Shown: positions 1 through 64,000 of the stretch, piece by piece | Layout: the number at the start of each line of letters is the position of its first letter | Position numbering within the stretch: position 1 is the stretch's first letter | DNA from: Acidobacteriota bacterium | Lineage (GTDB): Bacteria; Acidobacteriota; UBA890; WLXD01 | Assembly: GCA_963666215.2 (NCBI GenBank) | Contig: CAXWPL010000005.1 | Coordinates: forward strand, 480,001 to 544,000 | Length of the DNA: 64,000 nt | Direction of reading: 5' to 3' | Translations under genes and position numbers: made by a program | The notes under the pieces: model-generated | Told to the model about the DNA's origin: nothing | Database searches by the model: none | The model's input: only the letters and a program-made list of their open reading frames with translations

Positions 1-1780
1 CCAGAACACCGGCGCGTGTGGGCTTGCCGGTGCGCCCGAGCTCGAAGCCGGCCTGCGCCGCGCGTGCCTCCAGCGCCGCCGGTGCCCACCCGTTGGGCTG
101 CTGCCACATGAGGTCGCCAGTCTTCAGATCGATCGCGGTAATCCGACCCCAGGGAGGCCTCACGAGAGGCCAGCCCAACACTCGCGGTGCGCCGCCGCCG
201 CCCTCGGCGACGTAGCGGTGCTCCGAGTTCTCGGGATCGGTGGTCAAAGACAGCACACTCGGGCTCGTGGAAGATCCAACGTAGAGGTAGCCCGTGTCGG
301 GATCCACCGCGCCGGCCTCCCAGTTGGCGCCGCCGAGCGCGCCGGGCAACGACAGCGTGCCGCGTGTCCCGTCGGCGGCATCGGCCAGCGACGGCGGGGT
401 GAACAGCGGGCCCAAGCGGTATCGAGCGGCGACCTCCAGAGCGGCCGCACGCAGCTCCGGGGTGAAGTCGATGAGATCACTCTCCGCGAATCCCTGGCGC
501 TCGAACGGTGGAGGCCGCGACACGAACGGCTGCATGGGGGCGGTGTGCTCGCCCGGAACGTCTGAAGTCGGCACCGGGCGCTGCTCGATCGGCCAAACAG
601 GCTCGCCGGTCAAACGGTCGAACACGTACGCCCATCCCTGTTTCGTCAACTGAGCCACGAGCTGGCGTTGACGGGTTCCTCTGCGCCCATCTGCCGGCAG
701 GTCGACCAGAATCGGCGCCGTCGGCGGGTCGTAGTCCCAGATGTCGTGGTGGATCAGCTGGTAGTGCCACACGCGCTTGCCGGTGGCGACGTCGAGACAC
801 ACGAGGCTGCTCGAGAACAGATTGTCTCCGGGGCGATGGCCGCCGTAGTAGTCGTTGGTCGCCGCCTCGACAGGCAGATACAGCAACCCGTTCTCGACGT
901 CTGCCGACATCGGCGCCCACACCGCCACGTTGCCGGCGGTTTCGATCGAATCATCGAGCCAGGTCTCGTAGCCGTATTCCCCTGCTTCCGGGATCGTGTG
1001 GAACACCCACCGCAGCTCCCCGGTGCGGGCGTCGAACGCACGCACGTCGCCCTTGGTGTTGCTCAGTGCCGGTGGCCTCATACCGAGCCGCATGGCGGGG
1101 CCGACAATCACCAGGTCGCCCACCACGAGCGGCGGCGATGAAGAGCCGATGGTACCGATGGGCGGAACACCACCTCGGGTGCCGATCATCAGGTCGACGA
1201 CGCCCTCCTCGCCGAACTCGTCCACTGGCACGCCGCTGGCGGCGGCAATCGCAACGAGATGGAAGCCCGGGGTAACCAAGAAAATACGCTCGTCGTCATT
1301 GCCGTCGCTCCAGTAGCTGACGCCGCGGCCCGAGTTCGGGCGCGGCGCCTGGCTCCCGCGCTCACCCTCGTAGAGCCGGTACATCCACAGCGTCTCGCCT
1401 GTGGCCGCGTCGATGGCAACGACGCTCCGTGTGGCGCCGGCGGTGGTGTAGAGCACCCCACCCACCATCAACGGTGTGGTGGAGCTCCTGATCTCCGGCC
1501 ACGGCCCGAAGTTGTTGGCCCTCCACCGCCAGGCGATCTCGAGCCGGCCAACGTTGGACCGATCGATCTGATCGAGTGGCGAGTAGCGGCGTGCCCGAAG
1601 GTCACCGCCATAGGTGGGCCACTCGGTGTCCCGCACTTCTTCGTTGCCGCTTGGAGCTCCGGTCGCCGTCGTGCCGCCGTCCGCCTGCGGCCAAACGGGC
1701 GACACCAGCATCAGAACCGCTGCGACGAGTAGCGGCGAGAGCCACAATCGCACCGGGCGTAGGCGCACGAGCTTCGTCAA
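1..1780 (-). CDS. PQQ-dependent (quinoprotein glucose-type) dehydrogenase, 3' end runs off the window
   Basis: Not in the ORF track because the stop lies outside the window. Manual minus-strand translation gives a signal peptide then EWPTYGGD..RRYSPLDQI, HHDIWDYD, GGANW and PPWGRITAIDL motifs. Start is TTG 1780 or GTG 1768. Confidence 0.9.
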   Translation of the reverse strand, partial: MTKLVRLRPVRLWLSPLLVAAVLMLVSPVWPQADGGTTATGAPSGNEEVRDTEWPTYGGDLRARRYSPLDQIDRSNVGRLEIAWRWRANNFGPWPEIRSSTTPLMVGGVLYTTAGATRSVVAIDAATGETLWMYRLYEGERGSQAPRPNSGRGVSYWSDGNDDERIFLVTPGFHLVAIAAASGVPVDEFGEEGVVDLMIGTRGGVPPIGTIGSSSPPLVVGDLVIVGPAMRLGMRPPALSNTKGDVRAFDARTGELRWVFHTIPEAGEYGYETWLDDSIETAGNVAVWAPMSADVENGLLYLPVEAATNDYYGGHRPGDNLFSSSLVCLDVATGKRVWHYQLIHHDIWDYDPPTAPILVDLPADGRRGTRQRQLVAQLTKQGWAYVFDRLTGEPVWPIEQRPVPTSDVPGEHTAPMQPFVSRPPPFERQGFAESDLIDFTPELRAAALEVAARYRLGPLFTPPSLADAADGTRGTLSLPGALGGANWEAGAVDPDTGYLYVGSSTSPSVLSLTTDPENSEHRYVAEGGGGAPRVLGWPLVRPPWGRITAIDLKTGDLMWQQPNGWAPAALEARAAQAGFELGRTGKPTRAGVL

Positions 1781-1817
1781 CGAAGGATCCCTGGCTTGGC
1801 GCCGGCGCGAGCGTCCG

Positions 1818-2285
1818 TCAGTGCGATTCCGATTTCGCCGGGTCCTCGATGCGGATCATCTCGAGGCCGTTATCGGGCGTGATCTCACCCTCGCCGGCGG
1901 GAAACCCGCTGAGCGTGAGCAGATAGGCGACGAGGTCGGCATACAACGGCGGGCTGAGCTTCCCGGGGCTGTTCTCCGGCATCGCGGTGCGAATCTGGTC
2001 GAAGAGAGCGTCGAGCGTATCACCGCTCCAGGAACGGATGAAGAAAGGATCGGTGAATTGATCCAGCTGATGGCACTCCTCGCATTCCTTCACGAAGGTG
2101 CGCCGCCCGCGCTCGGCCTGCTCCTCGCTGAAAACGCCATCTCGCACCGACCTCAGCTCGTCGAGCTCCTGAGGGGCGGCGCGCACTTCGAGGCCCGGGA
2201 GCGCCACCAGGGCGATCGCCGCGGCGAGCACGACCACCGCCCCCACGATACCCCCGGGCGAGGGCGCCGGGTCAGGCAACGGCAC
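1818..2285 (-). CDS. Mono-heme class I cytochrome c, likely electron acceptor of the PQQ dehydrogenase
   Basis: Signal peptide, CEECH heme motif, distal Met in 'TAMP'; directly upstream of the PQQ dehydrogenase. Confidence 0.85.
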   Translation of the reverse strand: MPLPDPAPSPGGIVGAVVVLAAAIALVALPGLEVRAAPQELDELRSVRDGVFSEEQAERGRRTFVKECEECHQLDQFTDPFFIRSWSGDTLDALFDQIRTAMPENSPGKLSPPLYADLVAYLLTLSGFPAGEGEITPDNGLEMIRIEDPAKSESH

Positions 2286-3507
2286 TCACACCGAGCACCT
2301 CACCGAACGCCGCGGTGGCGCGCCGCATCTGGTCGATTGTGCCAATGGAGATGCGCGCGTAGCTGTTCTCGTACGGTGGAAAGTTACGTCCCACGAGAAT
2401 GCCATGCTCGCCACAGCCGGCTCGAAATGCAGCCGCGGTCATGCCGGTGTTCACGAAGATGAAGTTGGTCTGCGAGTCCGTGGCTTCGTGGCCGTGCGAA
2501 GCGAACCAGTCGAGCGTGTAGCGCTTCGCCTCGGTGTTGCGGTCGCGCTCCTCGGCAAGGCGCTCCTCGTCGCGCAGCGAAGCCGCGGCCGCCGCGAGCG
2601 CCAGAACGTTGACGCTCATGCCGTAGTGCCAGTTGCGCATGCGTCGCAACGTATCCGGCACGCCGATGGCGTAGCCGATACGCATGCCAGCCATGCCATG
2701 CGCTTTGGAGAACGTGCGCGAAACCACCACTCGGGGATTGTTGACCGCCAGCGGGATCTGGCTGGCGTACGACGAATCGGTCACGTAGTCGTGATAGGCC
2801 TCGTCGAGGAAGATCATCACGTCCGGATCGTTGCCGAGCACCGTTTCAACGAAACCGACAACGGCGTCGGCCGAGAGCAGCGCGGCGGTGGGGTTGTTGG
2901 GATTGCACAGAAACACCATGCCGGCACCCTTGGCCGCCTCGGCCATGCCGTCGAGATCGAACTGCATGTTGTCGGTCAAGGGCACACTGACGATCGGGTG
3001 TCCAACCAGGTCGGCGTATCCCGGGCACTCCTCATAGGACGGCGCCCCCATCACCAGGTGCTTGTCGGGCGCTGTGAAGACGTGGGTCGCCGTGCGCAGG
3101 AGCTGCGTCGAGCCGTTGCCGATCATCACGTGATCGGTGGCCACGCCGTTGACCTCCGCCGCGGCCTCGATCAGATCGCGGGCGCCCGCTGCGAACGGGT
3201 AGCGGCCTGCCGGCGCGCCCTCTCCGAGGGCCGCCCGCATGACATCGAGAGTCCGGCTTCCCGGGCCTAACGGGTTCTCGTTGTTGTGCAGCAGCAGCGG
3301 CGGCAGGGCCTCCTCCGACAGAGCAACGTTCTCGGAGCCGGCGCCACAGCCGTGCAGTCCGAGGGTGGCCGCCGCCGCTCCGCCGGCACCCAGGCCACGG
3401 AGTACCGCCCGGCGATTGAGTCCGGTTGTCAGGATCGAGGTCTCCATCTCAGTCTCCCTCGCCGCGGGCCGCGGGCGCTTTGTGGTGTCCACCTTGGCTC
3501 CGCTCAT
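2272..3507 (-). CDS. Tat-exported HisC-like PLP aminotransferase (copy 2)
   Basis: NENPLG, CNPNNPT, DEAY and SRTFSKAHGMAGMRIG motifs; N-terminal NRRAVL twin-arginine followed by LHGC (possible lipobox). Start 3507 overlaps the upstream stop (ATGA); 3447 is an alternative. Confidence 0.85.
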   Translation of the reverse strand: MSGAKVDTTKRPRPAARETEMETSILTTGLNRRAVLRGLGAGGAAAATLGLHGCGAGSENVALSEEALPPLLLHNNENPLGPGSRTLDVMRAALGEGAPAGRYPFAAGARDLIEAAAEVNGVATDHVMIGNGSTQLLRTATHVFTAPDKHLVMGAPSYEECPGYADLVGHPIVSVPLTDNMQFDLDGMAEAAKGAGMVFLCNPNNPTAALLSADAVVGFVETVLGNDPDVMIFLDEAYHDYVTDSSYASQIPLAVNNPRVVVSRTFSKAHGMAGMRIGYAIGVPDTLRRMRNWHYGMSVNVLALAAAAASLRDEERLAEERDRNTEAKRYTLDWFASHGHEATDSQTNFIFVNTGMTAAAFRAGCGEHGILVGRNFPPYENSYARISIGTIDQMRRATAAFGEVLGVSAVA

Positions 3508-4727
3508 CCCGCCGCCACCCGAGCATGCTCGACTCCGAGAACGCTCGCAAAAACGTCGGTAGCGCGATTCATCTCCTCGAGAGTGCCAATGGAGATGCGG
3601 GCGTGACTGGCCTCGAAGGGCGGGAAGTCGCGCCCTACCAGGACGTTGTGCTCCGCACAACCGTCACGGAACTCGGCCGCCGAACGTCCAATGTCGACGA
3701 AGATGAAGTTCGTCTGCGAATCGGACACCTGCATACCAGCGCGCTCGAAGAACTCGACGGTGTGTCGTTTTGCCTCGGTGTTGCGCTGGCGCTCGCGCTC
3801 CATGCGCACCTCGTCGCCCACAACCGCCATCGCCGCTGCCACGCCCATACCGTTGGTGTTGAACAGCAGGCTGTAGCGCCGCAGCTCTCTGATCGTGTCG
3901 ACGTGCCCGAACGCGTATCCCACACGCAGCCCGGCCATTCCGAATGCCTTCGAGAAGGTTCGCGAAACCACGACGTTGGGTGTCTCGATGGCGAGCCCGA
4001 TGGCACTTGTATGGTCGGGGTCTGTGACGTACTCGTGATAGGCCTCGTCGATGAGGATCACCGCCTCCGGCGATGCCTCATGCACGCGAGCGACGAAGGC
4101 GCTGATCGCCTCGGCGTTGTGGATCGTGCTCGTCGGATTGTTGGGATTGCAGACGAAGACCAGCCCGGAGCTCGGCGCGGCCGCCGCCATCGCTTCCAAA
4201 TCGAGCCGACCGTCGCTCGATACTCGAGGCGCCTCGACCCGCGCGCCGAGGTAGGCCGCGAAGCGCCGGGGGCTCTCGTAGGTCGGAGTTGCCGACACGA
4301 GATGGCGGGACTCCGACGTGAACGCCTGCACGCAGTTCTTGAGGATCTCGCCGGAGCCGGCGCCCAGCACGACGTTGCCCGGATCGACGTCATTGAGCTC
4401 GGCAATTCGGTCCCGCAGATCACCCATGCTCGGCTCAGCATTAGTCGGATACAGCCCGGCCTGGCCGAGCTGCTCATCGATAGCATCAACCGCTGCGCGT
4501 CCCGGGCCAAGCGGGTTCTCGTTACTGCTGATGCGGATCTCCCCCTCGGCCGCCGGCTGCACGAAGCCGGCCTCGAGCACGTGCGGCCAGGAAACCGCAA
4601 CGGCCTCTTCGCGTCCACGCGCGCCAATCCAAACGCCAGCACCGGCCGGGCGAGCCCGCGTGGTCGCAAGAGCTTCACTTCGTGATCGGGTCGATCCTGT
4701 AAAAAGAGCGCGGCGCGACAGCGACAT
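3504..4727 (-). CDS. Tat-exported HisC-like PLP aminotransferase (copy 1)
   Basis: MSLSRRALF Tat motif; SSNENPLG, CNPNNPT, DEAY, SRTFSKAFGMAGLRVG. Confidence 0.85.
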   Translation of the reverse strand: MSLSRRALFTGSTRSRSEALATTRARPAGAGVWIGARGREEAVAVSWPHVLEAGFVQPAAEGEIRISSNENPLGPGRAAVDAIDEQLGQAGLYPTNAEPSMGDLRDRIAELNDVDPGNVVLGAGSGEILKNCVQAFTSESRHLVSATPTYESPRRFAAYLGARVEAPRVSSDGRLDLEAMAAAAPSSGLVFVCNPNNPTSTIHNAEAISAFVARVHEASPEAVILIDEAYHEYVTDPDHTSAIGLAIETPNVVVSRTFSKAFGMAGLRVGYAFGHVDTIRELRRYSLLFNTNGMGVAAAMAVVGDEVRMERERQRNTEAKRHTVEFFERAGMQVSDSQTNFIFVDIGRSAAEFRDGCAEHNVLVGRDFPPFEASHARISIGTLEEMNRATDVFASVLGVEHARVAAG

Positions 4728-4963
4728 GCGTAATCCTCCTGGCTCGGGCGCGGCGCTCAGGCGGACAGCGCCTGCCGAGCCGACCATGGGTGTAGCTTGG
4801 TCTGATCAATCTTAGATTCCGCGCCCGGTGGCGGCGGCTCCGAGCTGCCGTGCGACGCTCCGAGCAACGGCTATTGTGGTCGGCTGGACCCGCGAATGTC
4901 AAAGGAACCGGCGGCGCTGCCGGAACGCCGTCGGGCCAAGAATCGGACGAAGGAGTCAACGGC

Positions 4964-5248
4964 ATGGAAACCTTCCTCGCGCTGCTCACCTTTACCGAAA
5001 AGGGAATCCGCAACATCAAGGACTCGCCTCACCGGGCGGATGTCTTCGCTCAAACAGCCGAAGCGGGGGGCGCCCGCGTGGTCCAGCAGTTCTGGACCAT
5101 GGGCCGCTACGACGGCCTGCTCATCATCGAGGCGCCCGACGACGCAACCGCCGGAGCCGTACTGCTCGAGCTTGCCGCGTCGGGCAACGTGCGCACCGAG
5201 ACTCTGCGTGCCTTCGAGTGGGCCGATTTCCAGTCGCTTGTGGACTGA
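4964..5248 (+). CDS. GYD domain-containing protein
   Basis: 94 aa with FTEKGIRNIKDSP..R and 'WTMGRYD' pattern; AGGAG upstream. Confidence 0.8.
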   Translation: METFLALLTFTEKGIRNIKDSPHRADVFAQTAEAGGARVVQQFWTMGRYDGLLIIEAPDDATAGAVLLELAASGNVRTETLRAFEWADFQSLVD

Positions 5249-5261
5249 CGGCTACCGACGG

Positions 5262-5867
5262 CTAGGGATACACGCGCTGAACCTCGGCGAGGATCTCGAC
5301 CAGCCGCGAGCTCGCGGGTCGCAGCCTGTAGTTGGTCTCAACATACAGATACCGAGCTGCGCCTGAGCGATCGAGAATCAGCACCGCCGGGTGCGGAATC
5401 ATACGGCCGCGAGAATCGGCGTCATTGAGCAGGCCGTAGGCCTTGATCGTCGTAGCGTCGGGGTCGAGCAGTATCGGGATGCCGAGTTCGGCCTCATCGC
5501 GATAGTCGCGTAGCTTTGTCGGATCATCGTTGGCGATCGCCCAGATCTCACCACCGAGCTCGTGAATCTCATCAACGTACTCTTGCAGCTCACCGAGCTG
5601 CTGGCGGCACGAGGGTCACCAAGTGCCTCGGAAGAAGAGCAACAGTAGCGGCTTGTCGCCGCGCGTCACCGACAGCTCGTAGCGCTCGTTGTCGATCGAG
5701 TTGAGCACGAAGTCCGGCGTCGGCTCGCCGATCTCGATGGCTGTCAGGTGGGCCGCGCCAGGCGTCATGTCAGGTGCTGGCCGCCCACCCTGTTCCTGAG
5801 CGGCCAGAGGCGCCTGCCAAGCAAGCGCCAGAGCAACGGCGGCAGTGAAGATGCTCTGAGTGGACAT
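5262..5867 (-). CDS. Peroxiredoxin-like (AhpC/TSA, thioredoxin fold) selenoprotein with UxxC motif
   Basis: The track ORF stops at TGA 5616-5618, but the frame continues FFRGTW-(UGA)-PSCRQQLGEL...ILLDPD...AYGL...HPAVLILD...YRLRP to TAG 5262-5264 (202 codons). SECIS-like hairpin follows the UGA. Confidence 0.88.
5585..5601 (-). promoter_or_regulatory. Putative bacterial SECIS hairpin
   Basis: GCAGCTC-GGT-GAGCTGC perfect 7-bp stem; the G-starting loop begins 22 nt after the UGA. Confidence 0.7.
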
Positions 5868-5991
5868 TGGCCAATTCCTCGATTCGTGGCGTTCACGGGC
5901 GCGATGAGTCAGGCGATCGGCGGTTCACGATGGTCGCAGAAGCACCGCCCGAGTTCAACCCGGTGCCGTCTGCAGCGTCAGCTGGTACCGT

Positions 5992-6546
5992 ATGCGGATG
6001 ATCCAGCGCCAGAGTCGAGCCCACACATGGGTGGTGCTTGCGAGCGTCGCCGCCGTGGCCGCGATTGCCTTCGTTGGCGCTGTTGACACCACGCTCGCCG
6101 CCGCCACCAACGAGATCGACGCTGAGCTCGAAGCGTCGTACAACCGGCTCATGGGCGACCTCATGAGCCCGTACTGCCCTGGGCGAACGATCAAGAACTG
6201 TCCCTCGTATCAGGCCACACTGCTGAGAGAGCGCATTCGGGAGTCGTTGGAGTCGGGGCAAACCGAAGAGGCGGTGCTCGCCGCGCTGCTCGACGAGTTT
6301 GGCGACGGCATGCTCGGTCGCCCACGCTTTTCCGGATTCGGTCTCGTCGCCTGGCTGACGCCGCTGGTGGTGCTCGTGGGCGGTGGCTGGGGAGTCACTG
6401 CATTCCTGCGCCGCCAATCCTCCAGGGCAGCGGCGGCGCCTGAGACCGAGTTCACCCCGCCGGACGAAGAAGGCCAACGGCTGGAAGCGATTCTCGAAAC
6501 CGAGTTGGCTGCTCTGGATCCGAAGCTTGGCATCCTCAACCCATAG
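5992..6546 (+). CDS. ccmH: CcmH/CcmL-like cytochrome c biogenesis protein
   Basis: Signal peptide, SPYCPG..IKNCPS, 'LRERIRE.L..GQTEE.V..L..EFG..ML..P...GFGL.AW.TP', C-terminal TM helix. Confidence 0.7.
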   Translation: MRMIQRQSRAHTWVVLASVAAVAAIAFVGAVDTTLAAATNEIDAELEASYNRLMGDLMSPYCPGRTIKNCPSYQATLLRERIRESLESGQTEEAVLAALLDEFGDGMLGRPRFSGFGLVAWLTPLVVLVGGGWGVTAFLRRQSSRAAAAPETEFTPPDEEGQRLEAILETELAALDPKLGILNP

Positions 6547-6835
6547 CGGGCTGTAACCGTAGCCCTGGCTCACAACCCATACTCCCCAGCCCGCAAGCCC
6601 GTAGCCCGTAGCCCGATTCTCGGCCGTCTCAACGACCCCAGCGCGGTTCGGTTCGATCCGCCGAGTGCTCGCGGATCTGTCCGTGCGGCGGCAAAAATAG
6701 AGCCGACGAGGGCTATACCCTTACGGTTGACCTTTGGGCAGCTCCGCCGAGCCCATAGGCGCGGCCGACATTGATATTCCAAAGCCTCGGCGACACCCGT
6801 ACCGCCCCAAACCGCGCGCCAGCGTAGAGATCCAG

Positions 6836-8086
6836 ATGACCACACCGCACCGCGTCGTCATTACCGGGCTGGGCGCCATCACGCCGCTCGGCCACAGCCC
6901 GTCTTCCTTCTGGGAGGGGCTCATCGCCGGGCGCAGCGCCGCCGCACCAACCACCAACTTCGACGTTTCCCAGCTGTCGACGAAGTTCGGCTGCCAGATC
7001 AACGATTTCGACGCTAAGCAGTACATGGACGCCAAACAGGCGCGTCGACTCGACCCTTTCACGCGCTTCGCGCTCGCCGCTGCCAAGGACGCGTTTGACG
7101 ACGCCGGAATCGATACCGCCACGCTCACCGAGGAGCAGCGCCAGCGCTTCGGCGTGATCTACGGCTCCGGGATCGGCGGCTTAGAGCTCATCGAAAGACA
7201 GGCCAAGATCTTCCACGACCGTGGCCCGGGCCGGGTTTCTCCGTTCCTGATCCCGATGATGATCACCAACATCGCGGCGGGGCTGATCGCGGTCGAGCAC
7301 GGGCTCAACGGACCCAACCACTGTGTGGTTTCGGCTTGCGCCACCAGCAACCACAACATCGGCGATGCCCTGCTGCTGCTGCGACATGGTTATGCCGACG
7401 CCATCCTCGCGGGTGGCGCCGAGAAGATCACCGCAATGGGCGTGGCCGGCTTCGCGGCCATGAAAGCTCTTTCGCAGCGCAACGACGATCCCGCCACCGC
7501 AAGCCGTCCGTTCGACGCCACGCGCGACGGCTTCGTGCCGGGTGAAGGTGCCGGAGCTCTCACGCTCGAGACGTTGGAGCACGCGCAGGCGCGCGGCGCT
7601 AAGATCTACTGCGAGCTCGCCGGCATCGGCATGTCGGCCGACGCCTACCATTTCGCGGCTCCCGACCCGAACGGCACGGGCGCCATTCTAGCGATGCGCA
7701 ACGCCCTGCAGGACGCCGGTATCAACGCCGACGAGGTCGACTACACCAACGTGCACGGCACGGCGACGCCGCTCGGCGACATCGCCGAGACCAACGCCAT
7801 TAAGAAGGTCTTCGGCGATCACGCCTACAAGATGAGCCTGTCGTCGACCAAGAGCATGATCGGCCACCTGTTGGGGGCCGCAGGCGCCGCCGAGGCGATC
7901 GCCTCGATCATGGCGATCAACCACGGCCTGGTACCACCGACGATCAACCTGCACGAGCCCGACCCGGAGTGCGACCTCGACTACACGCCGAACGTCGCCA
8001 AGGAACGCGACGTGAGGGTCGCAATCTCCAACGCCTTCGGGTTTGGCGGCCACAACACGACGATCGTCCTGCGACGCTTCACCTAG
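6836..8086 (+). CDS. fabF: 3-oxoacyl-ACP synthase II
   Basis: RVVITGLGAITPLG, SACATS catalytic Cys, SRPFD..RDGFV.GEGAG, HGTAT, GHLLGAAG, SNAFGFGGHN. Confidence 0.95.
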   Translation: MTTPHRVVITGLGAITPLGHSPSSFWEGLIAGRSAAAPTTNFDVSQLSTKFGCQINDFDAKQYMDAKQARRLDPFTRFALAAAKDAFDDAGIDTATLTEEQRQRFGVIYGSGIGGLELIERQAKIFHDRGPGRVSPFLIPMMITNIAAGLIAVEHGLNGPNHCVVSACATSNHNIGDALLLLRHGYADAILAGGAEKITAMGVAGFAAMKALSQRNDDPATASRPFDATRDGFVPGEGAGALTLETLEHAQARGAKIYCELAGIGMSADAYHFAAPDPNGTGAILAMRNALQDAGINADEVDYTNVHGTATPLGDIAETNAIKKVFGDHAYKMSLSSTKSMIGHLLGAAGAAEAIASIMAINHGLVPPTINLHEPDPECDLDYTPNVAKERDVRVAISNAFGFGGHNTTIVLRRFT

Positions 8087-8170
8087 AGCGGTCCGCGAAT
8101 TCTTCGGTCGCGGCACACACGGGGCAGTTTCCAGCTCTCTGGGTCGTCGCGCACTTCGGACTCGTTCCAA

Positions 8171-9301
8171 CTAGTGGTGGTGGCCCTCGCCCATGCCTTC
8201 CGTTGACGGCTCGCTCGGTTGAGCCTGACCGGGTGGAACGGCGCCCGGCGGTGGTGGGTAGGTCAACTGGCGATCGCCCGCCGGGCGGTGATACAGGTAC
8301 ATCACCGCCATCGCGTCAACCGGCTCGTCGCTGGTGTTGTCGTAAACCGACTCGATCTCGTACTCGTGATCGGGATACATGGTGAATCCATCGGCGCTCG
8401 AGTAAACCGGGATCTCGAGAATCTGCGGGCGATCGGCATCGCGCTTGACCGATGTCTCCCACAGAACGGTGCCGTCGGTGACGTCGGTCAGCTTCATCGA
8501 CGTCCCGTGGTTGTGCATGTGAACCACGCCATAGTGCACCTGGGTGACGCCGGGCAAGAAACCGCGGTGACGCTGTCGCACGATCTGGCGGCCCGAAGGC
8601 ACCATCCAGTGACCGACCTTGCCCTTGGCCGTTTCCGGCAGGCTGGAAGGCCAGAGCGAATCACCGTCGCCCTCCAGAACTTCCACCGTGTCGTCCGGGA
8701 GTACCGTCACGCTCGCTCTGTACAACGACTCGACGCTCGCGGCCGCTTCCGCGCTCGCAGCGCCGGCGCCAACGTAGTCAACAACGAACCGCAGCTTGAC
8801 CTCGCGGTCGAGCTCTTCTTCGTAGTTGTTGAGCACCATCCCGAGCATCGACACCCCGCGCCACGGCTCGTCGAGATCGCCCAGAATCTGAGCCAATGGA
8901 ATTCCGAAGCCGGCTGGTAGACGGAGCTCCGGGATGCCGGTTGCGGCCACCATCAGGCGCGCGCCCGTGTCGAGCTGGATCTGGCTGTGGCAGAAGTACT
9001 CGTCGCCCAGCGGTGCGTCGGTGGCTGCATCGAGCACCTCGGTGCGGAATCCTGTAATCCAACCGATGCCAGCCGTGTCGAGCGCGACACGCTGGTGCAC
9101 ACCTTCCATAGAGTGGTAGATCCCGTCGATACGCAGCGGACCGACATCGACAACGCGGCTATGGGTTGCGGCCACCACCGCCGCCGCTGGTACTCCGGGC
9201 GCCGATGGCGCACAACTCGTCGACGCCGTGCAAGTGCTCGCCAGCACGCATAGACCGACCTTGACTCTGCTACCCACCCCATCCTTCATCCAGTCCTCCA
9301 T
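8171..9301 (-). CDS. Exported protein resembling copper type II (PHM/DBH-like) monooxygenase
   Basis: HMHNHG (HxH) and YDNT...DAMAVM in the C-terminal domain, YFCHSQ in the N-terminal domain, His-rich tail. Recognised by motif only. Confidence 0.55.
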   Translation of the reverse strand: MEDWMKDGVGSRVKVGLCVLASTCTASTSCAPSAPGVPAAAVVAATHSRVVDVGPLRIDGIYHSMEGVHQRVALDTAGIGWITGFRTEVLDAATDAPLGDEYFCHSQIQLDTGARLMVAATGIPELRLPAGFGIPLAQILGDLDEPWRGVSMLGMVLNNYEEELDREVKLRFVVDYVGAGAASAEAAASVESLYRASVTVLPDDTVEVLEGDGDSLWPSSLPETAKGKVGHWMVPSGRQIVRQRHRGFLPGVTQVHYGVVHMHNHGTSMKLTDVTDGTVLWETSVKRDADRPQILEIPVYSSADGFTMYPDHEYEIESVYDNTSDEPVDAMAVMYLYHRPAGDRQLTYPPPPGAVPPGQAQPSEPSTEGMGEGHHH

Positions 9302-9372
9302 CTCTTCGGTGTGTTCCGCCTTAGCGACAGCGTGCTCAGCAATCCTTGGAATCCTAACAATATCTCTTCGTA

Positions 9373-9389
9373 ATCAAAACTATTTTGAT
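9373..9389. promoter_or_regulatory. Inverted repeat in AT-rich divergent promoter region (candidate operator)
   Basis: ATCAAAA-CTA-TTTTGAT perfect 7-3-7 palindrome between divergent genes. Confidence 0.5.
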
Positions 9390-9456
9390 ATAACTATAAC
9401 TGTCTTTTAATAACCTTCAGGGACCAACACAGGACAACAAGGGCAACGTACGCACC

Positions 9457-11418
9457 GTGACGACCATGATCCTGAGCCTGGCCCAGGCTGGCGTAGCCGC
9501 GCTCGGCGCGCGCGCCCTCGGGGCGGCCGTGCTGGCACGTATCCCCGCGGTCACCGATGCGCGCTTCGGACATCCCGCATTGCGTCTCGCCGCTGACACC
9601 GCCGTCGGTCTGATCGTTGTCTCACACGTTGTCCTGGCGGCCGTCTTACTGCATGTCGCCACTCCGGCCTTCTTCGCCGTATTGCTGGGAATGCTCGCGA
9701 CGGCGGCTGTCGTCGCTGCAACAGCGAAGGATGCGACCGCGACTGCGGACGAGGCAGCGACCCAGGGGCGCGCCAAGCCCGGCGTCACATGGGAACGCGT
9801 TCGGCCGCGCGATTCGATCGAGTGGGCTCTGGCCACGGCGGCGCTCGCACTCATCGCATGGGTGTCGCTGCTCGCCCAGCTACCGGCCGTCGAGCCCGAT
9901 GCGCTCACCTACCACCTCGAGATCCCTCGGCAGCTGCTCGCCAACGGCGGCGATCTGCTGTTTGTCGACAACATGTACGGCTACTTCCCGCTCTTCGGCG
10001 AGATGCACTTTCTGTTCGGCCTGGCACTGGCGGGCGAGCCTGCAGCCAAGCTGTTCCACTCGCTCTACGGGCTCCTGCTGGCGTTGGCGATTTATGGGTT
10101 CGGTCGCGAGTGGCTGAGCCGCAAGATGGCGGCCCTCGCGACGTTGCTGTTCGTCACGGTCCCGTCGGTCATGCAGATGTTGGCCTACGCCTACGTCGAC
10201 CTGATGTTCGCGCTGTACGTCTTTCTTGCCTTCGCGGCGCTGCTGCGCTACTTCGGTACCCGGCAGCTCGGGTGGAGCGTGGTGGCCGGCGTCATGGCGG
10301 GCGGTGCGTGGGCTACCAAGTACACCGGCCTGCAGGTGGTTCTCATGCTCCTGCTGCTGCTGTTGGTCGAGCATCTGTGGTCGCGGCGCAAGAACATCCC
10401 GCGCGCGGCGATGGTCTTGCCTGTGGTCGCGTTCCTGCTGTTTTGCCCCTACTTGGCGCGCAACCTCGCCGTCACCGGCTGGCCGCTATTCCCGTTCTCG
10501 TTCGGCAACTTGCCGCTCAACCCGGAAATCAACTGGGACGCCGAGCGCGGCGAGCTACTGCTCGACTTCCTCGACCTGTATGGCAAGCGCAGCGACGAGA
10601 CCGCCTTCGTGGATCGTCTCGTGGCACCGGTGAAGGTGTTCCTGACGGGTCAGTTCTGGGACTACGAGGGCTACGACGGCATGATCGGCCCGGTTTTTCT
10701 GCTGGTGCCGATGCTGCTCTTCCGACGCAAGCTGCCACGCCACCTCAAGCTCGTGGCGATGTTCGCCGGTCTCTACGTCTACTACTGGTCGGTCACGACG
10801 CTGCAGATTCGTTTCCTTTTGCCTGCGATTCCGGCGCTCGCAGTGCTTCTCTGCTACGGACTTTCTCAGCGGCGCTACCAGTTGCTGCCGTCACTGGTAA
10901 CGGCGCTCGCGATCGTCAGCGCCGGGTTCGGCGTGCATCAGAACCTCATGGCGCAGCCCTGGGACATCGACGCCCGTCCTTGGGACTACTGGGCCGGACG
11001 CGAGTCGCGCGAGGAGTACGTCAACAAGCGAGTTGGCTTCTATCCGCTGTACAACATCGCCAACGACACGCTCGGCCCCAACGACACCGTGTACCTCGTG
11101 GACATGCGCCACCTCGCTTATTTCCTCGAGTGCCGCTGGCGCGCCGACTTCATTTTCCAGCACTGGTCGCTCGCCTCGATCCTGTCCGAGCAGGGCACGG
11201 CGTACGGAGCTCTGAGAGCGCTGCGCGCGCGTGGCATCACGCACCTGATGATCGACGAGAACATGACCTTCGGAGCCTCGCTGGTCGACCAACCCATGCT
11301 CGCCGAGCTGCTGCGCAACCTGCTCCTGAACCACGCCCAGCGGCTCGCCCGCAATCCACGTTGGCCGGGGCAGACGTTCTGGGAGCTCCACCGAGAGCTG
11401 CCACAAACGACCCAATAG
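9457..11418 (+). CDS. GT-C fold (GT39/ArnT-like) integral membrane glycosyltransferase
   Basis: Many TM helices; DALTYHL, YVDL, TKYTG and RN...TG.PLFP motifs. Confidence 0.75.
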   Translation: MTTMILSLAQAGVAALGARALGAAVLARIPAVTDARFGHPALRLAADTAVGLIVVSHVVLAAVLLHVATPAFFAVLLGMLATAAVVAATAKDATATADEAATQGRAKPGVTWERVRPRDSIEWALATAALALIAWVSLLAQLPAVEPDALTYHLEIPRQLLANGGDLLFVDNMYGYFPLFGEMHFLFGLALAGEPAAKLFHSLYGLLLALAIYGFGREWLSRKMAALATLLFVTVPSVMQMLAYAYVDLMFALYVFLAFAALLRYFGTRQLGWSVVAGVMAGGAWATKYTGLQVVLMLLLLLLVEHLWSRRKNIPRAAMVLPVVAFLLFCPYLARNLAVTGWPLFPFSFGNLPLNPEINWDAERGELLLDFLDLYGKRSDETAFVDRLVAPVKVFLTGQFWDYEGYDGMIGPVFLLVPMLLFRRKLPRHLKLVAMFAGLYVYYWSVTTLQIRFLLPAIPALAVLLCYGLSQRRYQLLPSLVTALAIVSAGFGVHQNLMAQPWDIDARPWDYWAGRESREEYVNKRVGFYPLYNIANDTLGPNDTVYLVDMRHLAYFLECRWRADFIFQHWSLASILSEQGTAYGALRALRARGITHLMIDENMTFGASLVDQPMLAELLRNLLLNHAQRLARNPRWPGQTFWELHRELPQTTQ

Positions 11419-11456
11419 CTGCGCGCGGGTCGCGAACATGCGAGTATTACAGACAT

Positions 11457-12638
11457 ATGTCTGCTTACGGTCGCAACGATCCCTGGAGAGATCCCGCTCG
11501 GGAGACTGATCCGGCTTCAGATACCGATCTGGCCAACTGCGAGTGTGGCGGCACCGACGCCGGTGTGTCGGCGAGGACTCCAATTGCCGCGCCACGCGGG
11601 CGCGGGACCGCGACCAACCCGGCCAATCGCGTTGAGCGTCTCCACGTCGTGCTCGACTCGATGGCGCCGACAACCGACTGCGACGCCCCCCGGCCCGCAG
11701 TCGCTACGCAATACCTGCGCGACGCCTCACGCTCTGTCATCTCACGCAACGACAGCCCCGATGTCACGTTCAGCGCGTCGCTGAATCCGTACCGCGGCTG
11801 CGAGCACGGTTGCGTCTACTGCTATGCGCGGCCGACTCACGAGTACCTCGGCTTCTCGGCCGGCCTCGATTTCGAGACACGCATCCTCGCCAAGAACGAG
11901 GCGCCGCGTCTTCTCGAGCAAGAGCTGCAGCGGTCGTCGTGGAAACCGCAGACGCTCGGATTGAGCGGCGTCACCGACCCCTACCAACCCATCGAGAGCG
12001 CTCTGCGGCTGACACGTGCCTGCTTGAAGGTGCTTCTGGCGCACCGAAACCCGGTGATCGTCATCACCAAGAACGAGTTGGTCACGCGTGATATCGACCT
12101 ACTCGCACGCCTCGCGGAACACGGAGCCGCAGCCGTGGCGATATCGGTGACCACGCTCGACGAATCGATCGCCGGCCTCATGGAACCGCGCGCATCGCGT
12201 CCCCGCCGACGCCTGGCGGCGATCCGCAAGCTGGCGCGCGCGGGCATTCCCGTGACCGTCCTCGTGGGTCCCGTCGTACCCGGGCTCACCGATCACGAGC
12301 TACCTGAGATCCTCGAAGCGTCCCACGCCGCCGGCGCGCGTTCCGGCGGATACATCATGTTGCGCCTTCCCGGCGCGGTGTCCGGCCTCTTCGACGCTTG
12401 GTTGGCCCGCAACTTCCCCGACCGGCGCAACCGAGTTCTCCGACGTATCCGCAGCCTCCGCGATGGCCAGCTCAACGACAGTCGGTTCAAGACGCGGATG
12501 CGAGGCGAGGGGCCCTTCGCGGAGCAAACCGCGGCGCTCTACCGGCTGACCTGTCGAAGGTTGGGCTTATCGGCCGGCGGAGCCGCGCTGTCGACGGCGG
12601 CCTTTCGGCGCAACCCGGAGCAACCAGGGTTGTTCTGA
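11457..12638 (+). CDS. PA0069-family radical SAM protein (SplB-like)
   Basis: SLNPYRGCEHGCVYCYARPTHEYLG, SGVTDPYQPIE, C-terminal QPGLF. Confidence 0.92.
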   Translation: MSAYGRNDPWRDPARETDPASDTDLANCECGGTDAGVSARTPIAAPRGRGTATNPANRVERLHVVLDSMAPTTDCDAPRPAVATQYLRDASRSVISRNDSPDVTFSASLNPYRGCEHGCVYCYARPTHEYLGFSAGLDFETRILAKNEAPRLLEQELQRSSWKPQTLGLSGVTDPYQPIESALRLTRACLKVLLAHRNPVIVITKNELVTRDIDLLARLAEHGAAAVAISVTTLDESIAGLMEPRASRPRRRLAAIRKLARAGIPVTVLVGPVVPGLTDHELPEILEASHAAGARSGGYIMLRLPGAVSGLFDAWLARNFPDRRNRVLRRIRSLRDGQLNDSRFKTRMRGEGPFAEQTAALYRLTCRRLGLSAGGAALSTAAFRRNPEQPGLF

Positions 12639-14053
12639 GAATCCTTGGCAAGGTCGGACCGGCGCAAACGCCCAGATCGGCCGCGCCGGTCGATCTGCGC
12701 GCGGCAGCGTGACAGTACGGCTCGGTGAAGCGCGAGCGCCGGAGGATACTCGGCGAGTAAGCCGTCGCACGGAAAGCACCTTCGCGCTTAGATCGGACAT
12801 GGCGCGTGTGCGAAAATGACGCGGTTCGATCGTCTACTGGCGGGCGGCTTCGCCAGAGGCCGATTCGAAGCTGCTCACCGCTGTGTCCGAGAAGGTACGA
12901 GCAGATCGCACCGAGCGCTCGACAAACTCCGATCCTCGGACGCTTGCTCCAATGGCACCGAGCCGCCGCCGAGCCTGGCGAGCGGCGCCACCAACCACCT
13001 CATCCGATGACCTCCCGAACCGCTCGCGACGCGAAGCACAGCCCGCAGCCTGCATTCCTGCCGACCATCGTTGGCCTGGTGGCCCTGGCGTCGACGGTGA
13101 TGCCTGGTGCAGCCACAGCCCAGGACGCGGCTCGCGGAGGCCGGCTGTTCAGCGAGCTCGAGTGCAGCAGCTGCCATGGCGAGCGCGGCCAGGGCGACTT
13201 CGGCCCGGCGCTCGCCGGTGTGGGCCTCACATACGAGAGGGTTGCGTCGCAGGTGCGCTCGCCGTCGACTCGGAGGATGCCGACATTCGACGTCGCCAAG
13301 CTGCCGGACGAAGGGCTCGCCGACATCCACGCCTACCTGGTATCCCTCGCGGCGCCCACCATCGCCGACGAGCCCACCTGGCGCGGCACCGAGCTCATCA
13401 ACTTGCCAACGCCGCGAATGCCCGAGCGCCGCGAGCTCGAGCTGCACTTCGGCCACCGCTTCTCCGAGTCGATCACCGACGCGGGCAAGGAGGGCCTCTA
13501 CGGCCTCGACAGCTTCGCCTTCCCGGCCTTCATGCTGTCGTTCGGTGCACACGATCGGCTGGCCCCCTACGCGGGTCGATCGGCGAACTTGGCGACCTGG
13601 GAGTATGGCGTGAAGATCTTGGTTTTCTCGGAAAAAATGATCGGTGCTCCGATCGCGATGGCGGCGAACGTTGGCGGCACCTACCTCGATGCCGACGGCA
13701 TCACCACAAACAGCCGCTTCACGGTAGAGCTGCCGGTTGGCGCCCGCCTTGGCAATCGCATCAGCCTGCTGGCCGTGCCGATCTACACGACGAACCCCGA
13801 CGAGTTCAATGGGGCGGGCAGCGACGACAACTCGTTCGCGCTCGGCCTCGGCGGCTCGATCAAGCTGACCTCACGCTACAGCCTGGATGGAGAGTGGATC
13901 GGCAACCTCTCCGGCTTCGAGCGCGCGGGAGCCGTCGACCAGTGGCAGGCCGGCGTTGGCATCAAGATCGGCGGCCACGTCTTCCAGCTGTTCGTGACCA
14001 ACAGCGTCTTCACTACCCCCGACTTCATGGCTGGTGGCTCCATACGAACCGGC

Positions 14054-15013
14054 CTAGATGTGAGTTCTAGGTAGGTTGTTCACGAACTCACCCCTGAGAG
14101 CCGAGCGATCGGCGGTGTCATGCCGATGCCGGCGTGGGGAGCGGTGACGATTGTAGTGGTTGAGCCAGGGCCGTAGAGCTCGAGTACGTCGAGCTGAGGT
14201 CTGGTAGCAGGTGCCGTAGGCCCACTGCTCCTTGAGTGTGCGGATGAAGCGTTCGGCTTTGCCGTTGGTTCTGGGGGTGTAGGGCCGAACGGTGTAAATG
14301 TGCCGGATCTCGAGTTGATGGCATAGGCGATTGAAGCGCTTCGAGACGTAGCCAGGCCCGTTGTCTGTCATCACTCGGCGCACCGCTACTCCCATCGAAG
14401 CGAAGTGCTCGACGGCTCGCTGCAGGAACGCTGTGCAGGTGTGTTGGTCTTCGGCGGGCAGCACTTCGACGTACGCCACCCGAGAGTGATCGTCGATAGC
14501 GACGTGGGCGTTCTCCCAGCCGACGCCGTAGGCCCGCTTGGAGCGGTCGCCGTGGATGCGGTGTCCAGGTCGCCGGATACGGGCCAGTTTCTTCGTATCC
14601 AGGTGCAGTAGGTCACCGGGGTGCTCGTACTCGTAGCGAACGATCTCGGGCTTGGGCTCGAGCGCATCAAGCTTGGCGAGTCCGAGCCGCTTCAGCCACG
14701 CCGAGACGGTCGAGCGCGGCACAGCCAACCTTCGGCTGATCTGCCAGGCCGTCAGTCGCCGCCGACGTAGCTTGTCGATCTGCCTCACAACTCCAGCGCT
14801 TGTTGCGTGCGGACAGCACGTCGGCCGGCTTGATCGATCGAGCAGCCCGGCCTCACCTTCTCGCTCGTATCTATCCAGCCACTTGTAAACCGTTCGAGCC
14901 GACACGCCGAGCGCCGCCGCCGTTTCCGTCACGGGCTCCGCCCGCTCCCGGACTCGGCGGACCATCTCTCGGCGTATATACGGCATCGTGCGGGCGTTAC
15001 CATGCAGCTGCAT
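14054..15013 (-). CDS. IS481-family transposase
   Basis: H.NART, DRSSRP, GDLLHLDTKKL, IDDHSR, TDNG, P.TNGKAERF; stop codon supplied by the CTAG target; small indels likely near the 3' end. Confidence 0.92.
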   Translation of the reverse strand: MQLHGNARTMPYIRREMVRRVRERAEPVTETAAALGVSARTVYKWLDRYEREGEAGLLDRSSRPTCCPHATSAGVVRQIDKLRRRRLTAWQISRRLAVPRSTVSAWLKRLGLAKLDALEPKPEIVRYEYEHPGDLLHLDTKKLARIRRPGHRIHGDRSKRAYGVGWENAHVAIDDHSRVAYVEVLPAEDQHTCTAFLQRAVEHFASMGVAVRRVMTDNGPGYVSKRFNRLCHQLEIRHIYTVRPYTPRTNGKAERFIRTLKEQWAYGTCYQTSARRTRALRPWLNHYNRHRSPRRHRHDTADRSALRGEFVNNLPRTHI

Positions 15014-15105
15014 CGGGCGCCCTTCTGCCGGTCGTGGAGTCTTTTGAACAACCCCATTGATCTCAGAAGTGAGCCCCGATGTGAACAACCTACTTAGAAA
15101 ACACA
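14059..15105 (-). mobile_element. IS481-family insertion sequence (1047 bp)
   Basis: TGT...ACA ends; 25-bp IRs TGTGAGTTCTAGGTAGGTTGTTCAC / TGTGTTTTCTAAGTAGGTTGTTCAC; flanks CCTAGA and ACTAGA (NCTAGN target). Confidence 0.95.
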
Positions 15106-15159
15106 ACTAGACAGCAACGTGAAGCTCGGTTTCAACCTCGTGCGCGAGTTCCGGCTCTG

Positions 15160-16650
15160 ATGAGAGGATCTCCAGTTGCAGGCGGCGTGAAGCTCGGTCC
15201 TCGACCGCGCGCTCGAGCCCAACCATGGCTCCGGCGGCTCGGCCGCGCCGCTTTGGTCGCGTCGCTCGCGGTGGCTGTTGCGAGCTCGGTCGCACCCTAT
15301 GGAGCCGCTGGCGCCGCGCAGGAGGACGACGCTTTCTTCGAGCGACTCACCGACGGTGGCTGGAGCGGCACGGTTCGGTTCGGCAAGCGCCACATGCCGC
15401 TGCAAGTCAACCTCAACACGCAGAAACCGTCCGGCTACGGCTTCACCGTCGTCCCCGACGACCTGAGCACCAACCCCGAGACGCTCATCGTTGCGCCCTC
15501 GCTCACTTTTCGCGCCATCGGCCTTCGCAAGGTCATCGCGGAGTTCGACTCGGCGGCGGCCTTCGCGTCTCTCGACCCGGCAGTTGCCAGGGCAACATCG
15601 CGCGTTGGCGTCCACAAGCTCACGCTCGGCTACAAGGCTGCGTCGGACACGCTCAGGGGGCCGCTGACGAGCACAGCCACGGGTGTGGGCCGCGGCACGA
15701 TGTTGTTGTTCCGCATGGACGCGGCCAAACACCTGCAGAAGCTGTGGAGTGGCAGTGTACGAATCGCCGGCAAGCCGACGCCGTTGATCTTGCAGCTGGT
15801 CGAGGGCGACTCGGTGGCCGGGCGCGGCTGGTTGGGTGCCGAGACCGGGATCATCCAGAACGGGGTCCGCGCAGGCAATCGATTCACCGGCAACCTGAAG
15901 CTGCCGTCCGGCGATGTGAGGCTGACACTGAGGCTGGTCGTGCGACGGACCCGTCTGCGGGGCCGCATTGCGCAAACCGGCAACTTCAATGTACCCACTT
16001 CGCTCAACCCGGCTGGTGGCGGCGGCAAGGCGCTCGCCTTCGTGCGCGTCTTTCCCGCGTCCATCCCGGTGGGCGAGCCGACGGTGGTAACGCTCAAGGG
16101 CCGCAATATCTTCCACGGTGCGACGGTCCACACGAGTGACACGCGCTTTGCCGTGAGCGATGTGCAGCGACTCAACCCCACGACACTGCGCGCCACTGTG
16201 ACACTCGCTGCGGAGCTGCCTTCCGCGAGCACCTCCTCGCTGCGGCTGGTCAACGTCGACGGCCAGGTGAGAGAGCGCGCCAATGCCCTCAGCACAGCCG
16301 ACGATGGCGGCGGTGCCGTGGCGATCCGATTCTCAGCCGATGTACAGCCGATCTTCACCAATCGATGTGCGCTGGCGGGTTGCCACTCCACGGCGCGCGC
16401 GCGCGCGGGATTGGTACTCGACAGCGGCGTTTCCTATGCCAACATCGTCAATGTGCGCAGCAGTCAGGTCACATCGCGGAACCGGATCACCCCCGGCGAC
16501 CCCGTCAACAGCTACCTGCTCATGAAGATCCGTGGCGACTCCGGAACTACGGGCGGCAGAATGCCGCTCAACCAATCGCCGCTCGACGCCGCGACCATCC
16601 AGTTGATCGAAGACTGGGTCGCCCAGGGCGCGGCCAACAATGTCCGCTAG
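15160..16650 (+). CDS. Secreted multidomain protein with Ig-like (IPT) domain and C-terminal CxxxxCH cytochrome c domain
   Basis: FSADVQPIF..RCALAGCH...PGDP.NSYL..KI...RMP...I..WVAQGA; start overlaps the upstream stop. Confidence 0.7.
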   Translation: MRGSPVAGGVKLGPRPRARAQPWLRRLGRAALVASLAVAVASSVAPYGAAGAAQEDDAFFERLTDGGWSGTVRFGKRHMPLQVNLNTQKPSGYGFTVVPDDLSTNPETLIVAPSLTFRAIGLRKVIAEFDSAAAFASLDPAVARATSRVGVHKLTLGYKAASDTLRGPLTSTATGVGRGTMLLFRMDAAKHLQKLWSGSVRIAGKPTPLILQLVEGDSVAGRGWLGAETGIIQNGVRAGNRFTGNLKLPSGDVRLTLRLVVRRTRLRGRIAQTGNFNVPTSLNPAGGGGKALAFVRVFPASIPVGEPTVVTLKGRNIFHGATVHTSDTRFAVSDVQRLNPTTLRATVTLAAELPSASTSSLRLVNVDGQVRERANALSTADDGGGAVAIRFSADVQPIFTNRCALAGCHSTARARAGLVLDSGVSYANIVNVRSSQVTSRNRITPGDPVNSYLLMKIRGDSGTTGGRMPLNQSPLDAATIQLIEDWVAQGAANNVR

Positions 16651-16720
16651 CGGCGTGCCTGTGTCAGAGCCGGGCAATTCTCACGATGCAGCGGCGCTCG
16701 CCCGCGGAGAGGCGAACGCC

Positions 16721-17338
16721 TTGACGACTAGTCGCGCCGACGAAGGGCCACGTCGGCCGCCCGAAAACCCGATCTTCCACGCCATCGAGTACGCCACGAG
16801 AGCCCACCGAGGCCAGTGGCGAAAGGGCACGCGCGTGCCCTACATCGTGCACCCGCTGCGCGCCGCCACAATCTTGATCGACATCGAGGCGCCCGACCCC
16901 ATCGTCATCGCCGCTGTGCTGCACGACACTCTCGAAGACACCGAGGCTACGGTCCAAGAGCTTCGCTCGCGCTTCGGCGACGAGGTTACCGAGCTTGTCA
17001 TCGGAGCCACCGAATCGAATCGCCAAGCTCCGTGGGAAGAGCGCAAGCGCGGAACGATCCAACACCTGAAGACGGCATCCGAGGGTGTCCTCTATGTGGC
17101 CTCGGCCGACAAGCTCGACAACGTGCGGTCGATGCGGCGCGGCGAGCGTCGCTTTGGCGAGCAGTTCTGGGAGCGCTTCCACCGCCCTCGCGAGCGCCAG
17201 GCCTGGTACTACCAGGGGGTCGCGTCGGTGCTGGAGCGCCGAGCGCAAAACGCGCCGCTCGTTCGACTGGTTGAGACCCTGCGCGAAGAGATCGACGTGT
17301 TGTTCGGGACCGATACCCGAACAACGCCAAGCGTCTGA
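16721..17338 (+). CDS. Standalone HD-domain (p)ppGpp hydrolase-like protein (SAH/Mesh1)
   Basis: AHRGQWRKG..PYIVHP, AAVLHDTLEDT, ADKLDN. Start uncertain (16640 or 16721). Confidence 0.85.
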   Translation: MTTSRADEGPRRPPENPIFHAIEYATRAHRGQWRKGTRVPYIVHPLRAATILIDIEAPDPIVIAAVLHDTLEDTEATVQELRSRFGDEVTELVIGATESNRQAPWEERKRGTIQHLKTASEGVLYVASADKLDNVRSMRRGERRFGEQFWERFHRPRERQAWYYQGVASVLERRAQNAPLVRLVETLREEIDVLFGTDTRTTPSV

Positions 17339-17356
17339 TCGCGCGCCTGCTTCGGG

Positions 17357-18730
17357 CTACTTCGGCGGACGCTTGCCTGCGAGCATGTCGGCAAGCCGTT
17401 CCAGCCCCATCGTCATGTTCTCTTTCGGCGGACCGAACGAAAACCGCATTCACTCGTTGTAGGGCGTCCCGTGGCGACGCAACCCGCCGGGGTTGACGTC
17501 GAAGAATCGCCCTGGGACGGTCATGACACGGTAGTCGAGCGCCCGCCAGAAGAACTCCATAGCGTCGTTGAATGGCGGCTCGAGCTCGGCGAGCGAGCCC
17601 CAACAATAGAACGTCGAGAGCGGGCGCCGCGCGAAACGCACGCCGATGTTCTCGAGCCCTGCGACCATCTGGTTTCGCTTGTCGCAGAAGACCTCACGCA
17701 GCGCCGTGGTTTCGGCGTCGGCATGCCGCGGCGCGAGCACACCAACCGCCGCGCGCTGTGCCGGGCGCGACGGGCCGCCGTCAATCGAGCTGGCGTTTCG
17801 CGCGATGCTCTCGACCATCGCCGAGGGTCCGACCGCCCAGCCCACTCGCCATCCCGGATAGCGAAAACACTTTGTGAGGCCGTCGAACAGCACCACCGGG
17901 TCGCGCTCGACGTCCTCGACGTAGGCCGCTGCGCTCACCGGCGCGGCCGCGGGGCCGCAAACACGGCCGCCGGCGGCATCGCTATCGGGGCCACGGCTGC
18001 TCATTCCGCCGCCGGCGGGGCCGGTTACGTTGTCGAGCCCCGGCCCGAGGGGCGAATACACGAAGTGGCTGTAGAACTCGTCCATCAACAGAGTGACGCG
18101 ACGCTCGCTCACACTGCGAACCATGGCCCGCAGCTGTTCCCCCGCGATCACGTTGCCGGTGGGATTACACGGGTTCGAGATGATCAGGGCTCCGAGCCCC
18201 GAGCGATCGATCTCGCTCTCAAAGCGCGCGACGTCGAGCAGAAAGCCCTCCTCCTCGGTCGTCCGCAGTGGGATGGGTACCAGTCGACCGAGGTGCAGGT
18301 TGAACATGTCCTCGTAGGCGGTGTAGTCGGGAAGCTGGTAGCCAACGTTCACCGGGCCGAGCGCAGCCATCGCTCGTGTCAACGCCAGCCGCCCACCGCT
18401 GGCAATCGCGACATTCTCGGGGCCGTACTGTGAGCTGCGTCCCGAGCGATAGAGGCGGTTGTAGTGCGCCGCCACCGCCTCGCGCAGCTCGTCGATGCCC
18501 TCGAGGCGACCGTATGCGTGATCCTCCGGGAGCAGCTCGACTCTAGAGACACGTTCCGGCGCGCCCGGCATCGGCCCGACCTCCGGCTGTCCCTGCCCCA
18601 GATTGCTCCAGTCGGGATGGCCGTTGTAGAAGCCGCGCTTGTGAGCCTCGTCGACGACGAAGATCACCCCCATATAGGGGACCTCGCGCATCGCGCCGCG
18701 GTCTCCCTGTAGATCGATATCCGAGCCCAT
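17357..18730 (-). pseudogene. Class I/II PLP aminotransferase with an in-frame TGA near the C-terminus
   Basis: NLGQGQPE, SNPCNPTG, DEFY, GLTKCFRYPGWRVGW. TGA at 17450-17452 is followed in frame by MRFSFGPP..GLERL to TAG 17357-17359. Confidence 0.8.
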
Positions 18731-18883
18731 CCGCCTCTCCCTCTGGTTGCCGTTGGCGCGGCAAATGTAGCAGCCGGTGCGGCGACACATGCGCCGTGTT
18801 CACAGCTCGAGATTCGCGGTGCTGACGCGGTCTCCAGAGTGCCGCCAGTCGCCGACGCGAAGCGCTCGGTCGGAAGGACTGGG

Positions 18884-19734
<851 letters not shown>

Positions 19735-19778
19735 CCGCTCGCCCTCATGCTCGTTCGCGCCTATCGTCACGATCGCTC

Positions 19779-20663
19779 TCAGCGCGCCGGCCGCAACGCG
19801 GCGGCCTTACGCTCGTACTTGCCCTCGCGATCGAGGCCAAAATCGTAGTCATAGAGTGCACTCTCCCAGGACCCATACTGCGGGTTGGGCAGCACGATCC
19901 ATTGCTCGCCCCAGCGACTGGCGTTGTCCGCCACGAGCTGTTGACGGGCCCGTTGATCGACGCGCACGTCCGAAACAAAGTCGCCGAGATTGTCGCCGAT
20001 CAACAGCAAGATCCGGTAGCGAGCCGCCAGCGCGCGGCGACGTTCTCCCTTGTCGCTGGCGGTGTCGGGCGGTCGTGGATAGAGCGTGTCTCCAGCGCCC
20101 ATGGGAAAGCCGCTCGCGACGAGGTTCGCGCGCGTGGCGTCGCTGAGCTCCTGAGCTCGATTGGTGACGTAGAGCACCGTTACGCCGCGGGCGGCCGCAC
20201 CGAGAGTGAACTCGAGCGCTCCGGGTGCCGGGACGGCATTCTCTTCGCGCACCCACTCGTTCCATCCCGTCGACTCGAAAGCGCTGTTGTCGAGAACAAG
20301 CCGTGCCTGGTAAGCCGAGTTGTCGAGAACCGTCTCGTCAACGTCGAGGATCACCGCCGGCGGGTACTCCTCGTAGCCCCCCATCTCGAGTTGCTCGAGA
20401 GAGGCCGACCACGCCGAGTCTTCAAGCGCGCGATTCATCATGACGTCGGCAAGTCGGTACGCCTGGCGCGCCGACGCCTCGTACTCGGCGCCTGTCTGGG
20501 TCCAGAGCGTAGCGTTGAGATTCTCGACGGCGAATCCGACTCCCGCAGACGCAGCGGCGGCGAACGACGGATCTGCGACGGGGCCACGCCGCTGGATGCT
20601 CCAAACAGCGATGGCGATGGCGATGGCAACGACAACGCTGACCGGACGTAGAGCTTGGCGCAT
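19779..20663 (-). CDS. Class C acid phosphatase / 5'-nucleotidase, e(P4) family
   Basis: DVDETVLDN HAD motif, YVTNR, IGDNLGDF, LPNPQYGSWE. Confidence 0.9.
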   Translation of the reverse strand: MRQALRPVSVVVAIAIAIAVWSIQRRGPVADPSFAAAASAGVGFAVENLNATLWTQTGAEYEASARQAYRLADVMMNRALEDSAWSASLEQLEMGGYEEYPPAVILDVDETVLDNSAYQARLVLDNSAFESTGWNEWVREENAVPAPGALEFTLGAAARGVTVLYVTNRAQELSDATRANLVASGFPMGAGDTLYPRPPDTASDKGERRRALAARYRILLLIGDNLGDFVSDVRVDQRARQQLVADNASRWGEQWIVLPNPQYGSWESALYDYDFGLDREGKYERKAAALRPAR

Positions 20664-20738
20664 GGCGTCTCCAGGCTGGTTCGTTCAACTTCGAGATCGA
20701 CCGCGAGATGTACTCAGGATTTGCGCCGGTCGAGTTGA

Positions 20739-21911
20739 TCACTCCGCCCCAGCGAGGCGACGCGACGGACGCGCCAGGGCGGCGGCGATGATGTTCTCGA
20801 TGAGCATGCTGAATTCGATGCCGGCCGCCGCCGCTCCCTGTGGCAGCAGACTGGTACGAGTCATGCCAGGAATCGTGTTGGTCTCGAGATAGATGGGGCG
20901 CTCGCCGTGCAGCATGAAGTCGCTGCGAGACATGCCCTCGCAGCCAAGCCGTTGATGCGCCTTGAGGGCGTCGCGCTGCACACGGTCTGCCGCTTCGTTG
21001 CTGATTCGCGCCGGAGTGATCTCTTCGCACGCACCCGCTGTGTACTTGGCACGAAAATCGAAGAACTCACCCTGCTTCGGCACGATCTCGGTTACGGGCA
21101 GCGGGTTCGGGAACCCATCAGAAGGGTCGTCGAGCACGCCGCAGGTTACTTCGGTGACGTCCATGCCCTCGCGGCTCTCGATCAGTTCCTCAACCAGGGC
21201 TCCGCCGCCGTCGGCGAGGGCGGCCTCGAGTGCTTCCGGCAATGCCGAGGCGTCGCGAACGCGGATCGTAGCGCACGAAGATCCGCCTCGGATCGGCTTG
21301 ACTACGCAGCCCCCGGTGGCTGCAACAAAGGCTCCGGCGCGATCGAGCTGAGCTTTCGTCGGCGCACCTCGCCCATCGACGAGGACGTGCTCGGCAACCT
21401 CGAGCCCGGCGGCCGCGCAGAGCTCTTTCGAAAGTCGCTTGTCCATCGCCAGCGCCGAGGCCAGCACTCCGGAGCCGGTATAAGGAATCGCGGCGACCTC
21501 CAGGAGCCCTTGTACGGTTCCGTCCTCGCCCCCGGCACCGTGCAGCGCCACGAAGACAACGTCAAACAGCTCCGCTCGCAGCCGTTCAAGCACACCCGAC
21601 GCCGCAGCTCGGCTTGTCTCTTCGGTCTCGTGAGTCTCACCCACGATGATGACGTCGTCGACGGGCGGCTCGGAGCTCGGCCCAGGTGCGCTGGGATCGC
21701 CAGCTGTGGAATCTTTCTTTTCGAGATCGGGGGCAGCTGGCAGCTCTCCGAATCGCCAGCACCCGAGCCGGTCGATGAACACCGGCGTGACCTCGTAGCG
21801 GGACCGCGGCAAGGCCTCAATGACGTTGCGTCCGCTACAAATCGAGACCTCGTGCTCTGGGCCGGTACCGCCTAACAGCACCGCCATACGAAGTCGATCG
21901 GAGGCCGCCAT
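20739..21911 (-). CDS. ddl: D-alanine-D-alanine ligase
   Basis: GG.GPEHEVS, LHG.GGEDGTVQG, ALAMDK, FDFRAKY, LETNTIPGMT.TSLLP. Confidence 0.93.
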   Translation of the reverse strand: MAASDRLRMAVLLGGTGPEHEVSICSGRNVIEALPRSRYEVTPVFIDRLGCWRFGELPAAPDLEKKDSTAGDPSAPGPSSEPPVDDVIIVGETHETEETSRAAASGVLERLRAELFDVVFVALHGAGGEDGTVQGLLEVAAIPYTGSGVLASALAMDKRLSKELCAAAGLEVAEHVLVDGRGAPTKAQLDRAGAFVAATGGCVVKPIRGGSSCATIRVRDASALPEALEAALADGGGALVEELIESREGMDVTEVTCGVLDDPSDGFPNPLPVTEIVPKQGEFFDFRAKYTAGACEEITPARISNEAADRVQRDALKAHQRLGCEGMSRSDFMLHGERPIYLETNTIPGMTRTSLLPQGAAAAGIEFSMLIENIIAAALARPSRRLAGAE

Positions 21912-22039
21912 GGCCGAAGGCTAGCACGACGCCGGGCGCCCGCGGAGAGCCTCTCGGCGGTGGATAGCGCTAGACTCGCCGCTCAGTTTCCTCGAGTCCC
22001 TCGAGCCCCTCGAGCCCACGAGCCGCCGCGAGAACAGTC

Positions 22040-22405
22040 ATGACGCCAGAAGCGACATTCGAAAGCCTCCGCTCCCGGATTGCTGCTCGTCCCGAGCTCG
22101 TCGACGAAGTCGACGCGATCTTCCGCTTCGACGTCGGCGGTGATCAGGGTGGCTCCTGGATCGTCGACCTCAAAAACCCGCCCGGCAGCGTGATCGATGT
22201 TCAGGCCACCGAGCCGGCCGCCTCGCACGACAGCAGCCAGACGCCAACTGCCGATCCCCCACCCGACTGCACGATTACTGTCGGGCAAGAAGACTTCGTC
22301 GGCATCATGGGTGGTCAGGTCGACCCCCAAAGGGCGTTCATGATGGGCAAGATCAGGGTCGCCGGCAATTTCATGCTAGCAACCCGCCTGCGCGCGTTGA
22401 TCTAG
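22040..22405 (+). CDS. SCP2 sterol/lipid-binding domain protein
   Basis: DCTITV...DF..IM.GQVDPQRAFMMGKIRVAGN.MLA. Confidence 0.88.
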   Translation: MTPEATFESLRSRIAARPELVDEVDAIFRFDVGGDQGGSWIVDLKNPPGSVIDVQATEPAASHDSSQTPTADPPPDCTITVGQEDFVGIMGGQVDPQRAFMMGKIRVAGNFMLATRLRALI

Positions 22406-22457
22406 TCTCGCTACCTCGCTCGCGGGCGCAGCCGCCTCGGGCGTGCTGACACGCCGC

Positions 22458-22874
22458 CTAGCTGGCGTCACCGCTCGCTTCTTCGATCAAAGACGCGATC
22501 GAAGCGCGACCGAAGGCCGGCTTGGCTGGTGCGGGTTCGCTCGGGGCCGACTCGACGCCAACCGGGCCGGGAGCGCCGTTGGCCACCGCGAGAGCGGGCT
22601 CGGGCTGGGGCGCGGGTGTCGGGAGAGGAGCCGAATCGACCTCCACCTTGGACGCCGCGTGGCTCGTCGGCTCGATCTTCAGCGCCGGTCGCATGGAGTT
22701 GGCCTTCGAGGTGTTGCTTTGGCCGGTTTGTCCGACTGCTGCGTCCAACTCCTCGAGTGCGGCACGCATGAACGGCAGGACGATCTCCGCCTCCTGCTTG
22801 GCGCGCATGGCCTCCGCGCGCTGCTTCTCGTAATGCAGGATCACCTTCTGGAGCTCTGCTCGACCTTCTTGCAT
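22458..22874 (-). CDS. Hypothetical protein (N-terminal coiled coil, Pro/Ala-rich tail)
   Basis: ATG preceded by GGGAGAGG and an AT-rich upstream region; no recognised family. Confidence 0.55.
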   Translation of the reverse strand: MQEGRAELQKVILHYEKQRAEAMRAKQEAEIVLPFMRAALEELDAAVGQTGQSNTSKANSMRPALKIEPTSHAASKVEVDSAPLPTPAPQPEPALAVANGAPGPVGVESAPSEPAPAKPAFGRASIASLIEEASGDAS

Positions 22875-23100
22875 TGGAACCTCTCCCTGGATGGTTGCCG
22901 TGAGGCTATGAAAGATACACCAGATCTCTGTGGGTATTCAAAGAGTTTTAAAAGATATGTATAGTCAGTATCAATCTCTATTAATCACTTATGCGCATTT
23001 ATGACTCCTGCCGTCGCCAGGGGACTGTCTGCGGACGCGAGCACGCCGAACCCTCACGATGGCGCCGAACTCCCCCGCCGCGCGCCATGGCGGCGGGAAC

Positions 23101-24093
23101 CTAGTCGTTCGAGCCTTCCGGCACGCTCCGGTCTTCCGGACAGAGACTCAGCGCGATGAACACGCGCGGCGCGCCGAGCGTGATCCAGCTGCCAAGAAGC
23201 GCGGCAATCGCCGCGGCGGCCGCGGGCTGCATGCCACCACCACCGGCCAGGGGCGAGCCCGTTGATGCCAGGCCCACCCGCGAGAGCAGGTAGATCGTCA
23301 ACGGTACCGACACGCCTACCATGAACCGCAGTCCGCGTTGCCGATCGCTGAGGTGGAGATCGGCCTCCGAGCGGCTCCAGGTACGGCGCGTCTTCCAGAC
23401 AGCCCCCGCCAGCGCCCCGGCCAGCAGTCCCAAGAGGAACGCGCTCTCGACCTGTTGGGGTATCAGAGCAGCAACCCCCACGACCCCGGCCGCGAGCCTC
23501 GGGATGACTCCGAACGAATCGGATCGTCCCGACCGGGTCCACAAGGTCACAGCGGCCACCATCAGCCCGCCTCCGATCATCCACCCGAGTAGCACGTCGG
23601 TAGGAAAGTGAACGCCGAGGTACACCCGCGACAATCCGATGAGCGGCACCATGGAGGCCAGCATCCAGGACAAGCCATGTTGCTGCGCGCGCGAAGACCC
23701 GGAGCGCGTATCTCGCCAACAGCTGGCCGCCAGCGCCAGCCCGCCCCAAACCACCACCGAGTTCTGCGCGTGCCCGCTAGGCAGTCCGTAGCCGTGCGTC
23801 GCCACCCGCTGCAGCTCGGGCACGAGCTCGAACGGGCGTGGATGCTGCAGGATCTCCTTCAGAACCAAATTAAGCTCCGAGGAAACCAAAAAAAGTAGCA
23901 GTAGACCAACGCCAAGACGATAGCTAACGCACCAGATCACGAGCGGGATCAGCAGCAGATAGGTCTCGCCGGCACCGAGGGAGCTGATGCCGACGAACAA
24001 CGCGTCAAGCCACGACGCGGCGACCCCAGCGGTCTCGGCGGTGGGCTGCAACCACTCGATAACAGCGATGCCCCACTCCCAGACAGGCTGCAT
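23101..24093 (-). CDS. PAP2-family membrane phosphatase
   Basis: K..LQHPRP, PSGHA, SRVYLGVHFPTDV. Confidence 0.9.
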   Translation of the reverse strand: MQPVWEWGIAVIEWLQPTAETAGVAASWLDALFVGISSLGAGETYLLLIPLVIWCVSYRLGVGLLLLFLVSSELNLVLKEILQHPRPFELVPELQRVATHGYGLPSGHAQNSVVVWGGLALAASCWRDTRSGSSRAQQHGLSWMLASMVPLIGLSRVYLGVHFPTDVLLGWMIGGGLMVAAVTLWTRSGRSDSFGVIPRLAAGVVGVAALIPQQVESAFLLGLLAGALAGAVWKTRRTWSRSEADLHLSDRQRGLRFMVGVSVPLTIYLLSRVGLASTGSPLAGGGGMQPAAAAAIAALLGSWITLGAPRVFIALSLCPEDRSVPEGSND

Positions 24094-24146
24094 CGACGCC
24101 TCACTTTCTCATCGGCTCGTCAGAAACCATGAGCCGACTCAGCCAC

Positions 24147-25124
24147 TCAGCCCTCGATGGTCTCGACGGCCTCGACAGCCACCTGAAAGCGATCCAGAGC
24201 AACGTTGCCACCTGAGACCACAGCGACGAGCTCGCCACCCGGGCCGCAGCCACCCTGTAGCACGGCGGCCGTAGCAACGGCTCCTCCACCCTCCACGAGC
24301 AGGCGGTGCTCGTGTAGAAGAAAGGCCATCGCGCCGCCGATCGCGTGCTCGTCGACGGCGACGTAGTCGTCCACCAGCTCGCTGACGAGCCGCATCGTAT
24401 GGTCGTTCGTCTTGCCAATGCCACCGGCAAGCGCGGTAGCCAGAGTGGGTGTTTCTGGAAGCTCCATCGGGCGCCCGGCGGCCAGGCTCTCGATCATGAC
24501 GTTGCAGCGCTCGGCATACGCCGCAATAACACGAATCTGTGGCCGCGCTCTCTTGAGTGCCATCGCGATGCCGGCAATCAAGCCGCCACCCGAGAGCGGC
24601 ACCACAACCGCTTCCAGGTTCGGGCGCTGCTCCAGGAGCTCGCGCCCAATCGTTCCCTGCCCGGCGATGACCAACGGATCGTCGAAGGGGTGGACATAAA
24701 CCAGATTGCGCTCGACGTGCAGGCGCCACGACACCTCTTCGGCCTCGTCGGCAGTCTTGCCCTCCACCACGGCCTCAGCCCCGGAGTCGCGGATGGACCG
24801 CAGCTTGACCGGATCGACCCACTCCGGAACACAAACGGTGGCGGGCACCTTTTCGCGACCGGCAACGTAGGCGGTCGCGAGCCCGTGGTTGCCGCTCGAG
24901 CACGCGATGACGCCGCGAGCGCGTTCCTCGGGCGTCAGCGAAAGGATCTTGTTGGTGGCGCCACGGACCTTGAACGAGCCGGTCTGTTGCAGGCACTCGA
25001 GCTTGAGGTGAACATCGCGCCCGGCGACCTTGCTCAGCGCCGCCGCCGGCAGGACGGGCGTAACGTGGGCCATCCGGTAAACGCGTTCGGCGGCTCCTTC
25101 GATGTCGTAAGTTTCGTCGTGCAT
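24147..25124 (-). CDS. Threonine/serine dehydratase (PLP fold II)
   Basis: KLECLQQTGSFKVRGA, SSGNHG, HPFDD..VIAGQGT, GGGLIAG, SGGN. Confidence 0.9.
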   Translation of the reverse strand: MHDETYDIEGAAERVYRMAHVTPVLPAAALSKVAGRDVHLKLECLQQTGSFKVRGATNKILSLTPEERARGVIACSSGNHGLATAYVAGREKVPATVCVPEWVDPVKLRSIRDSGAEAVVEGKTADEAEEVSWRLHVERNLVYVHPFDDPLVIAGQGTIGRELLEQRPNLEAVVVPLSGGGLIAGIAMALKRARPQIRVIAAYAERCNVMIESLAAGRPMELPETPTLATALAGGIGKTNDHTMRLVSELVDDYVAVDEHAIGGAMAFLLHEHRLLVEGGGAVATAAVLQGGCGPGGELVAVVSGGNVALDRFQVAVEAVETIEG

Positions 25125-25174
25125 GAGTCCCTACCGTTTTGTCCTGTCATCAAGGAAACCGTCGCAATCATCGA

Positions 25175-26185
25175 ATGATCGCACTCTGGCTCGAGAACGG
25201 CGCACTCCGATTGCGCGACGACCTACCCAGCCCCGAGCTCGGCCGAGAAGATGCCCTGCTCAGGGTACGCCGCGCCGGCATTTGTAACACCGACCTCGAG
25301 CTCCTTCGTGGTTACGCTTCGTTTGTCGGTATTCCGGGGCACGAGCTGGTGGCCAACGTCGTCGACGGGCCTACCGCGCTGATGGGCAAGCGGGTCGTCG
25401 CCGAAATCAACATCGGCTGCGGTGAGTGTCACCGCTGTATCGAAGACCGCCCACGCCACTGCGAGAACCGCCGCGCCCTGGGCATCCACGGTCGCGACGG
25501 CGGCTTCGCCGAGCTCATTCCTGTCCCCACGGTCAACCTGTTTCCGATCCCGGAGTCGATCACCGACGACGCGGCGGTGTTCGTTGAGCCCTTGGCGGCG
25601 GCCATGCGGATTGGCGAGCAGGTCGACCTCAACGGAGTCGATCGCGCACTCGTCGTCGGTGCTGGCAAGCTCGGGCAACTCGTGGCGCGAGCCCTGCTCC
25701 GGGTTGGCTGCGCGGTCACGATTGTGGAACGTCACCCCGCCCGCTCGGCCGCGCTCTTGGAGCTGGGGGTAGATCTTTGGCAACCGGCAATCCGGCAACA
25801 GCCGTATCGGCCGGATCCACCCGATCCGCCAGATCCACAAGCTCCACAGGATCGGCCAGCCGGTCGCTTCGATCTCCCGGTGGAGTGCACCGGCAACCCC
25901 GGCGGCTTCGAGATCGCCCGACGTGCTCTCAGGCCGGAAGGAACGCTGGTGCTCAAGAGCACCTACAACAATGCGCTCGAGTGCAACGCCACCGCGCTCG
26001 TCGTCGACGAGATACGTGTCGTGGGCTCGCGCTGCGGCCCGTTCGAGCCGGCAATTCAGGCGCTCGCTGCCGGCGAGATCGATATCAAACCACTCATCGA
26101 AGCCTGCTATCCGCTCGCGGAAGCACCGGCAGCGTTCGAGCACGCGGCCCAGCCGGGAGCTTTGAAGGTCCTGATCGAGATCTGA
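25175..26185 (+). CDS. Zinc-dependent alcohol dehydrogenase (MDR family)
   Basis: GICNTD, GHE, CGECHRC..C, GAGKLG, GSRCGPF. Confidence 0.9.
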   Translation: MIALWLENGALRLRDDLPSPELGREDALLRVRRAGICNTDLELLRGYASFVGIPGHELVANVVDGPTALMGKRVVAEINIGCGECHRCIEDRPRHCENRRALGIHGRDGGFAELIPVPTVNLFPIPESITDDAAVFVEPLAAAMRIGEQVDLNGVDRALVVGAGKLGQLVARALLRVGCAVTIVERHPARSAALLELGVDLWQPAIRQQPYRPDPPDPPDPQAPQDRPAGRFDLPVECTGNPGGFEIARRALRPEGTLVLKSTYNNALECNATALVVDEIRVVGSRCGPFEPAIQALAAGEIDIKPLIEACYPLAEAPAAFEHAAQPGALKVLIEI

Positions 26186-26372
26186 TCGCAACACGACGTC
26201 ACCCCCTTCGGCGGCCCTCTCGCTCGGGCGACGGACGCCTACATCGTCGGGTATATTCCGGCCAAGCCTCGCCACCGCGCGGCAACTTGGGCGGCGTGCT
26301 CGCGTGCGAGCAAAGTGATCTCGATTTCGATCCTCTCGATCCGAACTCAGAGCCACAGACCGCATTGATCTG

Positions 26373-27626
26373 ATGGCCTCAAAACGCACCGGCTACCAAG
26401 TTCTCGTCCTCCTGCTCCTGCTCTACACGTTCTTCTTAGGGCTCGAGATGATGGGCATGGCGTTCAAGCTGTTCGGCCGTGGCTTCGCCGAAGAGCTTGT
26501 GGCGCGCACCGCCAATCCCTTTGTCGGCCTTTTGATCGGGATTCTCGCGACCACGCTCGTCCAGAGCTCGTCGACAACGACGTCGATGACGGTTGCGCTT
26601 GTCGCCGGGGGAGCGCTGACCATCGAGGGCGCCATTCCGGTCGTCATGGGCGCCAACATCGGGACGTCTGTAACGAACACGCTGGTCTCGCTCGCGCACG
26701 TTAGCCGCCGCGAGGAGTTCCAACGTGCGTTCGCGGGCGCCACCATCCACGACTTCTTCAACTGGATGACGGTGCTCCTGCTGCTGCCGCTCGAGATCGC
26801 CACTGGCTTCTTGGCGCGCAGCTCGCGAGTGCTCGCAGGCGCGGTCGAGGGAACCGGCGGCACCAAGCTGTTGTCGCCGCTCGACGCGATTGTCGACCCG
26901 GTTGCCGAGCTGCTCTCGGATGCGGGTGGGGGTTCCGGCGGCATGACGTTGATCATCGGTATCGTTCTACTGATGTCGGCGCTCAAGTTCCTCGTTGACG
27001 TCCTCAAGGCGGTGATGTCGGAGCGCGCCGGGCAGGTCCTGCATCGGACTCTGTTCCGCTCCGCCCTGGCGGCGATTGGCGCCGGCGCGATCATGACGGT
27101 CATGGTGCAGAGCAGCTCGATCACGACCTCGGTCATGGTGCCGCTCGTCGGGGCTGGCGTGGTGACGCTCGAGCAGCTCTTTCCCTTCACCCTGGGGGCC
27201 AACATCGGCACCACGGTCACCGCCATGCTGGCCGCCCTCGCCACCGGCAGCGGCGCGGCCGTTACTGTGGCGTTCTCGCACCTGCTGTTCAATCTGACCG
27301 GGACCCTCGTGATCTATGGAATCCCACCGCTGAGGCGAATCCCGCTACGACTGGCGCGCGCCATCGGGCGTTTGGGAGCCAACAATCGTCTGCTCGCCGG
27401 CCTCTACATCGTTGTCTTCTTCTTCGGGTTGCCGTTGCTTCTGCTGCTGCTCAGCGGCGCGCTGAGCTCGGCTCCCGACGCACCACCGGCGCCAACCGAC
27501 GAAGTCGCCGCCATCACTCGACCGCTCGAGCAGTCGGAGGTCGACCCGGCCAAGTCATTCGCTCCAACGCACCGGCCCGCGCTCACCATGGAGGCCACGC
27601 ATGTGGAAAATGCTCTTCGGCTCTGA
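26373..27626 (+). CDS. Na+/phosphate cotransporter (NptA/SLC34-like)
   Basis: Two QSSS motifs and two GANIGT repeats. Confidence 0.92.
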   Translation: MASKRTGYQVLVLLLLLYTFFLGLEMMGMAFKLFGRGFAEELVARTANPFVGLLIGILATTLVQSSSTTTSMTVALVAGGALTIEGAIPVVMGANIGTSVTNTLVSLAHVSRREEFQRAFAGATIHDFFNWMTVLLLLPLEIATGFLARSSRVLAGAVEGTGGTKLLSPLDAIVDPVAELLSDAGGGSGGMTLIIGIVLLMSALKFLVDVLKAVMSERAGQVLHRTLFRSALAAIGAGAIMTVMVQSSSITTSVMVPLVGAGVVTLEQLFPFTLGANIGTTVTAMLAALATGSGAAVTVAFSHLLFNLTGTLVIYGIPPLRRIPLRLARAIGRLGANNRLLAGLYIVVFFFGLPLLLLLLSGALSSAPDAPPAPTDEVAAITRPLEQSEVDPAKSFAPTHRPALTMEATHVENALRL

Positions 27627-28254
27627 CAAGCCCTCGCCGCTTGTCGAATCGGCGTATCGAGATATCTCGACGATGTTGCACCAATCAAGGCACATGCTCG
27701 ACCTGGCGCTCACGACACTCCTCGACAACGTCACCCTCGAAGAGGATCTCGACCGCCTCGACGACGCCGTTGACGTTGGCGAGCGCATGGTGCGCCGCAC
27801 GATCCTCGAGCACCTGAGCATCAACCCGGGCGTCGACCTGGTGGCCAGCCTGCTACTGCTCAGCACGGTCCAGGATGCCGAGCGCATCGGCGACTTTGCC
27901 CGCGGGCTCGTTGAGGTGTCCGAAATGGCCAAGAGCCCACGCACCGGTGAGTTCGCGGCCGATCTCCGCGCGATGGCCGACAGGCTGCGCCCGATGTTCG
28001 ACGATGCCGAAGTGGCGTTCCGCGAGGATGACTCCAAACGCGCCGCGGGGGTCATCGCCGCACACGGCGAGCTGCGGCAGGACCTCAAGGCCTACCGCGC
28101 CCGTGCCGCGGCCAGCGACCTGACGGCTGACATGGCAATGGTGTACGCCAGCTCGGCACAGATCCTCCGACGGGTCGGCGCTCACCTTTCGAACATCGCT
28201 TCGACCGTGGTGCAGCCGTTCGATCGCATCCGCCATGGAGACGAAGACAGTTGA
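27601..28254 (+). CDS. PhoU-domain protein
   Basis: ERIGD and RRVGAH..NIA helical repeats; coupled to the Na/Pi transporter. Confidence 0.8.
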   Translation: MWKMLFGSDKPSPLVESAYRDISTMLHQSRHMLDLALTTLLDNVTLEEDLDRLDDAVDVGERMVRRTILEHLSINPGVDLVASLLLLSTVQDAERIGDFARGLVEVSEMAKSPRTGEFAADLRAMADRLRPMFDDAEVAFREDDSKRAAGVIAAHGELRQDLKAYRARAAASDLTADMAMVYASSAQILRRVGAHLSNIASTVVQPFDRIRHGDEDS

Positions 28255-28329
28255 CGGTGAGGGTTCCGTAGCAATGACCTCGTCGGTCTCCTTCCCGTAT
28301 CGCGATCTCGCCACCCGTCGTAGAGGCCA

Positions 28330-29493
28330 ATGATGAGCAAGACCTTCGAGCGCATCGAGACCAAGCTGATACACGCCGGCGAGCCGGAGCCCCGTATCGA
28401 GGGCGCGGTAACGATGCCGGTGTTCCAGTCGGCCACCTTCCTCTCTGGAACCGGCGCCGACAACTACCACGATGTCCGTTACGTCCGCCTCAACAACACC
28501 CCCAACCACGACGCGCTGCACGCCAAGATGGCGGCGCTCGAGAACGCCGAGGCAGCGCTCGTCACAAGCAGCGGCATGGCGGCAATCAGCACCACGCTGC
28601 GCACATTCCTGTCCAGCGGCGACCACCTGCTGGTCCAGAACTGCCTGTACGGCGGCACCCACGAGCTCTTCACGCTCGACTATCCCGAGCTCGGCATCGA
28701 GCACGACGTGTTCGACCCACGCGCCCCCGACACCTGGGCGGCGTTGCTGCGACCCACGACGAAGGTCATCTACGCCGAGACCATCACCAACCCTCTCATG
28801 GAGGTCGGGGAGCTCGACGCCATCGCCGCATTCGCACGCCAGCACGGGCTCATCTCGATGATCGACAACACCTTCGCCAGCCCCATCAACTTCAGGCCCG
28901 CCGAGCACGGCTTCGACCTGTCGCTGCACAGCGCCACCAAGTACCTCAACGGCCACAGCGACATCGCCGCCGGCGTGGCCATAGGCCCCGCCGACCTCAT
29001 CGAACGCGTGCGCCTCAAGCTCAATCTCTTCGGCGGCACCCTCGATCCGCACGCCTGTTTCCTGCTCAACCGCGGTGTCAAAACACTGGCGCTCCGAGTC
29101 CGCGCGCAGTGCGACAACGCCCAACGCATCGCGGAGTTTCTCGACGCCCACCCGCGCGTCGCCCACGTCAACTATCCCGGGTTGGCCAGCGACCCCGATC
29201 ACGAGCGCGCCACGACGCTGCTCGACGGCTTCGGCGGCATGCTCTCATTCGAGGTCGACGGCGACGCGTCTGAAGCCCAAGCCGTCATGGGAGCCGCGCA
29301 GATCGCCATCGATGCCCCGAGCCTCGGCGGCCCTGAGACGTTGGTTACACGCCCCTCCGCCACTTCGCACGCCTGCCTCACCCCGCAAGAGCGCGAGACT
29401 GCCGGGATCTCCGACGGACTCATCCGCATGTCGGTCGGCATCGAGGCGGCCGAAGACCTCATCGCCGACCTCGCCCAGGCGCTAGAGCGCTAG
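28330..29493 (+). CDS. Cys/Met metabolism PLP enzyme (cystathionine/methionine gamma-lyase family)
   Basis: SSGMAAI, ETITNP, DNTFASP, HSATKYLNGHSD, SLGGPE, R.SVGIE. Confidence 0.92.
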   Translation: MMSKTFERIETKLIHAGEPEPRIEGAVTMPVFQSATFLSGTGADNYHDVRYVRLNNTPNHDALHAKMAALENAEAALVTSSGMAAISTTLRTFLSSGDHLLVQNCLYGGTHELFTLDYPELGIEHDVFDPRAPDTWAALLRPTTKVIYAETITNPLMEVGELDAIAAFARQHGLISMIDNTFASPINFRPAEHGFDLSLHSATKYLNGHSDIAAGVAIGPADLIERVRLKLNLFGGTLDPHACFLLNRGVKTLALRVRAQCDNAQRIAEFLDAHPRVAHVNYPGLASDPDHERATTLLDGFGGMLSFEVDGDASEAQAVMGAAQIAIDAPSLGGPETLVTRPSATSHACLTPQERETAGISDGLIRMSVGIEAAEDLIADLAQALER

Positions 29494-29626
29494 AGATCGG
29501 CTGGCAGACGCGTCGAGCGGCCTTGGCCGTAGGGGGCGGCCTGTCGCCAGAAGAGCCGCCGCCCTGGTTGCCGGTTGCGATCAGCGCTCCTGGGCAAGCG
29601 ACGGCGACGGCGGTGACAATCGCCCG

Positions 29627-30154
29627 CTACACCGATAGACGCTGGCGAAGGACCTCGCACAGAGCCACAGCCACCGAATTGGCCAGGTTGAGCGAGCGGA
29701 CTCGCTGACCGACGATTGGAATCCTCACCATCCGATCGGCGTAGCGATCACGCGTTTCGTTGGAAAATCCTGCCGATTCGCGTCCGAACAGAAGCACGGT
29801 CCGCCGCGGGTACTCGACGTCCCACAGCAAGCGCTTGCCTTCGGCGCTGAAGAACCACGGCTCACCGAGCTCGGGCAGCCGCGACTCGATGTGCTCCCAG
29901 GAGCCCCACACCTGGGGCTGAACATGACGCCAGTAGTCAAGACCAGCACGCCGGACATGGGCGTCGTCGAGCGAGAATCCGAGTGGCTCCACGAGGTGCA
30001 GCTGCGCCCCGGTGGCCAGGCAGGAGCGTCCGATGTTGCCGGTGTTGCCGTGGATCTCCGGCTCCACGAGCACAACGTGCAGGGCGTCGTTTGCTCCACC
30101 CGTGTCCGTTTCCAGAGCCGTGTCTGTTGATCCTTCTGAAGTCGGGCCGCTCAT
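29627..30154 (-). CDS. trmL: tRNA (cytidine/uridine(34)-2'-O)-methyltransferase
   Basis: PEIHGNTGNIGR.C, RRAGLDYW, FGRESAG, RSLNLANSV. Confidence 0.92.
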   Translation of the reverse strand: MSGPTSEGSTDTALETDTGGANDALHVVLVEPEIHGNTGNIGRSCLATGAQLHLVEPLGFSLDDAHVRRAGLDYWRHVQPQVWGSWEHIESRLPELGEPWFFSAEGKRLLWDVEYPRRTVLLFGRESAGFSNETRDRYADRMVRIPIVGQRVRSLNLANSVAVALCEVLRQRLSV

Positions 30155-30322
30155 CGCCCGGCGAGTGTATTCGACGGGCGCGACGCGGGGAGAATCGGCC
30201 GGCATCGATGTTGACGCGAGCTCGAGAATAAGGGCCTCGGCGAAACGTTCTCGCCGAGGCCCTGATTACCGCGATCACGACGGTCTATCCCCCGTCTCCG
30301 GAGGGCAGCCGTCGGGATCGAC

Positions 30323-31630
30323 CTACAGTGTTTTGGCGATCTCGGGACGAGCCTTGGTGCGTCCGCCGCTCGAGACCTGTTCTTCTTCGCCCTGTTCGCC
30401 CTCTTCCCCGTCTTCGTTGTCGGCGTCGTCGTGATCATGATCGTGGTCCGACCAGATACCGAACGGCAGATCACCGAACTCGAATTCGAAGCCGTGCAGG
30501 TCGAGGTCATCGAGCTTGAAGTCCCAGACGGCGCCTTCTGCACCGTCGCCGGTCCAGTCGCGGCGGAACTCGAAGAGCTCGTTGGCGTGGTCGCCGAACC
30601 CAATGCTGCCCTCGTCGCCATCGAAGAAGAAGACGCTCGGACCTTCGTGCTCCTCGCCCTCTTCGTGTTGATGGGGGTCGCCCTCGCGCAGCGTTCGAGT
30701 CAGGACACCGAACGGATGCCGCCGCATCTCGTCCGCCTTGTCGCGCTGTTCGGGGGTCAGGATCGCGCGGATCTGCTGACGCAGCCGCAGACCGGCAACG
30801 CGATCTTCAACGCGCATCCGCGAGATCTGCTCCATCTGGGTTTGAACGGCCCCGAGGTCGGCTTCGTATTCGTTTTCGAGCAAGGAGTCGAGGTCGAGCT
30901 CCGCCACCTCGATCGCCGCCTGGCGTTCGATCTCAGCTCGGCGATGATCACGCTCGGCGGAGCGGATACCGTCCTGCTGGTCGTCGGTCAGCTCCAGCTC
31001 CTCAGCGCGGGCCAGGATCGCATCGGCGGAGTTGGACCCTCTCCGCAGGAGCATGCCCGGAGCAGAGATCCGCACGCGCGGTGCGGATCGCACCGAGAAT
31101 CGTCGATCCTGCAGTCCGGACCGCAGACCTTCGAGCGCGTGCCGCCTGGCGATCACAGCGCTTTCCATCGCCTGCTGCGCGCTGTGCAGCGCCTCTCGGT
31201 GTGCAACGCCCCCAGCGCGCTGCCCCTCCACTGCTCGCTCGAGTAGCTCTCGTGTGCGCGCCAAACGCTCATTCGCGACGCCGGTTCGCTCATGAAGACT
31301 GGCCTCGAGGCCGGCGAGCATCCGGTCGAGCTGCTCTTGATGAAGCTGCTTGGCCCCACGTTGCCGCATCACCAGGCGCTCGGCGAGCTCAATCCTGCGG
31401 CGGGCCTCGTCGAGCTGCTTCTTTTCGGGATCGAGCTGCTGTTCCTCTTGAATAGCGCTCGACGTCGGCGAGCCCTCCTGATGAGCGATAGCCGCGTCGA
31501 CCAACGCCACCGAGCCCAGCAGCAGTGTAGCCACGGCCAGACTGGCGGCCATGGTTGTCAGCCGCGAACGCCCTGAGCGTTGCGCCAGCCAGCTCGGCAA
31601 TCGCCGAACCTGATCGGGTGGAGAACCCAT
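30323..31630 (-). CDS. Exported coiled-coil protein with Spy/CpxP-like domain and acidic His-rich tail
   Basis: LELTDDQQ and ILTPEQR (LTxxQ) motifs; DHDHDHDD tail. Confidence 0.65.
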   Translation of the reverse strand: MGSPPDQVRRLPSWLAQRSGRSRLTTMAASLAVATLLLGSVALVDAAIAHQEGSPTSSAIQEEQQLDPEKKQLDEARRRIELAERLVMRQRGAKQLHQEQLDRMLAGLEASLHERTGVANERLARTRELLERAVEGQRAGGVAHREALHSAQQAMESAVIARRHALEGLRSGLQDRRFSVRSAPRVRISAPGMLLRRGSNSADAILARAEELELTDDQQDGIRSAERDHRRAEIERQAAIEVAELDLDSLLENEYEADLGAVQTQMEQISRMRVEDRVAGLRLRQQIRAILTPEQRDKADEMRRHPFGVLTRTLREGDPHQHEEGEEHEGPSVFFFDGDEGSIGFGDHANELFEFRRDWTGDGAEGAVWDFKLDDLDLHGFEFEFGDLPFGIWSDHDHDHDDADNEDGEEGEQGEEEQVSSGGRTKARPEIAKTL

Positions 31631-31736
31631 GTCGAACCTCCGAGTCGAAGGGAGGGAGCGTCGGGGCTTTCGAGAACTGTTGAATAGGAGCGTCGCCGGC
31701 CACAAAAAGTCGGCAAAGAACGAGGCCGACTCGAAA

Positions 31737-31752
31737 TTTAGGCTAGACTAAA
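31737..31752. promoter_or_regulatory. Candidate DtxR/SirR/MntR-family operator overlapping a -10 element
   Basis: TTTAGGCTAGACTAAA is a near-palindrome resembling TTAGGTTAACCTAA, contains TAGACT, and lies 10 nt before ATG 31763. Confidence 0.65.
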
Positions 31753-31762
31753 AATATCTTCT

Positions 31763-33736
31763 ATGAAACGCTCCGCCGCTCTACTTCTGTGCCTACTGCT
31801 GCTCGGTGGGCTATTCGCCGCTCCCGACCGCGGTGACAGCCACATTGTGCGCGAAGCCCCCTGGCACCCCGTGCCGGCCGCTTATCTGCGCAGCCTGTTC
31901 TACATCGGTTTGCAGCCAATCGACTGGCGGCTCGTGGCCTCGGAGTACGAAGCGCCGCTCGAGCCAGCCTACGGCTTCGCTACCGTGTACGACATGCTCG
32001 ACGCTTCGGGTCATCCGCGGCCGGAAGTCGATGCCGTGGGCGGTGGCGAGAGCGACACCACCGCCGGCCGGATGAGCCCAATCAGTCACGGATCGAGCTC
32101 GACAATGATCCGCGCGGCGATCGACGCCGAGGACGCCGCCGGCCTCTACTACGCCTCCACAACAGCCATATCTCGCCTGACTCGCCACTATCTGCACGAA
32201 GCCGAGTCCGCGCTGGCGCTCCCGGGGGCTGCTCAGGAGCCCCTCGAGCGTGCACGGCGCATCTATCGGGCTCTCGAGCAGGACTTTCTGCGCAACTACG
32301 ATCCAGGCGGCAACGCACGACTGGGCCTGAGCTGGCTGACGCTCTCGTCGACGGTCGGCACGGCCGGGGTGGCGGGGACCTCCGCGCGTGGCGCCAATAC
32401 CGAAGCTTTCGTAGGGGCTCGTGAAGAGATCTCGCGCTATCTCATCGATAACTACGAGATCTCCGCGGGCCGCGCCGCGCCGCGCCAAACCTTCCTGCCG
32501 CTGCCCGAAAGTGCTGTCGCAGCTGAGGCTGACCTCCGCCCCTTGAATTGGCTGCCGCCGGGCGCCGACCTCAACGATCAGGATCCGTTGCCTCGACTGG
32601 TACTCAACTTCGAGGAGCGCGGCATTGATGAGAAAGACCTCTTTCTGGTGGCCTACGGCGACATGCTGTTCGACTCGCCCCAGGTGTTTGGCGACCCGGC
32701 ACGCGGTCTCGGCCTGACCTGCTCACGGTGCCACAACCGCAGCGACATCAACCGGCGGCTGTTCATCCCGGGTGTGAGCGCCCGACCGGGCGGCCTCGAC
32801 ATAGACGGGCACTTCTTCAACCCGCGCTTCAACGATCGCCGCAACGACCCGCTCGACATACCGAGCCTGCGCGGCATCCGCTTTACCGGCCCCTACGGAC
32901 GCGACGGACGCGACGGTAGCCTGCGCGACTTCACCCGCAACGTGGTGGTGAACGAGTTCGCCGGCGACGAGCCCACGCCGTTGATGCTCGACGCCCTGGT
33001 GGCTTACATGCAGGAATTCGACTGGCTGCCGGCGCCCTACCTCGAGCCCGACGGAAGGCTCAAGCCCTCGGCTCCAGCCGGCGCCGGGCGCGGCGAAGTG
33101 CTCTTCAACAAGGAATTCGATGGCATGGGCGGGCGCTCCTGCAGCACCTGCCATATCGCCAGCGCCAACTTCGTAGACACCCTTCGCCACGACATCGGCA
33201 GCGGCGATCCGTCGAGCCCGAACGCCCGCGACAGTGCCTTCGAAACCCCGACGCTGCTCGGCGTCGCCCACACCGGCCCGTATTTCCACGACGGCTCGCA
33301 GGAAACGCTTGCCGACGTGGTGAGCTGGTTCAACGAGCACCATTCGCTTGGTCTCAGCGCTCCAGAGCGAAGCGACCTCACGGCCTACATCGAGGCGATC
33401 GGCACCGGCGAAGATCCGTACGAGATCTTCGACGAAGAGAACACTCAGTTCGGGATGTTCTTCGGCGAGCTCACCACCTTCGCCAGCACCCTCAGCACCC
33501 TGCTGCCAGCGCGCGACACGTTCCACGCCGATCTGCTCATCCGCACCGTCGCCGAAGACATGCGGCTCGACGCCAGCGCATTGATTGACAGATCGCAGGC
33601 GCCCCTGGTTTACGAGCTGGCGGACAAGCTCGAGGAAATCGGCACCGCGATCAACGCCGACGATTGGGCCACGGCCGAGTCGCGCTGGATCGAGTACCAA
33701 CAGCTCGAGGCCGAGTACGGGCCTGACTTCAGGTGA
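31763..33736 (+). CDS. Atypical di-heme cytochrome c peroxidase/MauG-superfamily protein with long N- and C-terminal extensions
   Basis: Signal peptide; CSRCH and CSTCH; IPSLRG...GPYGRDG and TPTL.GVAHTGPYFHDG. Confidence 0.82.
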   Translation: MKRSAALLLCLLLLGGLFAAPDRGDSHIVREAPWHPVPAAYLRSLFYIGLQPIDWRLVASEYEAPLEPAYGFATVYDMLDASGHPRPEVDAVGGGESDTTAGRMSPISHGSSSTMIRAAIDAEDAAGLYYASTTAISRLTRHYLHEAESALALPGAAQEPLERARRIYRALEQDFLRNYDPGGNARLGLSWLTLSSTVGTAGVAGTSARGANTEAFVGAREEISRYLIDNYEISAGRAAPRQTFLPLPESAVAAEADLRPLNWLPPGADLNDQDPLPRLVLNFEERGIDEKDLFLVAYGDMLFDSPQVFGDPARGLGLTCSRCHNRSDINRRLFIPGVSARPGGLDIDGHFFNPRFNDRRNDPLDIPSLRGIRFTGPYGRDGRDGSLRDFTRNVVVNEFAGDEPTPLMLDALVAYMQEFDWLPAPYLEPDGRLKPSAPAGAGRGEVLFNKEFDGMGGRSCSTCHIASANFVDTLRHDIGSGDPSSPNARDSAFETPTLLGVAHTGPYFHDGSQETLADVVSWFNEHHSLGLSAPERSDLTAYIEAIGTGEDPYEIFDEENTQFGMFFGELTTFASTLSTLLPARDTFHADLLIRTVAEDMRLDASALIDRSQAPLVYELADKLEEIGTAINADDWATAESRWIEYQQLEAEYGPDFR

Positions 33737-33740
33737 TCGC

Positions 33741-34769
33741 ATGAGCCAAGAAACTCAATTGCAGGCGCGCCGACCCACCGCTACATCTCGTCCGAGTCAC
33801 CGTTGGCGTTGCGACGGAGGTGTGAACGACACGAGTCGGCCGAATCGGCAAGCTCCGCGGCGCTCTCGGCTCGGCCTTTTGGTGGCCGCGCTCGTGCTCA
33901 GCTCTTCGGCAATGCCTTCTCGGCCGGCCCTCGCGGCGCTGTGGGGCCCGGCAACGGGTCAGACAGGCGGCGGCCCGGGTGCCCCGCTTGTCCTGGCGTT
34001 TATCCCGCAGGAGAACCCCGAGAAGCTGCTTGGCGACATCGATGCGTTCACCAGCTACCTCGCCGCTGAGCTCGGCCAGCCCGTGCGCGGCTTCGTGACG
34101 CTCGATCACGCCGCCGCCGTCGAGGCGTTGCGCCACGGTGATGCCGACATCTCGTTCATGGGCGCCCTGCCCTACGTGATTGCCCACGAGCTCATTGGCG
34201 CGCGCGTGCTGCTCTCGGAGATCTATCGTGGCCGACCTGTCTACCGCGGTCGCATTTTTGTGCGTCGCGACGGTGGCATCCGCACACTGGCCGACCTACG
34301 CGGCAAAACAATCGCTTTCCCCGACCCGATCTCCGAGTCAGGCTACTTGTACCCGCTCGACCTGTTCGCACGCGCCAACCTGCTCGAGCGCGGCGCCGAT
34401 CCTCAGAGCTTCTTCGGCACGGTCTACTTCGCAGGCGGCTACCAGCAGGCCATCGCCGCGGTGGCCAACGGCTACGTGGACGCGGCGGGCGCGAGTCAGT
34501 TCGCCGACCTGTTGCTAACGCCCGAGCAGCTGCGAGATGTGACGTGGATCGCCGAAACCGACGAGATTCCTTCACACGCCGTCATCGCGCGCGGCGACTT
34601 GCCGGAACCCCGCGCCGCGGCGTTCGTTGCCGCCATGCTGAAGCTCAACGAGCCCGAGTATCAGCACCTGCTGCAGTACGTCTACGGCCCCGACGGCTAT
34701 GTGACGACGACTCACGAAGCCTACGCCGGTGTGGCCGATGTCGCGCGGCTCTACGGACTGCTCGAATAA
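33741..34769 (+). CDS. PhnD/PtxB-fold ABC substrate-binding protein
   Basis: FIPQENP, A.VEALR.G.AD..FMG..PY, L.DLRGK.IAF.DP.S.SGYLYP, VDAAG. Confidence 0.85.
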   Translation: MSQETQLQARRPTATSRPSHRWRCDGGVNDTSRPNRQAPRRSRLGLLVAALVLSSSAMPSRPALAALWGPATGQTGGGPGAPLVLAFIPQENPEKLLGDIDAFTSYLAAELGQPVRGFVTLDHAAAVEALRHGDADISFMGALPYVIAHELIGARVLLSEIYRGRPVYRGRIFVRRDGGIRTLADLRGKTIAFPDPISESGYLYPLDLFARANLLERGADPQSFFGTVYFAGGYQQAIAAVANGYVDAAGASQFADLLLTPEQLRDVTWIAETDEIPSHAVIARGDLPEPRAAAFVAAMLKLNEPEYQHLLQYVYGPDGYVTTTHEAYAGVADVARLYGLLE

Positions 34770-34776
34770 CAGCCAC

Positions 34777-35592
34777 GTGCCCGCAGCCGCCGAATCCACC
34801 GAGGTGTCGCCGCACGCCCTACAGCTGACGGGTGTCCGCGCGCGCTACGGCGACGGACCCTGGGTGGTCGACGTCGAGCAGCTGACCGTCAATCGCGGCG
34901 AGCGCGTGGCCATCATCGGGCCCAGCGGTTCAGGCAAGACGAGCCTGTTACGGCTCATCAACGGTTATGTTCCGGCGGTAGAAGGGCAACTGCAGATTCT
35001 TGGAAGGACCCCTCGGGATCAGGGTCGCCGCCGCTCTGCGCGCACCGCCGTGGCGTTCATCTTTCAGGAATTCCACCTCGTCGACCGGGCCAGCGTCTTC
35101 GACAACGTGCTGTGGGGTCGCCTCGGGCACGTCCACCCGCTCTCGAGCCTGCTCGGCCGCTTCCCGCTGGCCGACAAGCGGGCCGCCATGGAGGCGATCG
35201 CGGAGGTGGATCTCACTCCTCAGGCAACCCAGCGGGCCGACACACTGAGCGGCGGCCAGAAGCAAAGGGTGGGTGTGGCGCGAGCGCTCGCGCAGGAGCC
35301 ACAGATCCTGCTGGCCGACGAGCCCGTCAGCAATCTCGACCCTGCGCTCGCGGACGACATCCTCGAGCTCCTGGTGCGATCAGCAGAACGACGCAACGCG
35401 ACGCTGCTGCTGACGCTGCATCAACCCGAGCTGGCGCGACGCCATGCCGATCGCATCGTTGGCATGCGCGAAGGCCATGTTGTCCACGACGGCCGCAGCG
35501 GCGACCTGACGGACGCCGACCTGAAGCGCATCTATGGTCGCGAGGGCATTCCGCAGCTCGAACCTCGTGAAAGCTCTGCTCGACGGGCATGA
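34777..35592 (+). CDS. PhnC-like ABC ATPase
   Basis: GPSGSGKT, NVLWGRLG, LSGGQKQRV, LADEPVSNLDP, LHQ. Confidence 0.9.
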   Translation: MPAAAESTEVSPHALQLTGVRARYGDGPWVVDVEQLTVNRGERVAIIGPSGSGKTSLLRLINGYVPAVEGQLQILGRTPRDQGRRRSARTAVAFIFQEFHLVDRASVFDNVLWGRLGHVHPLSSLLGRFPLADKRAAMEAIAEVDLTPQATQRADTLSGGQKQRVGVARALAQEPQILLADEPVSNLDPALADDILELLVRSAERRNATLLLTLHQPELARRHADRIVGMREGHVVHDGRSGDLTDADLKRIYGREGIPQLEPRESSARRA

Positions 35593-36392
35593 TGAGCCCG
35601 TCGAGCGACATCGACGCGCGTATTCCGCGCCCCTCGCCGATGCAGAGCTTCGGCCGCGTGGCCGCCATCCTGGGCGTGGTGGCGGCGATTGCCTGGGGAT
35701 GGCACGGCACGAGCTTCGACCCGGCGCGCTTCGTGGCAGGGCTGCCACGGCTGCGCGAGTTCGTGGGACGCATGCTGCCACCCGACGCCGACGTGGCGTC
35801 GACCGTTCTGCGATCAACGGTTGAAACGCTGCAAATAGCTCTGTTCGGCACACTCTTGAGCGCCATCGCGTCGGTGGTCCTGGGCGTGGCGGCAGCACGA
35901 ACGCTGGCGCCGGCGTGGCTGGCAATCCCACTGAAGTGGATGCTCAGCGCGCTGCGCGCGATCCCGATGCTGCTGCTGGCGCTGTTGTTCGTGTCGACGG
36001 TCGGCCTCGGCCCCTTCCCGGGAGTGCTCGCGGTTGCGGTGCATTCCACCGGGATGCTCGGCAAGTTCTACGCCGAGGCTTTCGACGGCGCCCGATCGGG
36101 TCCGTTGGAGGCGCTCGACTCGGCAGGAGCCTCGTGGCTGCAGCGGGTCCGATTCGGCGTGCTGCCGCAGGTGGCGCCCGTACTGGCACGCGACACACTT
36201 TTCCGTTTCGAGCTCAACCTCCGCGAATCACTCGCCCTGGGCCTCGTCGGCGCCGGTGGTATCGGCCTCTACATCCAGATGTACACCCGAGCGTTCCAGT
36301 ACGACAAAGTTGCTACTCTGACGATCGTCGTGCTCCTCATGGTGGTGCTCGTCGAACAGGCCAGCGTCGCGGTCCGGCAGCGTCTCCGCTAG
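35589..36392 (+). CDS. PhnE-like ABC permease
   Basis: ETLQIA..GT, GLGPFPGVLA..HS.G.LGKFYAE, RFE.NLRES..LG.VGAGGIG. Confidence 0.9.
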   Translation: MMSPSSDIDARIPRPSPMQSFGRVAAILGVVAAIAWGWHGTSFDPARFVAGLPRLREFVGRMLPPDADVASTVLRSTVETLQIALFGTLLSAIASVVLGVAAARTLAPAWLAIPLKWMLSALRAIPMLLLALLFVSTVGLGPFPGVLAVAVHSTGMLGKFYAEAFDGARSGPLEALDSAGASWLQRVRFGVLPQVAPVLARDTLFRFELNLRESLALGLVGAGGIGLYIQMYTRAFQYDKVATLTIVVLLMVVLVEQASVAVRQRLR

Positions 36393-36419
36393 CTCGCCCC
36401 AAGCTCGGCTCGGAGTGAG

Positions 36420-39160
36420 ATGAAGCTAGCCTCAGGCACAGCCAAGCCGGCACCCAGATCGCTCCTACGGGTCGGGCTGCTCGGCCTCGGGCTGATCTCC
36501 CTTGCGGCGGTTCTTTGGGCCTGGAGCTTCACCCACTCCGGCCTACCGCGACGCCGAGGCGCGGCCGCCATCCCCGGCTTGTCGGCGCCGGTCCGCGTTC
36601 GATTCGACGACTGGGGCGTGCCGCACCTCGACGGCGCGAGCTTCGCCGATTTGGCGCGTGGCATGGGCTACGTCCACGCCAACGATCGATTCTTGCAGCT
36701 CGAGCTCGGCCGGCGACAGGCCGCCGGCCGGCTCGCCGAGGTTCTCGGGGAGCGGGCCGTGGGCGCCGATCGTTACTACCGCGGCCTCGGGCTGACCCGG
36801 ATCGCTCGAGCGCAGGTAGAGGCTGCCGGAGCCGAAACTTCCCGTCTTCTCGACGCCTATGCCGATGGCGTCAACGCCTGGCTCGCTGAGCGGCGCGGCG
36901 ATCTGCCGCCCGACGTGCGGTTGCTGTTGCGCGGCCGAGAGCACTCGCAACCGGACCCCTGGAAGCCGATCGACAGCGTCTATTTCCAGCTGCTCATGGC
37001 ACACGACCTGGGTTTCTGGCAGGGCCGACCCGAGGAAACGCGCTTCGAGTTGCTTGCCAGTCTGGGCAGAGAGCGCTTCGCCGACCTCATGGGAGACAAT
37101 CCGCACGTGCCGCGCGAAATCGCCGACCTCGCAGCCGAGCTCTCCAGCCAGCTCGCAACCCGGGAGGCCGACCGCCTGGCCGGGTTCCGGCCGGACCCCG
37201 TGGCCGCCGCGTTCGCCGCGCGGCGCACCTCGTCAGCCGTCGCCAGCGAACAACGCGTCGCGATCGGCAGCAACAACTGGGCGGTCGACGGCAACCACGC
37301 GGCAAGCGGATTGCCGCTGCTGGCGAGCGACCCCCATCTCGCATTGCGACTGCCGTCGATTTGGTATCAGGCCCTGCTACGGGCGCCCGACTACGAGGCC
37401 GCCGGGATGACGCTGATTGGTTTCCCGTTCGTTGTCATCGGCCGTGGGCCGGATCTCGCCTGGGGCTTCACCAATACCATGCTCGACGATCACGACCTGT
37501 TCTTCGAAGAGGTCGAAAACGGTCGCGTTCGTCGCGGCGACCGCTGGGTCGAGCTCGAGCAGGTCGAGGAGCGGATCCTCGTGCGCGGCGCCGACCCGAT
37601 TGCGATCACCGTCAGCTACGGCGATCGAGGCGTGGTTCTGCCACCCGATGAAGAGAGAGGCTTGCCGGCACGCAGCCTCAGCTGGACGGCCGCGGTACCG
37701 AGCGATCCTTCCACAGCGTTGCTGAATCTGGCTCGCGCACGATCGATCGACGACGTCCGCGAGATCGGTGAGATGGGGGGCGGCCTCGAGGGCTACGCCG
37801 CCCCGGCGCAGAATCTGGTCGCCGCCGATCGGGCGGGCGGCATTCTGCAGACGGTCATCGGACGCGTTCCGCTGCGGCGCCGCGGGGACGGGCGACTGCC
37901 GTCGCCGGGGTGGGACGAGCGCTACGGCTGGTCCGGACTGCGTCCGCAACACGCCAATCCTACGATCGAGCGGCCTGGACGCGGTTTCTTGACCAGCGCC
38001 AACAACGACGTTCGCGGAAGTCCTGGCAACGATACCGGCACGGCAACCACCGCAGATGAAGGTGTTTCTGTCCCGCGCAACGCATCTGGCGGTCCGACGG
38101 TTTCCGACGACGACGACGTCGAGCTCGACGCGGCCTTAGACGTCGCTCTCGTCGGCAACTTCGACACCGACCATCGGGTGCGACGCATCGAAGAGCTCCT
38201 GGCGGCCCGCGGCGATTGGACCCCGACAGGTTTCGCCGAGCTGCAGAGCGACACCCGCTCGCTCTACGCCAGCGAGGTGATCGCCGCGACGCGCGCGCAC
38301 TTCAAGGTGCCTAACGGTGGTGGGGACGCCCAACGGAATTACGCGCCCGAAGATCCGAGAGCGACGCGAGCTCTCGATCTGCTGGCGGCCTGGGACGGCG
38401 ACATGCGCACCGAGGCCGGCCCGGCGGCAGCTCTTTTCGTCCCGTTCGATCAGGAGCTTCACCGAGCGGTCTTCGCCGACGAGGTGCACGAGGCCGCGCG
38501 CAGGTCTGGCTTCAACCGCCGCCGACAGCTCACTCGATTGCTTCGGGGAGACATGACGGACAGCTGGTACGACGACGTCTCGACGACCCAGACAGAGGGC
38601 GCGCGCGACATTTTCGAGCGCGCGCTGGCCGTTGCATGGCAGCGAGCCAGCGAGGCTTGGGGTGAGGACTCGGAACGCTGGAACTACGAGACGATCCACA
38701 CGCTCACGTTGACGCATCCGCTCGGATCGCTGCCCGTCGTCGGCAGCTGGTTGAACCGCGGCCCCATGCCCATCCCCGGATCGGCTACCAGCGTCGCCGC
38801 CTTCGGTGGCGGCTTGAGCGACCGACGGGTAGTCGTGACCGCTGGGCCCTCGATGCGTTGGATCGCCGACCTTTCCGAAGCCGACTCCGGACTCGTCTCC
38901 CTACCCGGCGGTCAATCCGGCCATCCGCTCGACCCGCACTACACCGATCAGCTGCAGCCGTATCTGCAGAACCAGGGACGGCCGCTGCGCTTCACCGAGG
39001 CTGCGATCGCCGCCAACACCGTCAGCACCATGGCGCTGCTACCGACCGTGAGTCGCTCGCTTGGGGCTGGAGGCGGCGAGAGCGGAGACGAGATCGACCT
39101 GCTCCTGGTCAGCGAGCGCGTGGTCGATGGCAGCGGTGCCGCGGCCGGGCCCGCGGCGAT
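36420..39160 (+). CDS. Penicillin acylase family (Ntn hydrolase) domain; N-terminal part of an apparent fusion
   Basis: DDWGVPH, GYVHANDR, GSNNW nucleophile, SDPHL, SANN, PGGQSG.P..PHY.DQ. No stop follows; the frame runs into DLLL...VVDGSG. Confidence 0.88.
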
Positions 39161-40633
39161 CGGATCGTCTACGTCGGGCCGGTGGAGCGCGCGCCGCGGG
39201 CCACCGAAACGCTCGACGTCGGAAGCTCGATCATCGCGCCCGGATTCATCGACACGCACACGCATGCGCTCTCGGCAGCAAACGATCCGCGCCGCTCACT
39301 GGCGGAAAACTACCTGTGCCAGGGTGTCACGACACTCGTGGCAGGCAACGACGGCGGCGGCCCGTTCACAGTGCAGGCCACGTTCGAGGCCATGGAGCGG
39401 AATGGGCTCGGACCGAACGTCGGCCTTCTCGTTGGCCACGACCCGATACGGCGCGCGGTGGTCGGCGCCGACGACCGGCACGCCACCGACGTCGAAATCG
39501 CACGCATGCGTGAGCTGGTCGAAGACGCGATGCGAGAAGGTGCTCTGGGGTTCTCGACTGGGCTCTTCTATCCCACGGGCTTCTACGCCGAGACCAGCGG
39601 GGTCATCGAGCTGGCTCGGGGCGCGGCTGCACATGGCGGCATCTACGACAGCCACATGCGTGACGAAGGCTCGTTCTCCATCGGAGTGCTGGAAGCGGTT
39701 CGCGAGACTGTGCGAATTGGAGAGGAGGCCGGCCTACCGGTGCACATCGCGCACATCAAGGCCCTGGGCCCCGACAACTGGGGGCTTTCCGAAGAGATCG
39801 TCGCGATCATCGCCGCGGCGCGAGCCCGCGGGCTCCGAGTGACGGCCGATCAGTACCCCTACGCGGCCTCCAGCACGACGATCGCCGGTGCCGTGCTGCC
39901 GCGCTGGGCCCTGGCCGGCGGCGACGAGGCGTTCGCGGAACGCTACGGCTCGGGAAATTCGAATGATCCCGAGACGGCCGCAAGCCGCATGCTGACCGAG
40001 ATCGAGGCCAATATCGCGCTACGCGCCGGGCCGCAGGCATTGCAGTTTTCCAGCGGTCCGGAGTTGCTCGGCCGCGGTGGCAACTCGATTGCCATCGCCG
40101 GTCGGACTCTCGCCGATGTGGCCGCGGCACTCGGCGTCTCACCTGCCGAAGCGTCGGTACGCGTGCAGCTCGGCGGCGGCGCCAGCGTTGTGTCGTTCGA
40201 TATGTCGGACGCCGACGTGAAACGCTTTCGAGGCCTGCGCTGGGTCATGACCTCGTCGGACGGCTCACTCGTTCTTCCCGGTGAGGGTGTTCCCCACCCG
40301 CGCTCCTACGGCAGCTTCGCGCGGGTGATCTCACATTTCGTCCGCGACACCGAGCAGCTGACACTGCCCGAGGCGATTCGCAGCGCCACCAGCCTACCAG
40401 CGGCGACGTTCGGGCTCGGCGATCGCGGGCTGCTGCGTGCAGGAGCCACCGCCGACGTCATCGTGTTCGATGCCCAGGCGATCGACGACCGCGCGACCTT
40501 CGCGGCGCCTCACGCTCATGCGGCAGGCGTCGCGCAGGTCATCGTTAACGGCCGCTTCGTTATTCGCGACGGAGAACTCACCGGCGCGCGCCCAGGTCGA
40601 GGCCTGCGGCGTGGGGAACACAATCCGCGTTGA
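39090..40633 (+). CDS. N-acyl-D-amino acid deacylase (amidohydrolase) domain, frameshifted at about 39160
   Basis: APGFIDTHTH, GNDG, STGLFY, SHMRDE, HIAHIK, DQYPY, SSDG, HPRSYG.F.R, DRGLL..G..AD. Confidence 0.88.
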
Positions 40634-41590
40634 CTAGTTGCCGGCGGCGCCCTTCCCCTTGGCGGTGCTCCCACCGCCGACTCCATTGCGTCCGTTGCCC
40701 CCGTTCCCCGAGCTCCGAAGCGCGCCCGCGATGCGCTCCGTGGCAGCCGCCAAGCCAGCCGGCAGCTGCACGCCGGGAATGGTTGGCATGTCTTTCGGAG
40801 CCAGCGACGGGGCGTACAGAGACAACTGCGCCGGCACACGGCTAACAACGAGCGTACGCGCCGCTCGGTTGAGGCCGGCAAGCTGAGCCCGAGTCGCCAC
40901 GTGCAAGCACACCGCCGACGGCTTGGCCTGCCGAACCGCGGTCACGAGATCCTCCGGCCGAACGTCAGGGCCGAGGTAGAGGACGCCGAGATCGCGCTGA
41001 CGAAGCATCACCGACAGGGCGAGCAAACCCAGGTCGTGCGACTCTCCCTCGGGACAACCAAGCAGCACCTGCGGCTGATGGCCGCCGTGTCCGTTGAGCT
41101 GAGCGAGCTGGGCGCCCACTTCGCAACGAATCACCTCCGCGGCGAATGCGATGTTCGCCGCCGACACCGACGCCTCGCCCCAGCCGGCCGACAGCTGCTC
41201 GAGTGCCGGGAAGGCGATACGCTCCATGGTTGGCGCCCATCCGGTGGAGTACACCGAGTCGCGGAGTATTCGCAGCAGCCACCCCTGATCGAAAGCAAGG
41301 GTCTTCTGCACGAACAGCTCCACCAGCGGATGGGGCCGTGAGCTGGCCTCGTGCAGCTCGGCCTCGCTCGTGCCTTCCATGCGCACTGCATCGGCGGCAT
41401 TGGAGGCCGACACACCCGACAAGATCAGGGCCGCCATCCGCCGAACGACGGCGATGTCGCCATCACTATAGCGACGCTGCCCGGAGTCGGTACGTTCCGG
41501 AGCCGGCACCCCGTAACGGCGCTCCCAGGTGCGCAGTCGACTCTCCGACACGCCGGTAGCTGTGGCTGTTCCCTTGACGGTGTAGTGCAT
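40634..41590 (-). CDS. MerR-family regulator with cobalamin-binding domain (CarH/LitR-like)
   Basis: LRTWERRYG.P.P.RT..G.RRY; Trp in the helical domain; CPEGESHDLG (ExH) and YLGPD Rossmann domain. Confidence 0.85.
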   Translation of the reverse strand: MHYTVKGTATATGVSESRLRTWERRYGVPAPERTDSGQRRYSDGDIAVVRRMAALILSGVSASNAADAVRMEGTSEAELHEASSRPHPLVELFVQKTLAFDQGWLLRILRDSVYSTGWAPTMERIAFPALEQLSAGWGEASVSAANIAFAAEVIRCEVGAQLAQLNGHGGHQPQVLLGCPEGESHDLGLLALSVMLRQRDLGVLYLGPDVRPEDLVTAVRQAKPSAVCLHVATRAQLAGLNRAARTLVVSRVPAQLSLYAPSLAPKDMPTIPGVQLPAGLAAATERIAGALRSSGNGGNGRNGVGGGSTAKGKGAAGN

Positions 41591-41645
41591 GGCTACGACA
41601 AAGTTATTTCTTTGTCAGAAGTTGTGCAACGGGGGGTATTCTTTT

Positions 41646-41711
41646 TTGCAGAAAGCTTGTATAAGTACACTCGCAGCTTTGACTAACTATTGAAGCAGAC
41701 TTGACGCAGCC
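41646..41711 (+). promoter_or_regulatory. Six tandem 11-bp units, candidate CarH/LitR operator
   Basis: TTGCAGAAAGC, TTGTATAAGTA, CACTCGCAGCT, TTGACTAACTA, TTGAAGCAGAC, TTGACGCAGCC: TTG starts 5 of 6 units and A is at position 8 in all 6. Confidence 0.65.
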
Positions 41712-41730
41712 CGTAACAAGGACGACAGAG

Positions 41731-42075
41731 ATGAACCTTACGCCTGAGTACACCGACACGTATTTGGAGCGGCTCGCCTCTCCGATCGAGAAGTTCGATC
41801 TCGATTCGTGCCGGCAGTTGTACCTATCGATCATCGAACTGGCCGTGCACGACTACCGCTTCCTGCAGCGCATGAAGAGCCAAGAGCAGACCTCTCGCTA
41901 CGATCGCAAGAAATTGCGTCAGATGACCGAGGACGGCGATCCGCGTGAGTTCTTCACCGGTCGCTGGTTCGAGCAGGTATGCGACTACATCGGCGTCAAG
42001 CCCGACCTGATCCGCGAGCGCCTGGCGCACGAGGATGAGGATCTGCCGATGAGCACAGAGGCGCTGGTCGCCTAG
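41731..42075 (+). CDS. Small helical hypothetical protein
   Basis: Clean ORF with AGGA upstream and a terminator downstream; pattern IIELAVHDY...FF.GRWFEQVC..IG..P..IR. Confidence 0.7.
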   Translation: MNLTPEYTDTYLERLASPIEKFDLDSCRQLYLSIIELAVHDYRFLQRMKSQEQTSRYDRKKLRQMTEDGDPREFFTGRWFEQVCDYIGVKPDLIRERLAHEDEDLPMSTEALVA

Positions 42076-42126
42076 GTAAGACCTGCGGACTGGCTCGCTG
42101 GAGCCGGCACGGAGCACGCAAATTCG

Positions 42127-42160
42127 AAGAGCCCGGCGGGAACCCTCCCGCCGGGCTCTT
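42127..42160. terminator. Intrinsic (probably bidirectional) terminator
   Basis: AAGAGCCCGGCGGGA-ACCC-TCCCGCCGGGCTCTT 15-bp stem between convergent genes. Confidence 0.8.
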
Positions 42161-42189
42161 TCGCGGCCCCTGGCAGACCGCAGCGAGCA

Positions 42190-43554
42190 CTACTGCTCGA
42201 TCATGCGGATCAGAAAGTCGATCGTCTCTTCGGAGTCGCTCATCGCCAAAGCCTGAACGATCCGCTTGCGCATCTCGGGGTCAGACTCGCGCTCGAATAG
42301 CTGGATGAGCGTCGAGGCCTCACCACGGCTCCAGAACACATGCAGGATCTGCGACCGCAGCTCCGTGTCGGTCTCGGTGCCGTAGAGCTCTAGAAGTTGC
42401 TCGGCGACGTCGGCTGTGGCCGCATCGTCGCCATGCGCAGCCATCGTCAATCCGCGCAACGCCGCGAGCCGCAACCGAGGCTCCGACTCCGTGCGAACAA
42501 TCTGCAACAGGCGGGTGGTGGCGCCACGAGAAAACATCGATTGCAGGATGACTTCCTTCACCTCGATGGAGCTCTCGCTCTCGTAGAGCGCCCAAAGATC
42601 CGACATCGCGTTGTCGGCGTCGCCCATCATCGCCATGGCGCGAATCGCCGCTGTGCGCAGCTCCACGTCGGTATCGTCGCGGGCAACCGCGAGAACTCGG
42701 TCCGGCGCGCCGGCCATCATGAAGCCCTGCAGAATCGCGCCCTTGATCTCTGCATCGCCACTAGCGGCGTAGATCTCCGCCATCACCTCAACGCCACGAT
42801 CCTGCCGAAACATGCCCAGATGGCGCAGCGCCCGCAGCTGCAGCTCTCGATTGTCGCCATTGCGCGCGATGTCGGCGGCGATGTCGAAGGCGCGCTCGGA
42901 GTTGCTCTGCATGAGCACGAACAGCGCGCGTTCCTTGAGCTCCACGGGATTGTCTTCGGAGAGCAAGCGCTCGAGCAGCGGCAGCGCCCGATCGCTGTCG
43001 ACGTGCATGAGCGTGTTGATAGCGTAGAGCCGCAGGTCGTCATCGTCCTCCTCGGCAACACCACCGGCCGCGCCAATGGTCTGCTCGATCTCCGCGCGCA
43101 GGTAGCGTGCGTCGTCGAGCCACCGACTCGCCGGGAAGCGTTGCTCGAGCTCGCGCAACGACGCAACGGCATCGGTTGGGCTGCCATTCTTCGAGTGCGC
43201 GAACGCGATCCAATAGAGCGCACCATCGGCACGCTCGTCCCCCTCCTCGAAGGCCGCACGAAACAACTCGATGGCCTCCTCCCAACGTTCGGCGTCGAGC
43301 TGGGAGGTGGCGAGCTCGTACGTAGTTTGAACCGCGCGCAGAGCCTCCCCTCCGCCCAACCAGGTACTACCCGTCGCCATGCCGGTGACGGCCATCGAGG
43401 ACGTGGCAGCTAGCAGGACGCCGACCAGCGCCAGCGCTAAAGTCCTGAGCGCCGTGGCCGACTTCGGGGCCTCTCGGGACTTTCGGAGCTGCCACGGCTT
43501 CAGGGTCATGGGTATCTGTCCTTTGTTCTCGGTCGACTCTGAGTTGAGCGTCAT
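42190..43554 (-). CDS. Exported TPR plus HEAT-repeat protein
   Basis: ADGALYW.A...FP.SRW.DDA motif followed by repeated E.D.ELR..A helices. Confidence 0.8.
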   Translation of the reverse strand: MTLNSESTENKGQIPMTLKPWQLRKSREAPKSATALRTLALALVGVLLAATSSMAVTGMATGSTWLGGGEALRAVQTTYELATSQLDAERWEEAIELFRAAFEEGDERADGALYWIAFAHSKNGSPTDAVASLRELEQRFPASRWLDDARYLRAEIEQTIGAAGGVAEEDDDDLRLYAINTLMHVDSDRALPLLERLLSEDNPVELKERALFVLMQSNSERAFDIAADIARNGDNRELQLRALRHLGMFRQDRGVEVMAEIYAASGDAEIKGAILQGFMMAGAPDRVLAVARDDTDVELRTAAIRAMAMMGDADNAMSDLWALYESESSIEVKEVILQSMFSRGATTRLLQIVRTESEPRLRLAALRGLTMAAHGDDAATADVAEQLLELYGTETDTELRSQILHVFWSRGEASTLIQLFERESDPEMRKRIVQALAMSDSEETIDFLIRMIEQ

Positions 43555-43682
43555 GGCGTCGTCTCGTCCTGTTGTTGAAGAAGCAAGGCTTCGGCGCCGA
43601 GTCTTCGACGGCGTGGTGAGTTGGTCGATTCAGGCGTGGGTGATTCGGTCGATTCCGTTGAGGGGGAAAGGGAGTTGGGTCA

Positions 43683-44567
43683 TCACATCGGCCCCGTTGG
43701 CGCTCGAGCACCAGCAGCGCCGACGGTTTGGCGATCGGCCCCGGCGCGCGCGACGCGCACCTTGAAGAGCAGGTCGCCCGATTCGATGCGCTGCTGCAAC
43801 CACGCCAGCCGCGACGGCCCCATCGCGGCAGGAGGCATGCGCGCCACCTCGAGGAGCACCAACTCGAGCTCCCCGAGCAGCTTCTCCAGAGCCTGGTGCT
43901 GCCCCAGTCGCGCGCTCTGCCGGTAAACGCGGTTATCAGCGACGAGCTCGGCGGCACGATCGACGAAGCGATTCAACGATTTGTCGGGAACGCCGTTGAC
44001 CAGCTCGGCGAGGACCACCTGTGAGCGATCGAGGTGCGCGGCCACCGTTTGCAGCAACACCGATGGCCCACCCTCGTCGGCAGGACGCCCGATCGGCGAA
44101 GGCAGCAGCCAACCCAGCACGAACGCTACCGCCACAACGGCGGCAGCCGCCGCGAGTGGCATGAGCGTCCGTCGGCGGAGCCAGTCCAGTTGTCGCCCAC
44201 GCCCGCCTCCCCGACTCAACGGTGGCGTTGGCCTCGGCCCCGGCCGGTTGGAATTGGCCGCTCGCGCGACGATCCCCCTCTGCAGCAGGTTGGAACGCTG
44301 TCGCTGCCAAATGCGGTCTTGCAAACCGACGTCGACCTCCGGGATCCCCTCGCTGGAGATCGTGGCGATCCACTCGAGTTGTCGATCGAGGCCAAGCGCG
44401 CGTTCTTGGCACCTCTCGCATTCCTGTAGATGCTCGGCCACGACTTGCCGATCGTCGGCGTCGCCAAGCCGGCTGAGCACCAGCTGGCGCTCGCTCAGAT
44501 GCCCGGCCGGCGCCTCACCGAGCCCGACCCGGTCGTCCTCGACCTGCTCACGAATACGATCACTCAT
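43683..44567 (-). CDS. Zinc-finger anti-sigma factor
   Basis: HLQECERC (HxxxCxxC) and a single TM helix; coupled to the ECF sigma. Confidence 0.8.
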   Translation of the reverse strand: MSDRIREQVEDDRVGLGEAPAGHLSERQLVLSRLGDADDRQVVAEHLQECERCQERALGLDRQLEWIATISSEGIPEVDVGLQDRIWQRQRSNLLQRGIVARAANSNRPGPRPTPPLSRGGGRGRQLDWLRRRTLMPLAAAAAVVAVAFVLGWLLPSPIGRPADEGGPSVLLQTVAAHLDRSQVVLAELVNGVPDKSLNRFVDRAAELVADNRVYRQSARLGQHQALEKLLGELELVLLEVARMPPAAMGPSRLAWLQQRIESGDLLFKVRVARAGADRQTVGAAGARAPTGPM

Positions 44568-45170
44568 CGGGCTTCTGTCGCCAGCGGCTGCAACCGTTCG
44601 CGGAGCTTGCGCACGGCTCGGAAAATCGTGTTCTTCACCGCGTTGTCGCTGCTCTCGAGCACGGCGCCAATTTCGCGAATCGACATCCCCTGCTGATGGC
44701 GCAGCACAAAGGCGGTCCTCTCGGTGGGGCTCAGGAGTTCCATGGCATGCAGAACCCGGTCACCGACCTCGGTGCCAAAGGGCAACCCGTTCGGGGCCGG
44801 CCGCCGGGCTTGGGACGCTTTGCAGGAGCCCCAGCGCTGTCGGAAGGCCACCCTTCTCATCGCCGGCCGACACCTCGCGCACTCGACGGGGCCCTTCGTG
44901 GCGGTCACGCCGGCGCAGAAAATCGATGGCGCAGTTGCTAGTGACCCGGTGCAGCCAGGTGCCGAACCGTGCCTCCGCGCGGAACTCGGGCAACTTCTGA
45001 AAGGCTCGCAGAAAGGCTTCTTGCACCACTTCCTCCGCGTCTTCCGGACGCCGTGTGATTCGAAACGCGAGCGCGTAGACACGTCGTGCGTGCCGCTCCA
45101 CGAGCAGCCGAAACGCCTCTTCGTCGCCGGCCTGAGCACGAACAACGATGTCGGTTTCATTCGCGTCCAT
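44564..45170 (-). pseudogene. ECF RNA polymerase sigma factor, frameshifted near 44780
   Basis: Region 2 (DAEEVVQEAFLRAF, F.TWL.RV..N..ID) in one frame; region 4 (LSP.ER.AFVLRH..G.SIREI...VKN.IFRA..KLR) in another. Confidence 0.88.
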
Positions 45171-45409
45171 CGCTACCTTCTACGACGAAGCTCATCGATC
45201 CACGGTTAGCCGAGCGTCGCACGGTTCTATCCCGGAGCGCCATCTCGCAATCTGATAGCGAGATCTCTGAAACCTCCGCTGCGTCGCCGCGTACTAACCA
45301 TTCAGACGTTGCCAAGCCCGCGAGGACAACAAACAATGGCCTTGGCGCAGGCGGCGTACGAAGACAGCGTTTCTATTTCATGCATCAGCGTCCCAACCGG
45401 GAGAGAACC

Positions 45410-45976
45410 ATGCGCAAATCCCTCGCTGCAGCCGCACTCGTCGCAACCCTGCTGTGGTCCGGCGCCGCCGCCGCCCAGACGTCATGGATCCATGTTCGAG
45501 TGATGCAAGACGACGGTGCCAAGGTCAACGTCAACCTGCCGATGTCGCTGATCGAGGTCGCGCTCGACATCGCCGGCAAGGAGATCATGAAAGAGGGCCA
45601 TCACATGCGGTTCGGCGATCACTCCGACGTCGACCTCGAAGACATCCGCCGCATCTGGAGCGAGCTGCGCGAATCGGGTGATGCCGAGTACGTCAACGCC
45701 GTCGACGGCGACGACCACGTGCGCATCTTCCGCGAGGGCGATCGGGTTTCGATTCACGTCGACGACACCGGCAGCGACGCGGCGGACAATGCGAAGGTTC
45801 GCATCGAAGTGCCCTTCTCCATTGTCGACGTGCTCCTGCAGGGCGAAGGTGACGAGCTCAATCTCGGCGGTGCGATCCGCGAGCTCGCCAACGCCGATTT
45901 GGGTAGCCTGGTCAGCATCCGCGACGACGAGACCGAGGTCGATGTCTGGATCGACAACAACAGCAGCCAGAACTGA
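45410..45976 (+). CDS. Secreted hypothetical protein with internal V.VN/IP repeat
   Basis: Signal peptide ending AAA-Q; KVNVNLPMSL / KVRIEVPFSI repeat. Confidence 0.7.
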   Translation: MRKSLAAAALVATLLWSGAAAAQTSWIHVRVMQDDGAKVNVNLPMSLIEVALDIAGKEIMKEGHHMRFGDHSDVDLEDIRRIWSELRESGDAEYVNAVDGDDHVRIFREGDRVSIHVDDTGSDAADNAKVRIEVPFSIVDVLLQGEGDELNLGGAIRELANADLGSLVSIRDDETEVDVWIDNNSSQN

Positions 45977-45985
45977 GGCGGCATC

Positions 45986-46504
45986 ATGATGAAGCTTCTT
46001 GCACTCACGCTGATCCCGGTCGCGCTGGTTGGCGGTGTCGTGGCGAACTCCTCGGTGCTGCTGGTCGATGTCAACGACGGTGACACGCACATCTTCGTGC
46101 CGGTACCCTTGTCACTGGCGCAGGTGGCCCTGGCTTTCGCTCCCGACGCGGTTAAGCGGATCCAGGTACCCGAGCTTGCGGAGTACATTCCGCATCTCGA
46201 GCGCGTGATCCAGGAACTGCGGGACGCACCCGACGCAGTGTTCGTTACGGTGGAAGACGGCAACGACTTCGTCACCGTCACCAAAGTAGGCGACCTGCTC
46301 AAGGTCAGCGTCATCGGCGGACGCAACGAGAAGGTCGATGTCTCGATCCCGATGGCGGCCCTGACCGCGATGCTGAATGCCTATGACGCCGAAGAGGGCT
46401 ACTTCCGCACCTCCAAGCTGGTCGGCGCCCTGCGCGCCGCTCCCAGCGGCCAGTTGGTGCACGTGCTCGATGGCAACGAGGAGGTCAGCGTCCGCATGTG
46501 GTAG
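45986..46504 (+). CDS. Secreted hypothetical protein similar in pattern to the upstream gene
   Basis: HIFVPVPLSL / KVDVSIPMAA repeat; GAGG RBS. Confidence 0.7.
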   Translation: MMKLLALTLIPVALVGGVVANSSVLLVDVNDGDTHIFVPVPLSLAQVALAFAPDAVKRIQVPELAEYIPHLERVIQELRDAPDAVFVTVEDGNDFVTVTKVGDLLKVSVIGGRNEKVDVSIPMAALTAMLNAYDAEEGYFRTSKLVGALRAAPSGQLVHVLDGNEEVSVRMW

Positions 46505-46552
46505 GCGCCGGCAGCTCGGAGATGAGCTGCTGAGACCGAAGAGCGGCTATTT

Positions 46553-46583
46553 CGGGCCCCGGGAAGAGCCTTCCCGGGGCCCG
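46553..46583. terminator. GC-rich hairpin, putative terminator
   Basis: CGGGCCCCGGGAAG-AGC-CTTCCCGGGGCCCG perfect 14-bp stem after the two-gene operon. Confidence 0.65.
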
Positions 46584-49061
46584 TTGTACGTTGTGCCGCC
46601 GCCCATCCGTTATACGTTAGGGCCATGTTGAATCCGAGGCTCACCGTCCGCGCCGCCGCGTCGCTCGCCACACTCCTGGTGGTGGCCGGTTGCGCCGCCA
46701 ACAACGACGTCGCATTCGACTTCGCGGCCTCGTTCGATCTGGCCGAAGCGTCGATCGAGACCGAGCTCATCGATATCGGCTCCGCGGCGGCGCGCCCCTA
46801 CATGCCGATCGGATGGACATCCGATGACGAACGCTGGGCCGGACGAGCCGATCGCACCTTTGTGTGGAACAGCGGCGAGTATTCGGTGGTCCGTTTCTTC
46901 GTCTTCGAGCCGCGCGACGTGCCCGTCGAGATGGTCGGCTGGCCCAACCCCCAAAGCCCGCCGCTGCAGCAGATCCAACTGGTGGTCAACGGTTCGCCGC
47001 TGACGCGCATCGAGCCGCTGCCGGGGAGTCAGACCTACCACACGACGATCCCCTCCCGCATTCTTCGCGCCGGCGAGAACACGCTGGCGTTCGAGTACAC
47101 GCAAGGAGCGTCACGCGGCCGTATCGAGGGCCCCGGCCGTGGAAGCCGGCGCTTCGCCTGGGATCGTGTCGCCTTCTCCGACGCCGTCGCCACCGCGCTG
47201 CCGCGCGCCGATCTCGGAACCCAACCTGCGCTCCTGCTGCCGCGATCATCCGAGGCCAACTACTTTCTGCGCTGGCCACGGGGCGCGCATCTGACAATCG
47301 ACTCGGTGCGACCATTCGGGCCTCCGCTGAGCGGCTCGAGCGGACGTCTGACGATCGTCGCCGACCTCGTTGGCGGCGACTTCCGATCGATCAAGCTGGC
47401 AGAAGTTGACGTCGCCGTCAACCACGGGTCGCTCGAGCTCCAGCTGCCCGCGGACGCCTGGGATTCCGATGGCGACCCTACAGATCACGCCGAGGCTCGC
47501 ATCACGTTTCGCCTCGAGCCCCCGGCAGATCTCGATGCGCGTGCCCGCATGAATGAGGAGTCGGGCGGGGTCCTGCTCGAGCGGCCGATGTTGAACGGCG
47601 CCGCCGCGCCGATCCTGGACCGCAGCGCTCCGTCACTGCCGTGGGCGGACGGGGATGGAAGCACGCCTCCCAACATCATTGTCTATCTGGTGGACACGCT
47701 ACGCGCCGACCACCTGGGTGCCTACGGCTATCCCGTTCCGACCTCGCCGAACATCGATGCGTTTGCCGCCGACGCCGTGCTGTTCGAGCGCGCGATGGCG
47801 CAGTCCGCCTGGACCCGTACCTCGATTGCGTCGATCTTCACAGGGCTGTACCCACGCTCGCACGACATCAACGGGCGTAACGACTCTCTTCCCGACAACA
47901 CCGCCACGATGGCGCAGCGGCTGCGCGACGCCGGCTATGTGACGGCTGGATTCACCACCAACGGCAATGTGTCGTCGCACTTCGGGTTCGATATCGGCTT
48001 CGACGACTACGTCCACCTGCGCGAAACCAAGACCGCGGAGATCCATCAGCTCTCCGACGCCCTCAACGAGCAGGCCTTCGATTGGCTGCGGCGACGGCCG
48101 CCCGACACACCCTTCTTTCTGTATCTACATGCCACCGACCCGCACGCGCCGTACGAACCGCGGGAGCCGTTCCGTGAGCGCTTCGCGTCGAATCTGAACT
48201 TCCCCGGCCTGTCGAAACCGCGCGAGATCGGCGGGCGCGTTGCGGCCGGAGAGCGCGAGGACGCCCGGCTTCTGGTCCGCGACGACTTCGTCAAGCTCTA
48301 CGACGCGGAGATCGCCTTCAACGACATGCACTTCGGCCGCCTGCTCGACCATCTTCGCGCCGAGGGCCTCTACGACAACACGATCATCGTGCTCGTCTCG
48401 GATCACGGCGAGGAGTTCTACGACCACCGCAACTGGGAACACGGCAAGTCGCTCTACGAAGAACAGTTGCACGTGCCTCTGATCGTCCGGTTTCCCGGTA
48501 GCTGGGAAGCCGGGCGACGAGTCTCGGAGCTCGCCGAGCACATCGACATCCTGCCGACCCTGCTCGAAGCGATCGGGCGCGCTGACGCGACCACGCAGGC
48601 CGACTTCGACCCAGCAACAGGCCTCGACGGCACGATGAGGCTACCTGGTAAGAGCTTGCTCGCGGCGGCCGTGCGGGCGGGCGCAAACGGGCAGACCACG
48701 GACAGCCGACCCGCGCTTCCCTACCTCGATCTGGATGGGCGCAACTTCGACGCCATCGTGACCGACCGCTTCACGCTGGTCCGCCACTACCCGATCCGAG
48801 GAGCGGGGAACCTAGAGCTCTACGACCTGGTGGCAGACCCGTCGCAGCAGCACAACTTGGCGATTGCGCGCCCTGCGCTTCGCGGCTACCTGCTGAACCT
48901 ACTGCGCGACGCGACGGAGCTGCAAAGCCACCTGATGACCGCCGGTGAAGGGCGCGCCGACCCGGAGCTTCGAGAACGACTGCGCCCTCTCTGCCAACGT
49001 GGGGTGAGACGATGGAGGTTGGATAATTACTGAGGAAGAGGGCGAGGTCGGAGACACAAGA

Positions 49062-49553
49062 ATGTCGGAGTTGAGCAACAACGGTGCAGGAGACCACGAG
49101 GCCACCGGACGTCCGGTGCAGGGAGCCGGAGGCGACCGAAAGCGGACGTCGCGCGAGCCCGCGGTCCCGGCCCCCGACCCCCAGTTGGTCGAGCGATCAC
49201 GGCGCCGCAAGTTCACCGCCGAGTACAAGGTCCGGGTGGTGCGCGAGGCGGACGGGTGCTCGAAGCCCGGCGAGGTCGGCGCGCTGCTGCGGCGCGAGGG
49301 GCTGTACTCGTCGCATCTGTCGGTGTGGCGCAAGCAGCGTGACGCCGGGGCATTGGTGGCGCTGGCTAAGCTACGCGGCCGGCCGGCGCCCGATCCCCGA
49401 GACGCGCAGCTTGCCAACCTGCGTCGCCGAGCCGAGCGGGCCGAGGCGGAGCTCGAGAAGGCACGGCGAGTAATCGAGGTGCAGGGAAACGTCTCCGCGC
49501 TTCTGGGAGAGCTGCTCGAGCCCAGGGGCGCCAACGCGACTACCAAGCGATGA
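49062..49553 (+). CDS. IS3-family transposase OrfA
   Basis: RRRKFTAEYK, GEVGALLRREGLYSSHL..WRKQ. Confidence 0.9.
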   Translation: MSELSNNGAGDHEATGRPVQGAGGDRKRTSREPAVPAPDPQLVERSRRRKFTAEYKVRVVREADGCSKPGEVGALLRREGLYSSHLSVWRKQRDAGALVALAKLRGRPAPDPRDAQLANLRRRAERAEAELEKARRVIEVQGNVSALLGELLEPRGANATTKR

Positions 49554-50555
49554 TCGAGCAGACCGTCGAACAACTCACTCCCATCATCGGGACTCGCCCG
49601 GCGTGCCGGACGCTGGGCGCCTCGCACGCGACGATCTACCGCCGCCGTCGGCCGCCTGCGCGCCGACCGAGCCGTCCGCGGCCCAAGCCGGCGAGGGCGC
49701 TGTCGGAGCCTGAACGTCACGAGGTGCTCGCCGAGTTGCATAGTGAGCGCTTCGTCGACTGCGCTCCTGCCCAGGTATGGGCGACGCTGCTGGACGAAGG
49801 CCGCTACCTGGCATCGGAGCGCACGATGTACCGGATCCTCGCCGCCCAGGGCGAGGGCGGCGAGCGGCGCAACCAGCTCGTGCACCCGCCCTACAACAAG
49901 CCCGAGCTGCTCGCCGAGCGAGTCAATGAGGTGTGGTCGTGGGACATATCCAAACTGCGAGGCCCTGCCAAGTGGACCTACTTCTACCTGTACGTCATCC
50001 TCGACGTGTTCAGCCGCTACGTGGTGGGCTGGACTCTCCAGCACCGCGAGAGCGGTCCCTTGGCCGAGCAGCTCATCGACCAGGCGCTGCTCCAGCAACG
50101 CATCGGACCTGATCAGCTCACCATCCACGCCGACCGCGGCAGCTCGATGACCTCCAAGCCGGTCGCCTTCCTGCTCGCCGATCTCGGGGTCACCAAGACA
50201 CACTCGCGGCCCTACACCTCGTCGGACAATCCCTACTCGGAGGCCCACTTCAGGACGCTCAAGTACCGACCCGAGTTCCCTGCTCGCTTCGAGTCGATCG
50301 AACACGCCCGTCTCTTTTGCCGCATGTTCTTCCACTGGTACAACCACCAGCATCGCCACTCGGGCATCGGCCTGATGACTCCGGCGACGGTGCAGTATGG
50401 GCTCGCCCAGCAGACCCGCGACCGGCGTGCCGAAGTCCTGCTGGCCGCCTACCGGGCGCGACCTGAGCGCTTCGTCAACCACCCAACCCAGCCCGCCGGC
50501 GATCCCCACCGCCGTCTGGATCAACAAGCCTGCCACCCTCGAGAATGCTCACTAA
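49550..50555 (+). CDS. IS3-family transposase OrfB (DDE), probable frameshift near 50490
   Basis: WSWDI.KL, DVFSRYVVGW, HADRGSSM, DNPYSEA.F.TLKY; the expected terminus PTAVWINKP is in another frame. Confidence 0.88.
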
Positions 50556-50639
50556 TTACTCGTGACCACCGTCTCATCCGCGTTGACAGGCACCGGCGCG
50601 CTCTGGGTTACGTGCAGTAACAATCGCCTGCGGCTGCCG

Positions 50640-52046
50640 GGGATGTCACAGGCTCCGTTGAAAAAGGGTGACGGTGATCCGACCTCGATAGTGTGTCGGG
50701 GTCAATCCACTGGCATGGAGGATCACCGTCATGAGCAAGAGTCGCAGAACAGAGACAAGTAGGAAAGCGGAGCGCCAAGAGAACCCGCTCCTGGAGGCAG
50801 TGGTAGCGGCGCGATCGGATCTACGAGCGCTGGTCATGGACGCGGGCTTCGGGGTGTTGGGTTCGCTGCTGGAAGAAGACCGGGCGGAGCTCTGCGGAGA
50901 GCGCTACGCGCGGTCACAGCAGCGGCGGGCGTACCGACACGGCTACGACGAGGGCTCGCTGGTGATGGGCGGCCGGCGGGTCAAGGTACGCAAGCCGCGG
51001 GCTCGGAGCGTCGATGGCCAAGAGCTGCCGCTGCCGCACTGGGAGAGGTTCAAGGCAACAGATCCGCTCGAAGAGCGCGCCGTAGAGCAGATCCTGTGCG
51101 GCGTCACGACGCGCAAGTACGAGCGCTCGTTAGAGCGGCTCGACGACGGGCGAGCTTCGTCGGGAACGAGTCGCTCGAGTGTGTCGCGGCGGTTCGTAGC
51201 GCGTACAGCCAAGCAGGTGCAGCAGTACCTGGCCCAACCGCTCAATGAAGTGGACCTGCCGGTGCTGGTGATCGACGGCACGCACATGGGCAAGCACTTG
51301 TTGGTGATCGCCATGGGCATCGACGCGGACGGCGTCAAGCATGTGCTGGGTGTCGTAGAGGGCACCACGGAGAGCTCCCACGTGTGCCGGTCGCTGCTGC
51401 GGCAGTTGATCGAGCGCGGCATGCCCGTCGAACGGGCGCGGTTGGTGGTAATCGATGGCTCCAAGGGCCTCCGTAAAGCAGTGCGCGACACGTTCGGCGA
51501 GTGGGCCCTGATCCAGCGCTGCCGTGTCCACAAGATCAAGAATGTATTGGAGCATCTGCCAGGGCATATCCGGCCCTGGTTCGCAGCCAAGATCCGCAAG
51601 GCGTGGAAGGCGGAGACGGCCACGGCAGCGACCAAGCAGCTCGACGCCGTGGTCAAGGAGCTGGAGACCGATCACCCCGGTGCAGCGGCCTCGCTCAGAG
51701 AAGGAATGCAAGAGACGCTCACCGTCACTCGGCTCCGAGTTCAGGGGCCGCTGCTTCGGACGTTACGTTCAACGAATACGATCGAGAACCTGAACGGGAC
51801 GATCAAACACGTCAGCCGCAACGTAAAGCGGTGGCGCTCCGGGAGCATGATCGTTCGATGGGCGGTTACTGCACTCATCGAGGCCGAGAGCAAGTTCCGG
51901 AGGGTTCGTGGCTACCGCGACATCGCCAAGCTCGATGCCGCACTCAACACCGCCGTCGACGTTCCCCTTGAGCAGGAGCGCCGTACTGCGTAACAATCCC
52001 CAACCACTTCACCGTCGCCTTAGTTCAACGGACGGTGGGACATCCC
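50640..52046 (+). mobile_element. IS256-family insertion sequence (about 1407 bp)
   Basis: 38-bp imperfect IRs beginning GGGATGTC; no flanking duplication visible. Confidence 0.9.
50731..51993 (+). CDS. IS256-family transposase
   Basis: IDG, VIDGSKGL, QRCRVHK..N, STN.IE.LN. Confidence 0.93.
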   Translation: MSKSRRTETSRKAERQENPLLEAVVAARSDLRALVMDAGFGVLGSLLEEDRAELCGERYARSQQRRAYRHGYDEGSLVMGGRRVKVRKPRARSVDGQELPLPHWERFKATDPLEERAVEQILCGVTTRKYERSLERLDDGRASSGTSRSSVSRRFVARTAKQVQQYLAQPLNEVDLPVLVIDGTHMGKHLLVIAMGIDADGVKHVLGVVEGTTESSHVCRSLLRQLIERGMPVERARLVVIDGSKGLRKAVRDTFGEWALIQRCRVHKIKNVLEHLPGHIRPWFAAKIRKAWKAETATAATKQLDAVVKELETDHPGAAASLREGMQETLTVTRLRVQGPLLRTLRSTNTIENLNGTIKHVSRNVKRWRSGSMIVRWAVTALIEAESKFRRVRGYRDIAKLDAALNTAVDVPLEQERRTA

Positions 52047-52156
52047 CCCCGTGGGAGGGTCCCGGTAACCCACTGAAACAGCAGGAGTTACCCATTTACC
52101 CCTAGATCCCGCTGCCGGCGTTAGGGGTGTAACGCGAGCCATACGCGAGCGGATGC

Positions 52157-52615
52157 TCATTTCTTGGGCTGCTTGATGTGGTGCCGAGCGCTGCCAACCT
52201 GGAACCGGGCGCGGCGCTTCTTGCCCGTGTCGTTGGCAAAGACCCGGTACATCACCTCGCTGTCGCCGCTGCCCTTCTTGGGCGCAGCAACTTCACCCAT
52301 GAGGTGTCGCCGGGTCCAGGTACCCTGGCCTTCCAGGCGCAGCCGTCCGGAGCCATCACCATCGCCTCGAACTTGCCTCCGGCCTTGTCGGTCTTCTGGG
52401 CCCCAGGCGCCAGCGCAAACGTGCAGGGGCTAAACACGTACGCCGAGCCGGAGTTGGAACCACCGTCATCGTTGCCAAGGGCCCCCACCGCAGCCATGTC
52501 GCCAGAAATCGACACCGAGGAGCCGAGGGCGTCGCCGCCCGCCGCGTCCGAGGCCGTGAGCTTTTCCACCTCACCCCAGTTGTCCGCTCCACCCTCATTG
52601 CGGTCGAACACAAAC
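52157..52615 (-). pseudogene. 3' remnant of an FG-GAP repeat plus BACON-like surface protein
   Basis: KLTASD...GD.LG.SV.ISGD..AVGA..NDD.G.NSGSAYVF, then CTFAL.P...GC.W.A...SW; frameshift near 52280; no 5' part. Confidence 0.7.
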
Positions 52616-52961
52616 CGGCAGCATCGGCTTGCGTGAAGATCTCGCTTGCTAGCGAAGACGGCTCACGGAGCGACCCCATCTGGTATTTCTCCTACGGATG
52701 GGACAAGAACCCCCGGCAGCGCGGTGTCCGTTGCACGATTACACTGAAATGCCCGGATGGCGGGCTCGACGCTGAGGTTTACGTCGTCCGGAAGCCGCGA
52801 AGGTCTAAGGTCTATAGAGCACCGTCCTAGAGATATCTCCGCCATGTCATCGAGGGCTTGCGTTCGCCCGGTTATTCCGAGTCGGTGATCGACGAGGTGC
52901 GAGCGGTTGAGGCAAGCGAGCCCGTTGGCTAGCTTCGCGCGCCATCCAGAGGATCATCGCA

Positions 52962-53963
52962 GTGGATGTACGAGACGGCTTCGCCGCTACGGTGGGAAAC
53001 ACGCCACTCATCAAGCTCCGCATGGCGTCGGAGTTGACGGGCTGCGAGATCTACGGCAAGGCCGAGTTCCTGAATCCGGGAGGCTCGGTGAAGGACCGTG
53101 CGGCCCTCTACATGGTGCTGGACGCCGAGGAGGAAGGAAGGCTCGAGCCTGGCGGCGTCATCGTCGAGGGCACGGCGGGCAACACCGGGATCGGCCTGGC
53201 GCTGGTCGGAAACGCGCGCGGCTACCGGACCGTGATCACGATGCCCGAGACCCAGAGCCAGGAAAAGAAGGACATGCTGCTGCTGTGCGGCGTCGAGCTG
53301 CGCTGCGTGCCCGCGGTCCCGTTCAAGAATCCCGATCACTACGTCCACCAAGCGGAGCGACTCGCCAAGAACCTCGCCGGCGCCGAGCCGCACGGCGTCC
53401 TGTATGCCAACCAGTGGGACAACCTGTCGAACCGCAACGGGCACGCCCGCACCACGGGCCCCGAGATCTGGAGGCAGACCGACGGCAAGGTCGACGGCTT
53501 CACCTGCGCGATCGGCACCGGCGGGACTCTCGCAGGTGTCGGGATCTTCCTCAAGGAGCAGAATCCCGACATCAAGATCGTCGCCGCCGACCCGATGGGT
53601 GCGAGCATGTACCACTGGATCAAGCACGGAGAGCTCAAGAGCGAGGGATCCTCGATCACGGAGGGAATCGGGCAGGGGCGCGTCACCGGCAACATCGAAG
53701 GCGCTCCCATCGACGACGCCGTCCAGATCCCGGACGAGGAGATGCTGCCGATCGTCTTCGACCTGCTGAAGCACGAGGGCCTCTGCCTGGGTGGCTCGAG
53801 CGGCATCAACGTGGCCGGCGCCATCCGGCTCGCGAAGCAGCTGGGCCCCGGCCACACGATCGTGACCGTGCTGTGCGACTACGGGACCCGCTACCAGTCG
53901 AAGCTCTTCAACCCCACGTTCCTGAAGGAAAAGGGCCTGCCGGTTCCGAGCTGGCTCGATTGA
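52962..53963 (+). CDS. cysK: Cysteine synthase A-like (O-acetylserine sulfhydrylase family)
   Basis: VGNTPLI, KAEFLNPGGSVKDRAA, GTAGNTG, NQWDN, GTGGT, EGIG, SSGIN. Confidence 0.9.
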   Translation: MDVRDGFAATVGNTPLIKLRMASELTGCEIYGKAEFLNPGGSVKDRAALYMVLDAEEEGRLEPGGVIVEGTAGNTGIGLALVGNARGYRTVITMPETQSQEKKDMLLLCGVELRCVPAVPFKNPDHYVHQAERLAKNLAGAEPHGVLYANQWDNLSNRNGHARTTGPEIWRQTDGKVDGFTCAIGTGGTLAGVGIFLKEQNPDIKIVAADPMGASMYHWIKHGELKSEGSSITEGIGQGRVTGNIEGAPIDDAVQIPDEEMLPIVFDLLKHEGLCLGGSSGINVAGAIRLAKQLGPGHTIVTVLCDYGTRYQSKLFNPTFLKEKGLPVPSWLD

Positions 53964-54268
53964 CGCATTGGAACGTCGGCTGACCTTTGGTCACACAGCA
54001 GCCGCCGAGCATCGCAAGCATGCCGCCCGCAGGAGTCCATGTAATGAGTGGCGAAAGAAACTCGTTGGCTCGCGCACAAGTGCACAGACGGCCAACATGT
54101 ACAGCCCCGTGCTCGGCGAGGACTAGCGTCGCATCACCAACGAAGGCGACAGCGAGAGGGCCGCTGACGCCGATGGCAGCGCAAGCGACGCAAGCAGACG
54201 AATAACCAGCAAAACGAAAGCTGCCGACCTCGTAGGCGTAAAGCCTTCAAGATCAGCGGCTTACGGAG

Positions 54269-54314
54269 TGGCGGGGGCCAGATTCGAACTGGCGACCTTC
54301 GGGTTATGAGCCCG
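54269..54314 (-). tRNA. 3' half of an initiator tRNA-Met (CAT); fragment, not a functional gene
   Basis: CGGGCTCATAACCCGAAGGTCGCCAGTTCGAATCTGGCCCCCGCCA has the GGG/CCC anticodon stem, T-arm and 3' acceptor strand; the 5' strand and D-arm are absent. Confidence 0.85.
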
Positions 54315-54890
54315 TGATCGAGAGATCCCGTCCATACCCATTGCCCGCACCAGCTTATCGACCTTTCGGGTCGACACACCCAGTACGTACGCCTCAGCTA
54401 CGGCTGAGACCACCGCGTGCTCGGCACGGCGTCGCGGCTCGATCAGGAAGTCCGGGAAGTACGCCCCTTCCCGCACCTTCGGGATCGCCAGTTGGATGGT
54501 CCCGGCCCGCGTGTCCCAGGGCCGCGTGCGGTAACCGTTGCCGGCTGTTGGTGCGCTCGGTCGTCCGGGTCCCGTACGCGGCACCGCAGTGAGCATCGAC
54601 GTCCTCGCTCATCAGCACCTGGGCGAACGCCTCCACCATTTCACGTAGTTGATCGCCGTCATGTTCGGCGAGTCCCTTGCCAACCCACTGTGCGGCGGGC
54701 ATCTTGGTATCGGTCACTGGTTGTTCTCCTTGGTAGGAAGTTCTTCTGTGCAAACCAAGGATCGATCAGTGACCACCTTTTCTTCAAGGGTGCCGCTCGC
54801 CGTGGAAACTGTGCAAAACGCTCCGCGTTTCACACAAGTTCCCACCGCCCTGCTGCTACTGCTTCATACACCACGTCCCCGGGACTCTAC
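54315..54890 (-). mobile_element. Truncated IS256-family element (left end plus 5' third of transposase)
   Basis: NGYR.R.WDTRAGTI.LAIPK.R.G.YFP, EAYVLGVSTRKV, GISRS; end sequence GTAGAGTCCCGGGGACGTGGTGTA; frameshift near 54545. Confidence 0.82.
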
Positions 54891-54903
54891 TGCGCTCCTC
54901 CTA

Positions 54904-56420
54904 TCAAGTTCCGCAGAAGGTCCGATAACGTCCGAAGCTGGCTGGCGCCGGCGCTGCGTAGGCTTCCAGCCCCTCCTTCTCGTCGAAGGGATTCTCGAGA
55001 ACCTCGAGTAGATTCTCGAAGGGCAAGAGGTCCTGAGATTCGGCTGCGGCGGTCAAGGCCTCCTCGACCTTGTGGTTGCGCGGGATGTAGATCGGGTTCA
55101 CCCGGTCCATTTCGGCATGGGTTTCCGCACGAGCTTGGGCACGAGCTTCGCCGCTCACGCTCTCACTGCACATCCTCGTCCGCCAACGAGCCGCCCAAAG
55201 ATCGTAGGCGGAAGCATCGTCTAGAAGTGCCCGTAGCGGGGCATCGTTGCCTCGGACCGCGTCTGACAGACGCCGGAAGGCAAGCGTGTAGTCGGCGTTT
55301 TTGGCCTTCCAGCGCGGCAAGGAAACCGTTCGCCAGCTCGAGATCGTCATCCTCCGAACCCGAGAGTCCCAGCTTGGTCCGCATTCCGTCGAGCCAGTAC
55401 GCGGCATATTGATCGAGGAAGCCGTTGACGGCCTCGCTGGCGAGCTCGAGTGCCCGATCGGTGTCGGCATCGATCAGTGGGAGGAGCGTCTCGGCGAGCC
55501 TGGCGAGGTTCCAGCCCGCGATCAATGGCTGCTGGCTGTAGGCATAGCGGCCTTGCGCGTCCGATCGAACTGAAGACCGCGTTCGGATCGTACGTATCGA
55601 CGAACGCGCACGGCCCGTAGTCGATCGTCTCTCCCGAGATCGTCATGTTGTCGGTGTTCATGACGCCGTGGACGAAGCCAACGTGCATCCAGCGCGCGAT
55701 CAGTTGAGCCTGGGCGTCGCACACTGCCACCAGGAATCCGAGGTACAGGCTATCGGATCCATCGGGTCTATCGGATCCGCGAAGCTCTGGATAGTGGCGC
55801 GCGATGCTGTAGTCGGCGAGCTGCCGTACCTTTCCGACCTCGCCGCGCGCGGCGAAGAACTGGAAGGTACCGATTCGGATGTGGCTGGCCGCGACGCGCG
55901 TCAGCACAGCTCCCGGGAGCTCCTTTTCTCGAGCGATCCGCTCCCCGGTCGTCACGGCGGCGAGCGCTCGGGTGGTAGGGATCCGTAGGGCGTGCATCGC
56001 TTCACTGACCAGGTACTCTCGCAACACCGGACCGATTGTGGCCTTGCCATCTCCTCCACGCGAGAATGCGGTGCGACCTGAGCCCTTGAGCTGGATATCG
56101 CGACGCCTGCCGCTACGGTCAACCACTTCGCCCAGAAGCAGCGCGCGACCATCGCCGAGCCGCGGCACAAAACCGCCAAATTGGTGCCCGGCATATGCCT
56201 GGGCCAACGGGCTGGCGCTTTCGGGCGTTTCGTTGCCCGCGAAGACCGCGGCACCATGGTCGGAAGTGAGCACGTCCGGATCGAGGCCGAGCTCTAGAGC
56301 AAGAGGGCGGTTCAGCTTCATGAGGCGCGGATGCGGCACCTCGGCCGCCTCCGAAGGCACATAGAAACCGGGAAGCTCACGCGCGTACGTGTTGTCGAAG
56401 TCGAACCCGGCGGTCGGCAT
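54904..56420 (-). pseudogene. selO: SelO/YdiU protein adenylyltransferase with two frameshifts (about 55563 and 55300)
   Basis: [52 protein letters not shown]-terminal TFCGT, spread over three frames. Confidence 0.9.
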
Positions 56421-56699
56421 CTGACGCTCCTCGATTTCGGCACTGCGAACGGCATGGTGAAGTCGGCCACGAGCGGGCGTATCTCGAATCTCGAGATCCG
56501 GGTAGATCGCCCTGAGTTGTTCGGCGGTCAGCGGTCCCTAGCTGTCCACCGCGGCTCGCTTGAGGACTGCATTGCGGGGAGGGCGACGACAATACCGCCG
56601 ATGTAGCTCGGGCGGACGCACCCTCTCCGTAGCGATGCCCTGCGCAACAAAGAACCGCCGTGGGCGAAGGTCGGTTGTTGACCTGATCAGCTCGGCTCC

Positions 56700-56737
<38 letters not shown>

Positions 56738-56821
56738 ACCAAGAGCGCAAACACTACGACGGCGCCTAGTGCCGGTCAAGAGGCACCGAACGCCGTCGAG
56801 GTGCTGTATCGCGATGTTGTG

Positions 56822-57010
56822 TTACATCGAGATGAAGTCGTGACCACGGACAGTCTTGCGGCCATTGGACTTGGCGCGCTTGCTGGCCTGCTCGAGGTAC
56901 CAGTGGACGACCATGTTGAGTGCGTCGAGCGCGTCGCCGGCCACGTTACAGCCGTGTGCCTTGAGAGCGCTCTTGGTCTTGCTGCCCACGAGAAGCATCT
57001 CACCGTTCAT
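56822..57010 (-). CDS. Bacterial histone (single histone fold, Bd0055/HBb-like)
   Basis: 62 aa: LLVGSKTK..LK....NVAGDALDAL...V...LEQA.KRAKSNGRKTVRGHDF, containing the histone RKTVxxxD signature; GGGGGA RBS. Confidence 0.85.
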   Translation of the reverse strand: MNGEMLLVGSKTKSALKAHGCNVAGDALDALNMVVHWYLEQASKRAKSNGRKTVRGHDFISM

Positions 57011-57177
57011 GCTCTATCCCCCGTTGCGAGTGGTCGACCCGCGATCGTCGAGATCGTTCGCCAACGGCCACCCGTCGGCTCGAGTCGCCGACCACCCCAT
57101 GATGAAACCCCACAACCTGAGGCGTATTCTGCCAGAAAATACGCTGTAGGCTAGCCCTCCGGGCGTTTTCCGACGTT

Positions 57178-59883
57178 TTAGCTTCCGCCGCTCTCGCCGG
57201 CCGCCGCCGCTCCCAGCTCCTCGAGACGTCGCCGGGCGTCGGTAAATCGCTGCCGCAGGCGGGGGATTTCGGCCTCGCCGTAGGCCTGCAGCAGCCGGCG
57301 CTCAGCCACGTCGAGCGCCGCGCGCAGCTCGGTCGCAGCGCGCTGCCGCGCGCCCGGCTCGGTGCTGGCGCGCTCGCCGATCCAGATTGGCGCGGTGTGC
57401 GCGAACGGGTAGCTGTCCATCGCCGGCCACATCACCTCGCCACCGTGAGCCCTGACCGCAATCCAGCCTCCTGCTGGAAGTTCCAGATCGCCGGTGATGA
57501 TCCGACTCCCAGACGCTGCCAAGCCCGACTCGGTGTGCACAACCGCGCCGTTGACGACGATCTCCACGCGCTCGACGGGCAGAGCGCTGAACAGCCGCAG
57601 CTCGTAGCGAGCTCGTTGGAAAGAGCCGGGCCGCGGGCCAACTCGGGAGGCGGAAGCCGAGGCCGAAGTCGAAGCCGCCGGGGAGCCTGCCGCGAGAACG
57701 TCACCGGGCTGGACTCCCTCGCCTGCTGAAGAGCCCGCGGCGAACAGGCGCAGGTCGAGCAGCGGTCCGTTGGTCACGAAGCTGCGACCGGCGCGTAGCG
57801 CGTCGAGGTAGCTCTCGAAGCTGAGCTCACCGTCGGGGCGTGTGTAGACGCGCGTCGTCCCGATGGCCATCGTGCGATAGAAGTTCGCCATGATGTCGGT
57901 GCCGGCGCTCAGCGCCACGGGCATGCCGATATTCAAGAAGCGATACCACAGCTCGGCCGTACCGAGCTCGTCGCTCCACAGGCAAGCAACTTCGAGCGCG
58001 TCGAGGTCACCGAGAACGGCGTCGGGAATGATGCCGACGGGAATCGACGCCAGACGCGCCGCGCCGGCAGGGGTGCCGAGATCAGCCGCCTCGGGGAACG
58101 GGTCGGGGCGGCTCACCGGGTGCACGTACATGCCGACGCCGCCCTCATCACGTCCGTGCTGCAGCGCCACGGCGTTAGGGCGGTCGTCATCGCCGTACAC
58201 CGAATAGCCGGGGCCCCAGATCCACGGCCAGAACAGCGTCTTGGTGCCCACAAGGCCGAGGTGACCGAGGAAGTGAGAGCGGATCTCCTGGGCGAAGCGA
58301 AGAATCGGAGCGCGGTCACCGTTCTCCCAGCCCCACCATTCGACATCCTCGAAGCGGTTGTGCAGGTTGGCCAGCAGCGGCGTCGCAACATCTATCGACT
58401 CGGCACGTAGCGGCAGCAGCAGGTCGTTCGGCCGTAGCGAGTATGGACCGCCGTAATTGAGGTGGAAGTGGTGGTCGCCGGAGTACCAGCCCTCGGTGCG
58501 CGGATCCCAAACCTCCTCGAGCTCGATATCGACAACCGTGGTCTGGTCGGCAACAACGTCGATCGGGCGCTCCACGGCTGGCGTCGTCAAGCCACGCACC
58601 GCGAGCACGCGCGCCTGCCCGGCGGGAAGTGTCATTTCAATCGAGCCGTCGGAGTAGAAGTACGCTAGGCCGTTCTGCCCGTCGAAACGGATCGGCGTGC
58701 GGTCGGGGACCACGGGATGGCCCTGGGCGTCGGCGACGTGCAAGCGTGACGCGCTGTATCCGGGCTGTCCCCGCAGCCGGGTGCGAACACGAAGGCGACC
58801 GGTGGGCACACCCCAGTCCCAGCGGTCGATCGAGATCGTCGTGGCCTCACCGCCTTCAATGCCGATCCGCTTGAGCTCGAAGCGCTGCTGCGCGTCGGGC
58901 TCCACGAACAGCACGGCGTCGCCGGAGGCGCTCCAGGTTGGCGTTTGGGGTAGCCCAACAGCGGCGCCGGGAGCGTTCGGCAGCAGCCGAATCATTGTCT
59001 GCGGCTCGTTGGTGTCGAGCAGCGAGAGCTCCCAGCCACGCTCCCCCGGGTGTCCGAGGGCAACGAGGCCGCCCGAACTGAGCGCCGGGCGCGTTTGCGC
59101 GGCGATCCGCTCACTCCACAGCACAGTCTCTGAACCCTCGGCGTCGCGGGCGCGCAGCTCATCGATGCCACCGCGGGTCTTGGCCAGGTAAACAACGCCG
59201 CCATTCGGGCCGGGGCGGGGCGCCAGCTCGAGCCCGGGGTCGCTGGTGATCCGCAGCTGTTCCTCGCCGGGACGCTGGCGCCACAGATCGATCGTCCCGG
59301 CCTCCGCCGACGAGTACCACAGCGTGCCGTCGGGCGCGAAGGCCGGATCGAGGTCGAGAGCCTTCGTATCAACGAGAACGTCCTCGCTGCCACTCGCCAG
59401 ATCGAGCGCGACGATGGACGTATCGGACGTGTCGTCGCGAACAAACACCAAGCGGTCGCCAGACGGCGACCAGGCCACCCGCGCGTCCACTCCCCCGGCG
59501 CTCGTAACCCGACGTGCAACGCGTGGTGAAACATCCTCCGCCAGCGGCATCACCCAAATCCAGCCGGCCGAGGCGAACGCCACGCTCTGCCCATCGGGCG
59601 ATACCGCGGGGTCGATGGGGCCCTGCGTCAGCGTGGGTAGGTTGTAGCCCTCGAGATAAACATGGTGGTTGTAGCCTTCGACCTTCGGATAGCGGTTCGT
59701 CCACTGCGCCGCTGCTGGCCGCGTGCCCGCCGCCGATATCAAGCCCGCCAGCGCGAGGATGGCCGCAACACCGATGCGCGCCCCGCGCTTCGTGGCGCTC
59801 GAGCAACCAGGATCGGGGTTGGGGCTGGGTGTGACGCTCGTTCGCCAGAACCTCATGTCGGACCTCATCATGTCGGACCTCAT
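57178..59883 (-). CDS. CehA/McbA-family (PHP-like) metallohydrolase with N-terminal TolB-like beta-propeller
   Basis: PAVSPDG/WSPSG repeats; WYSGDHHFH, GHLG, YVHP, AGTD, GRSFVTNGP, AHTAPIW. Start uncertain. Confidence 0.82.
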   Translation of the reverse strand: MRSDMMRSDMRFWRTSVTPSPNPDPGCSSATKRGARIGVAAILALAGLISAAGTRPAAAQWTNRYPKVEGYNHHVYLEGYNLPTLTQGPIDPAVSPDGQSVAFASAGWIWVMPLAEDVSPRVARRVTSAGGVDARVAWSPSGDRLVFVRDDTSDTSIVALDLASGSEDVLVDTKALDLDPAFAPDGTLWYSSAEAGTIDLWRQRPGEEQLRITSDPGLELAPRPGPNGGVVYLAKTRGGIDELRARDAEGSETVLWSERIAAQTRPALSSGGLVALGHPGERGWELSLLDTNEPQTMIRLLPNAPGAAVGLPQTPTWSASGDAVLFVEPDAQQRFELKRIGIEGGEATTISIDRWDWGVPTGRLRVRTRLRGQPGYSASRLHVADAQGHPVVPDRTPIRFDGQNGLAYFYSDGSIEMTLPAGQARVLAVRGLTTPAVERPIDVVADQTTVVDIELEEVWDPRTEGWYSGDHHFHLNYGGPYSLRPNDLLLPLRAESIDVATPLLANLHNRFEDVEWWGWENGDRAPILRFAQEIRSHFLGHLGLVGTKTLFWPWIWGPGYSVYGDDDRPNAVALQHGRDEGGVGMYVHPVSRPDPFPEAADLGTPAGAARLASIPVGIIPDAVLGDLDALEVACLWSDELGTAELWYRFLNIGMPVALSAGTDIMANFYRTMAIGTTRVYTRPDGELSFESYLDALRAGRSFVTNGPLLDLRLFAAGSSAGEGVQPGDVLAAGSPAASTSASASASRVGPRPGSFQRARYELRLFSALPVERVEIVVNGAVVHTESGLAASGSRIITGDLELPAGGWIAVRAHGGEVMWPAMDSYPFAHTAPIWIGERASTEPGARQRAATELRAALDVAERRLLQAYGEAEIPRLRQRFTDARRRLEELGAAAAGESGGS

Positions 59884-60107
59884 CGAGTTTTCGACACCTG
59901 CGCTCGGCTCCACGATCGAAGCCAGGGGGACAGCGCCGCTCCCGAAGTAACCGGCGCTCTACGGCATACTACGGGTGGCGTCGCCGGATTGCGGCATCGG
60001 CCTCTCGGAGATCCTTCGGGAGAATCGACGGGAATCACTGGCCAATCGGCCGTCTCACTCCTCGACGCTCCGGCAGCCTCAGAGCACCCGCACCAGGAGC
60101 TGAAACC

Positions 60108-60893
60108 ATGGACGACGTACCCGTCAAGCCGAAGCGATCGCCAATGTTCTATGTAGGCATCGGCTGCGCGGTCATCGCCGCGATCATGGTGGTGATGATG
60201 GGGGCCTGCGGGGTCTGGATCTTCAGCGAAGTCCGCCAGTTGGAGCAGGACATGAACGACCCCGAGGCGCGCGCCGACGCCGTGCTCGACATCCTCGGCA
60301 CCGACGAGCTGCCCGACGGCTACTACCCCATGGTCGGGATGTCGGTGCCGTTCGTCATGCGCACGGCCATATTAACGAGCCGCGAACCTGACGCCGACGG
60401 TGGCCCGCCCGAAACTTTCGGCGAGCGTGGCTTCATCTTCGCCGAGATGATCCGCTTCGGCCGCCGAGACGAAGCGCGGCTACGCGACTACTTCGAGGGC
60501 CGCATTGAAGACTCCGACGTGCTGAGCAGCAGCGGCATCAACATCGACGTCGACGAGGTGATCGGGCGCGGCACCTTCGACCTTGCCGCGGGCAGGGCGA
60601 TGTACGTCACCCAGCGCGGCAGCATCAGCGCCCAGGGCCACGATTCCGATGGACTCACGGCCCTGACCCTCGTCGACTGCCCCGACGACGACCGCTTGCG
60701 GCTGGCGATCTGGTTCGCCCAGGAGGAATCGGCAGCGTCCACCGCCGACGACGCCAGCGCCGCTGCTGCGGAGACTTCGGCGGCTCCTGAGTCGCCGGCC
60801 AACACACCCGCAGGCGACCTCGCCGGCACCCCGGCCGACGAGGCAGCGCTGGCCGCGTTTCTCGGCAACTTCCGCCTGTGCCCGGCTCCCTAG
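60108..60893 (+). CDS. Hypothetical membrane-anchored protein
   Basis: N-terminal IGC..hydrophobic..GAC helix; AGGAG RBS. Confidence 0.7.
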   Translation: MDDVPVKPKRSPMFYVGIGCAVIAAIMVVMMGACGVWIFSEVRQLEQDMNDPEARADAVLDILGTDELPDGYYPMVGMSVPFVMRTAILTSREPDADGGPPETFGERGFIFAEMIRFGRRDEARLRDYFEGRIEDSDVLSSSGINIDVDEVIGRGTFDLAAGRAMYVTQRGSISAQGHDSDGLTALTLVDCPDDDRLRLAIWFAQEESAASTADDASAAAAETSAAPESPANTPAGDLAGTPADEAALAAFLGNFRLCPAP

Positions 60894-61478
60894 CTCGGCC
60901 CAACCGCGCCCACGCAGCGTGGCGCCGGGATCAGTCGCGCGTCAGCCCGCGGTACACCAATCGCATGAACCGCTCGTTGTCGATGACGGTCGAGCGCGGC
61001 CAGCCAGACCTTCGGCTGATCTGCCAGGCCGTCAGTCGCCGCCGACGTAGCTTGTCGATCTGCCTCACAACTCCAGCGCTTGTTGCGTGCGGACAGCACG
61101 TCGGCCGGCTTGATCGATCGAGCAGCCCGGCCTCACCTTCTCGCTCGTATCTATCCAGCCACTTGTAAACCGTTCGGCCGACACGCCGAGCGCCGCCGCC
61201 GTTTCCGTCACGGGCTCCGCCCGCTCCCGGCTCGGCGGACCATCTCTCGGCGTATATACGGCATCGTGCGGGCGTTACCATGCAGCTGCATCGGGCGCTC
61301 CTTCTGAGGTCGTGGAGTCTTTTGAACAACCCCATTGATCTCAGAAGTGAGTCGATGTGAACAACCTACTTAGAAAACACACCTAGCTCGGCCCAACCGC
61401 GCCCACGCAGCGTGGCGCCGGGATCAGTCGCGCGTCAACCGCGGTACACCAATCGCATGAACCGCTCGTTGTCGATGA
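60889..61478. repeat. About 98-bp direct duplication (60889-60986 and 61382-61478) flanking the IS481 fragment
   Basis: Both copies start CCTAGCTCGGCCCAACC and end GTTGTCGATGA; they differ by one small indel/substitution. Confidence 0.9.
60985..61381 (-). mobile_element. Partial IS481 copy (about 400 bp including the left end)
   Basis: Near-identical to 14705-15105 with several indels; ends ...AAAACACA next to CCTAGC. Confidence 0.9.
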
Positions 61479-62403
61479 AGCCGCCCTCCGGCCAGCCCCA
61501 ATCGGAGTGCAACTCGGCGAAGGGATCCGCTGCCACGACCTCGTCTTCCGACTTGCCGTCGTCGATCATCGACTGAACGCGCTCGCGCGCCGTAACCAGC
61601 ATGTCGTGGTACGCGCTGAGGCCGGCGCTATCGCTGAGGTCGCCGTGCCCGGGAATAATCTTCGTCGCCTCGTCCGTGTGAGCGAGGACGGTCGCGGCTG
61701 CCGCGATCATTCCGTTGATCGAGCCGCCACTGTCGACATCGATGAACGGATACAGCCCGGCGAAGTAATTGTCGCCCATGTGCACGACATTGGCCTCGGT
61801 GAACATCACAATCGAGTCGCCGTCGGTGTGCCCCGGCTCGGTGTGAAAGACGTGGATCTTGTCGCCGTTCCAGTAGAAGTTGACGGCGTCGGTGAAGGTC
61901 ACCACGGGCAGTGCGTCGGGCGGCGCCTGGTTGCTGTTGCCGACGATGTCGCGGAACTCCTCCGGATTCATCCGCGCGCGAACGTTCTCGTGCGCCACGA
62001 TCATGGCTCCGGCCTTGCCCAGGTTCTCGTTGCCGCCGGTGTGGTCACCGTGCCAGTGCGTGTTCACGACGAACTTCACCGGCTGGTCGGTAACCGCGGC
62101 GATGGCGGCGAGGATCTTCTCGGTGAGCGGCGCGAACTTGTCGTCGATGACGAAGGCACCGTCGTCGCCAACAGAAACGCCGACGTTGCCGCCGGGTCCC
62201 ACGAGCATGTAGATACCGTCGGTCACCTGTACGGTCGTGATCTCCTCTTCCTGGGAAGGCCGTGACACGGCTCCAGCGGCTACGGGAGCCAGTCCGGCAA
62301 CGGCGAAGATTCCGCAGACCGCGAGGGCGACGGTGAGTGGCACCGTTATGCGCGGCGGGGAGTCTGGGGTTCTGTTCGAGCAGCGGCGAGCAAGCGCGGG
62401 CAT
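61435..62403 (-). CDS. Exported MBL-fold metallo-hydrolase (cyclase-like)
   Basis: THWHGDHTGGN, GHTDGD, HMGD, IIPGHG. The duplicate copy suggests the true end is RGLTRD* (stop 61424-61426). Confidence 0.88.
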   Translation of the reverse strand: MPALARRCSNRTPDSPPRITVPLTVALAVCGIFAVAGLAPVAAGAVSRPSQEEEITTVQVTDGIYMLVGPGGNVGVSVGDDGAFVIDDKFAPLTEKILAAIAAVTDQPVKFVVNTHWHGDHTGGNENLGKAGAMIVAHENVRARMNPEEFRDIVGNSNQAPPDALPVVTFTDAVNFYWNGDKIHVFHTEPGHTDGDSIVMFTEANVVHMGDNYFAGLYPFIDVDSGGSINGMIAAAATVLAHTDEATKIIPGHGDLSDSAGLSAYHDMLVTARERVQSMIDDGKSEDEVVAADPFAELHSDWGWPEGGFIDNERFMRLVYRG

Positions 62404-62516
62404 GTGGGTCACTCCGTAGACAAGGCCAGGGCCCGGAAGGTTCTGATCGCCCGCAAGGATACACGGGGCGCTTCAGCCGGCGGCCGCCACCCGTTTAACC
62501 GCGGTGGAGGGAAGAG

Positions 62517-62582
62517 GAGCGACGAGAAGCGACGGCGAGCGACGGGAGCGACGGGAGCGAGGAGAGCGACGGGGAGCGATGG
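62517..62582 (+). repeat. Degenerate tandem repeat of a GAGCGACGG-like unit (about 7 copies)
   Basis: gagcgacga gaagcgacgg cgagcgacgg gagcgacgg gagcgagga gagcgacggg gagcgatgg. Confidence 0.75.
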
Positions 62583-62622
62583 AGGTCGATGGGCTCGCGT
62601 CGAGATGTCGCGCCAGCGTGCC

Positions 62623-63348
62623 TTACCGCTGGCACGCGGCGAGCTGCAGCACCAGCAGCCGGCCGGCCCAAACGATTGCCCCCAGCATCATGGCGAAGCC
62701 CGCCCAGTGAACCGACAGCGCGATGGTGTGATCCCACGCGAGCAAGCCGGTCCAGCCGAGCAGGTTGTGCCAGTCGTGGTAGCCGGGGGCGTCCTGTCCA
62801 ATCACGCCGCCGAGCAGCGGCAGCACCTGCTCGCTTGCATCGTTGATGTAGGGCGCCAGGCCGAGCATGGCCTCGCCGCTCCACCACAACATCATCGCGG
62901 CGGCGAAGGCGTCGAGATGAGGGCCCAGGAACGCGGCCAGGCAGGCGAGTGGTATCAGCACCTCGAAAGCAGAGCCCCCGAGGACACCGATGAACCGACC
63001 GAAGATTCCGCTGATCCAGTGGCCAGCCTCGCGAAAGATGAGGTTGATGCCGTGGATAAAGTTGAACAGATCGCCGCGCGGCTGCAGGCCGTCGACGGAA
63101 TAGGCGGCGAAGCTGACGCTACAGACGAGCAACCAGAACACGACGCCGGTACGCAGCGCCACGCCTGGCAACGAGACTCCCGACGGAACGTGCATCGCCC
63201 TGCGGCCGAACTCCGCGACCAGACGGTCGGCGCCGGGAAGACCGACCCAAAACGACGGAGGCGCGGCGATCTCGTCTCCGTCGCCGGAGCGTGAGCGAAC
63301 CGCGGTATCAGGAGAGGCATAGGCCCGGGTGTAGCTACCCATACCCAC
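62623..63348 (-). CDS. Membrane protein, M50-like (HEAGH...HDW type) with REAGH variant
   Basis: INLIFREAGH, LGGS, YINDA...LPLLGG...HDW.NLL. Confidence 0.65.
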   Translation of the reverse strand: MGMGSYTRAYASPDTAVRSRSGDGDEIAAPPSFWVGLPGADRLVAEFGRRAMHVPSGVSLPGVALRTGVVFWLLVCSVSFAAYSVDGLQPRGDLFNFIHGINLIFREAGHWISGIFGRFIGVLGGSAFEVLIPLACLAAFLGPHLDAFAAAMMLWWSGEAMLGLAPYINDASEQVLPLLGGVIGQDAPGYHDWHNLLGWTGLLAWDHTIALSVHWAGFAMMLGAIVWAGRLLVLQLAACQR

Positions 63349-63444
63349 GAGCTTAGCGAGCCGAAAGGCGCAGTCCCTAGCCGCTTCTGCCGACGCCCGA
63401 AATTCGACTGCCAGGGCAAGCCACAGCGTTGACGAGTTGGCTGG

Positions 63445-63957
63445 TTACTCGACCGTGATGGTGATGGCCTCGCTGAACCCTGGCCCATCGAGCGTGCGGT
63501 GCTCGCCGTCGCCAACCTGCACACAAAAACGATGCTCGCCGGGCTCGAGCGGCACTTCGATCTCGTTCGAGCCGTCACCGAAGTGGATCCAAGGGGCCGC
63601 AGAGGGAATCACGATCCCCGGCTCGAGGCAGTCACCGTCGACAGCAACGTGGAAGTGACCGGCGCCTGTGTGGATAGCCCCGTCGCCAACCGGCTCCACC
63701 ATGAAGTTCTCGCTACCGAAGGTGAACGTCACGGGGCTGCTGACGGTGCTGCCGTCGAGCGGCTGGACGAAGAACACCCGCGGCTCGCCCATCGTCGGCT
63801 CGGGCTCTTCCGCTTCCGGCTCCGGAGCCTCCTCCGGCGTACGTGCACAGGCCGGCGCATGCGCCACCATCGCCGCCAGCAGCACACACGTTGCCGCTCG
63901 CGCGAGCGCCGGAGATGCAAAATTCCACAGCCTAGGGTCGATTGTCATCATGTCCAT
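63445..63957 (-). CDS. DUF4399-domain exported protein
   Basis: VFF..P.DG.TVSSPV...FG, GHFH, IHFG.G, L.PGEH...Q.GDG.H. Confidence 0.8.
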   Translation of the reverse strand: MDMMTIDPRLWNFASPALARAATCVLLAAMVAHAPACARTPEEAPEPEAEEPEPTMGEPRVFFVQPLDGSTVSSPVTFTFGSENFMVEPVGDGAIHTGAGHFHVAVDGDCLEPGIVIPSAAPWIHFGDGSNEIEVPLEPGEHRFCVQVGDGEHRTLDGPGFSEAITITVE

Positions 63958-64000
63958 CCTTGGCAAGCCGCGATGGCTCTCAATCGGCGCGGCGGGCGTC

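Follow-up and report, generated by a model that had tools for sequence, protein, structure and literature searches.

What does a transporter labelled as a phosphonate importer carry when it is encoded together with a di-heme protein behind a palindrome of the metal-repressor type? This question is raised by four co-oriented genes (31763-36392, + strand; ORF list) in the window, i.e. the whole 64,000-nucleotide stretch of DNA analysed here. The features of this unit are as follows:

31737-31752, strand not given: operator-like palindrome, TTTAGGCT followed by AGACTAAA, 10 nt before the first start codon
31763-33736, + strand: secreted di-heme protein, 657 aa, with CSRCH and CSTCH motifs
33741-34769, + strand: PhnD-family binding protein, 342 aa, ATG start (PF12974, 1.1e-55)
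34777-35592, + strand: PhnC-type ABC ATPase, 271 aa, GTG start (ABC_tran, 7e-33)
35589-36392, + strand: PhnE-type ABC permease, 267 aa, ATG start (BPD_transp_1, 5.5e-19)

The intergenic gaps are 4, 7 and -4 nt, the second of which presupposes the GTG at 34777 (an alternative in-frame ATG at 34738 would overlap the preceding gene), and the ORF coordinates agree with an initial annotation that had described four co-oriented, tightly packed genes with these gaps. Databases label the unit phosphonate uptake plus cytochrome peroxidase, and every named homologue among the best 120 bears a phosphonate-type name. The binding protein scores 150.3 bits against TIGR01098 (cut-off 112) and 145.5 bits against the PhnD equivalog TIGR03431, below its cut-off of 261.1. 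Among NCBIfam models for the other transporter parts, the ATPase falls below the cut-off of TIGR02315 (242.5 versus 266.1 bits) and the permease passes the PhnE equivalog TIGR01097 (263.2 versus 216.7 bits). With TIGR01098 and the PhnE equivalog passed and the homologue names in agreement, automated annotation does call the unit phosphonate uptake, as had been predicted. No publication on such a system was found in the literature. The reading preferred here, which we consider probable as a whole, is a manganese-regulated metal importer with an obligate redox partner of the bCCP/MauG fold; gene order, pairing in both directions, boxes, neighbouring regulators, pocket substitutions and fold are observed, and from these we infer what is carried, in which oxidation state, and which way the redox step runs.

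No fewer than 328 species genomes contain the unit, and they range from Acidobacteriota to marine Roseobacters. Of 80 genome loci, 78 have the binding-protein gene directly after the di-heme gene and the remaining two end at a contig edge. The complete four-gene order is present in 70, the other ten being interrupted by contig ends; the ATPase gene is kept in place in all of these 80 loci that extend that far. A search from the binding protein in a separate, metagenome collection, counting only loci whose sequence extends 400 nt or more upstream, placed the di-heme gene immediately upstream in 59 of 59 loci, while two outgroup binding-protein matches (26% identity) have no di-heme gene upstream. 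Conservation of the di-heme/PhnD neighbourhood had been suggested as a check, and the pairing proves obligate in both directions.

The binding protein retains the PhnD/PtxB fold around a rebuilt pocket. In Te_PtxB, the oxyanion ligands are Y55, Y100, S130, T131, S132 and H160, with Y208 and D22 as caps (PMC5700983 section 7). Mapped by hand count on the HMMER alignment to PtxB/AioX chains, and therefore as alignment positions only, the corresponding residues are Q90, H123, Y168, S198, E199, S200, Y234 and H279. Three positions are retained (Y100 as Y168, S130 as S198 and S132 as S200), and of the eight positions that make up the pocket and its caps five are replaced (D22 by Q90, Y55 by H123, T131 by E199, H160 by Y234 and Y208 by H279), i.e. 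three of the six oxyanion ligands, including the anion-loop Thr, now Glu, and both caps. These residues are invariant in 73 orthologues (H123 in 70 of the 73), and the pocket motifs are present in 119-120 of the best 120 database homologues. The altered binding site claimed by the initial annotation is thus upheld, with an invariant His/Glu/Tyr/Tyr/His set. With half of the six PtxB oxyanion ligands still in place, an anion may still bind. We read the pocket as one that would hold a hard and probably trivalent metal ion along with a small synergistic anion. Tyrosinate-rich sites typically bind Fe(III) and not Mn(II), which counts against the manganese reading.

The di-heme protein consists of an N-terminal helical domain (residues ~30-250), a bCCP/MauG-fold core (~280-555) and a C-terminal four-helix bundle (555-657). 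Its CxxCH motifs lie at residues 320-324 and 460-464, both of them (C320xxCH and C460xxCH) invariant in 122 sequences. The Pfam model CCP_MauG matches at 31 bits (cut-off 25.6), and every curated model lies far under its cut-off, with 43 versus 363 bits for MbnH and 35 versus 444 bits for MauG. An AlphaFold model (pLDDT 93.3, pTM 0.89) matches bCCP, MauG and hydrazine synthase gamma in Foldseek with E values of 3e-8 to 1e-4, and aligns with bCCP/MauG-type structures in VIA with Z of 17-19.5 over 220-244 residues (rmsd 2.8-3.9 Å). With its pair of c-type haem motifs and the two-domain fold of this model, the protein belongs to the bCCP/MauG superfamily. In HMMER alignments, the stretch after PYFHDG reads ...VVSWFNEH... 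here, ...KIMG... in MacA and ...IDIYSEG... in 6e1c, and Trp522/Phe523 presumably align where the sixth ligand of the second haem sits, Met in bCCP and Tyr in MauG/BthA. The probable mature N-terminus begins with His, followed by Glu, Glu and His, an arrangement that looks like a separate metal site. We infer the exact role of the protein solely from its family and its pairing with the binding protein.

Within a metal importer, that role might also be one of maturation, with the di-heme protein oxidizing a side chain of the binding protein (e.g. an invariant Tyr or His) and so creating the metal site once per molecule, as MauG acts on methylamine dehydrogenase or MbnH on MbnP. MauG, the MbnH family and BthA are the nearest families by both sequence and fold, known members of this type modify partner proteins, a strict one-to-one pairing would fit an enzyme and its protein substrate, and the pocket contains invariant aromatic residues. 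However, the protein has ~350 residues beyond MauG and MbnH, including the N-terminal His/Glu/Glu/His, and maturation is regarded as an improbable alternative, albeit the one that survives best.

Evidence on control of the unit comes from its upstream region. A DtxR-type palindrome had been claimed there and is indeed seen at 31737-31752: 14 of its 16 positions are self-complementary, it ends 10 nt before the ATG at 31763, and its core, TTAG-N6-CTAA, spans 31738-31751. The exact bare core occurs only five times in the 4.65-Mb genome, and the chance of finding it in a given 130-nt spacer is ~4e-4 by our hand calculation from base composition. Scored with a matrix built from sites of other genomes only, the window palindrome ranks first genome-wide (30.6 bits). 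The core recurs before orthologous units: of 78 genome loci from several phyla, 46 have it in exact form no more than 330 nt upstream, and 55 have it when up to one mismatch is allowed. At this tolerance the other 23, among them all three Spirochaetia loci, still lack a box. In Geminicoccales-type loci, a different palindrome takes its place (n = 6). The remaining 1.02 Mb of the genome loci contains 21 exact cores, most of which precede an adjacent dtxR-type gene or an operon-heading outer-membrane barrel gene. Among metagenome loci, the box lies within 330 nt upstream in 24 of 35 and farther upstream in four, and all five same-family relatives fetched have one or two boxes each. The spacing of the box is identical to that of the enterobacterial MntR consensus AACATAGCnnnnGCTATGTT, as quoted in PMC1698941.

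Regulator genes beside the unit are of a matching kind. Of 80 loci, 46 have a gene of the DtxR/MntR family no more than 400 nt upstream, and in four the unit adjoins a Fur-family gene. The Rhodobacterales-type regulator passes the NCBIfam MntR equivalog (197 bits, cut-off 153), its best solved relative being chain 2h09, named MntR (6e-38). The genome of the window has one DtxR-family gene, not adjacent to the unit, the product of which is closest to 5zr4, 8pvt, SloR and ScaR among solved structures (3e-45 to 2e-29), with IdeR (3e-24) and DtxR (~1e-17) behind all of these; its top NCBIfam model is a Mn-dependent MntR, at 178.8 bits below the curated cut-off of 350, and the DtxR model scores 101. 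The metal-ligand signature of a Mn-sensing regulator is taken here to be Asp8 and a Glu in place of the Cys102 of DtxR. We read the window palindrome as the putative site of this single DtxR/MntR-family repressor. As for the proposed comparison of metal and Pho boxes in orthologous promoters, MntR-type boxes and MntR/DtxR or Fur genes accompany the unit in many phyla.

Links to recognised manganese genes are found in two genomes. In the Bosea locus (L035), TTGCAA-N5-TTGCAA precedes both an Nramp gene (mntH) and the di-heme gene, and in the Nisaea genome an exact TTAG-N6-CTAA box also stands before a YfeA/MntC-type binding-protein gene. In the window genome, the matrix scan gave no box above 14 bits before the two Nramp genes and the ZnuA-family gene, so the assignment to manganese there rests on homology and on the other genomes. 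Taken from sequence, the evidence makes it highly likely that the unit encodes a metal importer under metal-sensing control, and manganese is likely to be the signal; that manganese is also the cargo is probable, at lower confidence. The suggestion of the initial annotation that a PhnD-fold transporter has been repurposed for Fe or Mn is accordingly supported by boxes, regulators and pocket as far as a metal is concerned; the choice between the two metals, and the idea that the cytochrome sets the oxidation state of the metal, are more tentative. Mn is favoured over Fe by the regulators, but the pocket, rich in Tyr, would be no less suitable for Fe(III).

Iron as the cargo of the same architecture is an alternative, in which the di-heme protein would oxidize Fe(II), the binding protein would take Fe(III) in the manner of FbpA or transferrin, and the Mn-type regulators would reflect cross-talk between Mn and Fe. 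The His/Glu/Tyr/Tyr set is a classic kind of Fe(III) site, a second box target in the window genome is a secreted protein with a CxxCH motif and a porin-like part, and the titles of some solved structures related to the regulator call them iron-dependent (8pvt). Ferric-binding proteins of the FbpA type hold Fe3+ by Tyr and synergistic anions in an anion-type site (PMC10804667), and a haem peroxidase is tied to iron uptake in EfeUOB (PMC9174327). Against iron stand three unrelated types of neighbouring regulator, all of the Mn kind, namely the MntR equivalog, a Fur-family protein of Rhizobiales, whose Fur homologues function as Mn regulators (Mur; PMC1698941), and an MntR-like protein that has an additional C-terminal domain and finds its best matches among Mn-dependent regulators. 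Boxes are also common to the unit and mntH in Bosea or the YfeA/MntC-type gene in Nisaea, and none was seen before recognised iron genes, a class not surveyed systematically. Iron is thus considered an unlikely cargo.

The redox step could also run in the opposite direction, with the di-heme protein drawing electrons from the respiratory chain to reduce ligand-bound Mn(III), Mn(IV) or Fe(III), and the divalent ion being carried. In oxic habitats it is the oxidized forms of Mn and Fe that are insoluble. Judging by the boxes, co-regulation in the window genome and in one relative extends to a porin-like outer-membrane protein that bears haem, and three other groups (Acidobacteriota, Dadabacteria and Thermodesulfobacteriota) have outer-membrane barrel genes at the head of the operon. 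However, a pocket with two invariant Tyr is better suited to a trivalent than to a divalent ion, and the bCCP/MauG family is known mainly for oxidizing chemistry, which leaves reduction a rather remote prospect.

Were the database label correct, the unit would import phosphite, hypophosphite or phosphonate, perhaps oxidized in the periplasm by the di-heme protein. All three transporter parts belong to the corresponding families, the permease passes the PhnE equivalog cut-off, and the oxyanion site still has Y168, S198 and S200, but the central anion-loop Thr is replaced by Glu and both caps are changed. The genome (91.7% complete) contains no match to PhnJ and no phosphonatase over the cut-off (best 39 versus 220 bits), in agreement with the absence of nearby C-P lyase and phosphonatase genes noted initially, and no P-catabolic gene was found among 48 flanking proteins scanned at nine loci. 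Metal regulators and boxes are present, and no true Pho box was recognised: the window has no Pho box of the E. coli type, those of these phyla being undefined, and matches to the E. coli type in 35 of 78 loci nearly all fall in one conserved stretch ~200 nt upstream. In the locus where the position was checked (L047), the match lies inside the divergent mntR coding sequence, and these Pho-like matches are probably a coding-sequence artefact. Import of a phosphorus oxyanion is accordingly judged very improbable. Uptake or sensing of a different oxyanion or of a metalloid (e.g. arsenite, antimonite or selenite) is still less probable: the PhnD-family proteins AioX and ArrX handle arsenic species and are among the best solved relatives (3e-18 to 1e-15), and a putative-selenate model matches weakly (86 bits, cut-off 250), but the unit has a full permease and ATPase without a sensor kinase, nearby regulators are of the Mn type, the scanned flanks contain no arsenic or selenium genes, and the conserved His position of AioX is Tyr here.

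In the preferred reading of a manganese-regulated importer, the four genes would be a single operon encoding an ABC importer whose cargo is a metal cation and most likely manganese. A Mn-sensing DtxR/MntR-family repressor would shut this operon off through the palindrome on the promoter/start region. The secreted di-heme protein would be the obligate periplasmic partner of the binding protein, in whose PhnD/PtxB fold the oxyanion pocket would have been rebuilt with two old Ser retained. It may oxidize incoming Mn(II), less likely Fe(II), with peroxide or another acceptor and pass the oxidized ion to the binding protein; the loaded protein would then dock on the PhnE/PhnC-type permease and ATPase, and the metal would be freed by reduction in the cytoplasm. 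Such a hand-off from an oxidase is put forward tentatively. More speculative still is the possibility that the unit represents the first dedicated Mn(III) import route, in which a peroxide-using di-haem enzyme makes Mn(III) and a tyrosinate-type site in a former phosphite-binding fold captures it for the ABC importer, fed in some lineages by the co-regulated haem-bearing outer-membrane porin. If true, this would be the manganese counterpart of the oxidase-permease principle of iron. More broadly, the unit looks like a widespread, undescribed metal import system hidden under a phosphonate label.

Several known systems resemble the unit in part. PhnCDE, PtxABC and HtxBCDE share the families of all three transporter parts and the same layout of binding protein, ATPase and permease, whereas the unit has five of the eight Te_PtxB pocket and cap positions replaced, an obligate di-heme partner gene, and metal-type regulators apparently in place of Pho control, and no P-catabolic partner genes were found. 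With EfeUOB/M it shares the logic of a periplasmic haem enzyme and a metal-binding protein encoded with an importer under metal control (PMC9174327). However, no part is homologous, and the Pfam and NCBIfam matches of the unit include no DyP peroxidase, EfeO/M75 or EfeU family. The haem enzyme is a di-haem c-type protein of the bCCP/MauG fold and not of the DyP fold, import runs through an ABC system and not an EfeU/Ftr1 permease, and the binding protein has the PhnD fold and not that of EfeO/M75 (EfeO/EfeM gave only weak Foldseek matches, E ~2, with a poor early model). FbpABC, which is iron-regulated, has a binding protein of a different family and no redox partner gene. Its class II binding protein holds a hard metal ion in an anion-type site through Tyr and a synergistic anion (PMC10804667), a likeness proposed here from the alignment. 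MauG, MbnH and BthA have the two CxxCH motifs and the fold in common with the di-heme protein and are each encoded beside a specific partner protein, although the unit's protein has extra N- and C-terminal helical domains. Finally, SitABCD, MntABC, YfeABCD and MntH are controlled by regulators of the kinds found here, and two genomes (Bosea and Nisaea) have the same box before such a gene and before the unit, but their binding proteins are unrelated (cluster A, ZnuA/TroA fold) and have no haem partner.

The four genes are compactly arranged, with intergenic gaps of 4, 7 and -4 nt by ORF calling; the 7-nt gap, between the binding-protein and ATPase genes, is conditional on GTG at 34777 being the ATPase start.

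31763-33736, + strand: di-heme protein gene (657-aa ORF; CCP_MauG)
33741-34769, + strand: binding-protein gene (342-aa ORF; Phosphonate-bd)
34777-35592, + strand: ATPase gene (271-aa ORF with a GTG start; ABC_tran)
35589-36392, + strand: permease gene (267-aa ORF; BPD_transp_1)

The initial annotation predicted that automated tools would label this unit as phosphonate uptake, and they do so. The binding protein matches Phosphonate-bd (1.1e-55; Pfam) and exceeds the cut-off of the phosphate/phosphite/phosphonate subfamily model, the permease exceeds the PhnE equivalog cut-off (both NCBIfam), and all named binding-protein homologues among the 120 best database matches bear phosphonate-type names. 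The di-heme protein reaches 31 bits for CCP_MauG (Pfam cut-off 25.6), while its best curated NCBIfam model gives only 43 bits against a cut-off of 363. Scans for sigma-70 promoters and terminators found no match at either end of the unit, and no Rfam family was detected within the 64-kb window.

The unit is widely conserved. Relatives of the di-heme protein number 3266 at E up to 0.001 among 1.84 billion representatives scanned, and 986 full-length relatives at 50-62% identity (E up to 0.001) were found among 8000 candidates scored. A scan of one genome per species yielded 333 pattern matches, 328 of which encode a di-heme relative, and the best 80 of these 328 constitute the genome loci compared here. 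The binding-protein gene directly follows the di-heme gene in 78 of the 80, the other two stopping at a contig end; all four genes occur in the same order in 70, with the remaining ten ending with the contig exactly where the series stops. With the binding protein as query against metagenome contigs, all 59 loci that extend 400 nt or more in the upstream direction have the di-heme gene directly upstream, and two distant matches (26% identity) have no di-heme gene upstream. The pairing of di-heme and PhnD-family proteins, first noticed in the window, is thus a conserved trait.

Record titles place these loci in Acidobacteriota, Thermodesulfobacteriota, Dadabacteria, Methylomirabilales, Chloroflexota groups, Spirochaetia, Trueperaceae, many Alphaproteobacteria and one Porticoccus, including the cultured, harmless marine and soil genera Roseovarius, Tritonibacter, Sulfitobacter and Bosea; the best matches are to MAGs titled Acidobacteriota. 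Distribution among kin of the window genome is patchy (6 of 10 genomes in the same family, 2 of 15 from another family and none of five further genomes). In Rhodobacterales-type loci (L043-L061 and kin), the neighbouring mntR gene and a P1B-type heavy-metal ATPase gene that lies about 590 nt further downstream than the unit show 94-100% identity across differently titled genera, an indication of recent horizontal transfer. In a Chloroflexota locus (L034), the unit likewise has a P-type ATPase gene directly beside it. Given that many alphaproteobacterial loci are close kin, raw locus counts overstate independence, and more weight belongs to the range of phyla represented.

Two flanking genes in the window deserve mention. 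A divergent ORF (30323-31705, - strand, 460 aa) encodes an LTXXQ/CpxP/Spy-like protein with a His/Asp/Glu-rich C-terminal tail and borders, upstream of the di-heme gene, the same spacer as the palindrome described below; no homologue was found in the 80 genome loci, and the gene could either have joined the regulon locally or have no connection with it. Downstream, a penicillin-amidase-family gene (36420-38800, + strand) starts 27 nt past the end of the permease gene. In 17 of the 80 loci, mostly titled Rhodobacterales-type Alphaproteobacteria (e.g. L047:3239-5176), a distant relative (26-28% identity) is located upstream of the unit at a distance of about 2 kb; its proximity to the unit may be coincidental.

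The binding site was mapped by hand count along a HMMER alignment to 5lv1_A, the numbering of which matches that of the phosphite-binding protein Te_PtxB. In section 7 of the study describing this protein, the phosphite ligands are given as Y55, Y100, S130, T131, S132 and H160, with Y208 and D22 as caps (PMC5700983).

Pocket positions of Te_PtxB and their counterparts in the window binding protein (window-protein numbering)
Te_PtxB D22: window Q90
Te_PtxB Y55: window H123
Te_PtxB Y100: window Y168
Te_PtxB S130: window S198
Te_PtxB T131: window E199
Te_PtxB S132: window S200
Te_PtxB H160: window Y234
Te_PtxB Y208: window H279

Alignments to Ps_PtxB and AioX concur at the pocket positions that they cover. 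Across 73 orthologues (67 distinct sequences), seven of the eight window residues never vary, and the eighth, H123, is conserved as His in 70 and replaced by Gln in three; the motifs DPxSESG, GGYQQ and IP[SA]H recur in 120, 120 and 119, respectively, of the 120 best database homologues. The proposal that the binding site is altered therefore holds at sequence level, with three of the six ligand positions and both cap positions changed and the replacements nearly invariant. As read from these alignments, an anion loop with a carboxylate at its centre, joined by two His and two Tyr, does not correspond to the needs of an oxyanion site, and is the kind of residue set that would hold a hard metal ion. 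In ferric-binding proteins, Tyr residues and a synergistic anion hold the metal in a positively charged site (PMC10804667). Many binding-protein orthologues, mostly alphaproteobacterial, carry twin-arginine-like signal peptides (e.g. ..KRRSFLASAAG..; L033, L035, L042), the N-terminus of the window protein (window 33741-33990) contains ..PRRSRLGLLVAAL.., and orthologues from Dadabacteria and Thermodesulfobacteriota have plain Sec-type signal peptides. It can be speculated that folded export of the binding protein guards against mis-metallation.

Upstream of the unit lies a palindrome (core TTAG-N6-CTAA) that resembles operators of DtxR/MntR-family repressors.

31737-31752: palindrome with halves TTTAGGCT and AGACTAAA, in the spacer before the di-heme gene, ending 10 nt before its ATG

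Of 78 loci, 46 have the exact core no more than 330 nt ahead of the di-heme start (55 allowing up to one mismatch), compared with 21 occurrences in the other 1.02 Mb of those loci, most of which precede a neighbouring dtxR-type gene or an operon-heading outer-membrane barrel gene. Among metagenome loci, the box is within 330 nt in 24 of 35, further upstream in four and missing in seven; all five loci from same-family relatives of the window genome have one or two boxes. Half-site spacing equals that of the enterobacterial MntR consensus, AACATAGCnnnnGCTATGTT, quoted in PMC1698941. With a matrix built only from the sites of other genomes, the window site ranks first in its genome (30.6 bits), where the bare core occurs five times; the sites ranked second and fourth (27.1 and 15.5 bits) lie in tandem on a different contig. 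Another exact core (14.8 bits; G000:C5:660010-660031, L083:5015) has a divergent SNF-family transporter gene on one side and a GAF-GGDEF-HD gene on the other. A scan with the E. coli-type Pho box gave no match in the window; Pho-like matches in 35 of the 78 loci were rejected, as nearly all appear to come from one stretch that is conserved within the coding sequence of the adjacent mntR gene (position checked in L047). Comparison of orthologue promoters for metal versus Pho boxes, as the initial annotation had suggested, points towards metal.

Control is not uniform, since a quarter to a third of loci have no recognisable box and six Geminicoccales-type loci carry another palindrome. These loci lack TTAG-N6-CTAA and share the 18-bp TGTGAACAGCTGTTCACA 15-60 nt before the di-heme start (exact in L033, L041 and L042; variants in L025, L029 and L077), which is probably the operator of a different regulator; no Rfam family was detected in these six loci with the different leader.

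Neighbouring regulators bear on which metal is carried. A Pfam scan of 48 flanking ORFs from nine diverse loci found a DtxR/MntR-family gene directly upstream in four, and a Fur-family gene with an Nramp gene in a fifth, from Bosea. Of the 80 loci, 46 have a DtxR/MntR-family gene no more than 400 nt upstream, and four have a Fur-family gene as direct neighbour. The Rhodobacterales-type regulator passes the NCBIfam MntR equivalog (197 bits; cut-off 153), and its best solved relative is 2h09 (6e-38), a chain named MntR. The single DtxR-family gene of the window genome, located on another contig, encodes a protein with 5zr4, 8pvt, SloR and ScaR as best solved relatives (3e-45 to 2e-29), followed by IdeR (3e-24) and DtxR (about 1e-17); among NCBIfam models it scores highest on a Mn-dependent MntR (178.8 bits, below the cut-off of 350), DtxR giving 101 bits. 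It contains EDYIK near the N-terminus and HEEAERLEH further on, which we take to be the Asp/Glu signature typical of Mn sensors, at the positions occupied in DtxR by Met10 and Cys102. In Bosea, the mntH/fur spacer and the region ahead of the di-heme gene each contain TTGCAA-N5-TTGCAA; this strict Mur-like motif is upstream in only two of the 78 loci, both Bosea, and other Rhizobiales loci appear to have looser TTGCAA/TGCGAA repeats. Fur homologues of Rhizobiales and Rhodobacterales are described as Mn regulators (Mur), the genes of which cluster with Mn uptake genes (PMC1698941). A Nisaea genome has an exact box 65 nt before another binding-protein gene, the product of which is closest among solved structures to YfeA (4.7e-113) and MntC (6.7e-106). 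Against a simple manganese account, a matrix scan of the window genome found no box above 14 bits at its two Nramp genes and its ZnuA-family gene. Among five carrier genomes, Nramp is present in one and ZnuA-family genes in all five, and only one of eight fetched ZnuA-family loci has a box.

The box also marks outer-membrane companions. In loci from Acidobacteriota, Dadabacteria and Thermodesulfobacteriota, the operon is headed by a gene for an outer-membrane barrel of about 270 aa, in each case preceded by boxes. The barrels form two families, unlike by BLAST, one with a weak Phenol_MetA_deg match; only a 3' remnant of the gene is left in L004 and L005.

L002:4019-4960, L003:1523-2512, L020:6020-6980: outer-membrane barrel genes
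L006, L010, L011, L012, L024, L028: outer-membrane barrel genes about 1 kb upstream of the di-heme gene
G000:C2:429631-430845 (L082:5032-6249): gene for a secreted CxxCH and porin-like protein, in the window genome outside the window

The last of these follows the tandem boxes (27.1 and 15.5 bits) by 25-60 nt. It encodes a secreted 384-aa protein with one CxxCH near the N-terminus and a C-terminal Phe, for which no Pfam family was found, a weak Porin_O_P lead being the sole hint; its Atlas entry gives Acidobacteriota as the commonest source. An orthologue (66% identity, two exact boxes before the gene; L180) occurs in one of five same-family genomes searched. In our view, its haem-fused-to-porin layout recalls Cyc2-type iron oxidases.

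The di-heme protein was modelled from a 122-sequence alignment (pLDDT 93.3, pTM 0.89). An earlier 20-sequence model had a poor haem core (pLDDT 63.6), and fold searches with it returned either nothing below E 0.3 or generic four-helix bundles only. In the later model, residues ~280-555 match hydrazine synthase gamma, BccP, MauG, an MbnH-like protein, YhjA and BthA (VIA: Z 17-19.5, rmsd 2.8-3.9 A over 220-244 residues; Foldseek: E 3e-8 to 1e-4, target TM 0.45-0.61). Residues 555-657 form a four-helix bundle that matches generic bundles only, at Z 11-13 (VIA), which is not meaningful, and an Atlas look-up of residues 25-265 gave no usable match for the N-terminal helical domain (about residues 30-250). 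In the 20-sequence alignment, a nearly invariant His follows the likely signal-peptidase site, then E31, E32, W34 and H35, making the mature N-terminus a possible metal site. Many relatives (P0141-P0271; ~430 aa, 31-48% identity) consist of the di-heme core only and lack the helical domains at both termini; of eight scanned, none reaches a curated NCBIfam cut-off. A related core-only query of ~430 aa, searched against 151 genomes sampled from the phylum, recovered only the cassette's own di-heme gene, in six genomes.

Relatives in this family mature their partner proteins, and the chief mechanistic rival to redox chemistry on the metal is that the di-heme protein likewise matures the binding protein. 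In the favoured scheme, when manganese is plentiful, an MntR-type repressor would occupy the box, overlapping the promoter and start region, and when manganese is scarce the operon would be transcribed. Metal ions would enter the periplasm, in some lineages perhaps via the co-regulated outer-membrane barrel and in the window genome perhaps via the secreted CxxCH and porin-like protein. The di-heme enzyme would then change the oxidation state of the metal, most plausibly oxidizing it to a trivalent ion, which the rebuilt PhnD-fold protein would capture and deliver to the PhnE/PhnC-type importer.

Full-text literature searches found no paper linking the unit to manganese. The word 'phosphonate' is absent from the text of the main comparative study of alphaproteobacterial Mn regulons (PMC1698941), the supplementary regulon tables of which (S1-S7) fell outside this check and might list the genes. 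If the proposed function is correct, hundreds of genomes carry the misleading labels 'phosphonate transporter' and 'cytochrome c peroxidase', so that phosphonate use in soils and seas is overestimated and a route of metal uptake stays hidden. A binding-protein fold would have switched from oxyanions to a metal cation by about five substitutions, and a haem-dependent step would be added to manganese acquisition, for which, to our knowledge, only MntH, SitA/MntC-type ABC systems and MntX-type carriers are known. The scheme would also be relevant to how the abundant bacteria of the Roseobacter group cycle Mn and Fe, and is directly testable given that Roseovarius, Tritonibacter, Sulfitobacter and Bosea are cultured.

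Taken together, sequence and model evidence lead us to rate the unit as a putative metal ABC importer, combining what appears to be a new binding-protein lineage with a new, apparently obligate haem partner. EfeUOB follows a similar logic (PMC9174327) but has no homology to the unit. Conversely, phosphonate and phosphite systems draw their parts from the same families, but the unit departs from them at three of six ligand residues and at both caps, and searches of the window genome for PhnJ and phosphonatase as catabolic partners gave no match above the cut-offs.

Follow-up and report, generated by a model that had tools for sequence, protein, structure and literature searches.

Going by source names in public records, the gene set examined here is a 'phosphonate ABC transporter', and the question raised by this locus is whether phosphonate or phosphite is in fact its cargo. 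The window, a stretch of 64,000 nucleotides from an Acidobacteriota bacterium (GCA_963666215.2 CAXWPL010000005.1:480001-544000), carries the set as a four-gene operon at 31738-36392, in which genes for a two-haem CCP/MauG-like protein, a PhnD-fold binding protein (the binder), an ABC ATPase and an ABC permease follow one another:

31763-33736, plus strand: periplasmic two-haem CCP/MauG-like protein, 657 aa (PF03150, 31.0 bits against a cut-off of 25.6)
33741-34769, plus strand: PhnD/PtxB-fold substrate-binding protein with a remodelled cleft (PF12974, E 1.1e-55)
34729-35592, plus strand: PhnC-like ABC ATPase (TIGR02315, 242.2 and thus just under the cut-off of 266.1; PF00005 matched)
35589-36392, plus strand: PhnE-like ABC permease (TIGR01097, 263.2, passing the cut-off of 216.7)

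The answer proposed here, to which we assign roughly even chances, is that the operon serves metal uptake under repression by a manganese-sensing regulator of the DtxR/MntR family and is not a phosphonate or phosphite importer. Manganese is the most likely cargo metal and iron comes second.

The reading frame of the binder runs from an ATG at 33741, which lies 5 nt past the stop codon of the two-haem gene, to a TGA at 34769 and encodes 342 aa including the leader, with a mature domain at approximately residues 80-342. The start codon of the ATPase gene is uncertain, and the listed GTG gives a 41-nt overlap with the binding-protein gene. Conservation, synteny, regulators and operator boxes were counted across 80 related loci, which cover at least nine phyla as judged from record titles and originate from Acidobacteriota, Methylomirabilales, Dadabacteria, Chloroflexota, Thermodesulfobacteriota, Deinococcota, Spirochaetota, Verrucomicrobiota and Alphaproteobacteria. 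Six orthologous loci (L095-L100) were left uncounted, as at least five of them apparently duplicate loci already among the 80. In 78 of the 80 loci, the binder gene is immediately preceded by the two-haem gene, and the remaining two begin with the binder gene at a contig end. A PhnC-like gene is present in 79 loci and a PhnE-like gene in 77, with contig-end cuts explaining the one and the three absences, respectively. A search for a fused form of at least 600 aa found none, a result that is weak evidence. A scan of positions 31600-31800 for a sigma-70 promoter and terminator returned none, and no Rfam family reached its gathering score across 29000-37000, so that no manganese riboswitch was found in that interval.

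The binding protein was placed within its family by profile searches. It matched Pfam PF12974 (Phosphonate-bd) over residues 86-328 with 189.1 bits against a cut-off of 27, and a score of 150.3 with TIGR01098 (cut-off 112.05) establishes membership of that superfamily. The protein failed the PhnD equivalog TIGR03431 (145.5, cut-off 261.1) and the putative selenate ABC binding protein model TIGR04553 (86, cut-off 250), and no match to PF01297, the PsaA/MntC/ZnuA family of cluster A-I, was found at E values up to 0.01. The predicted model of the binder (pLDDT 87.4) has the two-lobe class II periplasmic binding fold of PtxB and PhnD. Fold comparison of this model gave Z scores of 30.4 for ArrX (rmsd 1.9, 251 residues aligned), 29.4 for PtxB, 28.6 for AioX and 28.0 for E. 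coli PhnD, and solved structures of PF12974 members scored between 25 and 30.4. The nearest solved folds after this family were the lobes of transferrin, ovotransferrin and lactoferrin (Z 23-24.4, rmsd 2.6-3.3, approximately 250 residues aligned); sequence kinship with transferrin or FbpA was not detected, as the binder gave no such Pfam or PDB sequence match. The PF12974 match and the similarity of the model to PtxB confirm the proposal of an earlier note that 33741-34769 encodes a PhnD-fold binding protein.

The binding cleft was mapped by HMMER alignment to solved structures, including Ps_PtxB and the Prochlorococcus PtxB structure 5lv1, and the ligand numbering of the PtxB proteins was taken from excerpts of Bisson et al. 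2017 (PMC5700983). The sites located in this way were as follows, with the numbering of that excerpted source:

34008-34010, plus strand: Gln90, at the position of the cap-holding latch Asp (Ps_PtxB D16); 80 of 80 loci
34107-34109, plus strand: His123, at the position of the PtxB ligand Tyr (Te_PtxB Y55, equivalent to Ps_PtxB Y49), in a gap-free HMMER stretch
34242-34244, plus strand: Tyr168, the retained hinge Tyr (Ps_PtxB Y94); 80 of 80 loci
34332-34340, plus strand: Ser198-Glu199-Ser200, replacing the S-T-S oxyanion motif at a helix N-terminus; Ser, Glu and Ser each in 80 of 80 loci
34440-34448, plus strand: Tyr234-Gln235-Gln236, with Tyr234 where PtxB has its ligand His (Ps_PtxB H155); each residue kept in all 80 loci
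34575-34577, plus strand: His279, at the capping-Tyr position of PtxB and matched in the alignment to the IPQY Tyr of 5lv1; 80 of 80 loci

At the position of the ligand Tyr, the sequence TTDYSS of PtxB is aligned with TLDHAA of the binder. Residue 123 is His in 77 of the 80 loci and Gln in the other three, and outgroup sequences have mostly Tyr. The Ser198-Glu199-Ser200 motif is aligned with S124-T125-S126 of Ps_PtxB (numbering from the excerpts of PMC5700983), and among 78 aligned family members a Glu at the middle position was confined to the close clade. At these columns, distant PF12974 proteins mostly have Tyr, S-T-S (or S-A-S) and His. Four of the seven oxyanion-site positions are changed, being now His, Glu, Tyr and His, and are kept in 77 to 80 of the 80 loci; from the PhnD/PtxB ligand set of Tyr, Tyr, Ser-Thr-Ser and His, only Y168, S198 and S200 are retained. 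The capping Tyr, whose role in PtxB is described in the excerpts of PMC5700983, and the latch Asp, which together serve the P-H...pi contact, are replaced by H279 and Q90. Since E199, Y234, H279, Y168 and Q90 are each found in all 80 loci and H123 in 77, the swap pattern, as judged from these alignments, is not due to chance.

These results bear on the residue assignments of the earlier note, whose quoted motifs were all found in the translated binder (GALPY at 141-145, PVYRG at 166-170, SESG at 198-201, GGYQQ at 232-236 and IPSH at 276-279). The alignment upheld the replacement of STSG by SESG and of the usual His by the Tyr of GGYQQ, the IPSH cap loop with H279 at the capping position, and the retention of the Tyr of PVYRG. 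The Tyr of GALPY, however, had been taken for a ligand, whereas the ligand Tyr is aligned to H123; Y145 corresponds to no listed ligand and is Phe in 22 of the 80 loci. Thus, one ligand Tyr is retained, and the site has undergone more swaps than had been supposed. The central claim of a metal-like set in place of the oxyanion set loses the GALPY assignment but is strengthened by the corrected map, by the regulators and operator of MntR type described below and by the proximity of the fold to transferrin. The view that the positions held by His123, Glu199, Tyr168, Tyr234 and His279 would make up a metal-like set is therefore partly supported. In the N-lobe of transferrin, iron is held by Asp63, Tyr95, Tyr188 and His249, and carbonate is bound at the N-terminal end of a helix; we take the order of these ligands along the chain to be the same as that of H123, Y168, the S-E-S helix end, Y234 and H279. 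The ligands of FbpA are His, Glu, Tyr and Tyr plus phosphate.

The protein encoded upstream of the binder contains two haem c attachment motifs:

32720-32734, plus strand: first haem c motif, C320-S-R-C-H324; C320, C323 and H324 invariant in 40 aligned homologues
33140-33154, plus strand: second haem c motif, C460-S-T-C-H464; C460, C463 and H464 invariant in 40 aligned homologues

The possession of two CxxCH motifs and a PF03150 match places it in the di-haem CCP/MauG family. A signal peptide and an unmatched helical N-terminal part (approximately residues 1-278) precede the di-haem core (approximately 279-596) and a C-terminal four-helix bundle (approximately 555-657), and homologues across the loci are 620-670 aa in length. 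The predicted model (pLDDT 78.8) resembled BccP (Z 14.8), MbnH (14.5), hydrazine synthase gamma (14.1) and MauG (13.8). The protein failed the equivalogs for MbnH (TIGR04039, its best NCBIfam match; 43.4 against 362.85) and MauG (35 against 443.85) as well as the CytoC_perox subfamily (16.5, cut-off 150), and a cluster look-up (Atlas) returned 'cytochrome c peroxidase family' clusters only. A likeness of the C-terminal bundle to PsbQ/CyanoQ was rejected, as its Z of approximately 12-13 is in the generic range for helical bundles.

Contact between the two-haem protein and the binder was examined by complex prediction with two haems and Mn included. The prediction scored 0.60 (runs of 0.60, 0.62 and 0.49), the best of three controls scored 0.00, and the verdict was 'weak support'. 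Among 80 solved complexes, 58 attained the score mark used, as did 2 of 110 mismatched pairs; passes at or below 0.60 comprised only 7 of the 80 solved complexes, but both of the mismatched pairs that passed. The runs shared at least 83% of contacts, with a pLDDT of at least 85 for the partner. With weak support from these models, the two proteins may thus be in contact.

Regulatory genes adjoining the cassette were identified by tblastn, and a gene of the DtxR/MntR family was found directly upstream in 31 of the 80 loci. Ten of these regulators are long forms on the same strand and 21 are short forms in divergent orientation. This gene was the only neighbour that recurred across phyla among the 80 loci. 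All three short regulators tested passed the NCBIfam equivalog NF008273, 'manganese-binding transcriptional regulator MntR', with 195-207 bits against 153. The three cassette-adjacent long regulators tested all scored higher on the Thermus-type MntR model (162-210) than on DtxR (75-112), while remaining below the Thermus-type cut-off of 350. All 12 regulators that were aligned have the Asp in EDY and the Glu/His in AE..EH. Manganese-sensing members of the DtxR family have Asp and Glu at the positions of DtxR Met10 and Cys102, and the residues of the aligned regulators presumably represent this manganese-type pattern. The genome from which the window derives has a single DtxR-family regulator, located on another contig, which is 44% identical to a cassette-adjacent regulator, shares the EDY and EAE..EH motifs with it, and scores 178.6 on the Thermus-type MntR model (cut-off 350) and 101.2 on DtxR.

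Less widespread neighbours were also observed. An outer-membrane beta-barrel gene (Phenol_MetA_deg or DUF5777) adjoins the cassette in nine loci. SCO1/SenC genes (eight loci) and PCu(A)C genes (seven loci) lie near the cassette in some Alphaproteobacteria and in that class only, at variable distance and on variable strands; these neighbours hint at copper.

A candidate operator was present at the head of the operon in the window:

31738-31751, strand not assigned: MntR-type operator palindrome TTAGGCTAGACTAA (TTAG-N6-CTAA with A/T-rich flanks), by sequence match

This palindrome, separated from the first start codon of the operon by 11 nt, is the sole match in the 64-kb window, where 0.06 were expected. 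The 4.65-Mb genome contains five copies of TTAG-N6-CTAA, and only the operon copy has A/T-rich flanks. The enterobacterial MntR box AACATAGCnnnnGCTATGTT, as given in excerpts of PMC1698941, has spacing and half-sites like those of the window palindrome; the same excerpts report an 'enigmatic' lone MntR site in Mesorhizobium sp. BNC1. The window operon thus has a palindromic operator of MntR type at its promoter, as a member of an MntR regulon would. Among the 69 loci examined, 25 have an exact TTAG-N6-CTAA at -250 to +30 of the two-haem gene, where 0.017 is expected per 280 nt. The palindrome also lies upstream of the same-strand regulator in six of ten loci, and likewise in L077. In total, 32 of the 80 loci have a palindrome at the operon head, eight of them without an adjacent regulator, and 41 of the 80 have neither an adjacent regulator nor an exact box.

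In the window genome, the two Nramp genes, the ZnuA-like gene and the regulator gene all lack such a box in the approximately 800 nt preceding them, so the link between box and regulator in this genome is drawn by analogy with other genomes. The strict pattern occurs at four sites in five alphaproteobacterial genomes, of which three belong to the cassette itself and one lies between sugar-ABC genes, and these five genomes defined no wider MntR regulon; one of them has an Nramp gene and all five have ZnuA-family proteins. Where regulator and operon diverge, the box might act solely in the autoregulation of mntR.

The evidence from cleft, regulators and operator can be combined in the following model of manganese-controlled metal uptake. 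When manganese is plentiful, Mn-loaded MntR would bind the TTAG-N6-CTAA site observed at the operon head and shut the operon. When manganese is scarce, the periplasmic two-haem protein and the binder would be made. The binder would keep the fold and Ser pair of its family, while His123, Glu199, Tyr234 and His279, placed by alignment, together with Tyr168, would hold a metal cation, and the Ser-x-Ser helix end might accommodate a small synergistic anion alongside it; such a hard His/Glu/Tyr set would resemble those of transferrin and FbpA. The obligatory two-haem partner may shift the redox state of the metal to fit the binder, most simply by peroxide-driven oxidation of Mn(II) to Mn(III), comparable to the ferroxidase of oxidase-coupled iron uptake. 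Alternatively, it may mature the binder itself, as MbnH does MbnP. The loaded binder would then dock on the ABC importer, whose PhnE/PhnC-type family membership is observed. With an obligatory two-haem partner, bacteria might conceivably take up manganese in the form of Mn(III). In the specific form of an 'oxidase plus transferrin-like binder' route for manganese, which we regard as rather unlikely, the enzyme would make Mn(III) or mature the Tyr/His residues of its partner, and a PhnD-fold site rebuilt by convergence into a transferrin-like His/Tyr/Tyr/His set plus Glu would capture the trivalent ion for ABC import. If true, this route would be the first Mn(III) importer and would bypass the Irving-Williams problem, by which Zn poisons ordinary Mn(II) binding proteins.

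Iron was the metal favoured by the earlier note, and the features of the cleft would suit it. The ligand set is the classical Fe(III) set of FbpA and transferrin, transferrin lobes are the nearest fold outside PF12974, FbpABC likewise has a type I ABC permease, and the DtxR family includes iron sensors; the two-haem protein would then be a periplasmic ferroxidase, and the His/Glu/Tyr/Tyr/His cleft would hold Fe(III) as FbpA and transferrin do. The regulators argue against this reading: the three short forms tested pass the MntR equivalog, the long forms prefer the MntR model to DtxR, and all 12 aligned regulators have the EDY Asp and AE..EH Glu/His of the manganese-type pattern. The spacing of the box is also of MntR type, unlike that of the DtxR/IdeR box, and an unsystematic look revealed no link to Fur, Irr or RirA. 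Because the regulators linked to the cassette are of manganese type, manganese is placed ahead of Fe(III), and an Fe(III) uptake system appears improbable. The same MntR linkage would also apply if the cargo were a metal chelate, such as an Mn(III)-ligand complex or a small metallophore, processed in the periplasm by the two-haem protein through oxidation of the ligand or a change in metal valence. The retained Ser-x-Ser and Tyr168 could grip a chelator carboxylate or phosphate, a beta-barrel gene stands beside the cassette in the nine loci noted above, and ligand-stabilised Mn(III) is described as abundant in suboxic waters in excerpts of PMC9936198. We nevertheless judge chelate import to be quite unlikely: neither chelator biosynthesis genes nor a TonB-dependent receptor recurs beside the cassette in the 80 loci, and the clefts of PtxB-type proteins are small according to the excerpts of PMC5700983.

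A non-metal solute, with only an indirect MntR link, would be in keeping with the family of the transporter. The binder belongs to PF12974 and TIGR01098, Y168, S198 and S200 are retained, PhnE passes and PhnC nearly passes its model, and an anionic or zwitterionic cargo is therefore possible. Judging from record titles, the family already spans binding of phosphite, hypophosphite, phosphonates, arsenite, arsenate and glycerol-1-phosphate. The cargo might be another small anion or a P-oxyanion that also bears a cationic group, such as an aminophosphonate whose amine pairs with Glu199; in E. coli PhnD, acidic residues hold the amine of 2-aminoethylphosphonate. Against such a cargo, the binder fails the PhnD equivalog, and it has other residues in place of the ligand His, a ligand Tyr, the middle Thr and the cap Tyr. 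In addition, no C-P lyase, phosphonatase, ptxD or Pho-type gene is recurrent in the flanks of the 80 loci, the sole recurrent regulator is of MntR type, and a phosphonate importer has no evident need of an obligatory two-haem partner; the non-metal reading is accordingly considered doubtful. The remaining alternative, a copper system in which a residue of the partner is modified by the MauG-like protein and the partner subsequently binds copper, is modelled on MbnH-MbnP and seems to us very remote. In its favour, the haem protein has MbnH as one of its nearest folds and as its best NCBIfam match, although far below cut-off, SCO1/SenC and PCu(A)C genes occur near some cassettes, and contact between haem protein and binder received weak support in the complex prediction (score 0.60). 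However, these chaperone neighbours are confined to Alphaproteobacteria at variable distance and strand, no CsoR, CueR or CopR recurs and the regulators and boxes are of MntR type, and the cleft has neither Met nor Cys, its Tyr, Glu and His probably favouring hard ions.

The proposed manganese-controlled metal importer was compared with known systems, and full-text literature searches found no published description of this cassette. PtxB, PhnD and HtxB share with the binder the PF12974 family, the fold and PhnC/PhnE-type ABC partners, and the hinge Tyr and two helix-end Ser residues are kept. The binder differs from PtxB, as numbered in the excerpts of PMC5700983, in having H123 for Tyr, E199 for Thr, Y234 for His, H279 for the cap Tyr and Q90 for the latch Asp. 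The cassette is further set apart by an obligatory two-haem partner and, presumably, by MntR-type control, features that the literature searched does not describe for PtxB, PhnD or HtxB systems. The arsenite and arsenate sensors AioX and ArrX, which are among the best structural matches, have the same fold and demonstrate that it has been retuned to other ligands. Unlike the binder, AioX has S-N-S and keeps the His in the HMMER alignment, and AioX and ArrX act in two-component sensing rather than with an ABC importer and a haem partner. Transferrin and FbpA share with the predicted metal site of the binder a hard set of His, Tyr, Tyr and a carboxylate beside an anion site at a helix N-terminus. 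In serum, Mn(III) is carried by transferrin, according to excerpts of PMC9936198.

Among redox-coupled systems, EfeUOB, the Ftr1/Fet3 type and FetMP follow a like logic, in which a transporter is genetically linked to a redox enzyme of the periplasm. The cassette differs from these in its c-type two-haem enzyme, its PhnD-fold ABC importer and its regulator of manganese rather than Fur type. In oxidase- or peroxidase-coupled iron uptake, the transported form of the metal is made on the spot. The MbnH-MbnP and MauG-preMADH pairs share the fold of the haem core, and their genes are likewise paired with a metal-related periplasmic partner; in the case of MbnH, kynurenine is made in MbnP to give a Cu site, as described in excerpts of PMC11951088. 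In contrast to MbnH and MauG, whose equivalog cut-offs lie far above its scores, the two-haem protein is extended by approximately 280 residues at its N-terminus and carries a four-helix bundle at its C-terminus, and its partner is a PhnD-fold protein rather than MbnP or MADH. MntH/NRAMP, PsaABC/MntABC/SitABCD, ZIP and MnoP systems have a repressor and box of MntR type, as is proposed here for the cassette, and the ABC architecture is that of PsaABC, although the binder has no match to PF01297, the family of the ZnuA/PsaA binding proteins. The routes of manganese import listed in the excerpted text of a 2022 review are NRAMP, PsaBCA-type ABC transporters, ZIP, outer-membrane porins and T6SS, and no PhnD-fold system is named in that text, which treats the list of bacterial manganese uptake routes as well understood (PMC9334652).

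If the reading of the operon as a metal uptake system is true, a gene set labelled 'phosphonate ABC transporter' in public records would be a metal importer, and estimates of phosphonate use in marine and soil metagenomes that count PF12974/PhnD matches would be inflated by this clade. The operon would represent a new class of manganese (or iron) uptake system with an obligatory periplasmic two-haem partner, and its binding-protein cleft would have been retuned from oxyanion to cation within one fold, in parallel to transferrin. The cassette is carried by cultured, non-pathogenic strains of Ruegeria, Leisingera, Bosea, Labrenzia and Hoeflea, and the idea is thus directly testable. A phylum-wide search aimed at a sister clade returned mostly the cassette's own clade. 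The sister clades have clefts with S-S-S/Asp234/Glu235 and with D-M-S/Asp234. A sister cassette was observed at L102/L107, with a different cleft of Asp, Glu, His and Tyr, and suggests that haem-partnered metal importers of the PhnD fold form a broader family.

The reading frame taken in the earlier note for a PhnD-fold binding protein was borne out: it is open from an ATG at 33741 to a TGA at 34769, encodes 342 amino acids and matches PF12974 Phosphonate-bd (Pfam, E 1.1e-55). NCBIfam models assigned the protein to the broad TIGR01098 subfamily (150.3 bits; cut-off, 112.05), and it scored far under the PhnD equivalog TIGR03431 (145.5; cut-off, 261.1). Within the PF12974 fold family, it lies outside PhnD and PtxB. 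Its start codon lies 5 nt past the stop of the gene for a 657-aa haem protein, with which it forms a cassette:

31738-31751: palindromic box TTAGGCTAGACTAA, 11 nt ahead of the haem-gene ATG
31763-33736 (+): CCP/MauG-like haem protein with a signal peptide and two CxxCH motifs; PF03150, 31.0 (cut-off, 25.6)
33741-34769 (+): binding protein
34729-35592 (+): PhnC-like ATPase; TIGR02315, 242.2 (cut-off, 266.1)
35589-36392 (+): PhnE-like permease; TIGR01097, 263.2 (cut-off, 216.7)

The leader of the binding protein (33741-33980) is unusually long, with about 75 residues ahead of the mature domain and an Arg-rich RRSRLGLL preceding the hydrophobic core, unlike the short Sec or lipoprotein signals of its homologues. 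It may be a Tat-type signal or reflect a different start codon.

A phmmer search against all PDB sequences returned 18 distinct matches, led by Pseudomonas stutzeri PtxB (7.2e-20), Prochlorococcus PtxB, AioX, HtxB, ArrX and Escherichia coli PhnD. The alignment with P. stutzeri PtxB was free of gaps over query residues 83-185, and the PtxB chain numbers match those in passages of Bisson et al. 2017 (PMC5700983) for D16, Y94, S124-T125-S126 and H155.

Cleft positions of PtxB and the aligned residues of the binding protein
D16 (latch Asp): Q90
Te Y55 = Ps Y49 (TTDYSS): H123
Y94 (hinge Tyr): Y168
S124-T125-S126: S198-E199-S200
H155 (ligand His): Y234
Capping Tyr (IPQY in 5lv1): H279

Therefore, four of seven pocket positions hold other residues (His, Glu, Tyr and His), and the latch, which the earlier note had not mentioned, also differs. 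Its by-eye assignments of the STS to SES swap, the replacement of the ligand His in GGYQQ, the His of the IPSH cap loop and the retained hinge Tyr of PVYRG all held in this alignment. The Tyr of GALPY, which it had counted as a retained ligand, did not: Y145 aligns with the non-ligand Tyr71, and the second ligand Tyr is replaced by H123.

The predicted structure of the binding protein (pLDDT, 87.4; at least 93 from residue 81 in all but one 10-residue block) was closest by VIA-align to ArrX (Z 30.4; rmsd 1.9 over 251 aligned residues) and PtxB (Z 29.4), with the remaining PF12974 structures extending down to a Z of 25. Lobes of transferrin, ovotransferrin and lactoferrin ranked directly after this family (Z 23-24.4). 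In the N-lobe of transferrin, the Fe(III) ligands are Asp63, the hinge residue Tyr95, Tyr188 and His249, and carbonate sits at a helix N-terminus that lies between the two Tyr. As a lead drawn from sequence order, the binding protein presents its candidate counterparts in the same succession along the chain: H123, Y168 at the hinge, the helix end with S-E-S, Y234 and H279.

A search of 5.8 billion proteins scored 8000 candidates, of which 1359 proteins reached E <= 1e-10; the top 120 were 61-77% identical to the binding protein, and those with a source name were called phosphonate-transport binding proteins. An exhaustive search of 50% representatives gave 6306 relatives at E <= 0.001, of which only three full-length sequences were more than 50% identical, the next falling to 46%. 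Scanning one genome per species gave 182 relatives, and 80 loci were kept for counts. By record title, these span Acidobacteriota, Methylomirabilales, Dadabacteria, Chloroflexota, Thermodesulfobacteriota, Deinococcota (Trueperaceae), Spirochaetota, Verrucomicrobiota and many Alphaproteobacteria, the last including cultured Ruegeria, Leisingera, Loktanella, Labrenzia, Bosea, Hoeflea, Oricola, Halovulum and Pontibaca. Residues E199, Y234, H279, Y168, Q90, E91, E160, Y162, Q235 and Q236 were each present in all 80 loci and H123 in 77 (Gln in the other three), while Y145 was found in only 57. When 78 family members were aligned, distant relatives mostly had Tyr and His at columns 123 and 234, respectively, together with S-T-S or S-A-S, and an intermediate group had Tyr234 and His279 and lacked Glu199 and His123.

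The arrangement of the cassette is likewise conserved. With the four window proteins as tblastn queries on the 80 loci, the haem gene was found directly upstream of the binding-protein gene in 78, and the remaining two (L024 and L062) begin with the binding-protein gene at a contig end. PhnC was found in 79 loci and PhnE in 77, every absence falling at a contig end; in L005 alone, the ABC genes precede the binding-protein gene. A sister cassette from the same phylum as the window (L107:6930-11400; G136:C52) encodes a haem protein 44% and a binding protein 47% identical to those of the window, the latter with cleft residues Y90, Q91, Y123, S-S-S, D234, E235 and H279. This cassette supports a wider family, and D-M-S combined with D234, E235 and H279 was seen in another group from the search of representatives. 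No TTAG-N6-CTAA was found in 12 kb of the sister locus, nor any regulator within 7 kb upstream. In nine of the 80 loci (L006, L009, L010, L021, L025, L027, L003, L005 and L011; Dadabacteria, Thermodesulfobacteriota and Acidobacteriota), an outer-membrane beta-barrel gene (PF13557 Phenol_MetA_deg or PF19089 DUF5777) adjoins the regulator or cassette and may provide an outer-membrane entry route.

When all flanking open reading frames were clustered, a DtxR-family regulator was the single neighbour that recurred across phyla. By tblastn with three regulator queries, 31 of the 80 loci have such a gene immediately upstream of the haem gene, as 10 same-strand long forms (Dadabacteria, Thermodesulfobacteriota, Caldilineaceae and Trueperaceae) and 21 divergent short forms (Alphaproteobacteria). 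All three short forms tested passed the NCBIfam equivalog for the manganese-binding transcriptional regulator MntR (195-207 bits; cut-off, 153). The three cassette-adjacent long forms tested scored best on the Thermus-type MntR model (162-210, short of the cut-off, 350), against 75-112 on DtxR. In all 12 aligned regulators, the EDY motif supplies Asp and the AE..EH motif Glu/His, at the positions where Mn sensors depart from DtxR (Met10 and Cys102). The single DtxR-family gene of the window's genome is on a separate contig; its product shares the EDY and EAE..EH motifs of the cassette-adjacent Trueperaceae regulator, to which it is 44% identical.

Intergenic regions of the loci contain a palindrome, TTAG-N6-CTAA, with the extended consensus AAAnTTAGCCnnGGCTAAnTTT. 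Its spacing equals that of the enterobacterial MntR box AACATAGCnnnnGCTATGTT, as given in a passage of Rodionov et al. 2006 (PMC1698941), and most half-site bases agree. The exact box is enriched at the cassette: 25 of 69 examinable loci have it within -250 to +30 of the start of the haem gene, against a background of 0.017 per 280 nt (62 copies in 1,006,105 nt). Of the 10 loci with a same-strand regulator, 6 have it ahead of that regulator, and L077 has it too, for a total of 32 of the 80 loci, eight of them with no adjacent regulator. One-mismatch copies were found in L018, L029, L051, L057 and L061, and no copy, even with one mismatch, in L043 and L044. The window's box is the sole copy in 64 kb (0.06 expected), and of five copies in the 4.65-Mb genome (13.8 expected from base composition), it alone combines at most one core mismatch with A/T-rich flanks. 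MntR would bind the box and repress the cassette.

At C2:429635-430848 (L082:2636-3849) of this genome, two of the five palindromes stand in tandem, 22 nt apart, just upstream of a 384-aa open reading frame. Its product has a signal peptide, a single CxxCH close to the N-terminus and an ending, LNAVF, typical of outer-membrane barrels. This protein had no Pfam or NCBIfam match and no homologue among the 80 loci; the Atlas assigns it to unnamed clusters of proteins about 380 aa long, and in one cluster 20% of members carry Porin_O_P. A fused cytochrome-porin of the same regulon is one possible identity.

The haem protein scored far under every NCBIfam equivalog cut-off. In its model (pLDDT, 78.8), the core (residues 279-596) resembled BccP (Z 14.8), MbnH (14.5), YhjA (14.3), hydrazine synthase gamma (14.1), MauG (13.8), BthA (12.8) and RoxA (11.4), and residues 555-657 formed a generic four-helix bundle. 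The bundle best matched the photosystem II extrinsic proteins PsbQ/CyanoQ, at a Z of 12-13 that is in the generic helical-bundle range. A complex of haem protein 31-657 and binding protein 80-342, predicted with an alignment for each, two haems and Mn, was graded as weak support, at 0.60 (runs 0.60, 0.62 and 0.49; best of three controls, 0.00), with at least 83% contact agreement between runs and partner pLDDT of at least 85. Solved complexes reached the mark in 58 of 80 cases and mismatched pairs in 2 of 110; at 0.60 or less, it was reached by only 7 of the 80 and by both of those mismatches. The prediction mildly favours direct hand-over or maturation between the two proteins. Two precedents suggest what the haem partner might do: serum transferrin holds Mn(III) tightly and Mn(III) ligand complexes are abundant in suboxic waters, as stated in a section of PMC9936198, and the Cu site of MbnP is created by MbnH through Trp oxidation, according to part of PMC11951088.

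Collectively, the evidence converges on a role in metal homeostasis under Mn-type control, with a cleft that probably holds metal. Family, fold, residue map, conservation, synteny, regulator family and the enriched box are direct observations; the cargo, the action of MntR and the work of the haem protein are inferred. The fuller reading, Mn-repressed, redox-assisted uptake with Mn as the cargo, stands at about an even chance. Against it, 41 of the 80 loci have neither regulator nor exact box, the window's own regulator is unlinked and scores under the cut-off, and no box was found ahead of the Nramp or ZnuA-like genes of the window's genome. A non-metal solute such as an aminophosphonate would fit the Ser and Tyr retained in the cleft and the PhnE and PhnC scores; it is unlikely. 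Fe(III), the ion of the FbpA-type binders cited in the earlier note and of the transferrin lobes, is improbable, and so, to the same degree, is a metal chelate. A copper system is hinted at by SCO1/SenC and PCu(A)C copper-chaperone genes about 0.1-4 kb from the cassette in several Alphaproteobacteria (L030, L031, L064, L066, L069, L072, L076, L079 and L080, in the last directly after PhnE on the same strand), and we consider it very improbable.

The Mn routes listed in part of a 2022 review are NRAMP, PsaBCA-type ABC, ZIP, porins and T6SS (PMC9334652), and full-text literature searches did not find a description of the cassette. We file it as a variant, akin in kind to ABC metal importers and redox-coupled metal uptake.

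Two further features flank the cassette. Divergent from it, 30323-31705 (-) encodes a 460-aa secreted protein whose LTXXQ (CpxP/Spy/ZraP-like) segment narrowly misses the Pfam cut-off (23.1; cut-off, 24.3) and whose C-terminal tail is rich in His, Asp and Glu (DHDHDHDD...). A role in periplasmic metal stress is possible, and by clustering the protein was absent from the recurrent flanking reading frames of the 80 loci. Downstream, a penicillin-amidase reading frame (36420-39842, +) has its Pfam domain at residues 57-864, yet stays open to 1140 aa and extends about 980 nt into the next gene, an amidohydrolase (38858-40633, +). This overlap may reflect a lost stop, an assembly frameshift or merely an open GC-rich frame.
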